A DNA stretch of 64,000 bases from Bacteroidia bacterium (GCA_045805205.1 JBJMLR010000010.1:263388-327387), one strand, 5' to 3'. Positions 1-64,000 are shown, numbered from the stretch's first letter. The notes: a model not told the origin generated them from the letters alone. Numbers and translations are program-made.

Positions 1-135
1 GAAGTCCCCTCTCTTGATCACATTCCCGCCAAAATCAGCAATTGAATAAGTAACCTGCGGGGTTTTGCAGAGGTAATTCAATTCGATCTTGTCATTGGTG
101 ATTGCAGAAATCATATCAGCTGTAACAGTTGTCAT
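1..135 (-). CDS. 5' part of a small hypothetical protein running off the window edge, resembling a T9SS C-terminal domain fold
   Basis: Manual translation MTTVTADMISAITNDKIELNYLCKTPQVTYSIADFGGNVIKRGDF, open to the edge; YSIADFGGNVIKRG resembles the CTD pattern I-x-D-x-x-G-x-x-I. Confidence 0.55.
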   Translation of the reverse strand, partial: MTTVTADMISAITNDKIELNYLCKTPQVTYSIADFGGNVIKRGDF

Positions 136-208
136 AGGCTTGATTCTACGCTGCTACAGCTGATAGGTTTTAAAATTTAGACGAAAACAGAATTTTCTGC
201 TACCAAAA

Positions 209-1930
209 TCAGTTCTTGATAAAACGTTTAAACGTTTCTTTTGTATCCGACTGAATACCAATTATATATACTCCTTTTGGGAATCCCGAAATATCAACTA
301 ATTTTTCTGTTTTCGAGTTTATTTCGAACGATCTCACTTCCCTGCCCATCACGTCATAGATCTTAATTCTGCTGATCACTCCTGCATAGCTGATGGTGAT
401 ATAATCAGAAGCCGGATTCGGATAGATCCTGAGCGGATCATCTTTATCAGGGCTTGCGATACCGGCTGAAGTTGAGCAACCGCATGCTGTAATTCCGGTT
501 GTGTATTTCTGGCGAACACTATCGATGCGGTCTTTCATGATCGCAACGCTCGCAAGATTTCCACCTGAATTTGCTCTTGCAAAAACATAAGCGAAATCCA
601 TTTCGTTCGATGCTCCAGGCTGCAGAATAAACGGACCGTAAGCTCCCATCGCTCTGCGGTCGCCGGGAGTATTACCGGCAGTAATTTCATCCCATGCCGG
701 CTGCGGAGCCATGCCTGTACCGAAACCCATCGGATCACTCGTTCCGGGGAACATGTATTTGCAGTTCACACCTGTCAGGTGACCATTTCCTCCGTATGTC
801 AGGCTGGTTGCATCTTTCCAGGATCCCGTCATATAATTATAAAAGTCGGTTGCTGTCACAGGATTGCCGATCGCTGAAAAATCGTTTTGATAGTACATGA
901 ACCGGGACATGCCGAGACGCTCATTGTCGATGGTTCCGTCGCCGTAATTGGTACCATTGGGGGTTGCACTGGCAGGGTCATCCAGTCCGTTGGGTTTTGC
1001 AAACGGTCCGTTCAGGAATACCACAGCCTGGGCCGGCGGATTGTTGCCGTATCCCAGCTCACTGCCAAGATTTCCATCAACTGCATCACCATTGAACGCA
1101 TAATACGCTCCACGTGTAACGTCGGAACCTACAAAATCATCACTGCTGCCGCCGATCTCAACATCCGACCAATGTTCAACAAAAACAGAGTCAAGAAGGA
1201 ATGCGCCGCGATTGTAAACTTTATAGTTAGTGAAGATCGCATTTTGCAAGGTGCTGTCTGCCGGACACGCATAAGCATACGCCATGGCCTGAACTTCAAG
1301 TCCGATGGGGCTTCCGCCTGTTTCGGTGTGTACTCCGCCCCTGTCATTGAATACAAAAAAGATGGCCTGGTCACCTTTGATCAGCGGGTAATCGCCGGCA
1401 GCGGGATCATAAATGGCATTTGTATTTACGTCCACGAATGGCGCAAGCGTAAGCCCAAAAGGGCTGAACGCAGGCCAGTTCATGATCGTATTCATAGCTG
1501 TTGAATCCGTCGGATTTACTCCGATCTGTCCGCCGTTGAACCAGTTCACGTATGTGTCGATGTCACATTTATTGATCTTCCAAACCCGGTTGAAATGGGC
1601 AATAGTTGCAGAATCTGTGGTTGCGGATGCTGTGAGCGGTCCGGGCCAGTAATCCGTGCCCGACTGATGATATGTTTGTGCAGCAAGCTTTAAAGCGGAC
1701 CCTGCATCAAACCCTCCGAGCCAGAGTCCTGCTGCAAAAAAAGTATGATGGTTGCTTCCTTTGGGAGCTTCAAACCCCTGTGTAAAGGTAGATCCGAAAT
1801 CGCTGAACAATGAGCCATCGGCATTGAACCGGGCGTTGATCATGTTGATGTCGAGAAAGCCGCCGTTAATTGTTTGAGCTTGCGCTGAACAAAAAGACAG
1901 CGCAGTAAACACAAGTAGAATTTTTTTCAT
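209..1930 (-). CDS. Secreted T9SS type A sorting domain protein of unknown function; paralog of 7675..9387
   Basis: Signal peptide MKKILLVF..AQAQ; C-terminal IYPNPA..IYDVMGR..GVYII..KRFIKN. Confidence 0.9.
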   Translation of the reverse strand: MKKILLVFTALSFCSAQAQTINGGFLDINMINARFNADGSLFSDFGSTFTQGFEAPKGSNHHTFFAAGLWLGGFDAGSALKLAAQTYHQSGTDYWPGPLTASATTDSATIAHFNRVWKINKCDIDTYVNWFNGGQIGVNPTDSTAMNTIMNWPAFSPFGLTLAPFVDVNTNAIYDPAAGDYPLIKGDQAIFFVFNDRGGVHTETGGSPIGLEVQAMAYAYACPADSTLQNAIFTNYKVYNRGAFLLDSVFVEHWSDVEIGGSSDDFVGSDVTRGAYYAFNGDAVDGNLGSELGYGNNPPAQAVVFLNGPFAKPNGLDDPASATPNGTNYGDGTIDNERLGMSRFMYYQNDFSAIGNPVTATDFYNYMTGSWKDATSLTYGGNGHLTGVNCKYMFPGTSDPMGFGTGMAPQPAWDEITAGNTPGDRRAMGAYGPFILQPGASNEMDFAYVFARANSGGNLASVAIMKDRIDSVRQKYTTGITACGCSTSAGIASPDKDDPLRIYPNPASDYITISYAGVISRIKIYDVMGREVRSFEINSKTEKLVDISGFPKGVYIIGIQSDTKETFKRFIKN

Positions 1931-2045
1931 AGATAGAGATACAAAAAATAACGGGGATGATTTTTTGTTCCGCAGATTGACGGTGAGGTATTCTGTTACG
2001 ACAATCCTTCTGTTGCGGTTACGTAATTTAACCGGGTAAATATAC

Positions 2046-5000
2046 CTATTTAATCAACGTAAGCGGCCCTGTATATTTATGTTCTTCTCCGTTTGCGAAC
2101 GAAATAAAGATCTTGTAGACAAAAACCTGCGGTTCGGCGATATCACCCTTATATTTTCCATCCCATCCTGAATTTTTATCATTGGTTTCAAAAACCTTTT
2201 CTCCCCAGCGATCAAAGATCATCATCCGCACCGAAGTAATGTTGTCACCTTTTATCCTGAAGACATCATTGACGCCGTCACCATTCGGTGAAAATGCATT
2301 CGGGAAAAACGCGGAGCACTCCTCTGAAATGATCACGGTTATTTCATCGGTGCTTGAACAGCCATTTGCATCCGTCACGGTGAGATAGTATGTGCCTGTC
2401 GCATTTGTATCCACTACAGGTTCAAGGCAATTGATGCAGCTTAACCCTGCGGATGGCGTCCAGCTATATGTTCCCGTAGAAGCCGAAGCATTGATCGTTC
2501 CGGTTTCTCCCGATATGAGTGTCATATCCGGTCCGGCATTTACAAGCGGATTTGGATTTATTGTTACCGTTACATCATCGGAGACCGTACCACACCTATT
2601 TGATGCTTGTACGCTATAGGTAGTAGTGCTTACGGGAGCAACCGAAACCGCAGAAGTAGTTTCTCCCGTGCTCCAGGAATAGTTTCCGGTGGAGCTCACG
2701 GCGCTTAGCATCGCTGAATTTCCGGCACAGATAACGATGTCTCCGCTCGCGGTGATCGTCGGAGGATCAACGGTGGTGATCGTTACCGATCCCGTATCAC
2801 TCACACAGTAGCCGTTCACTACATACAGTTGATAGATGCCGCCGGAAGAAGCTGTTACAGGATAGATCAGGGGAGATATGGATCCGCTGCTGAAACCGCC
2901 CGGACCGGACCAATAATAAGTATATCCTGCAAGTGAGTTTGCGGAAAGTACAAGCGAATCACCGGTGCAAATGCTGTCACTGACGGTAAGTATCGGTGAT
3001 GCAACCGGCGGAGTGATGCTGATCGTGATCGTATTGGAAAGACTTGTGCATCCGTTTGTATCTGTTGCTTCTACGATCAGGATCGTCGGACCCGTCACTG
3101 TGGAAATTGAGTAAGTGAATCCTCCCGCAAGGAAATTATGTGCGGCATCATACCAGCTGACAACCAGGCTGGAGTCATTTGTCGCTGTGTACGTAAGAGG
3201 TGTTCCTGCACATACGCTGGTATCCGGGATCGCAGCGAGTAACGGAGCGGCGAGCAATGAAAGCGCTGTGGTATCCGATTGTGCAGTACAGCCGGACGGA
3301 TCAGTATACGTATAATAATATTGCCCCGCTGCGGTTACAGGGTTGTTCATCGCAGTGCTTCCGTTATTCCAGAGATAAGATCCCGGGAGCGTATCGGTCA
3401 AAAGTATCAGCGTATCATATTGACAGATCACATAGGAGCTGCTTGTGAACGGATGCAGCACCGGATCATTGACCGTAATATATATACTGTCGGTTTGGCT
3501 TGCGCAGAAACCGGAAAAGGCAGTTACTGAATAATAACCGGAAGTTGCCAGGGTCACAGGATAAACGAAAAGATGAGTGGAATCAAATGCGGTGATGCCC
3601 GGGCCGTTCCATGTATAAGTGGTACCTGCTGCCGGCGCTCCGACTTCCAGAAACAATGTATCACCTGCACATACTACCGGTCTGCCAATGATCACCGGCT
3701 TCTGCGAGCCGTTGAAGATATTGACGTTAACGGGAACAGCAGCACTCATGCACGTTCCATTGTTATTTGCGACGAAGAAAGTACTGTCGTTCTGTCCCAT
3801 TGATACCGGAAGTGATGAGCCGGTTCCTACAACATTTCCATTCACCAATTCATTAAACCAATAGATGCTTCCGGTTCCTGAAGCATTCAGCGTAAGCGAT
3901 GTTCCCGGGCAAACAGTTGTATCGCTTACAGTTGGAGGAGTAACTTCCGGATAAGCATAAACGATCACGCTATCGCTGCTGATACAGCCTTCCAGATTCG
4001 TTGCCTGTACATAATAAGTTCCGGGTCCTGTTGTGGTATAGCTCATTCCGGTTTCCATGGATGGAATCCATGTGTAGTCAACAAATCCGGGAGAGCCAAC
4101 GAGAATAACTGTATCCTGGCTGCAGATCGTATCGTTGCCCCAGTACATCAGATCTACTGCTGCACCTGTTCCGGTTGTGATCGTAATGCTTGCAACGGTG
4201 GTAATGCTGCAGGAGTTAACGCTCACCGTATAGGTTCCCGGCGATGTAATCGTCTGCGTCAGTGAGCTTCCGCTGAATGGAGTTGCCCAATTGATCGTTG
4301 ATGCATCATTGGTCTGCAATGTAATGATCACGGACCCGCTCGCACATAAGCTTGTTCCGGGAGCGGATTCAAGATAAGGTGTGCTGTACTCTTTTACTTC
4401 GACCATTTCAGACACAAGCAAACAGCCCGTCGGAGAAATATAGGTGTAATAATATATTCCCGGTGTGCTGGTCCAGATACTTGCGGTGGTTCCGAGAACC
4501 ATGCCGGTAGGGCCGTACCACAGGTATGAGCTTCCCGGCTGAGCAGTAAGCTGAACGGAATCGAATGGACAAACCAATCCGTTTGCAGGCAGCATTGTTA
4601 CAAGTGGTGCCGGCATCGAATGCAGATCGAAATAATACCATTGTGTGGACGAGCAGCCAAGGACCGTGTCAGTGGTAGTGGAGGTAAGTGTGTATTGCCC
4701 TTCCTGGTTTACAATTGCACTGTCTCCCGAAGGATATACATTTACAAGGCCCGGGCCTCCCCAAACATAGTTATCACCGCCACTCGCGGATAAAGTAACA
4801 GAGTCGCCCGGACAAAAATAAGTTGCGCCGCTGATCAGCGGTACATTTGACGGAGCGCTGTGTGCATCGAGATAGAATGTTCTGCTGACAGTTCCCCATG
4901 ATGTTCCGGTGATCGGGTCAAGGATGTTTGCGGTTGCAGTGCAAATCCCGCTGGTGAGTGCTTTGAAGTCTTGTGTGTGATCCCAGAAGGTATTCGAATA

Positions 5001-7301
5001 GGAGAGGTAGGGGTCAAAAGTATAACCTCCGGTGATCGTCCAGTGAACATAGGTTGCGACAAAGGAAGGCAATCCTGCGTAAAAAGATGCGCTGTCGACC
5101 AGGCGCATTCTGAAATGATCATTCGCACATACACGAACCGTATCCGTTGTGTTAAAAGTAGTGTCCGTAAAGATCAGCATGGGTGTGATGGCAGAAAGAG
5201 GGAGCCCCGTGCCGCCGGCATAACCTCCACCACATGGTCCATAAGTAAAAAGATCGATACACTCTCCATTGTTACACATTCCACCCGGACTGGATGAGGT
5301 CAGCGAATAGTTTCCCGGCAGGTATGCATAGATTGTATCATTTGTGCTCGTAGCGCCCCCGGGAAGATTCCAGTGAAAGGTATATCCGGCTGGAATTCCC
5401 GAAGCCACGAACATTGCAGTATCTCCACAGGGGATCAACGCTTTGTGCAAGCAAGGTGTAAGCGGTATCGCATCCAGGTCAATGCAGTGATGGGCCGTAA
5501 TTATTGGTGTCGGAGGAGTTGCATAGATCTGTACGTAAAATGAATCCACAAATCTTCGGCAATCGTCGGCATATCCGTAATCAACATAATATAATCCGCT
5601 TGAAGTGATCTTTGTCCGGAAGTGAGTGGCTCCGTTCGACCAATTGTAGACCCAATCCGGAGCCTGAAGGCTGTCCACGGTTGTAGGTGTATTGATACCG
5701 GCATAAACAAAATCACAGCCGGTGATCGTATCACCAAGCGGCCAGCGGTAGGGCATGAGTGTATCGTTAACACAGGTTCCGCTTATGCGTTTGAAATAAT
5801 CATAAGGAGGGGTAACATTGTTCACTGGCCGCGAGATCAGGATGTCCTTATTGCCCCATCCTTTTTGCGTTACGAAAGCTCCGCCTGACATCGCTCCGCA
5901 GAGGGTAAGTCCGAAATTTCCGTTCAGTGTATTCAGATTATTTACATGCGTGGTGAAATTGAATCCATCAGGGGTGTTGAAATTCTTCGAGTAGCTGCCT
6001 GCGAATACCGGCTGGTCGTTAAAGTAAACATCGAGCGCAGTCGGATAGTCATCACCGATCCCTCCATATTGCTTTTCCCATGTGCGATGGAGCAGGCTGT
6101 CATACTTCACAACGTATATATCGCGGAATCCCACGCTGTTAAAAATGCCGTTGCCATGGATCGCAGAGAAAGTGGTAAGAGAGCATTTGAAATATCCGGC
6201 AGTAAAAATGTTGCTTTGCTGGTCGATGGTAATTCCGCGCGAAGAGATCGAGTTATCACTGCCCTCGGTTGTTCCGGTGATGTAATCGCCGTTCAGTGTG
6301 TTGACCTTTACAGCAAACACCTTGTAGATCGAAGGATTGGTGAGATAATCGTTTGGAGTGCCGATGTAACAAAATGCGCCCTGGAAATCACCGGTCATCC
6401 AGATGTTTTTCTCCTTTACTTTCATGTCATACACCATGAACTGCGAAGCGATCATTCTTCTGAACCACATTTCATTTCCCGCGGTATCGAGTTTCATCAC
6501 TAGTCCTGCGTTAAAAGCATTGTTCGGATAGGTTCCCGTAAATGAGATCGTGTCGGAAAACTGTCCGCAGGTGTATATATTGTCCTGTGCATCGACCGCT
6601 ATTTTCAGGATACGATCATCATAAAGTGCACTTCCCTGTTTTGCCCAGGTAACTGTGCCGGATGAATTTGTTTTGAAGATAAATGCATCATAAGAGGGAA
6701 GCCCTCCGCCTGATGCCATTGTCGGCGGATAATTGACAGACGTAAATGTATAGCTGCCGAAAGTAGAAGTGCCTTTGAATTCTCCGCCGACGATAATATT
6801 TCCGAATGCGTCGGTACAGATGTCATTCGGCAGATCGGTATCAGCGCCGCCATAGCTTTTTGCCCAAATAAAATTTCCGGCGTTGTCAAGTTTAGCAATA
6901 AATACATCCTGCGAACCGGCAATTGACGTAAGCGAAGTGCTGCCGAACAGAGCGGTTCCTCTGAATACACCTGTGATGAAGATCTCTCCGGCTCCGTTCA
7001 CAGTGATCGCCGTTGCTTTTTCATCCATGATGCCTCCGGCAGGAACTACCCAAAGATATGTTCCGAGTGAATCTTGCTTTGCGACAAAAACGTCGCTCAT
7101 TCCGGAAGAAGGGATAACAATATTATCGAAACGGGCAGCCATGCTGAAATATCCTGTGGAATAAACATTCCCAAGATTATCATGAACAAGATCAAGTGCT
7201 TCGTCATTGGCGTTCCCGCCGGCACCCTGCAGCCAGTTATGCTGGGAAAAGCCGGTTACACGTAAAAGGGTGATTATAAGAAGCAGGAGTAAATGTTTCA
7301 T
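2046..7301 (-). CDS. Large surface protein: N-terminal beta-propeller (SBBP-like repeats), Ig-like repeats, T9SS type B (gliding motility-associated) C-terminal domain
   Basis: Likely start MKHLLLLL at 7301; DVFVAKxD..G..W repeats; C-terminal FPNAFSPNGDGVNDVF..IFDRWGE..WDG. Confidence 0.9.
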   Translation of the reverse strand: MKHLLLLLIITLLRVTGFSQHNWLQGAGGNANDEALDLVHDNLGNVYSTGYFSMAARFDNIVIPSSGMSDVFVAKQDSLGTYLWVVPAGGIMDEKATAITVNGAGEIFITGVFRGTALFGSTSLTSIAGSQDVFIAKLDNAGNFIWAKSYGGADTDLPNDICTDAFGNIIVGGEFKGTSTFGSYTFTSVNYPPTMASGGGLPSYDAFIFKTNSSGTVTWAKQGSALYDDRILKIAVDAQDNIYTCGQFSDTISFTGTYPNNAFNAGLVMKLDTAGNEMWFRRMIASQFMVYDMKVKEKNIWMTGDFQGAFCYIGTPNDYLTNPSIYKVFAVKVNTLNGDYITGTTEGSDNSISSRGITIDQQSNIFTAGYFKCSLTTFSAIHGNGIFNSVGFRDIYVVKYDSLLHRTWEKQYGGIGDDYPTALDVYFNDQPVFAGSYSKNFNTPDGFNFTTHVNNLNTLNGNFGLTLCGAMSGGAFVTQKGWGNKDILISRPVNNVTPPYDYFKRISGTCVNDTLMPYRWPLGDTITGCDFVYAGINTPTTVDSLQAPDWVYNWSNGATHFRTKITSSGLYYVDYGYADDCRRFVDSFYVQIYATPPTPIITAHHCIDLDAIPLTPCLHKALIPCGDTAMFVASGIPAGYTFHWNLPGGATSTNDTIYAYLPGNYSLTSSSPGGMCNNGECIDLFTYGPCGGGYAGGTGLPLSAITPMLIFTDTTFNTTDTVRVCANDHFRMRLVDSASFYAGLPSFVATYVHWTITGGYTFDPYLSYSNTFWDHTQDFKALTSGICTATANILDPITGTSWGTVSRTFYLDAHSAPSNVPLISGATYFCPGDSVTLSASGGDNYVWGGPGLVNVYPSGDSAIVNQEGQYTLTSTTTDTVLGCSSTQWYYFDLHSMPAPLVTMLPANGLVCPFDSVQLTAQPGSSYLWYGPTGMVLGTTASIWTSTPGIYYYTYISPTGCLLVSEMVEVKEYSTPYLESAPGTSLCASGSVIITLQTNDASTINWATPFSGSSLTQTITSPGTYTVSVNSCSITTVASITITTGTGAAVDLMYWGNDTICSQDTVILVGSPGFVDYTWIPSMETGMSYTTTGPGTYYVQATNLEGCISSDSVIVYAYPEVTPPTVSDTTVCPGTSLTLNASGTGSIYWFNELVNGNVVGTGSSLPVSMGQNDSTFFVANNNGTCMSAAVPVNVNIFNGSQKPVIIGRPVVCAGDTLFLEVGAPAAGTTYTWNGPGITAFDSTHLFVYPVTLATSGYYSVTAFSGFCASQTDSIYITVNDPVLHPFTSSSYVICQYDTLILLTDTLPGSYLWNNGSTAMNNPVTAAGQYYYTYTDPSGCTAQSDTTALSLLAAPLLAAIPDTSVCAGTPLTYTATNDSSLVVSWYDAAHNFLAGGFTYSISTVTGPTILIVEATDTNGCTSLSNTITISITPPVASPILTVSDSICTGDSLVLSANSLAGYTYYWSGPGGFSSGSISPLIYPVTASSGGIYQLYVVNGYCVSDTGSVTITTVDPPTITASGDIVICAGNSAMLSAVSSTGNYSWSTGETTSAVSVAPVSTTTYSVQASNRCGTVSDDVTVTINPNPLVNAGPDMTLISGETGTINASASTGTYSWTPSAGLSCINCLEPVVDTNATGTYYLTVTDANGCSSTDEITVIISEECSAFFPNAFSPNGDGVNDVFRIKGDNITSVRMMIFDRWGEKVFETNDKNSGWDGKYKGDIAEPQVFVYKIFISFANGEEHKYTGPLTLIK

Positions 7302-7605
7302 GCACGTGAGTTTTGTTGATACTAATTTGAGAATGAATTGGCGAAGGGGCAAATGAAAATGAAAATACCTTACGCGTTCAAATTCAATATTTTTTGTAAT
7401 CGGCAAGTATATAAGGTGTTTCAGTCGAATATACAGCTGCAGTCAAATTGTTATCTGATCGTTTTATCCCGCCCTAAAACGGGAAAAGCCTCTTTTTGTT
7501 GTTTATTCGGGCTCTCCTGATAACTAATGTACTTGAACTTAAGGGATTTCCGTCACCCAATTAGTTTACGGTAGCTTTGATCCTTTAAGCGGTCCGTTCA
7601 GTTTC

Positions 7606-7672
7606 CGCTTTAACCCGGTCCGCCGCCGAACAACATCCCCATGTTTCTTGCGGCAGACCTGCGGTTAAAGAA
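7606..7672 (-). ncRNA. Putative structured RNA hairpin, copy 1 (apex ACAU-GGGG-AUGU)
   Basis: Minus strand TTCTTTAAC-CGCA-GGTCTGCCGC-AAGAAACATGGGGATGTTGTTCG-GCGGCGGACC-GG-GTTAAAGCG; covaries with copy 2. Confidence 0.65.
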
Positions 7673-7674
7673 GA

Positions 7675-9387
7675 TCAATGCGTTTTGATGAAGCGTGCCG
7701 AAGAAAGTTTCTTTCCATCGCTCAGGGTTATAAAGTAAAGTCCGTCCGGGAGCTCACTGATATCGACCTGTTGCCCGCCTGCTTGTAATTCAACGTATTT
7801 CAGAAGCTTTCCTGTTGCATCGTAGATTGCTGCTGTTGCATTGTTGCCGGAGTGCTTTACAATAATATGGTCATTGGCCGGGTTCGGATAAATTGAAAAC
7901 TCAGCTGTGCTTTGGTGAGTTGCGATTCCCGTTGTGCTGCTGCATCCGCAAGCGGTGATCCCGCTGCTGAATTTCTGGTGCAGGCTGTCGATGCGTTCTT
8001 TCAGTAATGAAACGCTAGCGAGATTACCGCCGGATGAAGCCTTGGCGTACACGTATGCAAGATCGATCTCATTTACTGCGCCGGGTTGCCAGGTAAACGG
8101 GCCATAGGAAGCAACACCACGGCGGTCTGAAGGAACATGCATGTCGCTCACTTCATCCCAGGGCGATTGCGGAACTCCGAAAGTTCCGAAGCTGCCGGGA
8201 TCGCTGCTGCCCGGAAAGAGATATTTGCAGACGGTGCCGGTCAAATGACCATAGCCTCCGTACGTCCAGGGAGTGCCGTCTCTCCAGGCTCCCGCCATGT
8301 AGTCATAATAGTCTGCCGGCACGCTTGGATTTCCCATAGGGCTTGCGTCATTCTCGAAGTAGAGAAAATGTCCCATTCCCAAACGTTCATTGTCGATGAT
8401 GCTGTCGCCGTAATTTGTGCCGTTGGCTACAGATGAACTTACATCATCAAGTCCATTCGGATCCGCATAAGGGCCGGTCAGCAATACGACGCCTTGCGCG
8501 GGTGGATTCAATCCGTAAGGGATCTCTCCTGCGGGCGGACTGTCATCGATGGAATCGCCGTTGAAAGCATAATATGTACTTCTGCCGACATCGCACCCGA
8601 CAAAATCATCAGTGGCGCTGCCGATATCAAAATCGGTCCAGCTTCCCATGAAGGCGGAATCGAGGCGAAAAGAGCTTTTATTAGTGATCTTGTAATTTAC
8701 AAAAACGGTATTCGCGAGTACGCTATCCGTATTGCAGCCGTATTCATATACCATGCACTGGATCTCCAATCCGATTGCATTGCCTCCGGTTTCGGTGTGC
8801 ACACCTCCCTTGTCGTTGTACACGAAGAAGATCGCCTGGTCGCCTTTGATGACCGGGTAATCGCCCGCATATGGATCGTACACGCCGTTGCCGTTGGTAT
8901 CATTGTAAGGTGCCAGCGACGCTCCGGATGGACTTGAAGCGGGCCAGGTAAGAATTGTATTCATGGCAACAGAGTCTACGGGATTCGGGCCGAGCTCACC
9001 GCCATAAAACCAACTCATGTATGAATCGATATCACATTTGTTTAATTTCCAGACACGATCATAAGCTGCAATTGTTGAAGGGGTTATCGAGGCAGTTGCA
9101 TCAAGCGGTCCTGGCCAGAAATCATTACCGGTTTGCCGATACGTTGATCCGGCGATCTTCAGCGTGTTGCTCGCATCGATTCCGCCGAACCATAAATTGC
9201 TTGCAAAAATGGTTGAGCGGCCGCTGCCTTTCGGCACTTCAAATTTTGGATTCATAAAGTCCCAAAACAGTGCGCCCTGGGAGTTTACGCCTGCTTTGAT
9301 GTTATTTATATCCAGCTGAGCAAAATTAGATTGTGAAAATGCAGCACCTGATCCTAGAAGAAGTGACGCGACGATTAATTTTTTCAT
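7675..9387 (-). CDS. Secreted T9SS type A sorting domain protein of unknown function; paralog of 209..1930
   Basis: Likely start MKKLIVASLLL at 9387; C-terminal IYPNPA..IYDATGK..GLYFI..RFIK; shares blocks such as GDYPxIKGDQAIFFVxNDxGGVHTETGG with 209..1930. Confidence 0.9.
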   Translation of the reverse strand: MKKLIVASLLLGSGAAFSQSNFAQLDINNIKAGVNSQGALFWDFMNPKFEVPKGSGRSTIFASNLWFGGIDASNTLKIAGSTYRQTGNDFWPGPLDATASITPSTIAAYDRVWKLNKCDIDSYMSWFYGGELGPNPVDSVAMNTILTWPASSPSGASLAPYNDTNGNGVYDPYAGDYPVIKGDQAIFFVYNDKGGVHTETGGNAIGLEIQCMVYEYGCNTDSVLANTVFVNYKITNKSSFRLDSAFMGSWTDFDIGSATDDFVGCDVGRSTYYAFNGDSIDDSPPAGEIPYGLNPPAQGVVLLTGPYADPNGLDDVSSSVANGTNYGDSIIDNERLGMGHFLYFENDASPMGNPSVPADYYDYMAGAWRDGTPWTYGGYGHLTGTVCKYLFPGSSDPGSFGTFGVPQSPWDEVSDMHVPSDRRGVASYGPFTWQPGAVNEIDLAYVYAKASSGGNLASVSLLKERIDSLHQKFSSGITACGCSSTTGIATHQSTAEFSIYPNPANDHIIVKHSGNNATAAIYDATGKLLKYVELQAGGQQVDISELPDGLYFITLSDGKKLSSARFIKTH

Positions 9388-9423
9388 TCGTATATGATTT
9401 GGTAAAAGGGGATTCTTTTTTTC

Positions 9424-9490
9424 TGCCCTAACCCCGCCTGCTGCCGAACAACATCCCCATGTTTCTTGCAGCAGGCGATGGGCCAAAGCA
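9424..9490 (-). ncRNA. Putative structured RNA hairpin, copy 2, in the 5' leader of 7675..9387
   Basis: Minus strand TGCTTTGGC-CCAT-CGCCTGCTGC-AAGAAACATGGGGATGTTGTTCG-GCAGCAGGCG-GG-GTTAGGGCA; same 67-nt layout as copy 1; outer stem needs G-U pairs. Confidence 0.65.
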
Positions 9491-9502
9491 TTTTTGCTGA
9501 TA

Positions 9503-9510
9503 CAAACATA
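9503..9510 (-). promoter_or_regulatory. Bacteroidota housekeeping -7 promoter element
   Basis: TATGTTTG on the minus strand matches TAnnTTTG, just upstream of hairpin copy 2. Confidence 0.55.
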
Positions 9511-9546
9511 CATCGTCAAATGCCCTGCTTTTTTTCGGTTTATGGC

Positions 9547-9897
9547 AATAGTATACAGGTCAACAACTCTTTTTCGGGTTCAGGAAGCTCTAAGAGGATT
9601 GATTTTACTGGCTTTTTATAAGATCCGGCAGTACACGTCAACCGGTTTTTTCACTTTTGGGAATAGTATACATGTCTGAGGCCTGTTTTTGGATAAGCGA
9701 TAGTCGTTCTCCCGTTATGAATTCTGATAAATAAGAAGTAATTTAGAGTGTCTTTCAGTTTAAAGCATGCCTGTATTTACTGCAAATAAAGAAGGATAGC
9801 GTGTTTAATAAACCGGTGGTTTATTAAAAAACATTATAGGCGAACCGAGGCAAGCCGGTAATGGAGAAACAAAATACCTTAAAAGTATACATGTCAA
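9547..9897. promoter_or_regulatory. Repeated candidate operator AGTATACAnGTC (3 copies) plus an 11-bp inverted repeat
   Basis: AATAGTATACAGGTCAA 9547-9563; AATAGTATACATGTC 9662-9676; AAAGTATACATGTCAA 9882-9897; TTTAATAAACC-GGT-GGTTTATTAAA 9804-9828. Confidence 0.5.
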
Positions 9898-11444
9898 ACA
9901 AAGCGTCCGACAATCTTTTTCAGCTGATCAAATCGCTGAACAAATCTGAAAAAAGATATTTCAGCCTTTATGCATCGCGTCATACATTGGGAGAGAAGAA
10001 TAATTGTGCGGTGTTGTTTGAAGCGATCGACAAACAAAAGGAATACAATGAAGATGCGCTCCTGAAGCAATTTAAGAAAGAAGCATTCATCAATAAATTC
10101 TCGATCACGAAAGCACGTTTGTATGATACGATTCTTGACAGTCTTACAGCCTTTCATTCCTCGAGCTCCATCGATGCGCAGTTAAAACGGGATCTGCATT
10201 GTGCGGAGATCCTTTATAAGAAGACTTTATACATACAATGTTCAAAGCTGCTCAACAGCGCAAAAAAAATTGCGCTCAAATATGAACGTCATTCCTCTTT
10301 GCTGGAGATAAGTCTCTGGGAAAAGAAGCTGGTTGAAACGGAGAACTATTCCGGGAAGAAAGATGCTGATATTCTCCGCATGCTGGAGGAGGACAATATG
10401 ATCAATGAGAAGATCCGGAACTTCAATGAGTATTGGAACATCAAAAGCCGCTTTTTCACGATCCTGAACAAACAGGGAAAGGTGCGGAATGCTGAGGAGC
10501 TCCACCGTTTTAAAAAGATCATAGATAACACACTGCTGAAGGGAGAAGATAAAGCACTTTCCACCGAAACGCGTTACCTGTTCTATCACATATACAGCGC
10601 TTATTACTTCGGTATCGGTGAATATGCAAAGAGTTATCAGAATCTCGTGAAGAATGTTCAGCTCATCGAGTCGAATCCTGATATTTTTCGCGAAGAACCC
10701 AATATTTATTTCTCAGTTTTAACAAATGAGATCTATGTCGGCAGCCAGCTGAAGAAATACAAGGAGGTTTTTTCGAGCCTGAAAAAATTACGCTTAGCGC
10801 TGGTTGAATTTGAAAACGGAAAGAACGAGGATCTTGAAGTGAAGCTGTTTTCGAGCGCGATGAGCATTGAGCTTTCTATTTATATGCAGACCGCGGAATT
10901 TGAGAAAGGGATCGAGCTGGCGCCGAAGATCGAGGAGAAGCTGGCGAAATATCCGGGTAAGTTCACAAAGCTCAGGGAGGCGTATTTTTACTTTAATGTA
11001 GCGGCCATGTATTTTGGCGCTGAGAGATATTCACTTGCATTGAAGTGGATCAATAAATTGCTGAACAGCCCTAATTTTGAAGAGAGTGAGAATATCTATT
11101 GCTTTGCTCAGATCATGAGCCTGATCATCCATATCGAATTAAAGCATGATGATTTTGTGCCGACGGCTTTCAAGAGTGTATATCGTTACCTCAGCTCGAG
11201 GAACCGGGTATATAAATTCGAGAATGTGTTCCTGGACTTTATCGGGAAGATCCTGAAGACGACGAAAAGAGAAGAGCAGAATAAATATTACCGGGAGCTG
11301 AAAAATGCGCTGGTAGAGCTAAAGGACGATGCTTTCGAAATGGCGGCATTTGAATATTTTGATTTTATTTCCTGGGCGGAAAGTAAAGTTCAGAGAGTGC
11401 CGTTCAGGGTGATAAAGGAAGAAACTGCAGGGGAGATGAAATAG
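9891..11444 (+). CDS. Cytoplasmic all-helical (TPR-like) hypothetical protein, candidate transcription regulator
   Basis: Likely start MSNKASDNLFQLIKSLNKSEKRYF; no signal peptide; TPR-like segments (YFGIGEYAKSYQ, YFGAERYSLALKWINKLLN); divergent from T9SS cargo genes. Confidence 0.75.
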   Translation: MSNKASDNLFQLIKSLNKSEKRYFSLYASRHTLGEKNNCAVLFEAIDKQKEYNEDALLKQFKKEAFINKFSITKARLYDTILDSLTAFHSSSSIDAQLKRDLHCAEILYKKTLYIQCSKLLNSAKKIALKYERHSSLLEISLWEKKLVETENYSGKKDADILRMLEEDNMINEKIRNFNEYWNIKSRFFTILNKQGKVRNAEELHRFKKIIDNTLLKGEDKALSTETRYLFYHIYSAYYFGIGEYAKSYQNLVKNVQLIESNPDIFREEPNIYFSVLTNEIYVGSQLKKYKEVFSSLKKLRLALVEFENGKNEDLEVKLFSSAMSIELSIYMQTAEFEKGIELAPKIEEKLAKYPGKFTKLREAYFYFNVAAMYFGAERYSLALKWINKLLNSPNFEESENIYCFAQIMSLIIHIELKHDDFVPTAFKSVYRYLSSRNRVYKFENVFLDFIGKILKTTKREEQNKYYRELKNALVELKDDAFEMAAFEYFDFISWAESKVQRVPFRVIKEETAGEMK

Positions 11445-11454
11445 GACCGGTGGG

Positions 11455-11494
11455 AAAAAGTAGAGGCGACACTCGCTCTCAAAAGTGCCGCCTC
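11455..11494 (-). terminator. Rho-independent terminator for the small minus-strand ORF (possibly bidirectional)
   Basis: GAGGCGGCACT..AGTGTCGCCTC stem followed by TACTTTTT on the minus strand. Confidence 0.7.
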
Positions 11495-11542
11495 CGGGTC
11501 TAAACTAAAAACTAAACAAACAAACTAAACTCTAAAGTTATC

Positions 11543-11668
11543 TCAGATCGAATTATAGATGCTGAAGAAGATGATCGATACGGTTGCAATCGCTAACAGT
11601 ACGGTTACGGTTCCGATACCTTCCTGGTGGTATGTATGACCGTGGCGGATTGATGTTTTTCTGTTCAT
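11543..11668 (-). CDS. Small 41-aa single-transmembrane peptide (below the ORF-track cutoff)
   Basis: MNRKTSIRHGHTYHQEGIGTVTVLLAIATVSIIFFSIYNSI*; AT-rich leader AACCAATTTAAATTTCAAAGCC; own terminator. Confidence 0.65.
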   Translation of the reverse strand: MNRKTSIRHGHTYHQEGIGTVTVLLAIATVSIIFFSIYNSI

Positions 11669-11769
11669 GGCTTTGAAATTTAAATTGGTTGATTCAAGTA
11701 AAATTGTTGCCATCGTATTAAAGTTTTAATTCTTATATGAATTTCCTTTCGGAATTAATTTCTGAAGTA

Positions 11770-11845
11770 AGGTGCGGGCGTTTGCCTATTAATTTAAACA
11801 ACATCCCCATGTGCCAATTAATTTTGCTGCAAACCTCCCACACCT
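11770..11845 (-). ncRNA. Putative structured RNA hairpin, copy 3, upstream of the small peptide gene
   Basis: Minus strand AGGTGTGGG-AG-GTTTGC-AGCAAA-ATTAATT-GGC-ACATGGGGATGT-TGTTTA-AATTAAT-AG-GCAAAC-G-CCCGCACCT; different stem, same apex. Confidence 0.55.
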
Positions 11846-11926
11846 GCTCTTATTCTAAACACTATTTGAATGAACTTCTGGTCAATATTACGCCGGAAAT
11901 CAATGGAAGGATAGCCACAATGAGCG

Positions 11927-11992
11927 AGTGGCAGGTTGGATTATTTAACGGTAGGAAATAAAATTTAAACGGTGAAAGGGCTTGAGGAGTGG
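11927..11992 (-). promoter_or_regulatory. Phased direct repeats, candidate LytTR binding sites
   Basis: AGTGG 11927, AACGG 11947, AACGG 11968, AGTGG 11988 (spacing 20/21/20 bp), directly downstream of the LytTR gene. Confidence 0.5.
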
Positions 11993-12013
11993 CAAATGGA
12001 TTATTGTAACTAC

Positions 12014-12766
12014 CTATAAATGAGACAGTTTTTCTAAGAAGTCTGTTTTGTTGCGTCGGGAGACCTCCACCTGGGAGTTATCCGTCATCACTACGTAGCC
12101 GCCTTCTCCCTTAATGTATTTCTTTACATGCTCAAGATTGATGAGATGTGAGCGGTGGATCCGGAAGAAGTTATCATCTGCAAACATTTGCTCGTATTCC
12201 CCGAGCGTTCTTGATGCGATAATTTTCTTACCGTTCGTCAGGATAAAGAAAGTATAATTCCCGTCGGAATCACACCGGATGATATCGGAGAGATTAATAA
12301 AGATCAGTCCGTCTCCATCGGGTATGCCAACCTTTTTTAATTTATTTTCCGTGCGAACGTTGGATAGCAGTGCTTTGAACTGCTTATCCAGTGTATTGTT
12401 CTTCTGGCCGTTTCGTTCTTCAAATCTCTTTACTGCCAGCACCAGCTCTTCGGGATCGATCGGTTTGAGGATATAATCCACCGCGCTGAACTTGATCGCT
12501 TTGATTGCATAATGATCATAGGCTGTGGTAAAGATGATGTTAAAATTGATCTCCTTGAATTTTTCCAGCAGGTCGAATGCATTTCCGTTGGGCATTTCAA
12601 TATCGAGGAATACAAGATCGGGAGCCTTATTGGTGATTGCTTCAAATGCGGCGAGCATCGAATCAACTTTCGCGACAACCTCCACCTGCTTGCAGTTTTT
12701 TTCCAGCATTTTTGAAAGTGATTCCCGTGCACCTAACTCGTCGTCAACAATAATAGCTCTGATCAT
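12014..12766 (-). CDS. LytTR family response regulator
   Basis: REC domain (IIVDDE, LVFLDIEMP, FTTAY, DYILKP) plus LytTR domain (FFRIHRSHLIN, VSRR). Confidence 0.95.
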   Translation of the reverse strand: MIRAIIVDDELGARESLSKMLEKNCKQVEVVAKVDSMLAAFEAITNKAPDLVFLDIEMPNGNAFDLLEKFKEINFNIIFTTAYDHYAIKAIKFSAVDYILKPIDPEELVLAVKRFEERNGQKNNTLDKQFKALLSNVRTENKLKKVGIPDGDGLIFINLSDIIRCDSDGNYTFFILTNGKKIIASRTLGEYEQMFADDNFFRIHRSHLINLEHVKKYIKGEGGYVVMTDNSQVEVSRRNKTDFLEKLSHL

Positions 12767-12783
12767 AACAATGTTTTTAGTTC

Positions 12784-15753
12784 TTAATCATTTTCATTGG
12801 TATCCAGCGGGATGATCAATCTTACTTTTGTGCCGGATGCTTTACCGTCCTCAAAAAGGTCGATGATCTCTGCATAGATATTACTGTTCAGACTGGAGTT
12901 CAGAATATCCAACCGTTCCTTCGTGATGCTCATCCCCATCGATTTATGCTGCTGAACCCTGTTCTTTTTGAATTCGATCGATCTCCCTCTTCCGATCCCA
13001 TTATCTTCAACAGTGCAAAGGATCGTGTCTCCCTGTTTTTGTAAAGTTATTGAAATTTTTCCGTTTCCGCCTTTCGGGAGCAAACCGTGAATAATTGCAT
13101 TTTCCACGTACGGCTGGATCAGCATTGACGGGATCCGGTCGTATGTTTGATCGATCGCAGGATCGACGGAGATCGTATAAATAAATTTCTTGTCGAAACG
13201 CATTACTTCGAGCTCAAGATACAGCTCAAGCGCATTGATCTCTTCTGAAACCGCGATCACCGGCTGCTTGGAATTGTCCATGATCCTCCGCATGAGCTTT
13301 GCAAACTTTGAAAGGTATTTCAGGGCGGCATCGGTATCGCTGTTCGAAATATAATGCTGGATCGAGCTAAGTGTGTTGAAAATAAAATGCGGGTTCATCT
13401 GAGCCCTCAACGCCTGGGACTCGATATTTGCGATCTTCTTGTTCAATTCGGTTTTCGCCTTTTCTTTCAATTTGATCCGGCGGATCCTGATCCGGATGGA
13501 GAAGATCAGTGCAAGCAATATAAGAGTGCTGGAGCTGATCATAAAGAACCATGTTTTCCAGAACGGCCGTTCAATGGTAAAAGTAAACTCAGCAGGCTTC
13601 TTGTTCCAGATGCCTTCGTTGTTAGAGCTCTTTACTCTGAATGTATATTTTCCCGGAGGCAGATTGGAATAGGTTGCAAACCGGTCCTTTGTGGGCGGCG
13701 ACCAGTTCTTTTCAAATTCGTCAAGGATATGTGAGTACTTTACCTTTGACGGGTTGGTAAGACAAATTCCGGAATAGCTGAAGGTGATATTATTGTCGTC
13801 GTAATCAAGGTGGACATTGTTGGTCAGGACCGTATCCTTGTAAAACAGGCGGAATTGAGTAATGCTGATCTTCGATTCAAAGTTATTCGGAATATATTCC
13901 TTCGGATCATACTTGATCAGTCCGTAAACCGTACCGAACCAGATGGAGCCGTCGTTGTCGATGAATGTTCCATTGCCGTTACATTCCACGCCTGAAAAGC
14001 CGTCATTTTTTCCAAACTGTACAATGTCCTTTACTCCTTTATTGCGATACTCATCAAAATCGATCCGGTTAAGACCTTGATTTGTTCCGACCCAGATCTC
14101 ATTTTGAGATTTTCCAAAGGTTAGTGAGTATACGAGGTCGGAGCTCATTCCATCTTTCTGTCCGAATTTTACCGGTTTTTTTTCCGGGTCGAGAGGATCG
14201 ATGATCCAGAGGCCATCAAGCGTTCCGAGGTAGAGCGATCCTTGCTTATCTACAAGAGAAGCAAGATAAGAGTCATTTTTAAGGCCGCGTTCTTTGCTGC
14301 ATTCCGTAAATGTGGTCCCGTCATACCGGATCAATCCGCCCAGGTAGCTTCCTATCCAGAGGTTTCCTTTTTTGTCTTCAGCGAAAGTCCACACATCAAA
14401 TTTTTCGATCAGACCTTTGAGTGGATAGCAGGTGAACTTTGTACCGTCAAACCGGAACACTTTTGAGTTGCTTCCGAACCACAGATTATTTTTTGAATCC
14501 TTATAGATGACATTGATCGCATCATGCCATACGGATGAAGTATCATTTTTCTTTGAAAATCTATTCCCATCCCAGATCCTTAACCCGCTTTCAGTTCCGA
14601 GCCAGAGAATTCCGGGAGAATACTCATAGATCATATTCACGCTGCTGGCATCAAGACCATTGCTCCTGTCATAATGAATGAAGCCATCGTTCTGATCGTA
14701 GCGATACAATCCACCCTGTGATCCTACCCATAAATTTCCTTTTGCGTCACGATGAATACCGTATATGAAGTTATTGGTCAGGCCATCGTGAATACCATAA
14801 GTGATGAAGGGATTTCCACGGTACTTAAAAAGTCCGGCATAAGTTCCGATCCAGAGATTATGTTCAAAGTCTTCATAGAAGCAGCTCACCAGGTTGCTAT
14901 TCTGATCGCGCTTGATCAGGTATTTTGTGAAGTGCTCCTTTTCGAATTTTACCAGGCCTTTACCTGTTCCGATCCAAAGTACATTCTTGTAATCGACGAG
15001 AACACATCGCGCATCATTGTCAGGAAGCCCCTGATCCTGGTTGTAGCACAAAAATGTATTGTTTCTGAACCGGCAGATCCCGTTGGGGGTTGCTATCCAG
15101 ATATTTCCATCCTGGTCCTGTGTGATGGAATTGATCACATTCGTAGAAAGACCGTTTTTTGTGCTGAGACTGAGGAATTTTTTTCCGTCAAAAACAGTAA
15201 TGCCTTCCGTTGTTCCGATCCATACATTTCCGGCTTTATCCTGGAACAGGCATTTTACGGTGTTCCCGATAAGTCCGTTTACCCGGGAAAAATTAATGAA
15301 GGCGCCACCGCTGAGCCTGGAGATCCCTTTGTCGGTTCCGAACCACAGATCGCCTTTCTTATCGCGGAGTGAAGTGGTGACCGCGTTGCTGATCAGTCCG
15401 TTCTTTTCCGTAAAGCTGGTGAAGGTCTTTCCATCGTATTTATTGATCCCGCTGATGGTCCCGATCCAGAGATTTCCCAGGCTGTCCTCATTAATGGTGG
15501 TGACAAGGTGATTGAGTAGTCCTTCATTAGGAGAAAAATTGGTAAAGGAAATCCCGTCGAATTTACTGAGGCCGCCATATCCGCCGCTCCAAAGATTTCC
15601 TTTGCTATCCTGGAAAACGGTTGACACGTTTATGAAGGGTAATCCGTCTTCCACGGAATAATTCCGGAAGAAGGTAGATTGTGCACTGCTTTGTTCTGAG
15701 AGGAGGAGTGCGATAAAACAAAAAAGAAAGACGATTCTCTTCTTAATGATCAT
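12784..15753 (-). CDS. LytS-type sensor histidine kinase with periplasmic beta-propeller and Y_Y_Y domains
   Basis: Likely start MIIKKRIVF at 15753; D..G.LW.GT..G repeats; YSNLPPGKYTFRV; TM helix; ALRAQMNPHF, QPYVENAIIHG, DNGIG. Confidence 0.93.
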   Translation of the reverse strand: MIIKKRIVFLFCFIALLLSEQSSAQSTFFRNYSVEDGLPFINVSTVFQDSKGNLWSGGYGGLSKFDGISFTNFSPNEGLLNHLVTTINEDSLGNLWIGTISGINKYDGKTFTSFTEKNGLISNAVTTSLRDKKGDLWFGTDKGISRLSGGAFINFSRVNGLIGNTVKCLFQDKAGNVWIGTTEGITVFDGKKFLSLSTKNGLSTNVINSITQDQDGNIWIATPNGICRFRNNTFLCYNQDQGLPDNDARCVLVDYKNVLWIGTGKGLVKFEKEHFTKYLIKRDQNSNLVSCFYEDFEHNLWIGTYAGLFKYRGNPFITYGIHDGLTNNFIYGIHRDAKGNLWVGSQGGLYRYDQNDGFIHYDRSNGLDASSVNMIYEYSPGILWLGTESGLRIWDGNRFSKKNDTSSVWHDAINVIYKDSKNNLWFGSNSKVFRFDGTKFTCYPLKGLIEKFDVWTFAEDKKGNLWIGSYLGGLIRYDGTTFTECSKERGLKNDSYLASLVDKQGSLYLGTLDGLWIIDPLDPEKKPVKFGQKDGMSSDLVYSLTFGKSQNEIWVGTNQGLNRIDFDEYRNKGVKDIVQFGKNDGFSGVECNGNGTFIDNDGSIWFGTVYGLIKYDPKEYIPNNFESKISITQFRLFYKDTVLTNNVHLDYDDNNITFSYSGICLTNPSKVKYSHILDEFEKNWSPPTKDRFATYSNLPPGKYTFRVKSSNNEGIWNKKPAEFTFTIERPFWKTWFFMISSSTLILLALIFSIRIRIRRIKLKEKAKTELNKKIANIESQALRAQMNPHFIFNTLSSIQHYISNSDTDAALKYLSKFAKLMRRIMDNSKQPVIAVSEEINALELYLELEVMRFDKKFIYTISVDPAIDQTYDRIPSMLIQPYVENAIIHGLLPKGGNGKISITLQKQGDTILCTVEDNGIGRGRSIEFKKNRVQQHKSMGMSITKERLDILNSSLNSNIYAEIIDLFEDGKASGTKVRLIIPLDTNEND

Positions 15754-16795
15754 TCTTTTTAAGGAGTGAGTCCCAGCCTTGGGCAGTAAGGGGATGTACG
15801 GTTCCGCCTTTTGAAATGAGATTGGTCCCATCTTTTGCGGCGGTCATATGCCCGATAACGGTGATATCGGGATTTGCTTTTATTTTTGGAAAATCCGACT
15901 GATCGATGGTGAACAGCAGCTCATAATCTTCTCCCCCGCTCAATGCGCATAGGGTCGGATCGAGATTGAATTCGCGGGCAGCATTGTATGCAGAAGGATC
16001 GATCGGAATTTTTTCTTCATAAAGATTGCATCCTAAACCGGATTGTGTTGCAATGTGAAGGACCTCGGAAGCGAGTCCGTCGGAAATATCGATCATCGCA
16101 GTGGGTTTTACTTCAAGCTTTTTCAGCAGTTCAGGAATGTCTTTTCTTGCTTCCGGTTTCAGCTGGCGCTCGAGGATATAATCGTTGCCTTCGAGATCAG
16201 GCTGAACACCGGGTGTTTCCATAAAGATCTGTTTTTCGCGTTCCAGCAGCTGAAGCCCGACATAGGCAGCGCCGAGGTCTCCGCTCACGCAAAGCAGATC
16301 GCCCTCTTTAGCAGTGTCACGATATACAAGGTCGTCCTTGTCCGCTTCACCGATCGCAGTAATGCTGATGACGAGTCCGCTCCGGGAGCTGGTAGTATCA
16401 CCGCCAACGATATCGACCTTATGTTTTGCTGCAGCGAGCATAAGTCCCGAATACAGCTCTTCAAGCGACTCTACAGAAAAGCGGTTCGAAATGCCTAATG
16501 ACACGGTGATCTGTTTTGGAGAAGCATTCATTGCATAAATGTCCGACACATTTACCGAAACGGCTTTAAAGCCGAGATGTTTCAGAGGGACATACGAAAG
16601 ATCAAAATGAACCCCCTCGATCAGCATATCAGTGCTTACTACCGTTTGTTTGCCTTTAAAGTCGATCACGGCAGCATCGTCGCCGATCCCTTTTACAGTA
16701 CTTTCATTCTTGATCTCAATGAATTGGGTCAGGTGTTTTATGAGGCCAAATTCGCCAAGGTCGCTCAACTCCGTCCGGTTGGTATTTTCAAGCAT
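15743..16795 (-). CDS. thiL: Thiamine-monophosphate kinase
   Basis: GEFGLI, GIGDDAAV, NVSDIYAM, VGGDT, IDISDGLASE, GGEDYELLFT. Confidence 0.95.
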   Translation of the reverse strand: MLENTNRTELSDLGEFGLIKHLTQFIEIKNESTVKGIGDDAAVIDFKGKQTVVSTDMLIEGVHFDLSYVPLKHLGFKAVSVNVSDIYAMNASPKQITVSLGISNRFSVESLEELYSGLMLAAAKHKVDIVGGDTTSSRSGLVISITAIGEADKDDLVYRDTAKEGDLLCVSGDLGAAYVGLQLLEREKQIFMETPGVQPDLEGNDYILERQLKPEARKDIPELLKKLEVKPTAMIDISDGLASEVLHIATQSGLGCNLYEEKIPIDPSAYNAAREFNLDPTLCALSGGEDYELLFTIDQSDFPKIKANPDITVIGHMTAAKDGTNLISKGGTVHPLTAQGWDSLLKKNDH

Positions 16796-16927
16796 TTTCT
16801 TTCTATTATATAATTGTAAAAATAAGGCTTAAAAATGAATGCCGCAAAACTAAACGCGTGCTCTGCTTCAATATTTTGACATGTCCGTTTTTTAGCTAAT
16901 TTTAGGACTCCAACACAATCTGAGCAT

Positions 16928-18616
16928 ATGTCAAAAAAGGAGAAGCAGGCTGCGCCGGTAAAAAAGGAAAACCTGAGAGGTATTCCAAAAGGTGATCTGC
17001 TGGACCGCATGAATATGTGGTTTGAAAAAAACGACAAGAAAGTGTTTTATACATTTCTTTTCCTTTCCACATTATTTTCTTTATTGTTGTTCGATGCGAA
17101 GGTATCTGATGGGGGGGACGATTCTTCCTATATTGAAAGAGCCTGGTCGCTTTTGCATGAAGGAAAATTCCCTTATTACCAGGGGCCGGGTTATCCCATC
17201 TTCCTTTCCGTATTCGTGAAAATGTTCGGACTGAATATGGTCGCGCTGAAATTTTCCTCTTTGCTTTGTCAATTTGGCTTTGTTTGGTTCACATACAAAA
17301 CATTTGTGAAGCGCGTACCCTATACTGTTCTTGTAGCGCTTCTTTCATTCATTTCAGTCAATGCATACATACAGTATTACGCAAGCCAGACGTTCACGGA
17401 AACTTTTTTCCTTTTTCTTCAATCGGTTTGTTTTTATGTCTTTTTCAGGATCCTCGACAGTATTGAAGAGGGAACCGGACTCCTGGAAGAAGCGAAAAAG
17501 AACTATCTGAAATGGATCGTGTTCGGCATCCTGTTTGTTGCGCTGTCGATCTCCAAAAGTATCGCGATCATCGCCATCATTCCGGTGTTTGGTTATCTTT
17601 TGTTAAAGCGGCATTACAAGCAGGCATTCTTTGCACTCGCAGCTTTTCTTGTTATCCGGATTATCTATAACCTTATCACTTCGTCGATCTACGGTCCACC
17701 GGATGCGACGCAGTTCGAGCAGATCCTGCGCAAGGATCTCTACAAACCGGAATTGGGTCATGAGGACGTTTCAGGCTTGATTGACCGCTTCTTCAAAAAC
17801 TTTGACCTATACATGTCGCTGCATATTTACCGGATCATGAATCCGCTTTACAAGCGATTGTATGTAGCGGAGGACATAGTGCCCTCGCTGGCCTATCTTA
17901 CGTCTTTGATCCTGGGGATATTCACCTGGATCAGTTACAAACGAAACACGTATATCTTTTTTGTGACTTTTTACACCTTAATGCTTTGCTTTGGTATCTT
18001 CATTGGTATTCAGTGGCTGAACATGCAGGACCGTCTGATCATTATCGCTGTTCCTTACATCTTTATGCTTTTCTTTTTTGGCTTTTACATGCTGGCAAAA
18101 CGTGTGGCCGGTCTGCAATTTGTGTTCATCGCAATTGCAGTGATCATGTTGCTGGTGAATTTGAAATACTCTCTCGCTGACAAGGTGATCGGTGAGAAAA
18201 AGATCACTGCGCTGAAAAAGAACCTGGCCGGCGATGTATATTACGGCTATACTCCCGATTGGGAGAACTTCCTGAAGATGAGCCGCTATTGTGCGGATAG
18301 TTTGCCTGCGGATGCACAGGTGATCTCAAGGAAGCCGGCCATGTCATTCATATACGGTAATGGAAAAAAATTCGTCGGTCAGTACATTGTCACGAGCATG
18401 AATGCCGATACGGTGCTGATGGACTGGAAAAAGGAAAATGTAAAATATGTGATCCTGGCCAATCTCAGGATGAACCCTGCGAAAAACAACGGAAGAGTGA
18501 TCAATACGATCCACCGGATGCTGGGTCCTGTTTACCAGGCGTATCCTCAAAAGCTGAAGCTGGTGAAATCGATCGGTACGACTGAAAAAACGGAATTGTG
18601 GGAGATCAATTATTAG
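16928..18616 (+). CDS. Multi-pass membrane glycosyltransferase (GT-C, ArnT/PMT-like)
   Basis: GGDDSSY acidic motif after the first TM helix, PGYPIFL, many TM helices, periplasmic C-terminal domain. Confidence 0.65.
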   Translation: MSKKEKQAAPVKKENLRGIPKGDLLDRMNMWFEKNDKKVFYTFLFLSTLFSLLLFDAKVSDGGDDSSYIERAWSLLHEGKFPYYQGPGYPIFLSVFVKMFGLNMVALKFSSLLCQFGFVWFTYKTFVKRVPYTVLVALLSFISVNAYIQYYASQTFTETFFLFLQSVCFYVFFRILDSIEEGTGLLEEAKKNYLKWIVFGILFVALSISKSIAIIAIIPVFGYLLLKRHYKQAFFALAAFLVIRIIYNLITSSIYGPPDATQFEQILRKDLYKPELGHEDVSGLIDRFFKNFDLYMSLHIYRIMNPLYKRLYVAEDIVPSLAYLTSLILGIFTWISYKRNTYIFFVTFYTLMLCFGIFIGIQWLNMQDRLIIIAVPYIFMLFFFGFYMLAKRVAGLQFVFIAIAVIMLLVNLKYSLADKVIGEKKITALKKNLAGDVYYGYTPDWENFLKMSRYCADSLPADAQVISRKPAMSFIYGNGKKFVGQYIVTSMNADTVLMDWKKENVKYVILANLRMNPAKNNGRVINTIHRMLGPVYQAYPQKLKLVKSIGTTEKTELWEINY

Positions 18617-18619
18617 CTC

Positions 18620-19630
18620 CTACATCAGTTTAGCAAGATCGCTGATCCATGCTTTAACCAAAGGCATTTCTTCCTGTCCGATCACATTGATATCGATAAG
18701 CTTCTGGTAGCAGGCAACCAGGTTATCACCGATATTTTCTGTTCCGGGTTTCAGCGAAAGAGCTTGTAATTCCTTGCAGATCCTGAAATTATTCGAATAG
18801 CCGGGGATCTCATCTTCAAAATCCTTCATGAGGTTGTGATCATTTCTTTCCTGCCAGACGGTTGGCTCATGGTAGAGGATGCTCCATCCGCATTCCCAGG
18901 CGATCCGCTGAGCAACATAGCTTCTCCAGATATCGGTCATGCGGAAGCTGCAGAAAGAAGGAAGATACATCAATGCAAAAGCTTCTTTGAACCAATAAGT
19001 ATTTTGACTGTTGAACGGGCTCCATGCATTTTTTCCGAGCGCAAGTTTTGCTTTGATCTCGAAATTCAGAGGAAGCGGGTAGGTGAGCCGGTAGACTGCA
19101 TCCACATCCGGGTTCTCATCTGCAAGGCCTTGCTGGATCGGGCAATTCACCAGCCGATCCGGAAGCGATGAAAGCTCGGGTTGTTTGTTTTGAAGCTCTT
19201 CAAGAGGAAATCCCCGTGGCCAGATCTTATTTTTTGTAAAATAATGATAAACGTTCACCCATCCATTTTTTTCGAACGAATGCGCTTTCACTTCACGTTG
19301 TTTCAGATCCCAGAATTCTTTCCTGGGAATATTATCATCATCGGTTTCTACAAGCTCGTCCGCTCCGTTTTTAATGGCAAGGAGGTAGCCGAGATTCTTC
19401 CGTGAGTAATGACGGGTGGGGGTGATCTTTGCGAGCTCGAACGGAAGCGTAAGCTGTTGTTCGACGCTCCAGAAATCACATCCCTCGAGTGCGAAGGCAG
19501 ATGGCGATTTCGTATCGCCGATCACGATAAATGAAGTGTTATGCTCTTTGCATTCTTTTGCAAACTGCTTCAGCACCGGATGCTGATCATTGGCGATGGA
19601 TGTGATGATGAGAGATCTGTTTTGCGACAT
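18620..19630 (-). CDS. STELLO/GT75 (RGP)-like glycosyltransferase-fold protein
   Basis: VIGDTKSP, YSRKNLGYLLAI, ETDDDN, WPRGFPL, NPDVDAVYRL, PFNSQNT, RMTDIWRSY. Confidence 0.8.
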   Translation of the reverse strand: MSQNRSLIITSIANDQHPVLKQFAKECKEHNTSFIVIGDTKSPSAFALEGCDFWSVEQQLTLPFELAKITPTRHYSRKNLGYLLAIKNGADELVETDDDNIPRKEFWDLKQREVKAHSFEKNGWVNVYHYFTKNKIWPRGFPLEELQNKQPELSSLPDRLVNCPIQQGLADENPDVDAVYRLTYPLPLNFEIKAKLALGKNAWSPFNSQNTYWFKEAFALMYLPSFCSFRMTDIWRSYVAQRIAWECGWSILYHEPTVWQERNDHNLMKDFEDEIPGYSNNFRICKELQALSLKPGTENIGDNLVACYQKLIDINVIGQEEMPLVKAWISDLAKLM

Positions 19631-19631
19631 G

Positions 19632-21662
19632 CTATTTCAATAAATCGGTTAACTCTTTTTTTATCTCTTCAAAGCCGACATCGGGGCGGTAGTCAAAATC
19701 GCGTTCCGCCGCGGTGATCTCGCCCGCAATATCTTTATGGAACTTGCCGGCGGCGTGCACGGTGGCATTTATTTTTCCGAAGGCTCCGAATGCGAGATCA
19801 AGTATACTAAATAATTCGCAGATCCAGCCGGGAATGTGAAGCGGACGGTAAGGAACCCGCAGGCCCTCCGCGATATGCCCGTAGATCTCATTGACGGTGG
19901 TTGCTGGCTCCTTATTGCCTATCCAATACCAGTTACCTTTTGCAGCCGGGGCTTTTTCCGCCTTTACAAAAGCCTGTATAATATTATCCACATGCGAAAT
20001 GCTCCTGTAATTTTTTCCGTTCCCGAAAACGATTTGTCTTTTCCATTTGAACATCTTGAAAAAGATCATGTTGCGTTCAGGCATGAACGGACCGAAGAAC
20101 CAAAAGCCGCGGAGAGAAGTTCCGTCGATCTTTCCTTCCCTTGTTTTGTCGATGATGTATTTCTCCGCAAGGTATTTTGACTTTCCGTAATTTTTGTAGG
20201 GCCTCGGTGCGGTGTATTCGTCAAATATCCTCTTTTCCCGTCCGTATCCGCAGGTGCTGTCCGTAGACATAAAAAGGATCCTTCTTACGCCCTTCCTTAT
20301 GCAGGCGTCGACAATATTTTTTGTGCCCTGCTCATTGATCTCGTAATAGGTCCTGATCGAATGCGGGTAGATGGCCCCGGCCAGGTGATAAACCGCTTTC
20401 ACATCCTCCAGCGCTTTGTCGAGGCTTTGCGGATCGGTTATGTCGCCATATGCCACTTCAACTCCATCCGGAACAGTGATAAGTTCCTGGAAGCGGGGTT
20501 GCACAAGCACCCGGATCTTCCTGTCGAGCGCGTTATTTCCGAAACGGTCGCCATTCATGAAAATATCCAGCATGCGGTTCCCCAGCCATCCGGGAAATCC
20601 GGTGATGAGGAGGCGATCTGCTGTTTCAAAGTGCATTTTTTTTAGTGCGGGGAGCTCCTTTTTCCTGAGCTTGTCCAGACCAAGATTTTTCAGCCTGGCA
20701 TTTCGGATGGCTCCGCTGATCATGTCATCCAGCTCCGGAATGGTGTATCCCAGTTCTTTTTGCGCTTTACCTGAATCGTACCAGCTGAAATTTCCAACAA
20801 CGGATGAAACGTAGGCCGGATCGACCGGACTTTTCTTTCCGAAAATAATCTTCGCGGCAAATGCTGCGATCCGGATCAATGGTTTTGGTAAAAAGATCGA
20901 TGGTCTTTTCTTTCCGGATTGTCTGGCCAGTTCGGAATAGAACTCCATGAAAGTCACATTGCTGCCGGCGACAACATATCGGCCATTTGGATGGCCTTTC
21001 AGCCATGCGTTCACATGCGCGGCAGCTACTTCTTTTACTCCGGCGACAGAAATTCCGCCTTTAAAATAGAAGCGCTGTCCATTGTTCAGGAAATCCCGGA
21101 TAACTTTATGCGGTGGTGTCTGTCTTGGGTCATGATCTCCAACAACCCAGGAAGGATAGAGGCGCCGGATGTCTGCCGAGCTTTCGGCGATAAGCGTGTC
21201 GCAAAACTCTTCTGCAAGTAATTTTCCTTTTACATAAGGGCTTTCAGGTTCTTTCACACGGTCCTGTTCTGTGATGAGCTTGTTCTTATCGGGAGACCTC
21301 CCGAGTACAACCACGGAACTGGTGTATATGATCACGGGAATCTTTGCATTCGCTGCCGTTTGGAGAACAGTCCGGCTAAGCTCAAAGGTGTTTTTGATGA
21401 CACGCTCTTCATCAGAAGTATCCGTTGTGTTCTCAGACGCGATGTGAAAAAATGCGTCGACATCCTTTAATGCACTTGAATAAGAAAGCGGTTGAAGCAG
21501 GTCACAAATGAGAATGGTGGCGCCCTTTTCCTCCAGGAGATCAGTATTGAAATTACGTTTCCGGATCAGCAATATGACAGTAACCCCTTTTTCAAGTAAG
21601 CACTCTGCAACATGAAATCCAATGTGTCCCGAAGCTCCGGTAACGATTGTCCTCTTATTCAT
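19632..21662 (-). CDS. Tandem (two-domain) NAD-dependent epimerase/dehydratase, extended SDR
   Basis: Two Rossmann starts (TGASGHIG; TGFPGWLG) and two YxxxK motifs (YVKGK; YGKSK). Confidence 0.85.
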   Translation of the reverse strand: MNKRTIVTGASGHIGFHVAECLLEKGVTVILLIRKRNFNTDLLEEKGATILICDLLQPLSYSSALKDVDAFFHIASENTTDTSDEERVIKNTFELSRTVLQTAANAKIPVIIYTSSVVVLGRSPDKNKLITEQDRVKEPESPYVKGKLLAEEFCDTLIAESSADIRRLYPSWVVGDHDPRQTPPHKVIRDFLNNGQRFYFKGGISVAGVKEVAAAHVNAWLKGHPNGRYVVAGSNVTFMEFYSELARQSGKKRPSIFLPKPLIRIAAFAAKIIFGKKSPVDPAYVSSVVGNFSWYDSGKAQKELGYTIPELDDMISGAIRNARLKNLGLDKLRKKELPALKKMHFETADRLLITGFPGWLGNRMLDIFMNGDRFGNNALDRKIRVLVQPRFQELITVPDGVEVAYGDITDPQSLDKALEDVKAVYHLAGAIYPHSIRTYYEINEQGTKNIVDACIRKGVRRILFMSTDSTCGYGREKRIFDEYTAPRPYKNYGKSKYLAEKYIIDKTREGKIDGTSLRGFWFFGPFMPERNMIFFKMFKWKRQIVFGNGKNYRSISHVDNIIQAFVKAEKAPAAKGNWYWIGNKEPATTVNEIYGHIAEGLRVPYRPLHIPGWICELFSILDLAFGAFGKINATVHAAGKFHKDIAGEITAAERDFDYRPDVGFEEIKKELTDLLK

Positions 21663-21665
21663 GTA

Positions 21666-22400
21666 CTATAGCTCCTTTGGTTTCGACGTTATCCGGAGCA
21701 GGAAATAATGGAAGAGTGTCTGGTAGGCATTCCGGATCGCTTTGCTGGATACTCTTGGAGAAGGCGCCTGATAGTGGATCGGCACTTCAACGGTCCGGTG
21801 TTTCCTCAGAAGATAGCGGAGTTCAGTTTGATAGAAGTGTGCTTTCGATAGAAATTCATGACTGATGATCTTTCCAACCACGTCGCGATGAAATCCCTGG
21901 TAGCCGGATGTCATGTCATGAAGTTTTGTTCCCAGCAGCATATTCGCAAGCACCGTTCCGGTCTTTGAAAGCATGCGTCGTTTGAAAGGGGAATCTCCCA
22001 TGGAGCCGCCATTGATGAAGCGGCTTCCGAACGCGCATTCATTTCCTTCATTCAATACGCGAAGGAACATTGGAACGGCACGAGGGTCATGAGAAAGTCC
22101 GGCATCCATTTCAATGATAATATCGTGCCCGGCTTCATATGCTTCACGTAATCCGCGGACATAGGCGTCCACAACGTTTCGATTCTCCGGCGCCCAAACC
22201 GTAACGTAACGGGAATCACGACTGGATAAGTTCTGGCAGAGCGCCAGCGTATTGTCTGTGGAAGCCTTATCGATCACAAAATAAACATTGCCGGGATTGA
22301 GTTCATCGATAACGAAATTCAGCATTTCAATGAAAGGTTTGAAATCCTGTTCTTCATTTGCCATCGGGATGACGATCGCCCATTTCTTATAATAAAACAT
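21666..22400 (-). CDS. GT2 polyprenol-phosphate glycosyltransferase (DPM synthase-like)
   Basis: VIPMANEE, EMDAGLSHDP, GSRF..GG, DMTSGY. Confidence 0.85.
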   Translation of the reverse strand: MFYYKKWAIVIPMANEEQDFKPFIEMLNFVIDELNPGNVYFVIDKASTDNTLALCQNLSSRDSRYVTVWAPENRNVVDAYVRGLREAYEAGHDIIIEMDAGLSHDPRAVPMFLRVLNEGNECAFGSRFINGGSMGDSPFKRRMLSKTGTVLANMLLGTKLHDMTSGYQGFHRDVVGKIISHEFLSKAHFYQTELRYLLRKHRTVEVPIHYQAPSPRVSSKAIRNAYQTLFHYFLLRITSKPKEL

Positions 22401-22447
22401 ATCCGGTCTGTTTACGTCAAAAATACTAATATTTTGCTACCTGCTTC

Positions 22448-24241
22448 TTATTTCAACGCGTCGAGAAACTTATTCTCCCGCGCCTTATCATCGTTGTGTT
22501 TGAAATAATACAGGTAAAAAGAATCGTAATCCTTTTTGATCTGTTCTTTTGATCTTTGCGTCAGCTCCGACTGAATATACTGATCCAGGTAAGCTCTGAA
22601 GTCCGTATATTGAAAGCTGTCGCCAAAACGTTCACGCATCTGATCGATGATCTTATTGTTAAAGGTAATGATCTCGGTCCTGAGACGGAATGGTGGAATA
22701 TCGATCTGCGCGTATTTGTACTGATCCTTTGAGATAGGACTTCTGTTAAAAAGAAGGTTGATCCCTTTATTCTGGAGATATTCATAGGTAGCATGTTTTT
22801 CATGCCCGATCCTGCTGCGCTGCGCCACTTTTGAGTGTGCGATCAGTGTGTCTGTGAGTCCATGATATTCCTGTTCATAAGAGAAATTTGCAAAGTAGCC
22901 CAGGCAGGCCTGTCCGCCCCTGACAAGCATTTTTGCATCGATACCTGCAAAAGCACGATGAATCGCTTTCCCGAGTTTTATGTCCTCGCTGATCGGCAGA
23001 TATTCTGTGTAAACATAACGTTCATCTGCCACGTCCCGGTTCAATGTGGTGATGATATTCCCATTCTTGTCGGGAGCTTTGAATACATCAAAGCGCAAGA
23101 TCATTTCAGGATAGCTGCATAAAAGCAGGAGCACGAGAACAGTGTTGAGTCGTTGTGCTGTACTGAAATACTGAAGCGCGGAATAGAAAATAATAAAGGC
23201 CATGAACGGCGCCATCGGAATAACAAAGCGTGCATGCATAAAATCACCACCTACTTTGGCCACGAAGATGAGGAGATAGGCGTATACTGCAATGATGCTG
23301 GTGAGGTATGCGGCATTACCAGGCTTAGCGGAATAGTTCCGGATGTTCTCAATAAGCTTTCCTTTGAACAAAGGAATCAGCACAAACGGTGGTAGAATAA
23401 AAATAAGAAAAGCGGTAAAGTGCGGCTTGAAGTATAGCCACAGATAATAAAATCCTTTGCTAAAAAAAGATTCGCCGCCGAGTTTATCATAGTAAGTGTT
23501 CGGGAAAATGAACCCGAAATAATTGTAGCGCCATAAAAAATACGGAAGATAGATCACGATGAGCGCGAGATTAAAACGAAGCAGGAGGCTGATGATTCCT
23601 CGTACGTTCCTCCTGTGAAGAAAATGATATGCGACCATCAGTGTATTCACGACTGCGATGATCAGCATTGCATCCGGCCGGGTCATCATTGCAAGAGAAA
23701 GGAACAGTCCGGAAAAAAGCAGACGTTTGTTTTCGCTCAGCTCAGAGAAAAAATAAATAAAGAATGCGGCGCAAAGCAGGAAGGTGTAAAATGAAGTTTC
23801 GAGCCCGCTGGTTGCCCATACATTGTAATCGTAATTAAGAGCGAGAGAAATAACAACAAAAGGGATAATGAATGTGTTATGCTTTTGTGCAATTCGTATG
23901 CCGATCAGGGAGCAGAGTGCAAGTGTGCCAAGAGAGCTGAGTATACCGAGGAACTGGGTCACATTCATCGGATCGAAATTCAGCTTTGTGAAGAAGCTGA
24001 TCAGCATGAGCCAGAGAAAATCGGTGAAGCCTTCCACTTTTTCTCCCGGGTTGTACACAAGTCCTTGTCCGGCGATAAAATGCTGTACATAACGAAGCGC
24101 GATGAAGATATCATCTCCGAGCCATCTTAACTTGTAGGAGTAGATCAGGCTCACTGCTATTGCCAGCAGCGAAAGAAGAATGACATTTCTTTTTGACGCA
24201 GAGGATGGGGGGGTATTTATCGGGATCTTCGTTTTTGCCAT
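22448..24241 (-). CDS. GT-C membrane glycosyltransferase, arabinofuranosyltransferase AftB-like
   Basis: Likely start MAKTKIP at 24241; DDIFIALRY, YNPGEKVEGFT, ATSGLET, TRPD, PNTYY, RIGHEK. Confidence 0.7.
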   Translation of the reverse strand: MAKTKIPINTPPSSASKRNVILLSLLAIAVSLIYSYKLRWLGDDIFIALRYVQHFIAGQGLVYNPGEKVEGFTDFLWLMLISFFTKLNFDPMNVTQFLGILSSLGTLALCSLIGIRIAQKHNTFIIPFVVISLALNYDYNVWATSGLETSFYTFLLCAAFFIYFFSELSENKRLLFSGLFLSLAMMTRPDAMLIIAVVNTLMVAYHFLHRRNVRGIISLLLRFNLALIVIYLPYFLWRYNYFGFIFPNTYYDKLGGESFFSKGFYYLWLYFKPHFTAFLIFILPPFVLIPLFKGKLIENIRNYSAKPGNAAYLTSIIAVYAYLLIFVAKVGGDFMHARFVIPMAPFMAFIIFYSALQYFSTAQRLNTVLVLLLLCSYPEMILRFDVFKAPDKNGNIITTLNRDVADERYVYTEYLPISEDIKLGKAIHRAFAGIDAKMLVRGGQACLGYFANFSYEQEYHGLTDTLIAHSKVAQRSRIGHEKHATYEYLQNKGINLLFNRSPISKDQYKYAQIDIPPFRLRTEIITFNNKIIDQMRERFGDSFQYTDFRAYLDQYIQSELTQRSKEQIKKDYDSFYLYYFKHNDDKARENKFLDALK

Positions 24242-24349
24242 TTTTCTTAAAGTAAAGGCTCCAAAAATAGGAAAACTAAATCGCAAAGATGCCTTTAAAG
24301 AGGCGGAAATATTAATGAGCAAATACTTGTTTCAATACCTAAAAAAGGG

Positions 24350-24382
24350 TATTTTTGTACTGGATTTAGATTCAATCTAAAT
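24350..24382 (+). promoter_or_regulatory. suf promoter (-7 box) followed by a Bacteroidota Fur-type box
   Basis: TATTTTTG 24350-24357; 19-bp palindrome ATTTAGATT-C-AATCTAAAT 24364-24382. Confidence 0.7.
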
Positions 24383-24423
24383 AAGAATAAGATATAAATA
24401 ATTGATTTTCAATAAGATATAAA

Positions 24424-24750
24424 ATGATAACGGTTTCAGACAACGCAAAACAACATGCGTTAAATTTAATAAAGAGTGAGAATCGTCCGGAAGGCACTTT
24501 TATCCGTGTTGGTGTTGACGGCGGTGGTTGCTCAGGACTTTCCTACAAATTGGAATTTGATGACCAGGTCCATGAAGGCGACCAGGTATTTGAGGACAAA
24601 GGAATCAGGATCGCGGTGGACAAAAAAAGCTTTCTGTACCTGGTTGGTACTGAGCTGGACTACACCGGCGGTTTGAACGGGAAAGGATTTGTGTTTAACA
24701 ATCCGAATGCATCGCGTACATGTGGATGCGGCGAAAGTTTTAGTGTATAA
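24424..24750 (+). CDS. sufA: HesB/IscA/SufA Fe-S cluster carrier
   Basis: GGGCSGLSY and TCGCGESF motifs; upstream of sufB. Confidence 0.9.
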   Translation: MITVSDNAKQHALNLIKSENRPEGTFIRVGVDGGGCSGLSYKLEFDDQVHEGDQVFEDKGIRIAVDKKSFLYLVGTELDYTGGLNGKGFVFNNPNASRTCGCGESFSV

Positions 24751-24814
24751 CTAATCTGTGGTTAGCATGAGCGGTTAGCAATTATCTACTGCCCATGCCT
24801 ACTGAATTGAAATA

Positions 24815-26266
24815 ATGGCAAACGAAATTTTAGAGGAGCATATTAACAGCGATTATAAGTACGGTTTTGTTACGGATATCGAGGCTGATAATGCACCCAA
24901 AGGGCTGAATGAAGACATCATCCGTTTTATTTCGGAAAAGAAAAACGAGCCGGCATGGATGCTGGAATATCGCCTGAAAGCATTCCGCTACTGGCTTACC
25001 TTAGAAGAGCCGCACTGGGCACATGTTTCTTACACGAAACCAAGTTTCCAGGATATCATTTATTATTCCGCACCGAAACAGCAGAAAAAACTTAATAGTC
25101 TTGATGAGGTAGACCCTGAGCTGCTGAAAACATTCGAGAAGCTTGGAATTTCCCTTGAGGAGCAAAAGCGCTTGTCAGGTGTGGAAAGCAGGATCGCTGT
25201 GGATGCGGTTATCGACAGCGTTTCCGTAAAAACAACATTCAAAGAAACACTTTCCGAAAAAGGGATCATTTTCTGTTCCTTCAGCGAAGCTGTTCAGGAT
25301 CATCCGGATCTGGTGCGTAAGTACATGGGCTCGGTGGTTCCGCACACCGATAATTTTTATGCTGCCTTGAATGCGGCAGTATTCAGCGACGGGTCATTCT
25401 GCTACATTCCGAAAGGCGTTCGCTGCCCGATGGAGCTGTCGACTTATTTCCGGATCAATGCATCCGGAACCGGCCAGTTTGAAAGGACCTTGCTCATTGC
25501 AGATGAAGGCGCCTATGTTAGCTACCTGGAAGGATGTACTGCGCCGATGCGTGATGAGAACCAGCTTCATGCCGCCGTTGTTGAGATCATTGCACACAAA
25601 AATGCAGAGGTGAAATACAGTACGGTTCAAAATTGGTACCCGGGCGACAAAGACGGGAAAGGCGGCATTTTCAATTTCGTTACAAAACGCGGCGTTTGCC
25701 TCGGGGAAAATTCCAAGATCTCCTGGACACAGGTAGAAACAGGTTCTGCGGTAACCTGGAAATATCCTTCCGTGATCCTGAAAGGCGATAATTCGGTCGG
25801 AGAATTTTATTCCGTTGCCGTCACAAATAATTACCAGCAGGCAGATACCGGAACAAAAATGCTGCATCTCGGAAAAAATACACGGAGCACTATTATTTCA
25901 AAAGGCATCTCCGCGGGTTTCAGCAATAACAGCTATCGCGGCTTGGTTCGTATTTCCAAGGGAGCAAGCAATGCAAGGAATTTTTCGCAATGCGATAGCT
26001 TGCTGATGGGTGATAAATGCGGGGCACATACCTTTCCTTATATCGAGATCAAAGATAAAACGGGAATTGTAGAGCACGAAGCAACCACCTCGAAGATCGG
26101 GGAGGATCAGCTGTTCTATTGCCGCCAGCGCGGGATCGATAACGAAAAAGCGATCGGCTTGATCGTCAATGGCTATTGCAAAGAAGTATTAAATAAGCTA
26201 CCGATGGAATTTGCGGTGGAAGCACAGAAGCTGCTTGCGGTTAGTTTAGAGGGAAGTGTAGGTTAA
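24815..26266 (+). CDS. sufB: Fe-S cluster assembly protein SufB
   Basis: [46 protein letters not shown]. Confidence 0.97.
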
Positions 26267-26276
26267 AAGAAAATTC

Positions 26277-26348
26277 ACCACTAAGGCACTAAGAAAAGGA
26301 GAACCACTAAGCCTTAGTGAAACTATGTGACCTAAGTGTCTTAGTGGT
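26277..26348. repeat. Short palindromic (REP/MITE-like) element built from CACTAAG units
   Basis: ACCACTAAGGCACT 26277-26290 is inverted relative to AGTGTCTTAGTGGT 26335-26348; internal CACTAAG/CTTAGTG. Confidence 0.65.
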
Positions 26349-26358
26349 AAAAGAAATT

Positions 26359-27111
26359 ATGTTAAGCATCAAAAATTTACACGCCTCTATCGACGGCAAA
26401 GAGATCCTGAAGGGGATCAACCTGGAAGTAAAAGCCGGAGAGATCCATGCGATCATGGGTCCGAATGGTTCCGGGAAAAGTACTTTATCCGCTGTTCTTG
26501 CCGGAAGAGCGGAATACGAGGTAACGGAAGGTTCTGTGACCTTCAACGGAAAAGATCTCCTGGAGCTGGAGCCGGAAGATCGTGCAAGAGAGGGCGTTTT
26601 TCTGGCTTTTCAATATCCTGTGGAGATCCCGGGTGTAAGCAACATTAACTTTCTGAAAACCGCGATCAACGAAATTCGTGCATACAAAGGGATTGGACCA
26701 ATGGAAGCAAAAGATTTTCTTGCAATGGTCAAAGAAAAGCAGAAGCTGGTGGAGCTGGATGTGAAGCTTGCCAACCGAAGCGTGAATGAAGGATTCAGCG
26801 GAGGCGAAAAAAAGCGAAATGAGATTTTCCAGATGGCGATGCTGGAGCCGAAGCTGGCGATCCTGGATGAAACAGACAGCGGCCTGGATATCGATGCGCT
26901 GCGCATCGTTGCAGGAGGTGTGAACAAGTTGAAGTCAAAAGACAACGCAACGATCGTGATCACACACTATCAGCGTTTGCTCGATTACATTGTACCGGAT
27001 GTGGTTCACATTCTTTATAAGGGTAAGATCGTAAAATCCGGACCGAAGGAACTTGCGCTTGAGCTGGAGGAAAAAGGATATGATTTCATTAAAGATGAAG
27101 TAGAAGCATAA
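26359..27111 (+). CDS. sufC: Fe-S cluster assembly ATPase SufC
   Basis: Start MLSIKNLH; GPNGSGKST, FSGGEKKRNE, LDETDSGLD. Confidence 0.97.
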   Translation: MLSIKNLHASIDGKEILKGINLEVKAGEIHAIMGPNGSGKSTLSAVLAGRAEYEVTEGSVTFNGKDLLELEPEDRAREGVFLAFQYPVEIPGVSNINFLKTAINEIRAYKGIGPMEAKDFLAMVKEKQKLVELDVKLANRSVNEGFSGGEKKRNEIFQMAMLEPKLAILDETDSGLDIDALRIVAGGVNKLKSKDNATIVITHYQRLLDYIVPDVVHILYKGKIVKSGPKELALELEEKGYDFIKDEVEA

Positions 27112-27133
27112 GCTTCCGGGAATCAGAATTTTT

Positions 27134-28393
27134 ATGGAGACCATCGTAAAAAAAGATACAATAAAAGATAAGCTGATCGGAGAATATCGTTCGGTCCGTG
27201 GAAATCTTTTTGGTGCAGCAGCACTTCGTGAGGAGGCGATCGCTGCATTTGAAAAGCAGGGAATTCCGAATCGTAAAAGCGAGGAATACAAATATGTGAA
27301 TGTGGAAGCCGTGCTGAAAGAACGGTCGGCTCCGTCAAAAGATCCTGTAGTAAGCTCCCCGCAAATTCTTGCAGGCGCATTAACGGTTGTGATCAACGGA
27401 AAGAGCGTAACCTGTTCCGCTACGCCGCCAAAAGGATTGGTTATTTGCAGCATCGGTGAAGCATTTGAAAAATACTCGGTTACCATCAACCAGCATTATG
27501 GGAAATATGCCGATGTAGATTCAGATCCCTTCATCGCTTTGAACACGGCCCTGTGCAGCGAAGGTGTTTTTATACATGTGGAAAAAAATACGGTGATCGA
27601 AACGCCTGTTCATGTGATCCACGGTTCATCCGCAGATCCGCTGTGCAGCTCGCGTAACCTCTTTGTGATCGATGACAACGCGCAGGCGACAGTTATCGAG
27701 AGCTTCGAGAGTAAAACAAAAGCTTTTCGTAATGCGCTGACCGAAATCGTGATCGGCACAAATGCGAACGTGGATCATTATAAGATCCAGGAAGAAGGAG
27801 AGGATGCTGCTTTATTAAGTACAACGCAGACATATCAAAAAAAACAGAGCGTATTTTCCACGCATACGTTCACATTGAGCGGCGGCTGGGTTCGCAATAA
27901 CCTGACAATGGTGCTGGACGATGAACACATCGAGTCGCACCTCAATGGCTTGTACCTTACCAACGGAAGCCAGGTGGTGGATAATCACACGCTGGTGGAT
28001 CACCGGAAGCCAAATTGTAACAGCAATGAGCTTTACAAGGGAATTATCGAAGACCGCTCTTCGGCTACATTCAACGGCAAGATCTACGTCAGAAAGGACG
28101 CCCAGAAAACAAATGCATTTCAGTCGAATAAAAATATTCTTCTCAGCGACGAAGGAACTATTAATACCAAGCCTCAGCTGGAGATCTATGCGGATGATGT
28201 GAAGTGTTCGCACGGGACATCAACAGGCAAGCTGGATGAGGATAAGATCTTTTACCTCCGCGCCCGCGGATTGAGCGAGGCGAGTGCAAAGAAATTACTG
28301 ATGCATGCCTTTGCATCGGAAGTGGTGAATACGATAAAAGTGGAAGAGCTCAGGAATTACGTGGAGAACAGGATCTCAAAACGTTTTGAATAA
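27134..28393 (+). CDS. sufD: Fe-S cluster assembly protein SufD
   Basis: EEYKY, FNGKIYV..DAQKT, KPQLEIYADDVKCSHG, FYLRARG. Confidence 0.95.
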   Translation: METIVKKDTIKDKLIGEYRSVRGNLFGAAALREEAIAAFEKQGIPNRKSEEYKYVNVEAVLKERSAPSKDPVVSSPQILAGALTVVINGKSVTCSATPPKGLVICSIGEAFEKYSVTINQHYGKYADVDSDPFIALNTALCSEGVFIHVEKNTVIETPVHVIHGSSADPLCSSRNLFVIDDNAQATVIESFESKTKAFRNALTEIVIGTNANVDHYKIQEEGEDAALLSTTQTYQKKQSVFSTHTFTLSGGWVRNNLTMVLDDEHIESHLNGLYLTNGSQVVDNHTLVDHRKPNCNSNELYKGIIEDRSSATFNGKIYVRKDAQKTNAFQSNKNILLSDEGTINTKPQLEIYADDVKCSHGTSTGKLDEDKIFYLRARGLSEASAKKLLMHAFASEVVNTIKVEELRNYVENRISKRFE

Positions 28394-28401
28394 CCGTATC
28401 A

Positions 28402-29289
28402 GTGCTTTTCAAGAATAAGAATCTTCTTCTCTTACATTTTATTGTTCTTATCTGGGGCTGGTCGCCCATCCTGGGTAAACTGATCAATCTCGAAGGTGTT
28501 GTTGCCTATCAGCTGGTCTGGTTTCGTATGGGTATTACCATCGCAACGATCGCCTGCTATCTTTTGCTCACAAAAACCAATGTCCGGCTTCCGAAGGAAG
28601 ATATTCTCATACTTTTCGGTGTTGGCGCGATCATCGCATTTCACTGGTTCTGTTTTTACAATGCAATTAATGTATCGAATGTTTCAGTAACACTGGTTGC
28701 ATTTGCGACAGGAACGTTATTCACCTCATTGATCGAACCGGTGTTTTACAAACGAAAGGTGATCGGATATGAGATCGTTTTCGGAATGGTGATCATCGGC
28801 GCTATTGCGATGATCTTCAAAGTAGAAACACAATATACTGCGGGGATCATTTTCGGAATACTGGCGGCGCTGACCTCTTCTCTTTTTACTGTCTTAAATG
28901 GATTACTGGTACGCAGGATTCCGTCGCCGCTCATTGCGATCTATGAGCTTACCGGAGGATTTGCGGTGCTGACCATTTATCTTTTTTGTACCGGAGAATT
29001 TATTCCTTCTTTCTTTTCCGTGTCTCCGGCGGGATGGGGCTGGCTGTCCATTCTTTCTGTTCTTGGAACTGCTTTCCCTTTTATCGCCAGCGTAAACCTG
29101 ATGAAAAAGATCAGTCCCTACACGGTTACGCTCACTGTGAATCTTGAAACGGTATACGGAATTATTATTGCCTATCTCCTCTGGAAAAAGAATGAAGCGA
29201 TGACGCCGGGCTTCTATGTCGGCACGCTCATTATCCTTGCAACTGTTTTCGGTAACGGTATGCTGAAGCAATACCTGAAGAAGGGATAA
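28402..29289 (+). CDS. DMT/EamA family transporter
   Basis: About 10 TM helices; LHFIVLIWG..ILGKLI; NLETVYGII. Confidence 0.85.
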   Translation: MLFKNKNLLLLHFIVLIWGWSPILGKLINLEGVVAYQLVWFRMGITIATIACYLLLTKTNVRLPKEDILILFGVGAIIAFHWFCFYNAINVSNVSVTLVAFATGTLFTSLIEPVFYKRKVIGYEIVFGMVIIGAIAMIFKVETQYTAGIIFGILAALTSSLFTVLNGLLVRRIPSPLIAIYELTGGFAVLTIYLFCTGEFIPSFFSVSPAGWGWLSILSVLGTAFPFIASVNLMKKISPYTVTLTVNLETVYGIIIAYLLWKKNEAMTPGFYVGTLIILATVFGNGMLKQYLKKG

Positions 29290-29324
29290 AAAAGCGTCAT
29301 CCCCGGATCAGAGGACGACGCTTT
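29288..29324. terminator. Terminator between convergent genes
   Basis: AAAGCGTCATCC..GGACGACGCTTT imperfect stem with A/T flanks. Confidence 0.6.
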
Positions 29325-29329
29325 CCATA

Positions 29330-32300
29330 TTAATTCTTGATGAACTTCGTGGTAGCTCGGATGCCTGAAGCGCTTTGCAGCTCTATAAGATAGATACCAT
29401 TTACAAGTTCAGAAACGGAGATCTTTTGCCGGGACGCTCCGGTTCGGATTGCTTCCTGGATGATCGTCCTGCCCTGGAGGTCAAAGACCCGGATCGTTCC
29501 TGTTTCCGCAACTGTACCCAGATCGATATTCAATTCATTTGTCGCCGGATCTGGATAGACCAATAACCCTGTTGAACTTTCTACACCAGTGATCCCCAGC
29601 GGAGCTCCGATGGTATTGAGCGTTTGATTTGTCAGCACGGGTTGGTTATAATCGAAATAGATCGCTGCACGATTCCTGATCTCCGTTCCGATTGTAAGAC
29701 CGGGCTTCTGCTTAATGGAATAGCTTATTAATCCTCGGCTTGCGGTTTCACTGTTCTCCTGCCAGTCAAGATGAATATTGTCGAAGGTGAACGTGAGGAC
29801 GCCGGTTTCAGAAATGGACGCTGTGTAAAGATGATCGGAATATCCAGGACGAAGTGATGTTATGTCAAGGTTCGCGTCAAGTGTGTCGATCACAACTACT
29901 TTGTTTGCGTACGAAGTTCCGGTATTCTGAAAGTGGACGACGTAATCGAGCGAAGAATCTGCGGTGGTGATATACCCTTGCGGACCTGTTCCTTTCGGGC
30001 TGACTTCTTTGAAGTTCGGATCGTAGGAGCCGACAACCGTGGTCTGAAATGTATTCACATTGTTCCACGGTGTATAGTCGTTTACCCAGTCGGTGATCGG
30101 AGCCGCATAATTAGCCGTATCGTTGAAAAAAACATTCGTCGCAAGCGGGATGGTTGTCGGAACCAGGTCAGTAAAATAAATCATCGTCGAAGCTCCGGGA
30201 GCAAGGGAGGGGAAACCGCCGGTTACGCTGTACCAATTCGGTTCTGTTCCCGGACTTAGTTGTGTATATGCAGGAGGAGTAGTGCTGACCAGGTTCAGCT
30301 GTCCGTCCGAACGATAGCTGAGCTGGATGGAGGATTCGTTAACAGTTCCGTCATTCATTACGATGAGTCCCTGCGTGTATGTATTTCCAGGAACCGGATA
30401 GCTCGTCTGTGTCCTCACGATATGCATGTCATGGATCGTATTGATGTTATTTGCAAAATCAACGGTTGAGATGCATCCGCTCGAAGCGGTTACTGAAACA
30501 GGAATACTGTTGCTCTGACAGGGAGCGAGCGGATATGCGTATTCCACGGATTCCGATAAGGTATAGCTTCCGGTGGGAACAGTAAACGAATAATTACCAT
30601 TCACATCGGTAAATGTATATCCGAATCCCAGGCAATGGATCATGATATGCTCAATGCCTTGTTCACCTGAATCAAAAATACAATTGCTGTTTGCATCTGC
30701 GTACACTTTTCCCGTGATCGTGCAATAGCAGCTTGTGTTCAATGGATCGTAACCCACATGATCATAAGCTCCGTAATTGCTCCAGCAGCCGTTTGCGTCC
30801 TGTACCGTTACCCAGTAATCTCCGGTTACCAGGCCGGTTGCCGTCGGACCGGTTTGTCCGTTACTCCAGTTGTAAGAATATGGGGCGAGCCCTCCCGTTG
30901 CATTTGCATAAACGACGCCATCTGCAGCATACATGCAACTTGCTATCACTGTACTGTAACCGATATTGATCGGACTCGTCTGCCCCAGCGATGCATATTT
31001 TGTCACAGAGCAACCTGCATTATCGCTTACCACACAATAGTAATTTCCCAGGGAAGCACCGCTGATAGAAGGAGTTGTAGCGCCGGTGTTCCATGAATAG
31101 GTAAAAGGTGGATCGGAACCGGTGACGTTCACGCCAACGGTTCCGGTGGTAACCGGACAAACAGGATTCATATTATACGCGGTTGCATTGATGGTGCTTA
31201 CCGGAGGAATAACTGCAGTTCCCGTTTGCACGCAGCCGGATGCATCGGTGACAGTAAAGGCATAGGAACCCGCTAACATACCGCTGATCGTTGCTCCGCT
31301 CATTGCCGGTGTGGTATTCCAGCTGACCGTATATGGAACAGTTCCGCCTGAAATTGAAAGTGTAGCGCTTCCGGTTGCCGATGTACAGGAGCTTGGTGTT
31401 GATGAGTTGGAAACAATGATCGGTGTGGAAGTACCAATGTATAAATAGCTTGTACCGATACAACCGTTTGCATCGGTGGCAGTAACCAAAAGACTCGTAT
31501 TTCCGGGAAGTCCGCCGATAGACTGACTACTCATTCCATTGCTGTAAAAATAGGTATAAGGAGGAGTGCCGCCGGAGCCGAAGGTGATTACGCTTCCATC
31601 GTTCAACAGGCATGTTGCACTGGTTGTTACCGGGTTGGCATTGATGGTTACGGACTGTATTACATCACCCGATGCGCTTGTGTTGCAACCCTGAAAGTCC
31701 GTTACGGTCGCAGAATAAGTTCCCTGTGTGAGCCCGCTGATAGAAGTAGTTGTAGCGCCGTTCGACCAGGAGTATGTATACGGAAGCGTTCCGCCGGTTA
31801 ATCCCGTGATCGCTGCCGTTCCGTTTGTACACGAAGCAGTCGTTGTTGCAACCGAGAAGCTGATCCCGGAAATATTCCGGATCTCCATCGTTGAAGAGCT
31901 GTCGGCTCCCGTGGTTACAATGCATCCGCTGGAGTTGGTAACGATTGCACCATAATAGCCCGGAGGAAGAGTAACCGGGTTTCCGATCCCTGCAGTTGAT
32001 CCCAATCCACCATAGGCGGTTGAATTAAACCATTGGACGGATGAAGGAGCACTGCCTCCGTTGATTGTGAGCTGAATGCTTCCGGTGAGCGACGGACAAA
32101 TGGCATCGGTGATCACAGGCGGATCGATACTAAATGGTGATAACATGGATACGGGAGTATAAAAATATCCTCCTATTCCTCCCGATCCTGACTGCAGTAC
32201 ATAAACAGAATTGATAGCTGCTGTGATCCCAAATAAAGTGTCAGTCATGGAAGCAACTCCCATGTGATACGTATATCCACCATTCACATCACTATAATAA

Positions 32301-32494
32301 TAATCCAGAGGTGGTGTCACACCTGAAGTGATCATGATTGCAAGTTCTCCGTCAGCATTGCAGGGCTGATGGATGACGTTGTAGGTACCAGGTACCGATT
32401 GTCCGCTGACTTTAAAGCTCAGCAATAATAAACCGGCTACCGCCATCCATGCGATCTGTTTGGGGACAGTTAATTTTCTGTTAAAGGCTTTCAT
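29330..32494 (-). CDS. T9SS type A cargo with SprB-like repeats and a C-terminal SYDPN-type Ig domain
   Basis: GGTxPYTYSWSNG..VTD..GC repeats; GSYDPNFKEVSP..FQNTGT..IYFDYNQPVLTN; CTD VYPDPA..KFIKN. Confidence 0.88.
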   Translation of the reverse strand: MKAFNRKLTVPKQIAWMAVAGLLLLSFKVSGQSVPGTYNVIHQPCNADGELAIMITSGVTPPLDYYYSDVNGGYTYHMGVASMTDTLFGITAAINSVYVLQSGSGGIGGYFYTPVSMLSPFSIDPPVITDAICPSLTGSIQLTINGGSAPSSVQWFNSTAYGGLGSTAGIGNPVTLPPGYYGAIVTNSSGCIVTTGADSSSTMEIRNISGISFSVATTTASCTNGTAAITGLTGGTLPYTYSWSNGATTTSISGLTQGTYSATVTDFQGCNTSASGDVIQSVTINANPVTTSATCLLNDGSVITFGSGGTPPYTYFYSNGMSSQSIGGLPGNTSLLVTATDANGCIGTSYLYIGTSTPIIVSNSSTPSSCTSATGSATLSISGGTVPYTVSWNTTPAMSGATISGMLAGSYAFTVTDASGCVQTGTAVIPPVSTINATAYNMNPVCPVTTGTVGVNVTGSDPPFTYSWNTGATTPSISGASLGNYYCVVSDNAGCSVTKYASLGQTSPINIGYSTVIASCMYAADGVVYANATGGLAPYSYNWSNGQTGPTATGLVTGDYWVTVQDANGCWSNYGAYDHVGYDPLNTSCYCTITGKVYADANSNCIFDSGEQGIEHIMIHCLGFGYTFTDVNGNYSFTVPTGSYTLSESVEYAYPLAPCQSNSIPVSVTASSGCISTVDFANNINTIHDMHIVRTQTSYPVPGNTYTQGLIVMNDGTVNESSIQLSYRSDGQLNLVSTTPPAYTQLSPGTEPNWYSVTGGFPSLAPGASTMIYFTDLVPTTIPLATNVFFNDTANYAAPITDWVNDYTPWNNVNTFQTTVVGSYDPNFKEVSPKGTGPQGYITTADSSLDYVVHFQNTGTSYANKVVVIDTLDANLDITSLRPGYSDHLYTASISETGVLTFTFDNIHLDWQENSETASRGLISYSIKQKPGLTIGTEIRNRAAIYFDYNQPVLTNQTLNTIGAPLGITGVESSTGLLVYPDPATNELNIDLGTVAETGTIRVFDLQGRTIIQEAIRTGASRQKISVSELVNGIYLIELQSASGIRATTKFIKN

Positions 32495-32551
32495 AAGATT
32501 TAGATTTAATTCAATAAAAAACAGGGGATGGTTCGCAGAGGTGGGGATAAG

Positions 32552-32578
32552 ATCCCGCCTCCCCGAAGGAAGGCGGAA
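32552..32578 (-). terminator. GC-rich hairpin after the PKD gene, probable terminator
   Basis: TTCCGCCTTCC-TTCG-GGGAGGCGGGA on the minus strand; U-tract is weak. Confidence 0.5.
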
Positions 32579-32605
32579 TATTCTCTCTAAACTATTCAGA
32601 TAAGC

Positions 32606-34309
32606 TTACCGGTTGATCAGCAGCTTTCTCGTTGATACGGTGTTGTCCACTTTTAGTTGCAACATGTACATCCCCTCTGCCGTTTCTCCCGCATTCCAGA
32701 CAAGCGTGTACGCTCCTGCTGCGTGTCGTGTATCTTCCAGCTGTGCGATCGTGTTCCCTAATAAATCGACAACGGTTACCGAAACATTCGCATCCTTGCT
32801 GATCGAGTAGGCGATCGTTGTGCTTTCGCTGAACGGATTCGGGTAATTTTCGAAGCCGGAAAGCACTGTGGTTTCTGAAATTCCCATTGCAGGATTTAAT
32901 ACGTTCACCGTAAATGGACCTGACATTGCAAGCCCGGGAGTGATCGTGTCACAGTAGTTTGAAGTGCAGCTGTAGCCCATGTACATATTCGTGATCGTGA
33001 GGCAAAGGTTCACAGGAGTTGTTGTTGCGTAGGTGTGTGACGGGTACGCCGCTGTGGATGTGGAGCCGTCTCCGAAATCCCAAAGGTAGGTGGTAACGCC
33101 CGGAAGTGCGCCCGCATAGTTATACACGAAGTAGTTGTAAATATTTGTGGAATCCTGGAGCACACCGAAGTATGCACTGCATGATGGCGGTGCCGCGATC
33201 GTAATGTAATTGCAATACTGGCAGGAGTCGTTTGTTGAACCGCTGTAGCCATAAACTGTTAAACAAACAAGATAGGTTCCCGGACTTGAATAATAGTGAG
33301 TCGTATTTCCCATTGCGGAGCTGTTGGTGCCGTCGCCAAAATCCCAGTAATAAACCTGTCCGGATGCTCCTGTCGGAGTATTCGAGAATACACCATATCC
33401 AACAGAATCAACGGCAGTATAATTTGCATTTACGATCCCGAGACAAACTCCGGATGAGCCGGTGCTGATCGTGATCGTGTCGCAAAAAGTATCGCTGCAG
33501 GTTCCCAGGAAATTTGCAATCGAAAGGCAAACCGTGTATGTCCCCGGCGTACTGTAATAATGGGAAGGATTTGCTGCTGTCGATGTAGAGCCGTCACCGA
33601 AATTCCATGCATACGTCAGCGGACCGGATGGTGTGCTGGACGCGTTATGGAAATCAACAGTTGCCCCGGAGATCGAGTCGCCGAAATATGCATAACACGG
33701 AGCAGGTATGCTGCTAACGCTGATATTATCACAGAATTGACAAGAGTCCGTTCCCGTTCCTGTTTCGTAAACGGTCAGACAAACCCAGTAATTTCCGTTA
33801 TAGGGATAGGTGTGTGATGTATTGCCAACCGTTGAGCTGATTGTGCCGTCGCCAAAATCCCAGTGATAGACCTGGCCGGTCGCAGTGGTGGAAGGCGTGT
33901 TGTAAAAATCAATCGTGCCGGTCGTTTCATTCCAGGTATAATATGGATTAACAATTCCAAGGCAGCCCCCTGAAGTTCCGTAGTTGACGGATACCGTATC
34001 GCAGAATGATGCGGTACATGTTCCGGAAAAATCGGTTACGGTCAGGCAAGCGTAATAAACGCCCGAAGCTCCATATGTGTGGAACGTATCGCCGCTGCTC
34101 GTTCCGGTGCTTCCATCACCGAAATTCCAGGTGCTGGTCAGTCCGGATCCGGTGGAAGTATTAATGAATACAGTTGTACCGGAAGAATCAGTTGCAAAAA
34201 AGTTAGCGGTACATTGAGCTTGTGCGCCGATGCCACAGAGCAAAAGTGCAAAAATCAAGATAAGCCTGAGGAGCCCGGATCTCTTTTTGATTTTAGTAGT
34301 TGTTTTCAT
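32606..34309 (-). CDS. PKD-repeat protein with T9SS type A CTD
   Basis: Likely start MKTTTKIKK at 34309; five W(D/N)FGDG..H.Y..G.Y.VCLT repeats; YPNPFS..RKLLIN. Confidence 0.9.
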   Translation of the reverse strand: MKTTTKIKKRSGLLRLILIFALLLCGIGAQAQCTANFFATDSSGTTVFINTSTGSGLTSTWNFGDGSTGTSSGDTFHTYGASGVYYACLTVTDFSGTCTASFCDTVSVNYGTSGGCLGIVNPYYTWNETTGTIDFYNTPSTTATGQVYHWDFGDGTISSTVGNTSHTYPYNGNYWVCLTVYETGTGTDSCQFCDNISVSSIPAPCYAYFGDSISGATVDFHNASSTPSGPLTYAWNFGDGSTSTAANPSHYYSTPGTYTVCLSIANFLGTCSDTFCDTITISTGSSGVCLGIVNANYTAVDSVGYGVFSNTPTGASGQVYYWDFGDGTNSSAMGNTTHYYSSPGTYLVCLTVYGYSGSTNDSCQYCNYITIAAPPSCSAYFGVLQDSTNIYNYFVYNYAGALPGVTTYLWDFGDGSTSTAAYPSHTYATTTPVNLCLTITNMYMGYSCTSNYCDTITPGLAMSGPFTVNVLNPAMGISETTVLSGFENYPNPFSESTTIAYSISKDANVSVTVVDLLGNTIAQLEDTRHAAGAYTLVWNAGETAEGMYMLQLKVDNTVSTRKLLINR

Positions 34310-34490
34310 GATATGATTGTTTAGGTTGTTTCTGTTTTCTATTTGATGATACAAAGGTGGAACAGAAAAACCGCGGGAGAAAATCAAAAATGAAAAATCT
34401 TACTTATTCAAATGACGTATTTTATACTCTTTCATATAAATTAGGGGCATTTACCTGAAATAAATACCCTTATTCAATGATAAAAAATGC

Positions 34491-35798
34491 TTAATTTTTT
34501 ATGATCAGTTTCGAAGAGCTCCGGCTGGCAGACGACATTTTGACCAGGTATGCTCCTTTGCTCAGCATCGAAACATTCAGCTCCATGCTGTTTGCTCCGG
34601 GATTTGCCGGCCAGTTGTAAGCCGCGATCCTGTTACCGACGAGGTCAACGATCTCCAATAAAATCTCCGCTCTTTCTGTTTGATTCCAGGAAACATTCAG
34701 ATGGTCCTTCACAGGGTTCGGATAAGCGTTCAGTGAAAGTTGATCCTGGTGCTCGCTGATCCCGGTAATTGTTACTGTTACTGAATCGCAATAGGTGTTG
34801 GAGCATCCGTTGAATGCATCTGTGATGGTCGAGCAGACATAGTAGGTTCCGGATGCCGCATACGTATTTGTTGTTGCCGCACCGGTGCCTGTTTGTCCGT
34901 CCCCGAAATCCCAGGTATAGCCGCTGGAAGTCGGAGGATTCGCGCCAAAGCCGACCTGGCCGTTGTTATCATAATACGTAAACGTAAAGTTGCAGGCAGC
35001 GGGATCCGCCGCGAGGACAACAGAATCACAATACATGCTGCTGCACATGGTTGCGGAATCAACGGTAGTAAGACATACATAATAAGACCCTGCGGTAGCA
35101 TAGGTATTATATGTTGCCGGACCGGTTCCGCTGTTTCCATCGCCGAAATCCCAGGTAAAGGTATTGCTGAAGCTGAACGGCGTTACGGTGAAGCCGACAT
35201 TGCCGCTGCCGCCATCATTCCAGTTGAACATGGTCGCACAGGAAGCAGGAGAAACATATACATTAATGCTGTCGCAAACCGTAGCGGTACATAATCCGTC
35301 GTTATCATACACGGTCAGGCAGACATAATACATCCCGGTTGGATACGTATGAGAAGGTGCCACAGTGCTGTCGGCACTTCCGTCGCCGAGGTCCCAGGCA
35401 TAGTTGAGATTGATGCCAAGCGGCGCTGCCTGGAAATTAACATTGCCATTGGTCGTGTCGACTGTGTAAGTGAAGGAAGGTGTGATTCCGCCGGTGACGG
35501 TAACGGTTGCGTTAAAAGTATTACTGCAGAAGCCGGATGTGAAAATAGTAAGTGATACGTTAAAGATCCCGCAGGAATTATAAACGTGAGAAGGATTTTG
35601 TGTGGTGCTGAATCCGCCATCACCAAAATTCCAGCCCCAGCTTACGACGGAGCCAAGGGAAGCAGTCGATGCATCTGTGAAAGCGACGGTATCAGCGTTG
35701 GTGACGTACGTGAAGCTTGCGGTGCATTGTGCTTTTGCTGTGTCAGAGAGGGTAAGCGACAGGAGCGCCAGGCAAAGTGCTGTGAAAATATTCTTCAT
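34491..35798 (-). CDS. PKD-repeat protein with T9SS type A CTD
   Basis: Signal peptide; four WDFGDG-type repeats; YPNPV..KLIIKN. Confidence 0.9.
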   Translation of the reverse strand: MKNIFTALCLALLSLTLSDTAKAQCTASFTYVTNADTVAFTDASTASLGSVVSWGWNFGDGGFSTTQNPSHVYNSCGIFNVSLTIFTSGFCSNTFNATVTVTGGITPSFTYTVDTTNGNVNFQAAPLGINLNYAWDLGDGSADSTVAPSHTYPTGMYYVCLTVYDNDGLCTATVCDSINVYVSPASCATMFNWNDGGSGNVGFTVTPFSFSNTFTWDFGDGNSGTGPATYNTYATAGSYYVCLTTVDSATMCSSMYCDSVVLAADPAACNFTFTYYDNNGQVGFGANPPTSSGYTWDFGDGQTGTGAATTNTYAASGTYYVCSTITDAFNGCSNTYCDSVTVTITGISEHQDQLSLNAYPNPVKDHLNVSWNQTERAEILLEIVDLVGNRIAAYNWPANPGANSMELNVSMLSKGAYLVKMSSASRSSSKLIIKN

Positions 35799-35885
35799 GA
35801 TGTGAGGTTTTTATCCATATCAAAAATAAGAAATTATGAGCAAATCCGCTCAAATTCGCGTAAATTTGCACCTGATCAAAGCAGC

Positions 35886-37820
35886 ATGAATACTAATTTA
35901 TATTGCAACAGCCTGACGCAATATTCCAGGTATAAAACACGCGTGGTGAATGTCGGCGATGTGCCCCTGGGCGGCGATCATCCGATCCGTTTACAGTCGA
36001 TGACGACCACCGATACGATGAATACCCTTGCGACGGTGGAGCAGAGCATTCGCATGATAGAAGCGGGTTGTGAATATGTCCGGATCACCGCGCCCAGTCT
36101 CAAAGAGGCGCAAAATCTCGAAAACATAAAGAAGGAGCTGAGAGCAAGAGGATATAAAACACCGCTTGTTGCGGATATTCATTTCACACCGAACGCAGCA
36201 GAGCTCGCTGCACGCATAGTAGAAAAAGTGCGTGTAAATCCCGGAAACTACGCCGATAAAAAGAAGTTTGAGAATATCGATTATACCGATGCATCTTATG
36301 TCGCTGAGCTGGATCGCATCCGTGAACGTTTTACGCCGCTGGTGAAGATCTGCAAAGAATACGGAACCGCGATGCGCATCGGAACGAACCACGGTTCCCT
36401 GAGTGACCGGATCCTCAGCCGTTACGGAGATACACCGCTCGGAATGGTGGAAAGTGCCTTGGAGTTTCTGCGGATCTGCGAAGACAATAATTATTACAAT
36501 ATCGTTCTTTCGATGAAGGCCAGCAACCCGCAGGTGATGGTGCAGGCATACCGTTTACTCATCCGGAAAATGAATGAGCTCGGAATGAATTATCCTTTGC
36601 ATCTCGGCGTGACCGAAGCAGGAGAAGGGGAAGACGGAAGAATAAAATCTGCGGTTGGTATCGGGACATTGCTGGAAGATGGGATCGGAGATACGGTACG
36701 TGTTTCTTTAACGGAAGATCCGGAGTTTGAAATTCCTGTCGCGCGCGACCTGGTGGAGCGTTATTCAAAACGCCTGCCTCACAAGCTGATCCCTGCGGTT
36801 ACAATACTTCCTTATTCGCCGTACGAACATGCCAAGAGGAAAACGGTTGAGACCGGAACTATCGGAAGTCATAATGTTCCCCGCGTGATCGCGGATCTGA
36901 GTGATAAGCAGCAGATCACTCCGGCGTCCTTGTTTCCTTTCGGCTATACATATTCCGTTCCGATGGATAAGTGGAACCTCAGCGACCAGGCATGTGATCT
37001 GGTTTATGCAGGTTTGAACAGCGTTGATTTTGAGATCCCGGGAACGCTGGGGATCATTTATGATTTTAAGAAATGGGAAAGCATCGGAAAGAAGGAGCGT
37101 TCTTACCCGCTGTTCACCGTTGCTGAATACATGAATTCCGACAACCGATCAGGTGATCTGAATTTTATCGCAGCTCAGCTGAGCGACATCATGGATGCTT
37201 CGCTGATGAAGAAGATCAGTGAGAATGAAAAGACGGTTCTTGTGCTGGAGACAACGAATGAACATGGAATGGCAGAGCAGCGTCGTGCATTCATTGAGCT
37301 GATGAATTCGAAGAACGATATTCCGGTAATTGTTAAGCGGAGCTATAAGGCGATTTCAGCGGAGGAATTCCAATTATATGCATCTACTGATCTCGGTGCT
37401 CTGCTGCTGGATGGTTTCGGCGATGGCATCTGGATCAGCCAGGAAAAATGTACTTCAGCCCAAAATGTGAATGCTACTGCATTTGGAATTTTACAGGCGA
37501 CACGCACACGCATCTCGAAAACAGAATATATTTCCTGCCCCTCCTGCGGCCGGACGCTTTTCGATCTCCAGGAAACGACTGCGAAGATCCGGAACCGCAC
37601 GGATCACCTGAAAGGCGTAAAGATCGGCATTATGGGTTGTATCGTGAACGGGCCGGGTGAAATGGCCGATGCAGATTATGGATACGTGGGAACCGGCATC
37701 GATAAGATCACGCTCTACAAAGGAAAGGAAGTTGTAGAACGCAATGTACATTCCGATAAAGCGGTGGATGCATTGATCGATCTGATCAAAAAGCACGGGG
37801 ACTGGATTGATAAAGGATAG
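35886..37820 (+). CDS. ispG: (E)-4-hydroxy-3-methylbut-2-enyl-diphosphate synthase, long form
   Basis: Start MNTNLYC after TAAATTTG (35861-35868); QSMTTTDT, ADIHF, RVNPGN, HLGVTEAG, SCPSCGR, MGCIVNGPGE. Confidence 0.95.
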   Translation: MNTNLYCNSLTQYSRYKTRVVNVGDVPLGGDHPIRLQSMTTTDTMNTLATVEQSIRMIEAGCEYVRITAPSLKEAQNLENIKKELRARGYKTPLVADIHFTPNAAELAARIVEKVRVNPGNYADKKKFENIDYTDASYVAELDRIRERFTPLVKICKEYGTAMRIGTNHGSLSDRILSRYGDTPLGMVESALEFLRICEDNNYYNIVLSMKASNPQVMVQAYRLLIRKMNELGMNYPLHLGVTEAGEGEDGRIKSAVGIGTLLEDGIGDTVRVSLTEDPEFEIPVARDLVERYSKRLPHKLIPAVTILPYSPYEHAKRKTVETGTIGSHNVPRVIADLSDKQQITPASLFPFGYTYSVPMDKWNLSDQACDLVYAGLNSVDFEIPGTLGIIYDFKKWESIGKKERSYPLFTVAEYMNSDNRSGDLNFIAAQLSDIMDASLMKKISENEKTVLVLETTNEHGMAEQRRAFIELMNSKNDIPVIVKRSYKAISAEEFQLYASTDLGALLLDGFGDGIWISQEKCTSAQNVNATAFGILQATRTRISKTEYISCPSCGRTLFDLQETTAKIRNRTDHLKGVKIGIMGCIVNGPGEMADADYGYVGTGIDKITLYKGKEVVERNVHSDKAVDALIDLIKKHGDWIDKG

Positions 37821-37845
37821 TTACGGATCCGCTACCGAGGCATTT

Positions 37846-38005
37846 CCGAATCTGTGGCTATTTACAAATAACGAATCTTTACGAATTATTACGAATCTGT
37901 GTTTTCTATACTGCGTGTGAATGGAACGCAGAAACGAATTTTTATGAATTCACAAATCTGTCTGTGATTGTCCACGAATAGTGAATCGCAACGAATATCA
38001 CGAAT
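37846..38005 (+). repeat. ACGAAT short-repeat array containing a 41-bp element duplicated at 63944..63984
   Basis: Exact ACGAAT at 37871, 37881, 37891, 37934, 37974, 37991 and 38000, plus variants. Confidence 0.7.
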
Positions 38006-38073
38006 AAAGGAAATAACGACCCCACCGTTGCAAATTTTGCTATTTTTGTTATATAAACTATAAACACAGAAAC

Positions 38074-39045
38074 ATGAAGAAATTATACTCCTTTTTATTC
38101 ATTGCAATGACTTCCACCGTTTTTGCCCAGACGACCATTCAGAATGGTAACATGGAATTGTGGGACAATGCAGGTGCAGCTAACGAAGAGCCCCAGTTTT
38201 TCAACTCGAATCAAACCGGTACCGATTATGCTCCCCTCGGGCCGCAGACCTGCTTTCGTGAAACCGTGTCGCCTCACGGAGGGACCTATTGCGCGAGAAT
38301 TGAAACGAAAACTTTTTTCGGACAGGTGGTGAACGGATCAATGGTGACGGGAATTGTAAACGCACCGACTACGAATAAGTCCGACGGTTACATCGGAACA
38401 ATGAAAGGAACCACAACTTCGGATATCCGCAGAATGGCTTTCATCGGCCGCCCGGACAGTCTTGTCGGATATTACAAATACACACAAGGAGGTTCTGCAG
38501 AAAAAGGAAAAGTGAGAGCGATCCTCCATCTCGGTCATTACTACGATCCGGAAGCCGGAAGCAGCTACCACCCGGATTCTTCCGCAAATAAGATCGGTGA
38601 CGCGCTGTTCCTTACACCTGCAAGCAACGTTTCTTCCTGGACCCGATTTGCGGTTGCATTTAATTATGTTTCCGCTGCAGCACCACAGTATATCATGATC
38701 AATACAACCTCGTCAAATGATCAGCTGACAACCGTGTCCGGAAGCAAGCTCTGGCTGGATGATCTTTCTGTCGTTTACAACTCTTCAGGCGTAAATGAAC
38801 TGGATAATGCAAATGATGTGGATGTGTACGCATTCGATAAGCAGATCCATATCAACGTGCAGAATGGGAGCTTCCAGAACAAATTGCTCCTGGTTTATGA
38901 CCTGACGGGAAAGCTTGTCGCTTCTGAGAAGATCACTAACGACAATTCAGCTGTTGTTGATGTTTCAAAGCTGAATCCGGGTTTGTATCTCTACCAGCTG
39001 AGCGGAACAGACCTGCTCAAAACCGGGAAGCTATTTATAAAGTAA
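38074..39045 (+). CDS. PCMD-like carbohydrate domain protein with T9SS type A CTD
   Basis: Signal peptide; NGNMELW, RPDSLVGYYKY, GSKLWLDDL; VYDLTGK..GLYLY..KLFIK. Confidence 0.8.
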   Translation: MKKLYSFLFIAMTSTVFAQTTIQNGNMELWDNAGAANEEPQFFNSNQTGTDYAPLGPQTCFRETVSPHGGTYCARIETKTFFGQVVNGSMVTGIVNAPTTNKSDGYIGTMKGTTTSDIRRMAFIGRPDSLVGYYKYTQGGSAEKGKVRAILHLGHYYDPEAGSSYHPDSSANKIGDALFLTPASNVSSWTRFAVAFNYVSAAAPQYIMINTTSSNDQLTTVSGSKLWLDDLSVVYNSSGVNELDNANDVDVYAFDKQIHINVQNGSFQNKLLLVYDLTGKLVASEKITNDNSAVVDVSKLNPGLYLYQLSGTDLLKTGKLFIK

Positions 39046-39059
39046 TCTTCTGAAATAAC

Positions 39060-39098
39060 TAAAGCCCTGGCGGATCATCGTCGGGGTTTTATTTTTTA
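39060..39098 (+). terminator. Rho-independent terminator
   Basis: AAAGCCCTGGCG..CGTCGGGGTTTT followed by ATTTTTT. Confidence 0.7.
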
Positions 39099-39102
39099 TA
39101 CA

Positions 39103-41547
39103 ATGACATTCCGTAACCTGCTCCTCTGTCCGGTATTATTTTTATCGCTTTCCGTGTCCGGTCAGCAGCCTGCTTTTCAGAAAGGAAATATTAAGGATGC
39201 GGTATCAAGGGAAAATATTCCGGGAGTTGCCATCCGCTATGTTTCTGATCTTTCAAAAGGAACTGTAACGGATCTTGATGGAAATTTTTCGCTGCGGCTC
39301 GATTCCGTTCCTCATCGCGTGTTTTGTTCTTATATCGGCTATGTCAACGATACTTTTGATCTCGGAACAGTTAACGATTCCAGTATTTTCAAAAGCATTG
39401 CGCTGATCTCTTCCGCAAAATACCTGCAGACGATCGTTGTGTCATCCGGAAAGTTTGACCAGAAGCTGGAGGAGATGACCGTTTCGATGGAAGTGATCAA
39501 ACCGGCCCTTATCAATAACAAGAATACAACAAGCGTAGAAACAGTATTGGAACAGGTCCCCGGGCTTACGATCATCGACAATGATCCGCAGATCCGCGGC
39601 GGAAGCGGATTTACGTTCGGCGTAGGAAGCCGTGTTGCAGTTGTGGTTGACGGAATTCCGCTGCTCAGCGGCGACGCCGGCCGGCCGGAATGGAATTACA
39701 TCCCTGTTGAAAATATCGAGCAGATCGAGATCATCAAAGGCGCATCATCCGTTCTATATGGCTCCTCTGCACTCAGCGGCGTGATCAACGTGCGTTCGGC
39801 ATACCCGAGAAGCACACCGAAAACAGTGATCAATTATTCGGTCGGTGCTTACAGCCCTCCGCGATCGCCGGCCGATAACTGGTATGACCAATCGCTTCCG
39901 GGATTTACGAATCTTAACTTCATGCATTCCCGGATCGTAAAAAAGAACCTCGACGTGGTTGTTGGCGGAAATTTTAATCTCGACCAGGGATATATTGGTC
40001 CGCCGCCGCCACAGAAACCAGTACCCGCATTTGCAAAGAACGACATCGATACGATCTATCCTTTTTCAAATAACGACATGCAGAAAGTGCGGGGCCGTGT
40101 GAATGTGAACCTGCGATACCGGTCGAAGAAGATTCCGGGACTGAGCTTTGGCTTGAACAGCAATGCAATGCTGAATAAAACCAATATGGTGTTCGCCTGG
40201 TTCAATGATTCGGCAGGTTTGTACAAAGGATACCCGGGCGCAGTTTTTCTTGAGCAGCAAACGTTGTTCAATGTCGATCCTTTTATCAGGCTCGTTCGTG
40301 CAAACGGAATCACGCACAGCTTGGTAACGCGGGTTTTTCATTCCGACAATGTCATTACAAATAATCAGTCGAACAGCGGTACCATGTGTTACGGCGAATA
40401 CCAGCTCCAGCGGATCTTCAAGGACCTTGATTTTACGTTTACAGGCGGCGTGGTAGGAAATCTCTCCGAGACGAAGGCGGCGATCTACGCATCGGCTGGC
40501 TCTCCGGAGAACCGGATCGTAAATGCTTCCGGATATGTGCAGATCGATAAAAAGCTCTGGAAGATATTGAATATCTCAGGCGGTTTCCGTTACGAATATT
40601 TCAAGATGAATGACATGCAGAATGTCGTTGCACCCATATATCGCGCGGGAGCAAATCTCCAGGTGCTGAAAGCGACTTTCGTGAGGGTTTCATACGGACA
40701 GGGCTTTCGTTATCCGACCATCACGGAGCGGTATATCAAAACCAAAGCGGGAATGTTCGGTGTTTATCCGAACCCCGATCTGAAGCCGGAGATCAGTAAT
40801 AATTTTGAAGTCGGAGTGAAGCAAGCTTATAAGATCGGGCAGGTTGCCGGATTTATCGATGTTGCCGGTTTCTACCAGAAATACAAAAATACGATCGAGT
40901 TCTTGTTTGGATTATGGGACAGCACTTCGGCGTTCGATGCCGGATTTAAATTCCTGAATACAGGCGATTCGCGGATCAGGGGACTGGATGCATCGCTGGT
41001 AATGGGAACGCTGGATGAAGAAAAAAAGAAGTATGGTGTTACTGCGCTCATCGGGTACACGTATATCGAACCCATCAGCTTAACGCCGGATAGTGTGTAT
41101 GCGCGGGATTATGCTTTCGGAGGTGTCGGACGGCCACTGAGCTACAAGAACAGCAGCATGGATACGACCGACAATATTCTCAAGTATCGTTTTCAGCACA
41201 TGGTGAAAGTCGATATTGAATTTAAGATGAAGAAGTATTTTGTGGGATTCAGCTACCGTTATTATAGCCGTATGCACAATATCGATAAGGCACTTCAGGA
41301 CATTGAAGAAGTGACAGCGAGTGACAATGCGACGTCACAGCCATTCCTCGATGATATCCAGGCGACGCGCTACTGGAGGCATCACGATGGATTTCATGTC
41401 TTCGATGCACGGTTAAGCTATCAGCTCGACAAGAAGCAGAAGCTCTCGCTGGTCTGCAATAATATTTTCAACGTTGATTATTCACTGCGCCCGCTAAAGA
41501 TCGAAGCACCGCGTACAACGGCACTGCAGTATGTGCTGACGTTCTGA
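39103..41547 (+). CDS. TonB-dependent receptor
   Basis: N-terminal CarboxypepD_reg-like domain; plug LEQVPG..IEQIEIIKGASSVLYGSSALSGVIN; NPDLKPE; terminal F. Confidence 0.92.
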   Translation: MTFRNLLLCPVLFLSLSVSGQQPAFQKGNIKDAVSRENIPGVAIRYVSDLSKGTVTDLDGNFSLRLDSVPHRVFCSYIGYVNDTFDLGTVNDSSIFKSIALISSAKYLQTIVVSSGKFDQKLEEMTVSMEVIKPALINNKNTTSVETVLEQVPGLTIIDNDPQIRGGSGFTFGVGSRVAVVVDGIPLLSGDAGRPEWNYIPVENIEQIEIIKGASSVLYGSSALSGVINVRSAYPRSTPKTVINYSVGAYSPPRSPADNWYDQSLPGFTNLNFMHSRIVKKNLDVVVGGNFNLDQGYIGPPPPQKPVPAFAKNDIDTIYPFSNNDMQKVRGRVNVNLRYRSKKIPGLSFGLNSNAMLNKTNMVFAWFNDSAGLYKGYPGAVFLEQQTLFNVDPFIRLVRANGITHSLVTRVFHSDNVITNNQSNSGTMCYGEYQLQRIFKDLDFTFTGGVVGNLSETKAAIYASAGSPENRIVNASGYVQIDKKLWKILNISGGFRYEYFKMNDMQNVVAPIYRAGANLQVLKATFVRVSYGQGFRYPTITERYIKTKAGMFGVYPNPDLKPEISNNFEVGVKQAYKIGQVAGFIDVAGFYQKYKNTIEFLFGLWDSTSAFDAGFKFLNTGDSRIRGLDASLVMGTLDEEKKKYGVTALIGYTYIEPISLTPDSVYARDYAFGGVGRPLSYKNSSMDTTDNILKYRFQHMVKVDIEFKMKKYFVGFSYRYYSRMHNIDKALQDIEEVTASDNATSQPFLDDIQATRYWRHHDGFHVFDARLSYQLDKKQKLSLVCNNIFNVDYSLRPLKIEAPRTTALQYVLTF

Positions 41548-41566
41548 TCCTGTTCCGGCTTGCCGC

Positions 41567-41848
41567 TTATTTCTCTTCGCGATCCTTCAGCTTCTGGTAT
41601 TCTTTCATGGTATCGCTTTCACGATCGTCATGATACGCGCCATAATAGCTGAATGCAAGCCCGATCCCCCAGCCAAGTGTCGGCCAGATCGGCCACGGAA
41701 AATCGGAGCCATCGTGTTCCATACGTCCATCCGTGAAATACCAGATGGCCCACAAAAAGAGATTGACGATGATGTAAGAAGCCAGTTGCTTTTTGAACCC
41801 GGCGCGCTTTTTAGCGATGCGCCACAAATGTTCGTCTCGGTTTTCCAT
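41567..41848 (-). CDS. 2TM domain-containing protein
   Basis: AKKRAGF..LASYIIVNLFLWAI..WPIWPTLGWGIGLAF. Confidence 0.85.
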   Translation of the reverse strand: MENRDEHLWRIAKKRAGFKKQLASYIIVNLFLWAIWYFTDGRMEHDGSDFPWPIWPTLGWGIGLAFSYYGAYHDDRESDTMKEYQKLKDREEK

Positions 41849-41865
41849 TTTTTTGTTATTGATGA

Positions 41866-42153
41866 TTAGTTCTTCTTTATATATGCCTGAATTGCTTCAA
41901 CATAAGTTTCGAATGCTTTGATTCCTTTTTTTGTGATCAGGCAGCTCGTTTGAGGATAATTATCCCGGAATGTTTTTCTTACGGTAATATATTCCGCTTC
42001 CGCGAGCTTTGTGATCTGAACGCTCAGATTGCCCGCAGTTGCCCCGGTCTTTTCTTTCAGGAATGTAAAATCAGCTTCTTTTACGCTGATCAGCAAGCTC
42101 ATGATCGACAGGCGCAATTGAGAATGTAATAATGGATCTAAATCTTTGAACAT
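41866..42153 (-). CDS. Winged-helix transcriptional regulator (HTH_34/ArsR-MarR-like)
   Basis: LDPLLHSQLRLSIMSLL..FTFLKE..ATAGNLSVQITKL..TKKGIKAF. Confidence 0.88.
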   Translation of the reverse strand: MFKDLDPLLHSQLRLSIMSLLISVKEADFTFLKEKTGATAGNLSVQITKLAEAEYITVRKTFRDNYPQTSCLITKKGIKAFETYVEAIQAYIKKN

Positions 42154-42261
42154 GTTGAGGTAATCTTTTTTGATTCAAAAAACAGGCACTTGAATACCTC
42201 CGGAAAAATGAAGGAGCTGCATTATTTGAAACTTATGGTTGCACTGATCATTCATCACAGG

Positions 42262-42852
42262 CTATTTTTTATTATTCATTTTTAAAAGATATCCCGGGAT
42301 GATGTAGCCGCCCAGTACCGCAGCAGCAAGTATCAGCAGCAGGTAGACGTTATGATCATAGAATTTGTGAAAGCAAAACCCGGCGATCGCGCAGATCCAG
42401 CAGAAGATCCCACCAATGATCAATGGAGTGAATTTCAGGGCGCCTCCGGAGAGGAACAATCCCATTCCATAGAGCACCATGATACAGCAGAGCACCTGGT
42501 CGATATGCATCGAATTAAAGAACATGATGATAAAAAGTGCAGCGGTAAATGCGATCCAGGTGTACTTCAGGCTTTCGGTAACATTTGTTTTTGTCCTGTC
42601 CTTTTTACCTCTCCGGGTCGTGTAAATGATCGTGATCACGCCGCCGACGGGCATCAGCAGCCAGGGTGTATTTACCCATTCATTCTGCATTTCCGCCAGG
42701 ATGAACTGGGCGATGCTTGCAATGAACACCAGCCATCCCCAGAGGAGGAAGATGAATGCATCTGCTTTTACATCGTTTTTCGCGGCAGCGATCATTTCAT
42801 GAATGATGCGGAGACTGTCCTCCTGTGTCATTGGTTTTTCCTGTGTTTCCAT
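42262..42852 (-). CDS. Hypothetical membrane protein (about 6 TM helices)
   Basis: SLRIIHEMI..FLLWGWL..GYIIPGYLL; hydrophobic helices. Confidence 0.8.
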   Translation of the reverse strand: METQEKPMTQEDSLRIIHEMIAAAKNDVKADAFIFLLWGWLVFIASIAQFILAEMQNEWVNTPWLLMPVGGVITIIYTTRRGKKDRTKTNVTESLKYTWIAFTAALFIIMFFNSMHIDQVLCCIMVLYGMGLFLSGGALKFTPLIIGGIFCWICAIAGFCFHKFYDHNVYLLLILAAAVLGGYIIPGYLLKMNNKK

Positions 42853-42908
42853 TTTATGGTTCTTTGTTTAGCAGCGGCTTGTAAGATCCGCATGAATTAT
42901 AATCTGTA

Positions 42909-43547
42909 TTATTTCTCATCACATTTCTTGAGAAAATACTCCGTAGAGCTTTTGCCCCAGCGAGGTGCAATGCTGCTCACAGGTTTAAACGCATTGTACA
43001 TTTCCAGCGCTTTTTGAAAAACAGGCTTGGCTTTGTCTTTTCCGCCACCGAACATTGGAGGCGTAAAGAAGAATGATGTTCCTTCAAGATAATAAGGACG
43101 TGGATTTGTCTTGTCCAGCTCTTTCGCCTTGTCTCTCAGCTCAGCAGCCATTGTTCCGTATTTTTGTCCGCGGCTCATCGGGTTCACGCTGATCCGTGCA
43201 GAAGCGACCTGCGCCATGAGCGTATAGATCTCCGAATTATTGGGGCTGAGGGAATCCGCGATGTGAAGATATTTATCCGCCTTGTCGCAGTAGGTATCGA
43301 TCATATCGCCTTTTGTATTGTACGACATATTCACATTGCAGTAGGCCGCATAATAATTCGGGAGCCATTCGGATTTTTCGGCGCCCGCAATGCGTTCGAA
43401 CGTATTGGCCAGGGGCTGGAACTGTTCGGTTTTGTAGGTAGTGTCAAGCGCAGCGACATTCTTTTCCATGGTTTCCATGTATTTTTTATTTTGCGCGGAT
43501 GCAGCAAAGGCCGCGGTCATCAGGAAAATTGTAAATAGCTTTTTCAT
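42909..43547 (-). CDS. Exported helical (TPR-like) protein linked to the TonB receptor
   Basis: Likely start MKKLFTIF; FERIA..WLPNYYAAY; NPRPYYL..TPPMFGGGK..PRWG. Confidence 0.8.
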   Translation of the reverse strand: MKKLFTIFLMTAAFAASAQNKKYMETMEKNVAALDTTYKTEQFQPLANTFERIAGAEKSEWLPNYYAAYCNVNMSYNTKGDMIDTYCDKADKYLHIADSLSPNNSEIYTLMAQVASARISVNPMSRGQKYGTMAAELRDKAKELDKTNPRPYYLEGTSFFFTPPMFGGGKDKAKPVFQKALEMYNAFKPVSSIAPRWGKSSTEYFLKKCDEK

Positions 43548-43638
43548 TTTATTTGTTTTAGTTAAATATGTTTTCATTGTCCAATTCTGTAAGTCAATTT
43601 CATTGATCTGCACATCCGCAGATCATTAAATCTGCACA

Positions 43639-45798
43639 TCAGTTGTTATTATCGATAACCTCCTTAGATCTGTTTTGTCCGAAGGAGAGGAACAAGCCGA
43701 CAAAATAAAAACGTTTTGCGGGCGGCGTTACTGCCATGCTCCTTTGGTAGTCGTATGAATAGCGGTATCCGAAGATCTGGTCATTGCCGATCACATTAGT
43801 GACAGAAACAGCGAGTACTGCGAAGCAATTTCCGATCTGGCGGAGATAAGCTCCGTTGATCCCCAGCGAATGATAGTCGATGGTGTGTTCCGACATAAAT
43901 GCCGGTGTTCTCGGATCATCATAAGGACGTCCTGTCGCGTAAGTATAGGTAAGCCCCGTGCTGATGTTCAGCTTGTCGAAAAATTTTTTGAAAACAAGAG
44001 ATGCCGTATGCGTTGCTGCAAATGATGGTGTTACTTTCTCCGGGTAGTACAGATATTTTCGCTTTGTTTCCAGGTAAGTATAAGAGATCCAGTAGTCGAC
44101 TCCTTTAATGGTTTTTTTATCTCTCCAGAAAATATCGAGGCCCTGCGCATAGCCATTCCCGCTGTTAGTAGAGTCAAGCGCATTGGTTAGGTTATCATAG
44201 CTCTTGTAGTATACTTCCGCACGAAGCGTGTGAAGATCATCTACACGCTGAATGTTCGCAATGTAATGTGTCGCTTTGCTGTATCCGGGGAGCTTTGAGT
44301 AAAAGAGATAATCGCGATCCGGTTTCTGGTAAAATTGTCCGTAGGCCAACGAGATCTGGCTGAACTCGCCGAGCTTGTATGCGACCGATGTTCTCGGTGA
44401 GATAACGTATTCTTTTTCCAGTGAAGAATATTCGCCCCGTCCGCCTGCGCGCCAAACCAGCTTTGGCGTCAGGTAAATATCGGCTTCCACAAATTCGGCG
44501 GAATAGTTGTCGAAGGCTTTTCTGTCTATATGATAGCCGTATCCGAATTTCGCTCCATCGATCTGAACGCCGTCATAGGTATATTGATATTCCGCACCGA
44601 TGCGAAGTATGGAAAGCTTTCCCATCGCCCTGCTGAATGCCAGCCGTCCCTGGGTCATATCGCTTTGTGAGGTGATCGTGTCGAACCAGGTCCGGATGTG
44701 ATCGGTGTTGGTGCTGTACGATGCGCCCAGATTCATCAGCCATTTTTCACCGAGCCGTTCTTTGTAGGAGAGATTTGTATATACGTCATTGTTATGGAGT
44801 TCAAAAAGATTTTTGAAACCGTTTGTACTGTCGATGCTCAGTGTTTTGATCCCGAGGTCCGACAAATTCACATATCCGTAAAATTTGATGATCCCGGTTT
44901 CGGAAGTTTTCTTCCGGAAATTTACCGAGCCTCCGGAGAACTGCGGAGCGCGGGTATATTCGGGGGTTTGCTTTACCAGCTGAAAATAAGGAAGCAGGTT
45001 AGCATAGTTTACATCGAAGCCGGCGCTCATTTTCTTTTCTTTCCAGAGTTTGTTGTAGCCTCCGCTTAATCCGACAGATGATAAAGCAAGTGTAGAGGAA
45101 GTGCGGTCAGGGAGGTCCTGTGTTTCCAGCGCGATCACGGAAGACATTCCTTGTCCGTATTGCGCGGAATAACCTCCTGTGCTGAACACAGTTCCTTTAA
45201 ACAGGAAAGGGGAGAAGCGTCCGCGGGATGCCAGGTCGGGAGCGGAGCTGAAGTAAGGTTTATTCACAACCATCCCGTCGATGATGGTTTTTGTTTCGGT
45301 TCCGTCGCCTCCGCGGACAAACAGACCTTCCGATTCGCCGACCTGCTGTGCACCGGGAAGCGTTTTCAGAGCGCCGACGATATCGCCTTGTGCTCCGGCG
45401 GTGGTGACGATGTCCAAAGGTTTTAATACGGTACTTTTCTTCTCGTCGCTTGCTTCAATGGTACCGGCGGAGATCGTTACTACTTTCAGCTCATTAAGAG
45501 ATTCTTTCAGGGTGGGGTTGTAGCTAAGATCTTTACCTGTGAGATGAACCTGTTTTTCGAGGGGATCAAAGCCGATGAAGGTACAAACGATGGTAACGGT
45601 TCCGGTGTCGGAGGCAGTAAAGGAGTAGGTTCCATCGGCGCCGGTAGATGTTCCGTCATAGCTGTCCTTGATATAGATATTCACTCCGGGGATGGGTTGC
45701 TTTTTCTGATCGCTGATCTTCCCGGAGATCTTTGTCTGGGCAAAAATACCCTGGATGCTCAGTAAAATTAAGGTAAAGAGAGTAAAAAGCTGTTTCAT
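43639..45798 (-). CDS. TonB-dependent receptor-like outer membrane protein
   Basis: Likely start MKQLF; CarboxypepD_reg-like domain; LDIVTTAGA..LKTLPG..LFVRGG..RGRFSPFLFKG plug; barrel ending YFVGLFLSF. Confidence 0.88.
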   Translation of the reverse strand: MKQLFTLFTLILLSIQGIFAQTKISGKISDQKKQPIPGVNIYIKDSYDGTSTGADGTYSFTASDTGTVTIVCTFIGFDPLEKQVHLTGKDLSYNPTLKESLNELKVVTISAGTIEASDEKKSTVLKPLDIVTTAGAQGDIVGALKTLPGAQQVGESEGLFVRGGDGTETKTIIDGMVVNKPYFSSAPDLASRGRFSPFLFKGTVFSTGGYSAQYGQGMSSVIALETQDLPDRTSSTLALSSVGLSGGYNKLWKEKKMSAGFDVNYANLLPYFQLVKQTPEYTRAPQFSGGSVNFRKKTSETGIIKFYGYVNLSDLGIKTLSIDSTNGFKNLFELHNNDVYTNLSYKERLGEKWLMNLGASYSTNTDHIRTWFDTITSQSDMTQGRLAFSRAMGKLSILRIGAEYQYTYDGVQIDGAKFGYGYHIDRKAFDNYSAEFVEADIYLTPKLVWRAGGRGEYSSLEKEYVISPRTSVAYKLGEFSQISLAYGQFYQKPDRDYLFYSKLPGYSKATHYIANIQRVDDLHTLRAEVYYKSYDNLTNALDSTNSGNGYAQGLDIFWRDKKTIKGVDYWISYTYLETKRKYLYYPEKVTPSFAATHTASLVFKKFFDKLNISTGLTYTYATGRPYDDPRTPAFMSEHTIDYHSLGINGAYLRQIGNCFAVLAVSVTNVIGNDQIFGYRYSYDYQRSMAVTPPAKRFYFVGLFLSFGQNRSKEVIDNNN

Positions 45799-45826
45799 AC
45801 GGATGCCTGATTTCATAAATATGGAG

Positions 45827-45854
45827 CAAACATAAACCAGTTTATATTATAAAC
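45827..45854 (-). promoter_or_regulatory. Promoter -7 box with adjacent palindromic operator
   Basis: TATGTTTG (minus) 45827-45834; GTTTATA-T-TATAAAC 45840-45854. Confidence 0.6.
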
Positions 45855-45932
45855 CAAATAATTTAACAAATTATTTTTTTGCGGTTTTTGCAGATGGGAG
45901 TGTTAATAGACTTCTATCTCTTGCCGTGGCGG

Positions 45933-46400
45933 TCAGTGTTTAAACTTTATGAGATATTCCTTACCGGAGAAAGTGGTTTTTAGCCAAAGTTCATCTTGTG
46001 TCAATCGTCGGATTTCCCAAATAATGTCTCCAGCTCCATAAGGTCCAATCGAGAAGTTGATCGGTGGGTTCAGACTTGCCTGGTGTATGTACAGAACTCC
46101 TTTTTGATCTCTGAATTCCCAATAGCCAAAAGTCGAATAATCATGCGCATTTGAAACATACTCAAACGTACATCTTCCATGCGAATCTTCGGTCTTATAG
46201 AATCTATATTTTCCGAAATATTGCGACGATTTGACATAGTTTGTCGAGTCATTGCCATTTATACCGAAATAGTCGACATTCCATTCCCCAACCAGCCTGT
46301 GCTTTTTTGTTCGCAGGCTCAATAAGGGTCCATCAGGATATTTTTTACAACCGCCGTACAGTAATACAATAACCAACAATCCTATAATTTTATTCGGCAT
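45933..46400 (-). CDS. Lipocalin-like lipoprotein (candidate immunity protein)
   Basis: Likely start MPNKIIG at 46400; lipobox YGGC-KKYPDGP; RLVGEW..WEIRRLTQDELWL. Confidence 0.75.
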   Translation of the reverse strand: MPNKIIGLLVIVLLYGGCKKYPDGPLLSLRTKKHRLVGEWNVDYFGINGNDSTNYVKSSQYFGKYRFYKTEDSHGRCTFEYVSNAHDYSTFGYWEFRDQKGVLYIHQASLNPPINFSIGPYGAGDIIWEIRRLTQDELWLKTTFSGKEYLIKFKH

Positions 46401-46842
46401 TTTAATTACGGTTTTGTAGTCATTAGAATTGTGATCTGTGATAGCTACTTGCAAGCGAATCGTTGCGAAGTTTGAGGGTTTTGCTATCGAGTTCCTGAAT
46501 GGTGAAAGTCAAAGACCTTACGCTGTTGTATACCTGGATACTGTTTTTGCTATCCTGAAAACGCCAATTGCCGTTGAATTTAAAAAGCTGTGAACATTCA
46601 CCATTAAACTCGCCACTTTTAAAAAATTGAATATAGTCGTTACCCGGAGAACCAGAATAGTCGACGCCAGTCAGCTCGTTTTTTGCACCATTGGTAAACC
46701 ATTTTTTTTCCGTTAATCTCGCCTTCGCAGTCCGCCAAATGGAGCTTGATGTATCATCAGGATATTTTTTACATCCTCCGTAAAGAAGTACAATAACCAA
46801 CAATCCTATAATTCTATTTAACATTTTACCACTGTTTTGTAG
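46331..46842. repeat. Pair of about 89-bp direct repeats (46331-46419 and 46755-46842) covering the lipoprotein signal sequence and about 20 bp upstream
   Basis: catcaggatattttttaca..tacaataaccaacaatcctataatt..gttttgtag in both copies. Confidence 0.85.
46423..46824 (-). CDS. Lipocalin-like lipoprotein (candidate immunity protein)
   Basis: MLNRIIGLLVIVLLYGGC-KKYPDD; TAKARLT..W; FTIQELDSKTLKLRND. Confidence 0.75.
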   Translation of the reverse strand: MLNRIIGLLVIVLLYGGCKKYPDDTSSSIWRTAKARLTEKKWFTNGAKNELTGVDYSGSPGNDYIQFFKSGEFNGECSQLFKFNGNWRFQDSKNSIQVYNSVRSLTFTIQELDSKTLKLRNDSLASSYHRSQF

Positions 46843-46918
46843 ATCAGGAAACTTGTGGGTTTAAATATTCCGGAAGGGGCGCTCGGAGAAAGGTAAATAT
46901 TTATCATTTCATTGGTTA

Positions 46919-47571
46919 TTAGTTTAATGTATATTGAATGCTATCACAGTAAATAACAAGCTGCTTTTTATCCATTTGTTTGATTGTCCAGACCTTTGAA
47001 TAGGCCGGGTTGCGCTTATAGGTTATCTTAATTTTCGAATCATCATCACCGTTAACGATCTGATCACCAAAATCCTTTGGAACATCGTCCCGAATGTAAA
47101 AACCGTTCAGATCAGATAAATCCGAATACGGGGCAGAGGATGCCCCAGGGGTATAATAATATCGCCACCATCCCTCCGCCGTGTTATCCAATCTATTAAA
47201 CGCTTCCATGGCATAATAGAGCTCCCTTAAAGTGTTGTCTGTATTCAAACCATACTGGGAAGGAGCTTATACTCAGTTGCCAGGACAGCGATATAATGTT
47301 CAAGTCTGATCGTTTGATCGGGAAAATCCAAATCTCCTTCATCATTAGGATCTCCAGCGGTGCCGTTAAAGTCGGCTCCATCTTCCGCAACCCCTCTTCC
47401 TTTTGAGGGTAGAGAACATCCTTGGCAATCACCAACAACGACAAAGTTCTTCAGCCGCTCTCTGTATCGCCAGTATTTTTCTAAGTTCTGATGTTCTTGA
47501 TCCGTTTGACTGATTAACGGAAGATAGCACAAGAGTGCAAAGACATATAGAACGAAACGTTTTGTTTTCAT
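46919..47571 (-). pseudogene. Frameshifted, truncated secreted protein fused to the C-terminal half of a lipocalin-like lipoprotein
   Basis: ORFs 47245..47571 and 46919..47248 join if one base is restored near 47260 (LATEYKLL-SQYG-LNTDNTLRELYY); the tail KVWTIKQMDKKQLVIYCDSIQYTL resembles the neighbouring lipoproteins. Confidence 0.65.
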
Positions 47572-47583
47572 GAGTGGTGTCTT

Positions 47584-47985
47584 CTATGGATGAGTTTGTA
47601 ATGATAATCTGATGGAGTCATTCTCCAGTTCAAAAACATCCCAGGTTAAAGTTTTGATTCGAAAGTCCTTTTTGTCACCATTTGGAAATGAAATTCTCAA
47701 GACGTTCTTTTTGTCAACAAGCTCCCATCCAGAGCACCCAAAAAGATAAGGTGCTTTGGAAGACACATTGTCTGGTCTTGAAAACCTGGTATAATACGCG
47801 TCTGCGGCAGTAGTCTGAATAACGTGCCCGGTTTTATAATTATAGACCCCAGCGTGATCCCATGAATGTGCTGTAATTCGAGCTTTTACAGTCAGAAGTC
47901 TTGAAGTGACAGGGTCATCTTCATACTTTTTGCATCCGATAAAAGCAAGACCAAAGAAAATTGCGATCCGTAATTTATTCACCAT
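47584..47985 (-). CDS. Lipocalin-like lipoprotein (candidate immunity protein)
   Basis: Lipobox FIGC-KKYEDDP; TVKARIT..W; FRIKTLTWDVFELEND. Confidence 0.75.
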   Translation of the reverse strand: MVNKLRIAIFFGLAFIGCKKYEDDPVTSRLLTVKARITAHSWDHAGVYNYKTGHVIQTTAADAYYTRFSRPDNVSSKAPYLFGCSGWELVDKKNVLRISFPNGDKKDFRIKTLTWDVFELENDSIRLSLQTHP

Positions 47986-47986
47986 T

Positions 47987-49957
47987 TTATTTCTTATCTA
48001 ACGTTTCAATTTTTTTATTCTGCTCCTGGATAACACTCTGCAGCTCATTAACCTTTTTATTGAGGTCGATGATATACAAAGTAAGTTCTTCGATCTTTTC
48101 CAATTGTTTCTCACTCATTTCACCCAGATTAATTCCGTTATTCTTTTCTACTTCAGCTGCACTCGGGACATTTGGGAGGTGCTTATTTTGTTTTACAAAA
48201 GCATCTAGCTCCTCAATTGTCATGGTCTTATGTCCTTTATCGAAAACATAGTCCGGATGTATGAAAGGGCTTTGCATTGTAACTTTGATATCGCGTGCAA
48301 AAACATGTCCATCAGCAAACACTGAGAAATTTTCTGTGTAAGTAGTTCCGTCCGTTTTACCGGTACTAATAGTTTTGTTCTTATCATCCGCCATTTGACA
48401 TAAAACACCAACCGCAATGTCCGGATTGACTGAATACGTGCTCGTTATTTTTAAGCCTATCGGATTTCTTACTCCTGGACCACCTCCATATTCTCCGTTA
48501 TTGATATCAACCATTGCATTGGGAAGCGCTGTTCCGATACCCAGGAAACCTTCTTTTGTCATTCGCATACCACAGAATGGATATTGCGTGCCCGTCCCAC
48601 CCCATCGCCCGATTACAAAACCGTTGCCTGGTGATGGTGTTTCCGGTGTTCCGTCTGTCCAGAACATCCCGAGATCTCCCGCTTGTGTAAGGTAGTTGTA
48701 ATCACCGGTATTTAATTTCGGTTCAACAATAATTCTTCTCGCCCCGCCAGCATCAATTTTAGAAACCGACATAGTCGGGATTGAAGAATCATTATTCTGA
48801 ACGTCAAACTTGGCAAGCGGACTTGTAGTGGCAACTCCTGCGCGGGTTCCAAGACCCGGTGCGAGAACCGCATAACCAGCAGTTCCGGCGCAGATATTAA
48901 CGTTGCCTCCGTTAGGTCCTCCACTTAAAGTAATCATCCCGCCATTCGTTCCGGTACAAACTTCCACGTCTTTTCCGCAAGAATTATTAATAAGCAATCT
49001 TGGATTGTTCCCGGGAATACTTGCATCAACGTCTATTATGCCATCAGCTCCTTCACATCCCATAAACATTGTATTTCCAATGGAAGGTACACTTAGGGAC
49101 TGAAAAAAACCAGTGTGCGCAAAGGTTGTTAAGGTTGGAGTAATACAGGGCACAATAGGTATCGGTGTTGCAGTACCAACAGCGCCAAGTACGAATGCGG
49201 GCGCGCGTCCCGGAATGCCAGATATATATGACAAGGTTTTATCTCCCGAAAATATCATGGTCCCCATTGTCTTAAGATCACCATTTACGGTAGTGGTTCC
49301 GTTAATGGTGGCGTTTCCATTCACTGACAATTTATTTGCAAGCTTTACATCACCTTGGAAGGTGGCCAATCCATATATTGCTCTCGTGCTATCCATAATT
49401 ATCGAATCTGCTATTACCGTTTGCGCTTTCATTTGCTTTGGAGTCTGAATTTTGTCACTGATAACGAGTTCTCCTTGTAAATATAAATTCTGAGTGATTC
49501 TTACATCTCCGTCCACATCTAATTTGAAATTCGGCGTTGCTGTCCCAATCCCCACTTTCCCACCATTATAGTAAATTTTACCTCCGCTTCCGGTGCTCCA
49601 AAGCCCGGCGGGAACTGAACCAAAAGTCCCGTCACCAAGCAATACCTGGGAGGCATCTCCTGAAAAAACAAGCGGATTTAATTTTCCGTTATTATCAAAC
49701 AAGACAAGACCATTTCCCGTCCCTTCCAGTGATTTCAGAATAAAATTACCGTTCGCTTTCACTTTTACCGCAGTGTTGCCATTGGTTTTGATCACAAAGT
49801 CCTCGTTATTAGTAGTTCCGATGAAATTTGACGATGAAGCTGTGTTTCCGCTTGTTCCCCAGAATAATGCCTGGGAAAAAGATGAATTAATACAAAAAGC
49901 TAACAAAAAGGTAAGACCGATTTGAAGGGCGGAGGAGTGTTTGGTTTGTGGTTTCAT
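47987..49957 (-). CDS. Exported fibre-like protein with a C-terminal chaperone (peptidase S74-related) coiled-coil domain
   Basis: Signal peptide; WGTSGN..FIGTTNNEDFVIKTN; GKVGIGTATP-type repeats; PDYVF..NKHLPNVPSAAEV..LEKIEELTLYII plus coiled coil. Confidence 0.75.
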   Translation of the reverse strand: MKPQTKHSSALQIGLTFLLAFCINSSFSQALFWGTSGNTASSSNFIGTTNNEDFVIKTNGNTAVKVKANGNFILKSLEGTGNGLVLFDNNGKLNPLVFSGDASQVLLGDGTFGSVPAGLWSTGSGGKIYYNGGKVGIGTATPNFKLDVDGDVRITQNLYLQGELVISDKIQTPKQMKAQTVIADSIIMDSTRAIYGLATFQGDVKLANKLSVNGNATINGTTTVNGDLKTMGTMIFSGDKTLSYISGIPGRAPAFVLGAVGTATPIPIVPCITPTLTTFAHTGFFQSLSVPSIGNTMFMGCEGADGIIDVDASIPGNNPRLLINNSCGKDVEVCTGTNGGMITLSGGPNGGNVNICAGTAGYAVLAPGLGTRAGVATTSPLAKFDVQNNDSSIPTMSVSKIDAGGARRIIVEPKLNTGDYNYLTQAGDLGMFWTDGTPETPSPGNGFVIGRWGGTGTQYPFCGMRMTKEGFLGIGTALPNAMVDINNGEYGGGPGVRNPIGLKITSTYSVNPDIAVGVLCQMADDKNKTISTGKTDGTTYTENFSVFADGHVFARDIKVTMQSPFIHPDYVFDKGHKTMTIEELDAFVKQNKHLPNVPSAAEVEKNNGINLGEMSEKQLEKIEELTLYIIDLNKKVNELQSVIQEQNKKIETLDKK

Positions 49958-49982
49958 GTTTTACTTGGTTAGCGTTATGAAG

Positions 49983-50009
49983 TAGACGTAGTGATTGCAA
50001 AAAGGTGGC
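49983..50009 (-). promoter_or_regulatory. ECF sigma-type promoter
   Basis: Minus strand GCCACC-N15-CGTCTA upstream of the 49957 start. Confidence 0.5.
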
Positions 50010-50087
50010 GTAAAAGCTTATATGTTGTTTTTTTTAATAAAAAGGTAGACTACTCAACTAGAAGCTGAATTTTTTTCTCTTGGTTTC

Positions 50088-50903
50088 CTAAAACTTTCGT
50101 GTTAAACCTAAATAGACAGGTGTGATTCGATAGTATTTATAAAACTCAGCTGTATTATGCTGCTGCAATGGGGATTTAAACTCAACGCTTGAGCCTAAAA
50201 TGAATGACGATTTTTGTGACTTACTATACCATTCCAAATTCAATTTCAAAAATGGAATTAATCTATTGAAGCTAAATCTCCCTGATCTCGGGTTTATCTC
50301 ATGGCTGTGCCCGTCAACTTTTTGATAGTAGCTCGAACCCGAACTTGGATTAGCCAGATAGCCAACATACACACTACCGTTTGATTGTTGTTCGTAATAC
50401 ACAAAATCAAAGTTTAGCCCTCCCTCAAAGGATGTATAACATCGCTTCTCAAGAGAGTTAGGTATTTTGATGCCGAAAGAGATCGGGAAACCCAGATATC
50501 GATTTTTTAGCAAGCCAATACTGTTTATTATTAAAGTATCGCCGCGATAATCATAATTATAATTGCCTGTTGGAATTTCTTCATGTGTATGCCGAAAACC
50601 AAGCTCGACTGAAAAATGGTCAGATAGGGTGTATCTGACTGTAAGGTCTGATTTATCAAAATAAGTATAACTTAAGTAATCGTGCTTTTTATCTTCAGCA
50701 CATTTTGTACATCCGGCATTAGCAGGATTCAGATTGCGGTAGTCAGGAAATGAATATCTCATGACTGAAAAGAGTGACTGGCTATATTCAATTGAAAATA
50801 CTGATTTAGACCTCGGGATCGTATCCGGAAATTCTTTCGAGTACAATTCCAGTTTGAGAAAAATGAAAGTAAACGTAATTAAACTAACTTCTTTTATTAC
50901 CAT
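50088..50903 (-). CDS. Hypothetical protein, probable outer membrane beta-barrel
   Basis: Hydrophobic N-terminus, amphipathic beta strands (YLGFPISFGIK), terminal F. Confidence 0.6.
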   Translation of the reverse strand: MVIKEVSLITFTFIFLKLELYSKEFPDTIPRSKSVFSIEYSQSLFSVMRYSFPDYRNLNPANAGCTKCAEDKKHDYLSYTYFDKSDLTVRYTLSDHFSVELGFRHTHEEIPTGNYNYDYRGDTLIINSIGLLKNRYLGFPISFGIKIPNSLEKRCYTSFEGGLNFDFVYYEQQSNGSVYVGYLANPSSGSSYYQKVDGHSHEINPRSGRFSFNRLIPFLKLNLEWYSKSQKSSFILGSSVEFKSPLQQHNTAEFYKYYRITPVYLGLTRKF

Positions 50904-51050
50904 GTAAGCTAATTTAGAATAATTCAGTCAGGAACCAAATATTTTCCCGGAAAAAGATGGCCGCGAGCGCAGTTTCACGTCTTTTTTAATAAACAATAAT
51001 TTCGTAATTTTAGTTGTTAGAATACAATATACTTAACACTCACAAAAAGC

Positions 51051-51512
51051 ATGAACTTAGAAGAAGCAGGAAAACTGATAGAGAACAGCATCACAGGACT
51101 GAAACTGGATGTTGCAGCGAGCCGGGGTGCAAAGCCTGGTCAATGGTCCATCAAAGTGAAGGACGCCACCGTATGGATCGACGTATTTGATTTTTCAACC
51201 ACACCCGGGAAATTTTATCTCCAGGTAATGAGCCCGTTGTGTGCGGTTCCCGATAAAAAGAAAGATGAATTCGGATGGGATCTCCTGGAGATCAATTATA
51301 AAATGTACGGATCCTGGATGTGTAAAAAAGATAACTGGGTATATGTCCTCAGCTTAAGAGAAGCGGCCGGACTTGATCAGAGTGAGATAGATGCTACACT
51401 TGATCGTGTCGCATTTTACAGCTCGGATTATTATTCCAAGCTCAGCTTTAAATACGAAGGCTGCTGGCTTCCAAAACCTCCGGGAGGAAATGTCCCGGGA
51501 ACACCGCAATAA
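51051..51512 (+). CDS. YbjN/CesT-like chaperone-fold protein
   Basis: GQWSIK..ATVWIDVF..LQVMSPL..LLEINY..REAAGLD. Confidence 0.65.
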   Translation: MNLEEAGKLIENSITGLKLDVAASRGAKPGQWSIKVKDATVWIDVFDFSTTPGKFYLQVMSPLCAVPDKKKDEFGWDLLEINYKMYGSWMCKKDNWVYVLSLREAAGLDQSEIDATLDRVAFYSSDYYSKLSFKYEGCWLPKPPGGNVPGTPQ

Positions 51513-51515
51513 AAT

Positions 51516-51725
51516 ATGAAACTGTTTCTCCCAAAAGTATCTGTCATTTCATTGGCGCTGCTGCTTACCGCAGGTGTGATCATCGTTGCCGACAGCGGCT
51601 GTGCACCCAAAGCGGCTTGCGGAAACAAACGCGATCACCGGAGACGAAAAAGGAGAGTGCATAAATTCGCGCCGACCATGGCAATGATCCGCCTGACGAA
51701 AGCAGAACAATCGGATTTCATTTAA
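51516..51725 (+). CDS. Small basic exported protein, possible lipoprotein
   Basis: Hydrophobic N-terminus, SGC, Arg-rich stretch; 3 bp after the upstream gene and followed by a terminator. Confidence 0.5.
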   Translation: MKLFLPKVSVISLALLLTAGVIIVADSGCAPKAACGNKRDHRRRKRRVHKFAPTMAMIRLTKAEQSDFI

Positions 51726-51732
51726 CCGCAAT

Positions 51733-51767
51733 AAAAAATCCCGGAAGAATTTCTCCCGGGATTTTTT
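51733..51767. terminator. Bidirectional Rho-independent terminator
   Basis: AAAAAATCCCGG..CCGGGATTTTTT. Confidence 0.8.
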
Positions 51768-51770
51768 GTA

Positions 51771-51886
51771 TTTATCCTTTATCCCTTTTCACCTTTCACT
51801 TTCCCACCTTTTCCTTTCCCCTTTTCCTTTTCACCCAGTTCCCTTTTCACCTAATCACCTAGTCACCTAGTCACCCAATCACCTAC
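51771..51886. repeat. Pyrimidine-rich 7/8-mer tandem repeats
   Basis: TTTTCAC/TTTTCCT-like units, then TCACCTAA TCACCTAG TCACCTAG TCACCCAA TCACCTAC. Confidence 0.7.
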
Positions 51887-53940
51887 TTCGTCGTTCTGAT
51901 ATCTCCTTCTTTGATCGGACGGAAAGCTGTACGGCGATTCTTCTGATGCTCTTCCTCTGTTTTCGCATGCTGGATCAGCAGCTTTGTTTCACCATATCCC
52001 TGCGGTAATAAACGGTCCGCAGCAATTCCTTTCCCGATCAGGTAATCCACACAGGATTTCGCTCTTTCCTGCGAAAGCTTCATGTTATAGGAATCACTTC
52101 CGCGCTCATCGGTGTGAGAATTGATCTCAACCGTTAAGTTGTTGTTCAGCGTCAGGAAGTCTGCAAGATCGTCGAGGATCTTTTTCGAAGCAGGACGTAA
52201 AGTCGCTTTATCCAAATCGTACTCGATTCCCGGGATCACGATATCACCTTGTGGGATCAATGAAAGGAAGAAATCTTTTTCAAGGTGAGCGGATTCGGTC
52301 AAGCCTAATGTTGTAATGTTCCCGGCATCCCCGAAGAATTTGTTTTTCTGAGCTTTGATATAGAGTTCCATTCCTTCATCAAGCGGAGTGAAATAACTAC
52401 CCACAGAATCTGTGATGAGGAAGAAAGGTTCTTTGTCGCCGCGAATATCTTTGAACGTAATGAGCGCGTTCGGGATCACCTGGTTATTCTCTGAATTATA
52501 AACCGTACCATGTAAGTCGAATACCAGCGGATCTTTTTCAATTGCGTATAATTTATAGCAGGAACCGCCTGTGCAATCTTTACACTCGTCCCGGTCCGAT
52601 GTCAGGAAACCCGCACGCTGGCTGCGCTCAAGAACAAAATAAGCATCATCTTTACTGGAGTTGAACGGTGCGCCAAGGTTTTTCGGTGCCGACCACAAGG
52701 AATCACTGTTGTAAGAAGATTTGAAAATATCCAATCCTCCGAAACCGGGATGTCCGTTCGAGCTGAAATATAAGGTAGAAGTATAATAGTGGAAAAATGG
52801 TGTTACTTCATCTTCCGGTGTGTTGAACAGCGGTCCCATGTTGATCGGTGGTCCGGTCGGACGACTGTCATCATCGAGGTTCACATACCAGAGGTCCATT
52901 TTTCCGAAACCACCCGGACGGTTTGACGAAAAATAAAGTACGCTTCCATCCGGCGACAAGGTCGGCTGCATGGTTTTGTAACCGGCAAGGTTGATGTTGT
53001 CATTCAGCTTCTCAGCAGAAAGCCATTTATCGTTCATCATTTTCGATAAATAGATCGAGCACTCATTTTTGTTTGTCGTGGACCAGCGTGTGAAGAAATA
53101 GTTGCTGCGGTCCAGCGTCAGGAACCCGGCGCCTTCATGCGTATCCGTATCCACCGGTCCTTCTACCTTCTGCAGATCATTCCAGCCGGTATTCGTTTTC
53201 TTGAGCGTATAGATGTCACAAATGAATTTGGAATCCTGCTTCTTCGGATCGGTTACCGTGCCGCCTTCTCTTGCGGATGTAAACTGGATCGTGTTCGGGT
53301 CGCCATAATAATTGACAGCGAAACTTGCGGTCCCGGCATTGAAGATCGAATCCAGCTTATAGATTTTAACTCCTGATTTGTTATTTGAAGTATCTGTTGC
53401 CAGGTAGCACCCTGCGATCCTTAATTTCGCCTGCTTGAACATGATGGAATCTTTTCCTTCCGCATCGGTCATCACCTGCTCGAACTGGTAAGCAGCACCG
53501 GGATAACGCTGATTCTTCATCAATGCATCACCGTACCAGAATTTTTCAAAAGGATAATCCGCCGGCTTATTATCTGCCGAGCGCTTGAACCAGATCTCCG
53601 CATTCGGGTAATCGTGATTCAGCCGGTAACAATCTGCGATCTGGTGAACGATGTATTGCTCCATCGGATCAGCAGTAATGTTTTTTGAGGAGTCTTTTGC
53701 AGCAAGGCTATCCTTGGCAGCTTTCTTTTGTTTTACATACGGCTTGGTTTCATAAGGACGCGTATAATCGATCGCAGTTCCTTTGTCGATCACCTTCAGA
53801 TAAAAAGTGAGCGCCGTTTTGTAATCTTCGTTCTTGTAAGCGGCATCGCCATATTCCATCCATTCCCTTTTACTTTGAGCAAAAGCGGAGATAGTTACAA
53901 ACAGGAATAATAAAGTGAAAATATTTTTCGTGTTCTTCAT
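51883..53940 (-). CDS. PorE-like protein (TPR, PD40 propeller, CarboxypepD_reg, OmpA peptidoglycan-binding domain)
   Basis: LYFSSNRPGGFGKMDLW; LYFSSNGHPGFGGLDIF; HTDERGSDSYNMKLSQERA; NRRT. Confidence 0.9.
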   Translation of the reverse strand: MKNTKNIFTLLFLFVTISAFAQSKREWMEYGDAAYKNEDYKTALTFYLKVIDKGTAIDYTRPYETKPYVKQKKAAKDSLAAKDSSKNITADPMEQYIVHQIADCYRLNHDYPNAEIWFKRSADNKPADYPFEKFWYGDALMKNQRYPGAAYQFEQVMTDAEGKDSIMFKQAKLRIAGCYLATDTSNNKSGVKIYKLDSIFNAGTASFAVNYYGDPNTIQFTSAREGGTVTDPKKQDSKFICDIYTLKKTNTGWNDLQKVEGPVDTDTHEGAGFLTLDRSNYFFTRWSTTNKNECSIYLSKMMNDKWLSAEKLNDNINLAGYKTMQPTLSPDGSVLYFSSNRPGGFGKMDLWYVNLDDDSRPTGPPINMGPLFNTPEDEVTPFFHYYTSTLYFSSNGHPGFGGLDIFKSSYNSDSLWSAPKNLGAPFNSSKDDAYFVLERSQRAGFLTSDRDECKDCTGGSCYKLYAIEKDPLVFDLHGTVYNSENNQVIPNALITFKDIRGDKEPFFLITDSVGSYFTPLDEGMELYIKAQKNKFFGDAGNITTLGLTESAHLEKDFFLSLIPQGDIVIPGIEYDLDKATLRPASKKILDDLADFLTLNNNLTVEINSHTDERGSDSYNMKLSQERAKSCVDYLIGKGIAADRLLPQGYGETKLLIQHAKTEEEHQKNRRTAFRPIKEGDIRTTK

Positions 53941-53942
53941 AA

Positions 53943-54983
53943 CTATAATCTAGGACAGTTTGCTATTGGGTTTGGTTTACTTCTGTGCGCGATATACGTC
54001 AGGGAAATTTCAAAGCCTCCGCGGTGATCCGAAACTGTCTCCAATGAAGACGTATTGATATCATAGCTCACACGTGCCGTATAGTTTCCTTTCTTGATGC
54101 CGGCTTCTATGATCGCCGCATCTTTGCTCCGGTACGTCGGTCCGAAGATCAGGTAAGTATCTGAGCTTTTCAGGAAATAATGAAGCAATAAGGTTGCTGT
54201 GAATTCCTGGTCGTTCACCTGGTGCATATAGATGAACTTAGGGAGCAGCTGGATCTTTTCATTAACGTTCACCTTCACACCTCCGTGCACATAATAACGC
54301 AGCGGTAATTTGTTATCGGTGTTGAAGAATGTTTCGGTCGGCTGTGTCAGGTGGAAGGCAGAGAATCCGATAAATGGATTCAGCCTTACATTATCTTTCG
54401 CATAATAATATAAAGCGCCGGCATTGATGTCATGAATGACAAAGCTCGTATTTGAAAATGTTTCGCCTGTCGGAAGCCCGGTATCAAATCCTCCTCCGTC
54501 GGCGGTAGTATATTGATTGCCAAAGGTGAGCTTATTCACATTCACGCTTTTCTGAACGATCCCGCCTTGCACACCAAGCGCAAGGTGATGATTCTGCTTT
54601 TTATCAAAAACGATATCGTAGCCAACGGACAACAATGCGCTGAATGCATTGTAGCTTCCGACACCTGCACGGTAATTGAAAACCTGCAAGCCGATCCCGA
54701 ATTTCTTCACCGGCATATCAAATGAAATTCCGGTGGTGGTGAAAGGCTTGGTTGCGACAGCCATCCACTGCGTACGATAGTGTGCATGGATCCTGAATTT
54801 CCCATCGAACATTCCGGTCATTGCCGGATTGAGGAACATGGGTGGAGCATCGTATTGCGACAGGTGAAAATCCTGCGCCGTCATTACTTTTGCCGACAGG
54901 AAAATGGTCAGCAGAAGCAGTGATCGGAACGATGAGCGTATAACTGAAGTAGGAGCGTGTTTCATATCAAATATTTTCTTCAC
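53943..54983 (-). CDS. PorP/SprF family T9SS outer membrane protein
   Basis: QDFHLSQY..FLNPAMTG..YRTQW..SYDINTSSL..GGFEISLTY; start codon uncertain. Confidence 0.9.
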   Translation of the reverse strand: MKKIFDMKHAPTSVIRSSFRSLLLLTIFLSAKVMTAQDFHLSQYDAPPMFLNPAMTGMFDGKFRIHAHYRTQWMAVATKPFTTTGISFDMPVKKFGIGLQVFNYRAGVGSYNAFSALLSVGYDIVFDKKQNHHLALGVQGGIVQKSVNVNKLTFGNQYTTADGGGFDTGLPTGETFSNTSFVIHDINAGALYYYAKDNVRLNPFIGFSAFHLTQPTETFFNTDNKLPLRYYVHGGVKVNVNEKIQLLPKFIYMHQVNDQEFTATLLLHYFLKSSDTYLIFGPTYRSKDAAIIEAGIKKGNYTARVSYDINTSSLETVSDHRGGFEISLTYIAHRSKPNPIANCPRL

Positions 54984-54997
54984 AGTTCTTTTCTGGT

Positions 54998-57900
54998 TTA
55001 ACGTAACAAAGTAACATCGCCGGATAATTTCGTCTCTTTATCATCTTGTGTCACACCAACAACCGTGTATACATATACACCGATCGCCTGTTCGACACCT
55101 TTGCGCTTACCGTCCCATCCTGCGCAGGTATGGCCTCCGCAGTCCGTTGCATCGTCGGTTTCGAAGATCAGCTCGCCCCAGTTGTTATAGATCCGGAACT
55201 CAAGCTTTTTGAAAGGACCTCCGTAAACGTAGAACATGTCGTTCTCTCCGTCACCGTTTGGTGAGAAACCGCTCGGCACGGTCGGAGGCATAGAGATGAT
55301 CTCCGTTCTGCAGATCGTGTCCGTACATCCGTTCACATCGGTAATGTAAAGACAAACATCATAGAAGCCTCCTGCGCCATAAACGTGCGAAGGATTTTGT
55401 ACGGTCGATGTTGAGTCAGCGGAGCTATCGCCAAAATCCCAGAACCAGGAAACAGGTGCGTTCGTTGACTGATCTGTAAAATTGATCTGCTGGTTCACGT
55501 TGCCGATCGGCTTGTCGACAGCGAATGCGGCGGTTGGACCGGGCAATACGCTTACAGCCTGTGTGATCGTATCGATACAGCCTTGTGATGATGTAACGAT
55601 CAGCATCGAATTATATGTTCCGGCTGCAGGGAAGTTGTGAACCGGGTTCTGGATAGATGAATTCGAGCTTCCGTCGCCGAAGGTCCAGCTCCAGGTTGAA
55701 ATGGTAGCGCCTCCGCCTACGGTAGACATATCCGTGTAGATCGTTCCGTCGTCCAGGCAGATCCCGTTCGCATTGAAGTTTGCAACCGGCTTGTCGAATA
55801 CGTTGACGGTCTGGTTGAGCGTATCCACACAGCCATTGCTGGATGTAACGATCAGCTGGACATTATACGGTCCGCCGGTTCCATAAACGTGATCCGGATC
55901 CTGCAGTGAGCTGGTTCCGCTGTCGCCGAAGTTCCAATTCCAGGAAACAACTGTTCCTACTGAGGTTGTAGAGGCATCGGTGAATGCAACGGTGTCCTGC
56001 GGGCAAGCGCTCACAGCGGAGAAAACAGCAACAGGGGATGGAATAAGTGTGATGTTGATCGTATCCGCATTGGAGCGGCATCCGCCGTTGTTGGTAGAGG
56101 TAAATATCAGCATTACGTTTCCGGCAGCATCATCTCCCGGACTCGGCAGATAGGATCCGCTGAGCGTAGTGTCAGAAGGAGAGAATGTTCCGCTTCCGGA
56201 GGTTGTCCAGATCCCGTCGCCGGTAGTGCTCATCGAGTTGATCGCAACAGGATTGCTGGCACAGGCGCTGTTGCCCGAAGTGATCACTGCCACCGGTGTA
56301 GAAGTAAACGTAACAACCGTGGTGTCGTTCGATGCGAGACAGCTTCCGTTACCGGTGGTGCTCAGGTAAAGCATTACGGTTCCCGCTGAAGTATCCGCAG
56401 AGCTCGGAATATAGTTCGTGCAAAGCGATGTAGGGCTCACAAAAGTTCCTGTTCCGGTCGTGTACCATTGTCCGCCCGATGCAACCGTCACCGAAGCACA
56501 GACAGGAACGCTTGCAGTGTCCTTGCAGACAAAAATATCCGAGCCCGCATTCGCCGTTGGTCCGGAATAGAAGGAGATGACTACCTGGTCGGTATCAGCA
56601 GGGCACAATGCATTGCTGGTCGTATAAAGTATCAGTGTATCAGCCCCGGCAGCAACAGCTCCGGCGGAAGGTGTGTACGTGGCATTAAGTGTAGTGCTTC
56701 CCGGTGAGAAGAGTGATCCGGCACTTCCGATCCATTGTCCTCCACCCGCATTCAGTACTGTTCCTCCGAGTGTGATCGTCGGATTGTTGGTACAGCTGAT
56801 CGTATCGTTGCCGGCATTTGCGATCGGCAATCCCTGTATGTTGACCGTGTAGACCGTAGTATCTTTACAACCGCCGGCTGAAGTGATGATCAGCTGAACG
56901 TTGAATGCACCTCCCGCTCCATAGGTATGCGAAGGGTTTTGAAGCGTTGAGGTAAATCCATCGCCGAAATTCCAGTTCCAGCCGGTGATCATATCGCTGG
57001 ATGCAACCGTAGAAGTATCAGTGAAGTTTACCGGGATGCCTTTACATTGAGGAGCATCGTTCAGAAAATCCGCGGTCAGCGTTGAAATATTCAGGGTCTG
57101 GATCGCTGTATCGGCACAGGGAGTTCCGCTGTTGATGATGAGCGTTACCACGTAAGTTCCCAGAGCAGGGTAAGTATGCGATGGGCTGGTTACCGTTGTT
57201 GTCGGTGATCCGTCACCAAAGTTCCACAGATAGGTATTGGCTGCAGGTGTGGTTGTGTTTGAGAAGTTGATCGTTGTACCGCTGCAGGCGCCGCCATAAC
57301 CGAAGCTCGCAACAGCAAGCGGCGGACAGTTTACCACGTTGAACTGGAAGTCGCGCAGGATCTCGCCGATCTTTGTACCGTTACGGAATTCTTCGCATCG
57401 GACGCCGGCAACAAACTGCCCGATCGTAGGCGGGATACCATGAAGGATCCCCGCGGAGGTGATGGTGAGTGATCCGGGAATAGCAGGATCGAGCGGGTTG
57501 TTTGCTCCGTAGGTGCTGGACCATGTTACCGTGGGAGCGGTGAATACGCATCCCGGCCAGCTTACCGCCGGAACATCCGTATATGGCGTGTACAATGAAT
57601 AAACAAGCGAGTCACCGTCCGAATCGGTTGCGCTGTGATCAACGGTCATGTTGAGGCCCTGGCAAACGAACACAGGCGGTGGCTTAACCCATTTCGGACT
57701 GCTGTTTGCGATCACCACCCCGTTATCCGGAATGTGTGCATACCAGCAATCTCCGGCTGATGCGGGTGCTGTGATATTAAGAATCGAGCTGTTTCTGCAG
57801 CAATACTGGAAATACAGGTCATAACCACCCGGTGTCGGCGGAAGCCCGCTTACCACCTTCGTGTACGTAGCTTCTTCCAGGCAGATCCCCGGGTTTACGG

Positions 57901-58180
57901 CGCAGGTATCGATGTTGGGAGGCACGGAAAGAGCACCCGGGAAAGGGATGACAATATTCGGCATGGAAACGGATCCGCAACTGCGTCTTACCAGGATAGT
58001 AACACTGGCGGGGAATGCAACGCTGCTCGGCTTGCAATCGCGGTACAAATGCAGCGTTACGCGATAGGTCGAGCCGCCGAGCTGTTCGTAAGTAAGAGAG
58101 CCCCCTACGATGTGCGATGCTTTTGAAATGAAAGGCAGAAGAGAGAATAAAATGATCAGGAGTAAAAATCTATTCTTCAT
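54998..58180 (-). CDS. PKD-repeat surface protein with T9SS type B CTD
   Basis: ASHIVGG..YRDC N-terminus; WNFGDG repeats; VPSGFSPNGDGEND..IYNNWGE..WDG..GDVTLLR. Confidence 0.92.
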   Translation of the reverse strand: MKNRFLLLIILFSLLPFISKASHIVGGSLTYEQLGGSTYRVTLHLYRDCKPSSVAFPASVTILVRRSCGSVSMPNIVIPFPGALSVPPNIDTCAVNPGICLEEATYTKVVSGLPPTPGGYDLYFQYCCRNSSILNITAPASAGDCWYAHIPDNGVVIANSSPKWVKPPPVFVCQGLNMTVDHSATDSDGDSLVYSLYTPYTDVPAVSWPGCVFTAPTVTWSSTYGANNPLDPAIPGSLTITSAGILHGIPPTIGQFVAGVRCEEFRNGTKIGEILRDFQFNVVNCPPLAVASFGYGGACSGTTINFSNTTTPAANTYLWNFGDGSPTTTVTSPSHTYPALGTYVVTLIINSGTPCADTAIQTLNISTLTADFLNDAPQCKGIPVNFTDTSTVASSDMITGWNWNFGDGFTSTLQNPSHTYGAGGAFNVQLIITSAGGCKDTTVYTVNIQGLPIANAGNDTISCTNNPTITLGGTVLNAGGGQWIGSAGSLFSPGSTTLNATYTPSAGAVAAGADTLILYTTSNALCPADTDQVVISFYSGPTANAGSDIFVCKDTASVPVCASVTVASGGQWYTTGTGTFVSPTSLCTNYIPSSADTSAGTVMLYLSTTGNGSCLASNDTTVVTFTSTPVAVITSGNSACASNPVAINSMSTTGDGIWTTSGSGTFSPSDTTLSGSYLPSPGDDAAGNVMLIFTSTNNGGCRSNADTINITLIPSPVAVFSAVSACPQDTVAFTDASTTSVGTVVSWNWNFGDSGTSSLQDPDHVYGTGGPYNVQLIVTSSNGCVDTLNQTVNVFDKPVANFNANGICLDDGTIYTDMSTVGGGATISTWSWTFGDGSSNSSIQNPVHNFPAAGTYNSMLIVTSSQGCIDTITQAVSVLPGPTAAFAVDKPIGNVNQQINFTDQSTNAPVSWFWDFGDSSADSTSTVQNPSHVYGAGGFYDVCLYITDVNGCTDTICRTEIISMPPTVPSGFSPNGDGENDMFYVYGGPFKKLEFRIYNNWGELIFETDDATDCGGHTCAGWDGKRKGVEQAIGVYVYTVVGVTQDDKETKLSGDVTLLR

Positions 58181-58408
58181 TCAGTTTAATTGTTTAGCAT
58201 TAGTAAGTCTTTAATGAATTGTAAAAATATGAAAAAAATTCGTTTCTCAAATTTTTATCTTCGAAAATGTCTTATTAATGATAAAAAAGCTTAGTTTTGA
58301 CTAAACTTATTTGCAATCAGGCATGAGAAAGCCATATGCCCTTGCTCCGGAATAAATGGTCATATGGCGTATCCCATGTGACCTTGAATTTATTGAAATA
58401 AAGAACAC

Positions 58409-60919
58409 ATGAAAAGACTACTACTTACTTTTTCTACCCTCTCTTTCTCTCTTTTTACCGTTTACTCCCAGGTGAACATCCAATGGCAAACCCGCTATTC
58501 CAGTGCCGGAGCCAATGTTGACCGCGCCGAGGATCTTTTTCTCGATGCTGCCGGAAATACCTACGTCACAGGTTTGGGGCGCGGTGCAAGCGGAAATTTC
58601 GATTATGTTACGATCAAATATGACCCGGCCGGAGTACAGGTTTGGCGCTCCGAATATAATGGTCCCGGTAGCAGTCTCGATGAAGCGCACGCCATCACTG
58701 TCGATGGATCCGGAAACGTTTACGTAACCGGCTGGAGCTACGGCGGATCAGGTACTGGGTATGATTATGCCACCGTAAAATACAATTCAGCCGGCGTTCA
58801 GCAGTGGGCATCCCGCTACACTAACGTTGCAGGGGGAACCGATGAAGCGTGGGATATAAGTGTCGATAATGCAGGCGATGTTTTTGTGACCGGAAGCAGT
58901 GACGGAGCAGGAACAAACAGCGCGGCGACAACTGTACGTTATAATTCTGCCGGAGTTCAGCAATGGGCCATGCGCTTTGACGGCGCCGGCGGTGATATCG
59001 ATGCAGGCTATGGCATCTGGGTGGATCCTGCAACCGGGATCTCTTACGTGACCGGCTACACATATCGCAGTACTGCACAGGATTTTAATTTCATTACGAT
59101 CAAATACAATCTTGCCGGCGCACAGCAGTGGGCAACCGAATATAACAGCACCGATTCAAAATACGATGAAGCACATGCGATCACCGTTGATGCATCCGGA
59201 AACGTTTACGTAACAGGCATCAGCCAGAGAGCAGTATTAACGAATTATGACTATGCAACGGTGAAATATAACTCAACCGGCGTACAGCAATGGGCAATGC
59301 GATACAACGGAGCCGGTAACGATTACGACCGCGCTAATGCCATCACGCTGGATGGCTCCGGAAATGTGATCGTAACAGGAAGAAGCGTTGGAGCCGGAGC
59401 CGCAGCCGAAGATGCAGTGACACTGGAATACAATAACTCCGGTACGTTCCAGTGGGAAGCCCGCTACAACGGCCCGGCCAACGGATATGACGAAGGAAAA
59501 GCGGTGACCACCGACGCCGGCGGAAATATATACATTACCGGTTACAGCTTTGTGACCGGCGCAAACAATGACTATCTCACGATCAAGTATAACGCTGCCG
59601 GAGCGCAGCAGTGGCTCACCAGCTACAACGGCACAGGTAACAATGCTGACCAGGCTGCAGCGATCGCAGTTGACGGGATCGGGAACGTGTTCATCACAGG
59701 GCTCAGCAAGGGAGCCGGTTCGCTGGAAGATTATGAAACGATCAAGTATTGTCAGCTTACTTCCAATGCGGGCAACGATACGACCATCTGTAACGGTGCA
59801 TCTTTCCAGCTGAATGCTTCTGCACCCGGAGCTGTCAGCTATGCCTGGACCCCTTCAACAGGATTGAGCTCTCCGACCATCGCTAACCCGATCGCAAGTC
59901 CAACGACAACCACAACCTATGTTGTCAATATCACCAACGGTTCCGGCTGTGTTGATGCAGATACCGTTGTAGTTACTGTATTACCGCTGCCTTCACCGGG
60001 AATCACCGCCAGCGGTCCGACCTCTTTCTGCATCGGCGGCTCTGTAACACTTACATCTGCCGCTGCCGCTTCTTACCAGTGGAGCTCTTCACCAACGGAT
60101 ACACTGCAGTCGATCACGGTTTCAGCTGCAGGGACATATACTGTTACTGTTGACAATGGCGCCGGCTGCACTGCAACCGCTTCACAGGTGGTCACGATCG
60201 TCAGCTTGCCTCCGATCAACGCGGGGCCTGATGACAGCACTTGTCTCAGCATAAATGCCAACCTGATGGCGAGCGGAGGTATTTCTTACATTTGGCACCC
60301 GGGCGCAACACTTAGCGATTCAACCATCGCAAATCCTGTTGCGGGCCCGACTTCCACAACTACTTATTGGGTCGTGGGAACTGCATCGGGTGGCTGCTCG
60401 AATACCGATACGGTAACGATCACCGTTCTCGGTAATCCATCTCTTCCAACGATTGTAAAAGGCGGTGACACGCTTTATTGCACACCTGCAACATATACAT
60501 CTTACCAGTGGTATCTCGGCGGATCGCCAATTGCCGGCGCCAACGGATCATATTATAACTATACAACGAATGGAACGTATTATGTCCAGGTATTCAACGC
60601 TCTTGGATGTTCATCATCTTCTGCAAGCGTTGTTGTGAACGACGTCGGAATTTCAGAATTCAGCAATGGCTCCCGGATGAATGTATATCCGAATCCTTCT
60701 TCCGGAGATCTTACACTTGATCTTGATATGAAAGCGCCTGTTGAGATGAAGCTGAGCATTATGAATATTTCCGGACAGGTGATCTGGTCCGAAGAAATTG
60801 CCGCAGCTGCAGGAAATAATAAGAAGCAGATCGATCTCAGCGGTTTCGCCGACGGAATGTATTACCTGCGCGTGATCAGCAACGACGAAAGCATCAGCAG
60901 GAAGATCGTAAAACAATAG
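58409..60919 (+). CDS. SBBP beta-propeller repeat protein with Ig-like domains and T9SS type A CTD
   Basis: About 8 repeats of VD.SGNVYVTG..DY.T.KYN..G.QQW; YPNPSSG..RKIVKQ. Confidence 0.9.
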   Translation: MKRLLLTFSTLSFSLFTVYSQVNIQWQTRYSSAGANVDRAEDLFLDAAGNTYVTGLGRGASGNFDYVTIKYDPAGVQVWRSEYNGPGSSLDEAHAITVDGSGNVYVTGWSYGGSGTGYDYATVKYNSAGVQQWASRYTNVAGGTDEAWDISVDNAGDVFVTGSSDGAGTNSAATTVRYNSAGVQQWAMRFDGAGGDIDAGYGIWVDPATGISYVTGYTYRSTAQDFNFITIKYNLAGAQQWATEYNSTDSKYDEAHAITVDASGNVYVTGISQRAVLTNYDYATVKYNSTGVQQWAMRYNGAGNDYDRANAITLDGSGNVIVTGRSVGAGAAAEDAVTLEYNNSGTFQWEARYNGPANGYDEGKAVTTDAGGNIYITGYSFVTGANNDYLTIKYNAAGAQQWLTSYNGTGNNADQAAAIAVDGIGNVFITGLSKGAGSLEDYETIKYCQLTSNAGNDTTICNGASFQLNASAPGAVSYAWTPSTGLSSPTIANPIASPTTTTTYVVNITNGSGCVDADTVVVTVLPLPSPGITASGPTSFCIGGSVTLTSAAAASYQWSSSPTDTLQSITVSAAGTYTVTVDNGAGCTATASQVVTIVSLPPINAGPDDSTCLSINANLMASGGISYIWHPGATLSDSTIANPVAGPTSTTTYWVVGTASGGCSNTDTVTITVLGNPSLPTIVKGGDTLYCTPATYTSYQWYLGGSPIAGANGSYYNYTTNGTYYVQVFNALGCSSSSASVVVNDVGISEFSNGSRMNVYPNPSSGDLTLDLDMKAPVEMKLSIMNISGQVIWSEEIAAAAGNNKKQIDLSGFADGMYYLRVISNDESISRKIVKQ

Positions 60920-60946
60920 TTCAAACAGATCTTTAAAACAAACAAT

Positions 60947-60976
60947 GAGAGGAGCCGATGGCTCCTTTCTCGTTTT
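60947..60976 (+). terminator. Rho-independent terminator
   Basis: GAGAGGAGCC-GAT-GGCTCCTTTCTC followed by GTTTT. Confidence 0.65.
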
Positions 60977-61002
60977 AATTAAACCGCCGGATTATTTATT
61001 CA

Positions 61003-61572
61003 GTGAAAAAAAAGTTCATTATCGGTTTTCTTTTGTGCAGATGCTGTGCTTTTGCTCAGGATGAGCTGCTCGTGGAAAAGAGCATAACAGATCCGGTCGA
61101 CTCACTTGCAATTGCGCAGGAAAAGGTCATTGCAGCGGAATATTGGTTAGGCCTTGCTGTAACGGATACAAAAATAATTCTCGATAAAAAGATGGTTGAA
61201 TATGTCGCCCAGATATCGAATGTTTACAGGATCGAAGATTACTACAAAGCCCGCCTGAAGAAGGCTGAAAAATTCGTTTCGAAAAGAAGCGGTGATCAAC
61301 GGCCGGGTTCAATAATCAATAAGCTTTACCCGGCGATCGATACGGTTGTACTCAGCTGTGATTCAGTTGATCATATCTTGCACAGGGCAGAGGAATATTT
61401 CCTGCAGCCGGATGACATGGCCGGAAATAAGCAAAAGGCATTCGAAATGATCAGGCAATCTGCGGAAATGTATGAAGACATTCTTAAGCGGACAGCTGCG
61501 ATCAAGAAAATGCTGATCGCTGCGATGGCGGTTCTTTCCGAACCTCCGAAGGTTATACTGCCTCGGAAATAA
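61003..61572 (+). CDS. Hypothetical exported helical protein
   Basis: GTG start, signal-like MKKKFIIGFLL..AFAQ; fills the gap between known genes. Confidence 0.6.
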   Translation: MKKKFIIGFLLCRCCAFAQDELLVEKSITDPVDSLAIAQEKVIAAEYWLGLAVTDTKIILDKKMVEYVAQISNVYRIEDYYKARLKKAEKFVSKRSGDQRPGSIINKLYPAIDTVVLSCDSVDHILHRAEEYFLQPDDMAGNKQKAFEMIRQSAEMYEDILKRTAAIKKMLIAAMAVLSEPPKVILPRK

Positions 61573-62176
61573 CTTCCTTCACATCGGGGATCATCCGCTT
61601 CAGCAATCCTTCAATTCCCGCCTTCAATGTAACAGTTGATGAAGGACATCCGCTGCAGGCTCCGCGCAATTGTACGGTTACAATTCCATCGTTATAGCCC
61701 CGGAAAGTGATGCTTCCTCCGTCGCCTTCAACGGCCGGACGAATGTATTGTTCAAGGATCTCGATAATCTTCACTTCGATCTCATTTGCAGGAGCTTTAT
61801 GCTCTGTAAACACTTCCTTTGTTTTTGAAAATGTGTTATCAACTGCTACCTCTGTTTTTGGCAGCTCAGTGATCACCGGTTTGCCTTCCGTAAGCCAGAT
61901 CCGGATAAAATTGCGGATCTCCAGCGTTATTTCATCCCACTGAACGCTATCCGTCTTCGTGATGGTAACGAAATTCGCTGCCATAAAAACGGCTTTCACG
62001 AAAGGGAATTCAAACAGCTGTGCAGCAAGCGGTGATCCTTTGGTCTCCGCTTTCGACAAGTATTGTGCAGTTGCTCCTTCGTGAACCATCAGTTGGTTTG
62101 CAACGAATTTCATAGAAGCGGGATTAGGCGTACTTTCTGCGTATATGATGATTGGCTTTTTTACAAGTGTGTCCAT
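61553..62176 (-). CDS. nfuA: NifU/Nfu-type Fe-S carrier (Nfu_N plus NifU-C)
   Basis: ESTPNPASMKF; IRPAVEGDGG; GACSGCPSSTVTLKAGIE. Confidence 0.9.
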   Translation of the reverse strand: MDTLVKKPIIIYAESTPNPASMKFVANQLMVHEGATAQYLSKAETKGSPLAAQLFEFPFVKAVFMAANFVTITKTDSVQWDEITLEIRNFIRIWLTEGKPVITELPKTEVAVDNTFSKTKEVFTEHKAPANEIEVKIIEILEQYIRPAVEGDGGSITFRGYNDGIVTVQLRGACSGCPSSTVTLKAGIEGLLKRMIPDVKEVISEAV

Positions 62177-62229
62177 CTTTTTCTGTAATTTTGAATTGCA
62201 AAGGTACTTAAAAAATAATTCAGATCTTT

Positions 62230-62299
62230 TTTCCCGCAGAGGCGCAGAGTCTGTTAGCCTGGATTTTTTTCTCTGCGCTCTCCGCGCCTCTGCGAGAAA
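62230..62299. repeat. Short palindromic (REP/MITE-like) element built from CGCAGAG units
   Basis: CGCAGAGGCGC 62235-62245 is inverted relative to GCGCCTCTGCG 62284-62294; extra CTCTGCG copies. Confidence 0.65.
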
Positions 62300-62349
62300 T
62301 AACGCATACAGATTAAGAAGCGCCTGCTCTGCGCTTTCTTCGTCTCTGC

Positions 62350-63918
62350 ATGATACAACAAAATTTGAAAAGAAAAGTTGACTTCCTGATCATCGGTTCC
62401 GGGATCGCCGGACTGAGTTATGCGCTCAAGGTGGCGCAGCATGGCAAAGTGTGTATGATCACCAAAGCGAGTGAGGACGAAAGCAATACCAAATACGCGC
62501 AAGGCGGGATCGCAGCGGTGATGTACAGCCCGGATAGCTATCAGAAGCACATCGAGGATACGCTGATCGCAGGAGATGGGATCTGCGATGAAGAGGTCGT
62601 GAGGATGGTGATAACCGAATCAACGGAGCGGGTGAATGAGCTGATCGCCTGGGGTGCAAAATTCGATAAAACGGAGAATGGTGAATTTGACCTTGCCAGG
62701 GAGGGCGGGCATTCGGAGCACAGGATCCTGCATCATAAGGACAATACCGGCTTTGAAATTGAACGAGCTTTGCTTTCAGCGGTCCATAAGCATCCTGACA
62801 TCGAAATTCTCGATCATCATTTCGCGATCGATATTCTTACGCAGCACCATCTCGGAAAGGAAGTAAACAGCCGTACTCCGGATATAGAATGTTACGGCGC
62901 TTATGTGCTGAACTTAAGAAGCAATAAAATTGAAACGGTTCTTGCGAAAACGATCCTGATGGCAACCGGCGGCGCGGGACATGTATACAGTACAACCACC
63001 AATCCGACGATCGCTACCGGCGATGGTGTTGCAATGGTGTATCGTGCGAAGGGACAGGTGGAAGGAATGGAGTTCTACCAATTCCACCCGACATCATTGT
63101 ATAATCCGGCGGACAGTCCGTCCTTTCTTATTTCAGAAGCCGTCAGAGGTTTTGGCGGCGTTCTGAAAACACTCGATGGCGAAGAGTTCATGCATAAATA
63201 TGATGCGCGGAAATCACTGGCGCCGCGCGATATTGTTGCGCGTGCCATCGACAATGAAATGAAGATCCGCGGAGAGGATTATGTTTTGCTGGATTGTCGT
63301 CACCTTGATAAAGAAGAACTGGTCAAGCACTTTCCGAACATTCACAAAAAATGTATGAGCATCGGGATCGATATTACAAAAGATTGTATTCCCGTAGTTC
63401 CGGCAGCGCATTACATGTGCGGCGGGATCAAGGTAGACCGGGAGGGAAGGAGCTCGATCGGCCGCTTGTATGCGATCGGGGAATGTTCTTCAACCGGCCT
63501 GCATGGAGCAAACCGCCTTGCATCGAATTCGCTCCTGGAAGCCATTGTGTATTCCCATCACGCAGCAATGGATGCGATCGGAAAGGTAAGCGCCATTGGT
63601 TACTGTGAATCCATACCTGACTGGAATGCGGAAGGAACCGCTCACCCGGAAGAAATGATCCTGCTGATCCAAACGCTCCGTGAAGTGCAGGCGATCATGA
63701 GTAATTATGTCGGGATCGTACGTTCTGAATTGCGCTTACAGCGTGCGTTTGACCGGCTGGAGATCCTTTACAAAGAGAATGAAGCCTTGTATCTTAAGAC
63801 AACCATTTCACCTAAATTGTGCGAGTTGCGCAACCTGATCAATGTAGCGTACATCATTATCAAGCATGCAAGGAAGAGGAAAGAAAGCAGGGGATTGCAT
63901 TACATGGTGAATTACTGA
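62350..63918 (+). CDS. nadB: L-aspartate oxidase
   Basis: IGSGIAGL, YAQGGIAAV, EGGHS..RILH, QFHPT, PAAHYMCGG, GLHGANRLASNSLLE, ESRGLHY. Confidence 0.96.
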   Translation: MIQQNLKRKVDFLIIGSGIAGLSYALKVAQHGKVCMITKASEDESNTKYAQGGIAAVMYSPDSYQKHIEDTLIAGDGICDEEVVRMVITESTERVNELIAWGAKFDKTENGEFDLAREGGHSEHRILHHKDNTGFEIERALLSAVHKHPDIEILDHHFAIDILTQHHLGKEVNSRTPDIECYGAYVLNLRSNKIETVLAKTILMATGGAGHVYSTTTNPTIATGDGVAMVYRAKGQVEGMEFYQFHPTSLYNPADSPSFLISEAVRGFGGVLKTLDGEEFMHKYDARKSLAPRDIVARAIDNEMKIRGEDYVLLDCRHLDKEELVKHFPNIHKKCMSIGIDITKDCIPVVPAAHYMCGGIKVDREGRSSIGRLYAIGECSSTGLHGANRLASNSLLEAIVYSHHAAMDAIGKVSAIGYCESIPDWNAEGTAHPEEMILLIQTLREVQAIMSNYVGIVRSELRLQRAFDRLEILYKENEALYLKTTISPKLCELRNLINVAYIIIKHARKRKESRGLHYMVNY

Positions 63919-63936
63919 TATAGGGATAAAAATCAA

Positions 63937-63984
63937 ACGAATTTTACGAATCTGTGTTTTCTGTGCTGCGTATGAATGGAACGC
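63937..63984 (+). repeat. Second copy of the ACGAAT-associated 41-bp element
   Basis: 63944-63984 matches 37889-37929 at 38 of 41 positions. Confidence 0.8.
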
Positions 63985-64000
63985 GCTCGCCTTTGTGAAG

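Follow-up and report, generated by a model that had tools for sequence, protein, structure and literature searches.

The stretch of Bacteroidia DNA analyzed here (64,000 nt; the window) carries three members of what is a lineage-specific family of structured RNAs, each a long hairpin with an invariant apex. RNA-type structure with covariation, a uniform strand, a recurrent gene context, promoter motifs and conserved complementarity mark this family, and the reading we prefer, with a probability of about 0.5, is that its members are seed-bearing regulatory RNAs that would work like staphylococcal RNAIII. The invariant core ACAUGGGGAUGUUGU is present in 53 of 68 genomes of this single-genus order and essentially nowhere else, at the tip of stems of 20 to 35 bp whose sequences vary while their pairing is retained.

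On the minus strand of the window, the 16-mer ACATGGGGATGTTGTT occurs at 7629-7644, 9447-9462 and 11797-11812, as a sequence-only reading of this DNA had reported, and these are the only three matches at up to 2 mismatches (shuffles, n = 100, gave a mean of 0.04, and none gave three). Folded as minus-strand RNA, copies 1, 2 and 3 reach −37.5, −41.4 and −29.5 kcal/mol, far better than shuffled sequences (z = −5.6, −6.7 and −3.4), and the plus strand folds more weakly (−29.0, −28.8 and −23.1 kcal/mol). Copies 1 and 2 do share an identical center, which measures 27 nt rather than the 23 nt given earlier, and the compensatory stem differences described between them are borne out, with three both-side pair changes and one U·G to U-A change in the inner stems (GGUCUGCCGC/GCGGCGGACC versus CGCCUGCUGC/GCAGCAGGCG) and outer stems that differ as claimed. 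The features of the locus are given below from high to low coordinates; copy 3 is delimited as 11756..11853, where the sequence-only reading had 11770-11845.

12784..15831, minus strand: sensor histidine kinase (Reg_prop, Y_Y_Y, His_kinase, HATPase_c)
12014..12766, minus strand: response regulator with receiver and LytTR domains
11942..11973, minus strand: two direct repeats, ACCGTTTAAAT and ACCGTTAAATA, starts 21 nt apart, in a LytTR-binding-site arrangement
11883..11890, minus strand: TAATATTG, −7-like box of the type B promoter
11756..11853, minus strand: hairpin copy 3, type B, flanked by the LytTR-type promoter and the peptide ORF (R1, 100.4 bits, E 2e-21)
11543..11713, minus strand: conserved 56-aa peptide ORF, hydrophobic helix at the C terminus (19 clusters, none from outside this lineage)
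11462..11495, minus strand: terminator-like hairpin and T-run 3' of the peptide ORF, which would close a type B transcript of ~420 nt
9861..11444, plus strand: 527-aa RusR-like protein (distant relative of the BT_2802 family), divergent from the cargo promoter
9546..9563, minus strand: TTGACCTGTATACTATTG box, possible activator site; similar boxes recur to ~9700
9503..9510, minus strand: TATGTTTG, −7 promoter box upstream of copy 2, fitting TAnnTTTG
9424..9490, minus strand: hairpin copy 2, type A, opening the predicted cargo transcript at its 5' end
7675..9387, minus strand: 570-aa T9SS cargo gene (Por_Secre_tail)
7606..7672, minus strand: hairpin copy 1, type A, intercistronic, following the 570-aa cargo gene, whose TGA stop is at 7677-7675
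2046..7301, minus strand: 1751-aa adhesin-like T9SS cargo gene (Ig_7, CHU_C)

With respect to the family as a whole, 76 of 83 distinct core-bearing flanks form long hairpins, and the sense strand is the better fold in 69 of the 78 typed first. The stem of copy 3, described earlier as unrelated to the other two and still paired, does pair, and it is no odd one out, as its form, type B, is the commonest genus-wide (47 of 76 typed long hairpins). In an alignment of the 47 distinct type B sequences, all copies upstream of the peptide, 93.2% of cells pair. Both partners change at 14 of the 29 pairs, in 63 cells overall; shuffles give 16.1 (none of 500 reaches 63) and sliding the partner strand gives 10 to 28, so that covariation exceeds both controls. 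Two G-U pairs are retained, in 41 and 46 of the 47 sequences, and together with the covariation they support structure on the mRNA-sense strand, as had been proposed, rather than a DNA palindrome. The invariant apex, GGGG(A/G)UGUUGU(U), spans the loop, the apical stem on its 3' side and the opening bases of the 3' internal loop. Searches of Rfam 15 with window positions 7000-12500 (E up to 10) returned three weak matches, none on the hairpins, and five related loci (E up to 1) gave no match on hairpins either, in agreement with the earlier failure to place the family in Rfam. Each hairpin-bearing genome holds 1 to 5 copies, all at one syntenic locus and in a single orientation, uniform relative to the genes. 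Among the relatives, five "short" core copies have no ORF following on the complementary strand.

The locus runs from the histidine kinase and the LytTR regulator through a hairpin, the 56-aa membrane peptide and the RusR-like regulator to a promoter, a second hairpin and the T9SS cargo genes. The hairpins lie either 0 to 13 nt after TAnnTTTG, the Bacteroidota −7 promoter consensus (PMC7366714), or −6 to +38 nt from an upstream stop codon. The placements proposed for the window copies agree with what we find: copy 2 begins 12 nt downstream of TATGTTTG (9510-9503), copy 3 lies 50 to 84 nt before the peptide ORF at 11713, and copy 1, put at 3 nt past the preceding stop, begins 2 to 3 nt after it, ~300 nt ahead of the adhesin start. 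Type B copies have a same-strand LytTR regulator gene upstream in 46 of 47 cases, and 36 of the 47 have direct-repeat pairs 20 to 22 nt apart in the upstream region, against 0 of 47 shuffles and 0 of 28 type A, C and D copies. The −7-like box is placed upstream of the type B hairpin, 29 to 47 nt from its base in 27 of the 47 and 58 to 77 nt off in 8 more (an incomplete base estimate or a longer leader). Downstream, a conserved peptide ORF of 41 to 57 aa follows in 40 of 47, with a terminator-like site after it, suggesting that hairpin and ORF share one type B transcript. Promoter-proximal hairpins of the other types have a conserved TTGACCTGTATACTATTG-type box 95 to 100 nt upstream of the core (18 of 29 A, C and D copies), which may be an activator site, and a RusR-like gene is divergent at 22 of 27 A, C and D copies. 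The distance from hairpin to next start codon ranges from 4 to 325 nt, a variability that makes masking of a ribosome site in cis unlikely.

Stand-alone units occur in a relative, genome G033, in which three tandem units each consist of boxes, a promoter, the hairpin and eight consecutive U, the peptide ORF being absent. A G+C-rich stem followed directly by a U-tract is found solely in these three G033 copies; in the window, a terminator scan called none of the three hairpins and no U-tract follows them, as had been noted, and an intrinsic terminator is thus rejected for these three. Despite the stand-alone units, the target search in G033 gave no clear complementary site.

Within the genome of the window, the only other near-exact copies of the core (0 and 1 mismatch) are two reverse complements, both ending in ATG. 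They sit at the starts of two unlinked signal-peptide genes, one for a 106-aa secreted protein, located behind a PspC-domain gene, and one for a 219-aa outer-membrane beta-barrel. By duplex energy these genes rank 2 and 3 among 12,743 crude start windows (−28.8 and −27.7; mean over start windows −12.5, SD 3.18), and AACAACAUCCC(C/U)AUG is conserved among orthologues of both. At up to one mismatch, 16 of 28 leaders from orthologues of the first gene retain AACAACATCCC, as do 7 of 30 orthologue loci examined for the second (38 genomes matched); in the remaining 12 and 23 leaders the site is absent or partial. Over the 68 genomes AACAACATCCCYATGA has 11 sites, 10 of them at the two candidate target families, and a control pattern has 0. 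An orthologue occurs in only two hairpin-less genomes and the site is absent from both, a weak link given that these genomes are related. RNAcofold gives a net gain of only −1.1 to −5.7 kcal/mol, compared with −0.43 (SD 0.69) for 43 control leaders, kissing complexes being outside its model; most of the seed is paired within the 5-bp apical stem, on top of a very stable long stem.

These candidate start-codon targets and the apparently stand-alone G033 units go beyond the sequence-only reading, which had proposed an RNA-level element, whether a cis-regulatory RNA, a protein-binding site or a processed sRNA. That proposal is supported, and the sRNA-type option gains most, because of the promoter-hairpin-terminator units in G033 and of complementarity that is conserved at start codons of two unlinked genes. 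Under the RNAIII-like reading, the invariant apex would be an antisense seed. Type B RNAs would be transcribed from the promoter with LytTR-type direct repeats, beside the kinase/LytTR pair, and this neighboring two-component system probably switches the hairpin RNAs on; the transcript would also bear the 56-aa membrane-peptide ORF in most genomes, and in G033 it would be a stand-alone small RNA ending at the U-tract. Types A, C and D would place the same seed hairpin within T9SS cargo mRNAs, at the 5' end or between cistrons, beside the RusR-like gene; as mRNA parts, these could act purely in cis. In at least two unlinked mRNAs (those for the 106-aa and 219-aa proteins), the seed would pair with AACAACAUCCC(C/U)AUG at the start codon, blocking initiation and perhaps creating an RNase III substrate. 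Transcription, pairing in vivo and the direction and sign of regulation, like every functional step here, are what we infer from sequence. Bacteroides is known to have sRNAs that base-pair with start regions and need neither Hfq nor ProQ, as well as sRNAs that come from 5' UTRs or from within operons (PMC7366714). A wider and more tentative picture is that this uncultured Bacteroidia order might have its own agr-RNAIII counterpart, in which a propeller-type kinase and LytTR regulator drive 1 to 3 G-loop seed RNAs, usually peptide-fused, with the seed also present in T9SS cargo/adhesin leaders and intercistronic gaps, so that surface-protein expression would directly lower a beta-barrel and a putatively ECF-controlled envelope protein via masking of C-rich starts.

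The main competitor, which we consider unlikely but by some way the strongest of the alternatives, is a purely cis-acting element resembling an iron-responsive element, lambda boxB or a T7-type RNase III site, whose apex is read by a trans-acting protein or RNase that controls mRNA stability, processing or antitermination, with the start-region complementarity being incidental. Copies at transcript 5' ends and between cistrons, right after stop codons, would suit such an element, stems of 20 to 35 bp suffice for RNase III, which the genome encodes, and roles in stability or processing are compatible with the variable 4 to 325 nt to the start. It leaves unexplained, however, why two unlinked gene families keep the reverse complement at their start codons and why the terminated G033 units lack a downstream ORF, and the locus shows no evident gene for an RNA-binding protein. 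A CsrA/RsmA binding hairpin was considered on account of the GGA within the loop GGGGA and was rejected, as PF02599 is unmatched in this 100% complete genome and matches control genomes.

Much less probable is that the conserved 15 bp are a double-stranded DNA operator downstream of start sites at the hairpin loci and the two candidate target genes. The same 15 to 17 bp do occur in both orientations downstream of promoters, and a small palindrome, AACAT-N4-ATGTT, lies inside them, but orthologous target sites keep AACAACATCCC while losing a palindrome half (ATGAA), the strict orientation (G-rich at hairpins, C-rich at targets) is needed by RNA pairing and not by DNA binding, and an operator would not account for covarying long stems, kept G-U pairs and the one-strand fold bias. 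We give marginally less credence still to hairpins that are only attenuators or terminators tuning the ratio of short to read-through transcripts: the eight U after the G033 copies and U-rich tails on several type B copies fit this, whereas types A, C and D, like the window copies, have no U-tract, and a 12 to 15 nt apex invariant over unrelated stems is no requirement of a terminator. Copies flanking successive cargo genes in arrays, which duplication at the hairpin could produce, would be expected of a small mobile or recombinogenic repeat (REP, MITE or cassette-junction element); this is scarcely credible, and a REP/MITE-type dispersed repeat is rejected, given so few copies at one locus in one orientation, a conserved center with variable arms (the reverse of terminal-repeat elements) and no transposase or RAYT-type gene among the loci examined.

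The closest known parallel to the RNAIII-like reading, in functional class and not in homology, is RNAIII itself, the agr P3 transcript of Staphylococcus aureus, a dual-function RNA that encodes the small peptide delta-haemolysin and is activated by AgrA, the LytTR-family regulator of the two-component system next to it. The hairpin family similarly has LytTR-type repeats with a neighboring LytTR pair (predicted from sequence signs), a peptide ORF predicted to be cotranscribed and a conserved apex complementary, at the sequence level, to two start regions. Unlike RNAIII, it has an inverted polarity (G-rich loop versus C-rich leader), one hairpin per unit instead of 14 and a seed that also sits within T9SS cargo mRNAs, and there is no sequence or Rfam relationship. 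The Vibrio Qrr sRNAs, with several paralogues, an invariant seed, activation by a response regulator and a terminator end, recall the three tandem G033 siblings. They need sigma-54/LuxO and Hfq and their seed is single-stranded, unlike the present one at the tip of a 25-bp hairpin. A conserved apical loop, a stem kept as pairing only and a position in leaders of co-regulated mRNAs are shared by iron-responsive elements and lambda boxB, which are read by proteins (IRP, N) and have no complementary target sites; the hairpin family, unlike them, has no known candidate reader protein.

To our knowledge, Bacteroidota have no Shine-Dalgarno pairing, Hfq, ProQ or CsrA and only a few base-pairing sRNAs with defined targets, and their post-transcriptional control is little known. 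We know of no earlier case, as far as our literature search reaches, of one seed hairpin serving as stand-alone sRNA, part of a peptide RNA and module of cargo mRNAs, the arrangement proposed here. With strong comparative support for structure, a 12 to 15 nt seed, two conserved candidate targets and a candidate upstream regulator, the hypothesis is directly testable, and if true it would couple T9SS cargo expression to outer-membrane composition.

RNAIII uses conserved hairpin-loop motifs to pair with several mRNAs at the ribosome-binding region, in some cases loop to loop, and RNase III then cuts (PMC2837412). Within the same phylum as the hairpin family, Bacteroides thetaiotaomicron GibS has a conserved seed that pairs over the start codons of its targets without Hfq or ProQ, and sRNAs of that species can also derive from 5' UTRs and intercistronic gaps, the kinds of place where the hairpins are located (PMC7366714). 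The GibS seed is an unstructured 5' region, unlike that of the hairpin family, and GibS belongs to no multi-copy family and has no LytTR link; the two have no sequence similarity.

In the specific case of the 527-aa protein divergent from the cargo promoter, the match to NCBIfam NF058569 is full length at 187.9 bits (E 3.5e-55; curated cut-off 550 bits), and by this sequence comparison the protein is a distant relative of BT_2802 (RusR), below the NCBI membership threshold.

As the sequence-only reading had claimed, the 16-mer occurs three times on the minus strand of the window, and our window search and folding place every occurrence at the apex of a long hairpin. The window has no other match, and across 100 shuffles the average was 0.04 matches, no shuffle yielding three.

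7606-7672, minus strand: hairpin copy 1, type A
9424-9490, minus strand: hairpin copy 2, type A
11756-11853, minus strand: hairpin copy 3, type B

The minus-strand RNAs have folding energies of −37.5, −41.4, and −29.5 kcal/mol for copies 1, 2, and 3 (z = −5.6, −6.7, and −3.4), and the plus-strand folds are 6-13 kcal/mol weaker. Copies 1 and 2 do share an identical centre, which is 27 nt long rather than the 23 nt first proposed, and the compensatory nature of their stem differences is borne out by the sequences, in which both sides of a pair have changed. We regard the three-hairpin observation as confirmed, and its interpretation at the RNA level is supported by the better fold of the sense strand, by type B covariation above controls, and by the retained apical G-U pairs. 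A comparison with Rfam 15 at permissive E-values, which the sequence-only reading had proposed, placed no family on the hairpins in the window or at five related loci, and a literature search with the core sequence returned unrelated papers only, with nothing on the element.

With respect to structure, we collected 83 distinct core-bearing flanks from 77 loci. The flanks left out are one containing N (L048), four "short" ones, and two that had been mis-typed as B and fold weakly (L053 and L057), with two copies standing at locus ends; 76 long hairpins remain, each with approximately 16-36 enclosing pairs, and typing by the sequence 3′ of the core divides them into A (13), B (47), C (12), and D (4). 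The claim that an unrelated stem still pairs holds across this whole set, since the stems of the four types are mutually unrelated in sequence, and variable within a type too, yet pairing is kept. The sense strand is the better fold in 69 of the 78 hairpins first typed. For type B, 48 copies were realigned with a covariance model built from that type (R1), and the 47 distinct rows were analyzed; 93.2% of the cells are paired. Both-side changes occur at 14 of 29 pairs, in 63 cells, compared with 16.1 cells after column shuffling (63 was reached by 0 of 500 shuffles) and 10-28 cells after the partner column was slid 1-3 positions. Of the 47 sequences, 41 retain one apical G-U pair and 46 retain another. 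The alignment was fitted to R1, which biases these values in favor of pairing; independent evidence in the same direction comes from the slid controls and from types A, C, and D, whose stems are wholly different. "Short" exact-core copies, with neither a long stem nor an ORF on the complementary strand, are also seen in relatives (L016/L035, L023/L057, L053, and L056).

The window is part of contig C10 of a 4.65-Mb genome in 15 contigs, in which the 16-mer is found exactly four times and once with a single mismatch. The three sequencing runs found for it are DNA, all belonging to one soil-metagenome study. Within the family, which as searched equals one genus and one order (68 genomes), the 15-mer core ACATGGGGATGTTGT is present exactly in 53 genomes, with 0 matches to a reversed control pattern. 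The genome scan with a covariance model, likewise proposed beforehand, matches 55 of the 68 genomes and reveals the apex variants AACAAAGGGGAUGUUGUU, CAUGGGGGUGUUGUU, and GGCUCAUGGGGAUGUUGCC, so that the most constant part is GGGG(A/G)UGUUG. The distribution counts take in an unpublished genome (G067), on which alone no claim depends. Among 24 genomes from other families of the class, the 17-mer AACATGGGGATGTTGTT (≤1 mismatch) gave a single one-mismatch match in one genome, and scanning 185,579 species genomes with an 18-mer yielded 81 matches in 69 stretches. Sixty of these have at least 15 enclosing pairs and are labelled Bacteroidota MAGs except for two (Halobacteriovoraceae and Nostoc), of which one has only a weak fold; the remaining 21 include matches in unrelated phyla, at approximately a chance number, together with some cut or masked copies.

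The syntenic order is histidine kinase, LytTR regulator, type B hairpin, 56-aa membrane peptide, RusR-like gene (opposite strand), promoter, type A, C, or D hairpin, and cargo genes. The LytTR gene lies upstream on the same strand in 46 of 47 type B copies and the peptide downstream in 40 of 47, and a divergent RusR-like gene is present at 22 of 27 A/C/D copies. LytTR regulators bind two direct repeats of roughly 9 bp separated by 12 bp. We observe ACC(G/A)(C/T)T boxes paired at a 20-22 nt spacing upstream of type B in 36 of 47 copies (shuffles, 0/47; A/C/D copies, 0/28), and a TAATATTG-like box 29-47 nt before the hairpin in 27 of 47 copies and 58-77 nt away in 8 more. In two relatives (L020 and L049), the stretch from the LytTR gene to the repeat boxes, ahead of the type B promoter, contains a long simple repeat of the CCAAC/CCAACAA type.

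Types A, C, and D start 0-13 nt after TAnnTTTG, which PMC7366714 gives as the Bacteroidota −7 consensus, or else −6 to +38 nt after the stop of the cargo gene before them, and at promoter-proximal copies a TGACATGTATATAATTG box lies 95-100 nt upstream of the core (18 of 29). Several protein families are represented downstream, all of them signal-peptide or T9SS proteins. TTGAC-N-TGTATA boxes recur in the window at 9546-9700 and about 7430-7450 (both minus strand; e.g., TTGACCTGTATACTATTG), and relatives conserve the box at a constant distance of 95-100 nt upstream of the core; this box may be a binding site of the RusR-like protein. A 76-82 aa protein that appears from its sequence to be a T9SS C-terminal domain on its own is often encoded after an intercistronic type C hairpin (L028, L038, L040, and L065) and also at L015.

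The type B unit is tandemly duplicated in some relatives, with two copies accompanied by the peptide in G080 (L058) and three lacking it in G033 (L025). The G033 units are approximately 245 bp apart, each consisting of repeat boxes, TAATATTG, hairpin, and eight U, and the only ORF of at least 22 aa between the hairpins is one 23-aa frame, indicating that the hairpin RNA can by itself make up the product. A terminator-like site lies 3′ of the peptide ORF in the window and predicts a type B RNA of approximately 420 nt.

The two remaining near-exact core copies in the window's genome lack a long stem. The opposite strand of both reads AAACAACATCCC(C/T)ATGTTAAA(G/A)AAA, and its ATG starts a signal-peptide gene.

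C5:665670-665685, 0 mismatches: candidate target 1, a 106-aa protein with no Pfam match, behind a PspC-domain gene
C11:792250-792265, 1 mismatch: candidate target 2, a 219-aa OMP_b-brl (beta-barrel) protein

Among all 29 ACAACATCC(C/T) sites in the genome, these two alone stand immediately next to a real start codon; one other site adjoins a 50-aa frame antisense to hairpin copy 3. When 12,743 crude start windows are ranked by the energy of their duplex with the apex, the two candidate targets come second and third (−28.8 and −27.7; mean, −12.5; SD, 3.18), behind a 60-aa frame that probably does not represent a gene. AACAACATCCC (≤1 mismatch) is found in 16 of 28 ortholog leaders of the 106-aa gene, usually touching the ATG, and at 7 of the 30 beta-barrel ortholog loci examined (38 genomes matched), with (C)ATCCCC-ATG kept in several more beta-barrel leaders. 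Across the 68 genomes, AACAACATCCCYATGA occurs 11 times (control pattern, 0), eight at orthologs of the 106-aa gene and two at beta-barrel orthologs. The complementary stretch of the leaders coincides with the most constant part of the hairpin. Two hairpin-less genomes have an ortholog (G006 and G087), both with ordinary A-rich leaders; this co-absence of hairpin and leader motif is only suggestive because it involves just these two genomes. Upstream of the 106-aa gene there is a conserved TGTAACTT...CGTC motif (L001:1440-1515, the genome's own C5, and orthologs), which resembles an ECF sigma promoter, and the position after a PspC-domain gene suggests an envelope-stress context.

We favor the reading of the hairpin family as a seed-bearing regulatory RNA, with a probability of about 0.5. 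Contact would begin between the GGGG loop and the leader CCCC, pairing would extend through the 3′ strand of the apical stem to the 3′ internal loop and over the start codon, and RNase III, which is encoded in the genome, could then cut. The closest working analogue is RNAIII, which in the account given in PMC2837412 is driven by AgrA (LytTR) and encodes delta-haemolysin; its conserved loops base-pair with ribosome-binding regions and engage in loop-loop contacts, after which RNase III cleaves. Bacteroides sRNAs acting at start regions without Hfq are documented, as described in PMC7366714. The hairpin would be a base-pairing regulatory RNA of a known kind in unusual modular deployment, and few such cases are known in the phylum. 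Against this reading, however, much of the seed is base-paired, target-site conservation is incomplete, and no clear target site was found in G033, where such sites were looked for. The RNAcofold net gain for hairpin plus leader, with nested pairs only, is also small (−1.1 to −5.7 kcal/mol; 43 controls, −0.43, SD 0.69), and these energies neither establish nor exclude pairing because RNAcofold cannot represent a kissing complex.

A purely cis-acting element recognized by a protein or RNase is possible but doubtful, and is to be set against the start-codon sites at two genes unlinked to the hairpin locus. A DNA operator is improbable beside the sense-strand folding and the covariation, a plain attenuator, despite the eight U in G033, is quite improbable, and a mobile repeat, given the syntenic order, is scarcely credible. 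A cis anti-loop was rejected, as apex complements 30-160 nt downstream are not enriched overall (observed versus expected: B, 18/47 versus 13.3; A, 9/13 versus 4.0; C, 2/12 versus 2.3; D, 2/4 versus 1.0). CAUCCCU-type loop complements in the same transcript are seen approximately 27-30 nt after the type C core (L039, L040, L062, and L068) and approximately 135 nt after the type A core (L011, L037, L051, L059, and L076), and a cis loop-leader contact may form in these subtypes. We also rejected a leader peptide (the MGML frame from the core is not conserved, and after the core it differs or stops at once depending on type), a CsrA site (CsrA is not encoded in the genome), and rRNA pairing (across the 16S region and the following 3.5 kb, the apex has no perfect complement of at least 7 nt).

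The 527-aa neighbor matches NCBIfam BT_2802_fam over its full length, with a score below the cutoff; BT2802/RusR is described in bioRxiv 10.1101/574913 as a putative positive regulator of unknown mechanism. The genome encodes eight such RusR-like paralogues, all likewise below the cutoff.

Window 9861-11444, plus strand: the 527-aa neighbor
C10:81571: RusR-like paralogue
C5:111641: RusR-like paralogue
C11:119074: RusR-like paralogue
C11:126253: RusR-like paralogue
C11:395854: RusR-like paralogue
C11:536741: RusR-like paralogue
C11:660561: RusR-like paralogue

No comparable hairpins were recognized at the other paralogues among the loci listed. Several adjoin genes with signal-peptide-like N termini, often divergently, which hints that RusR-like proteins form a family of regulators devoted to secreted or T9SS proteins.
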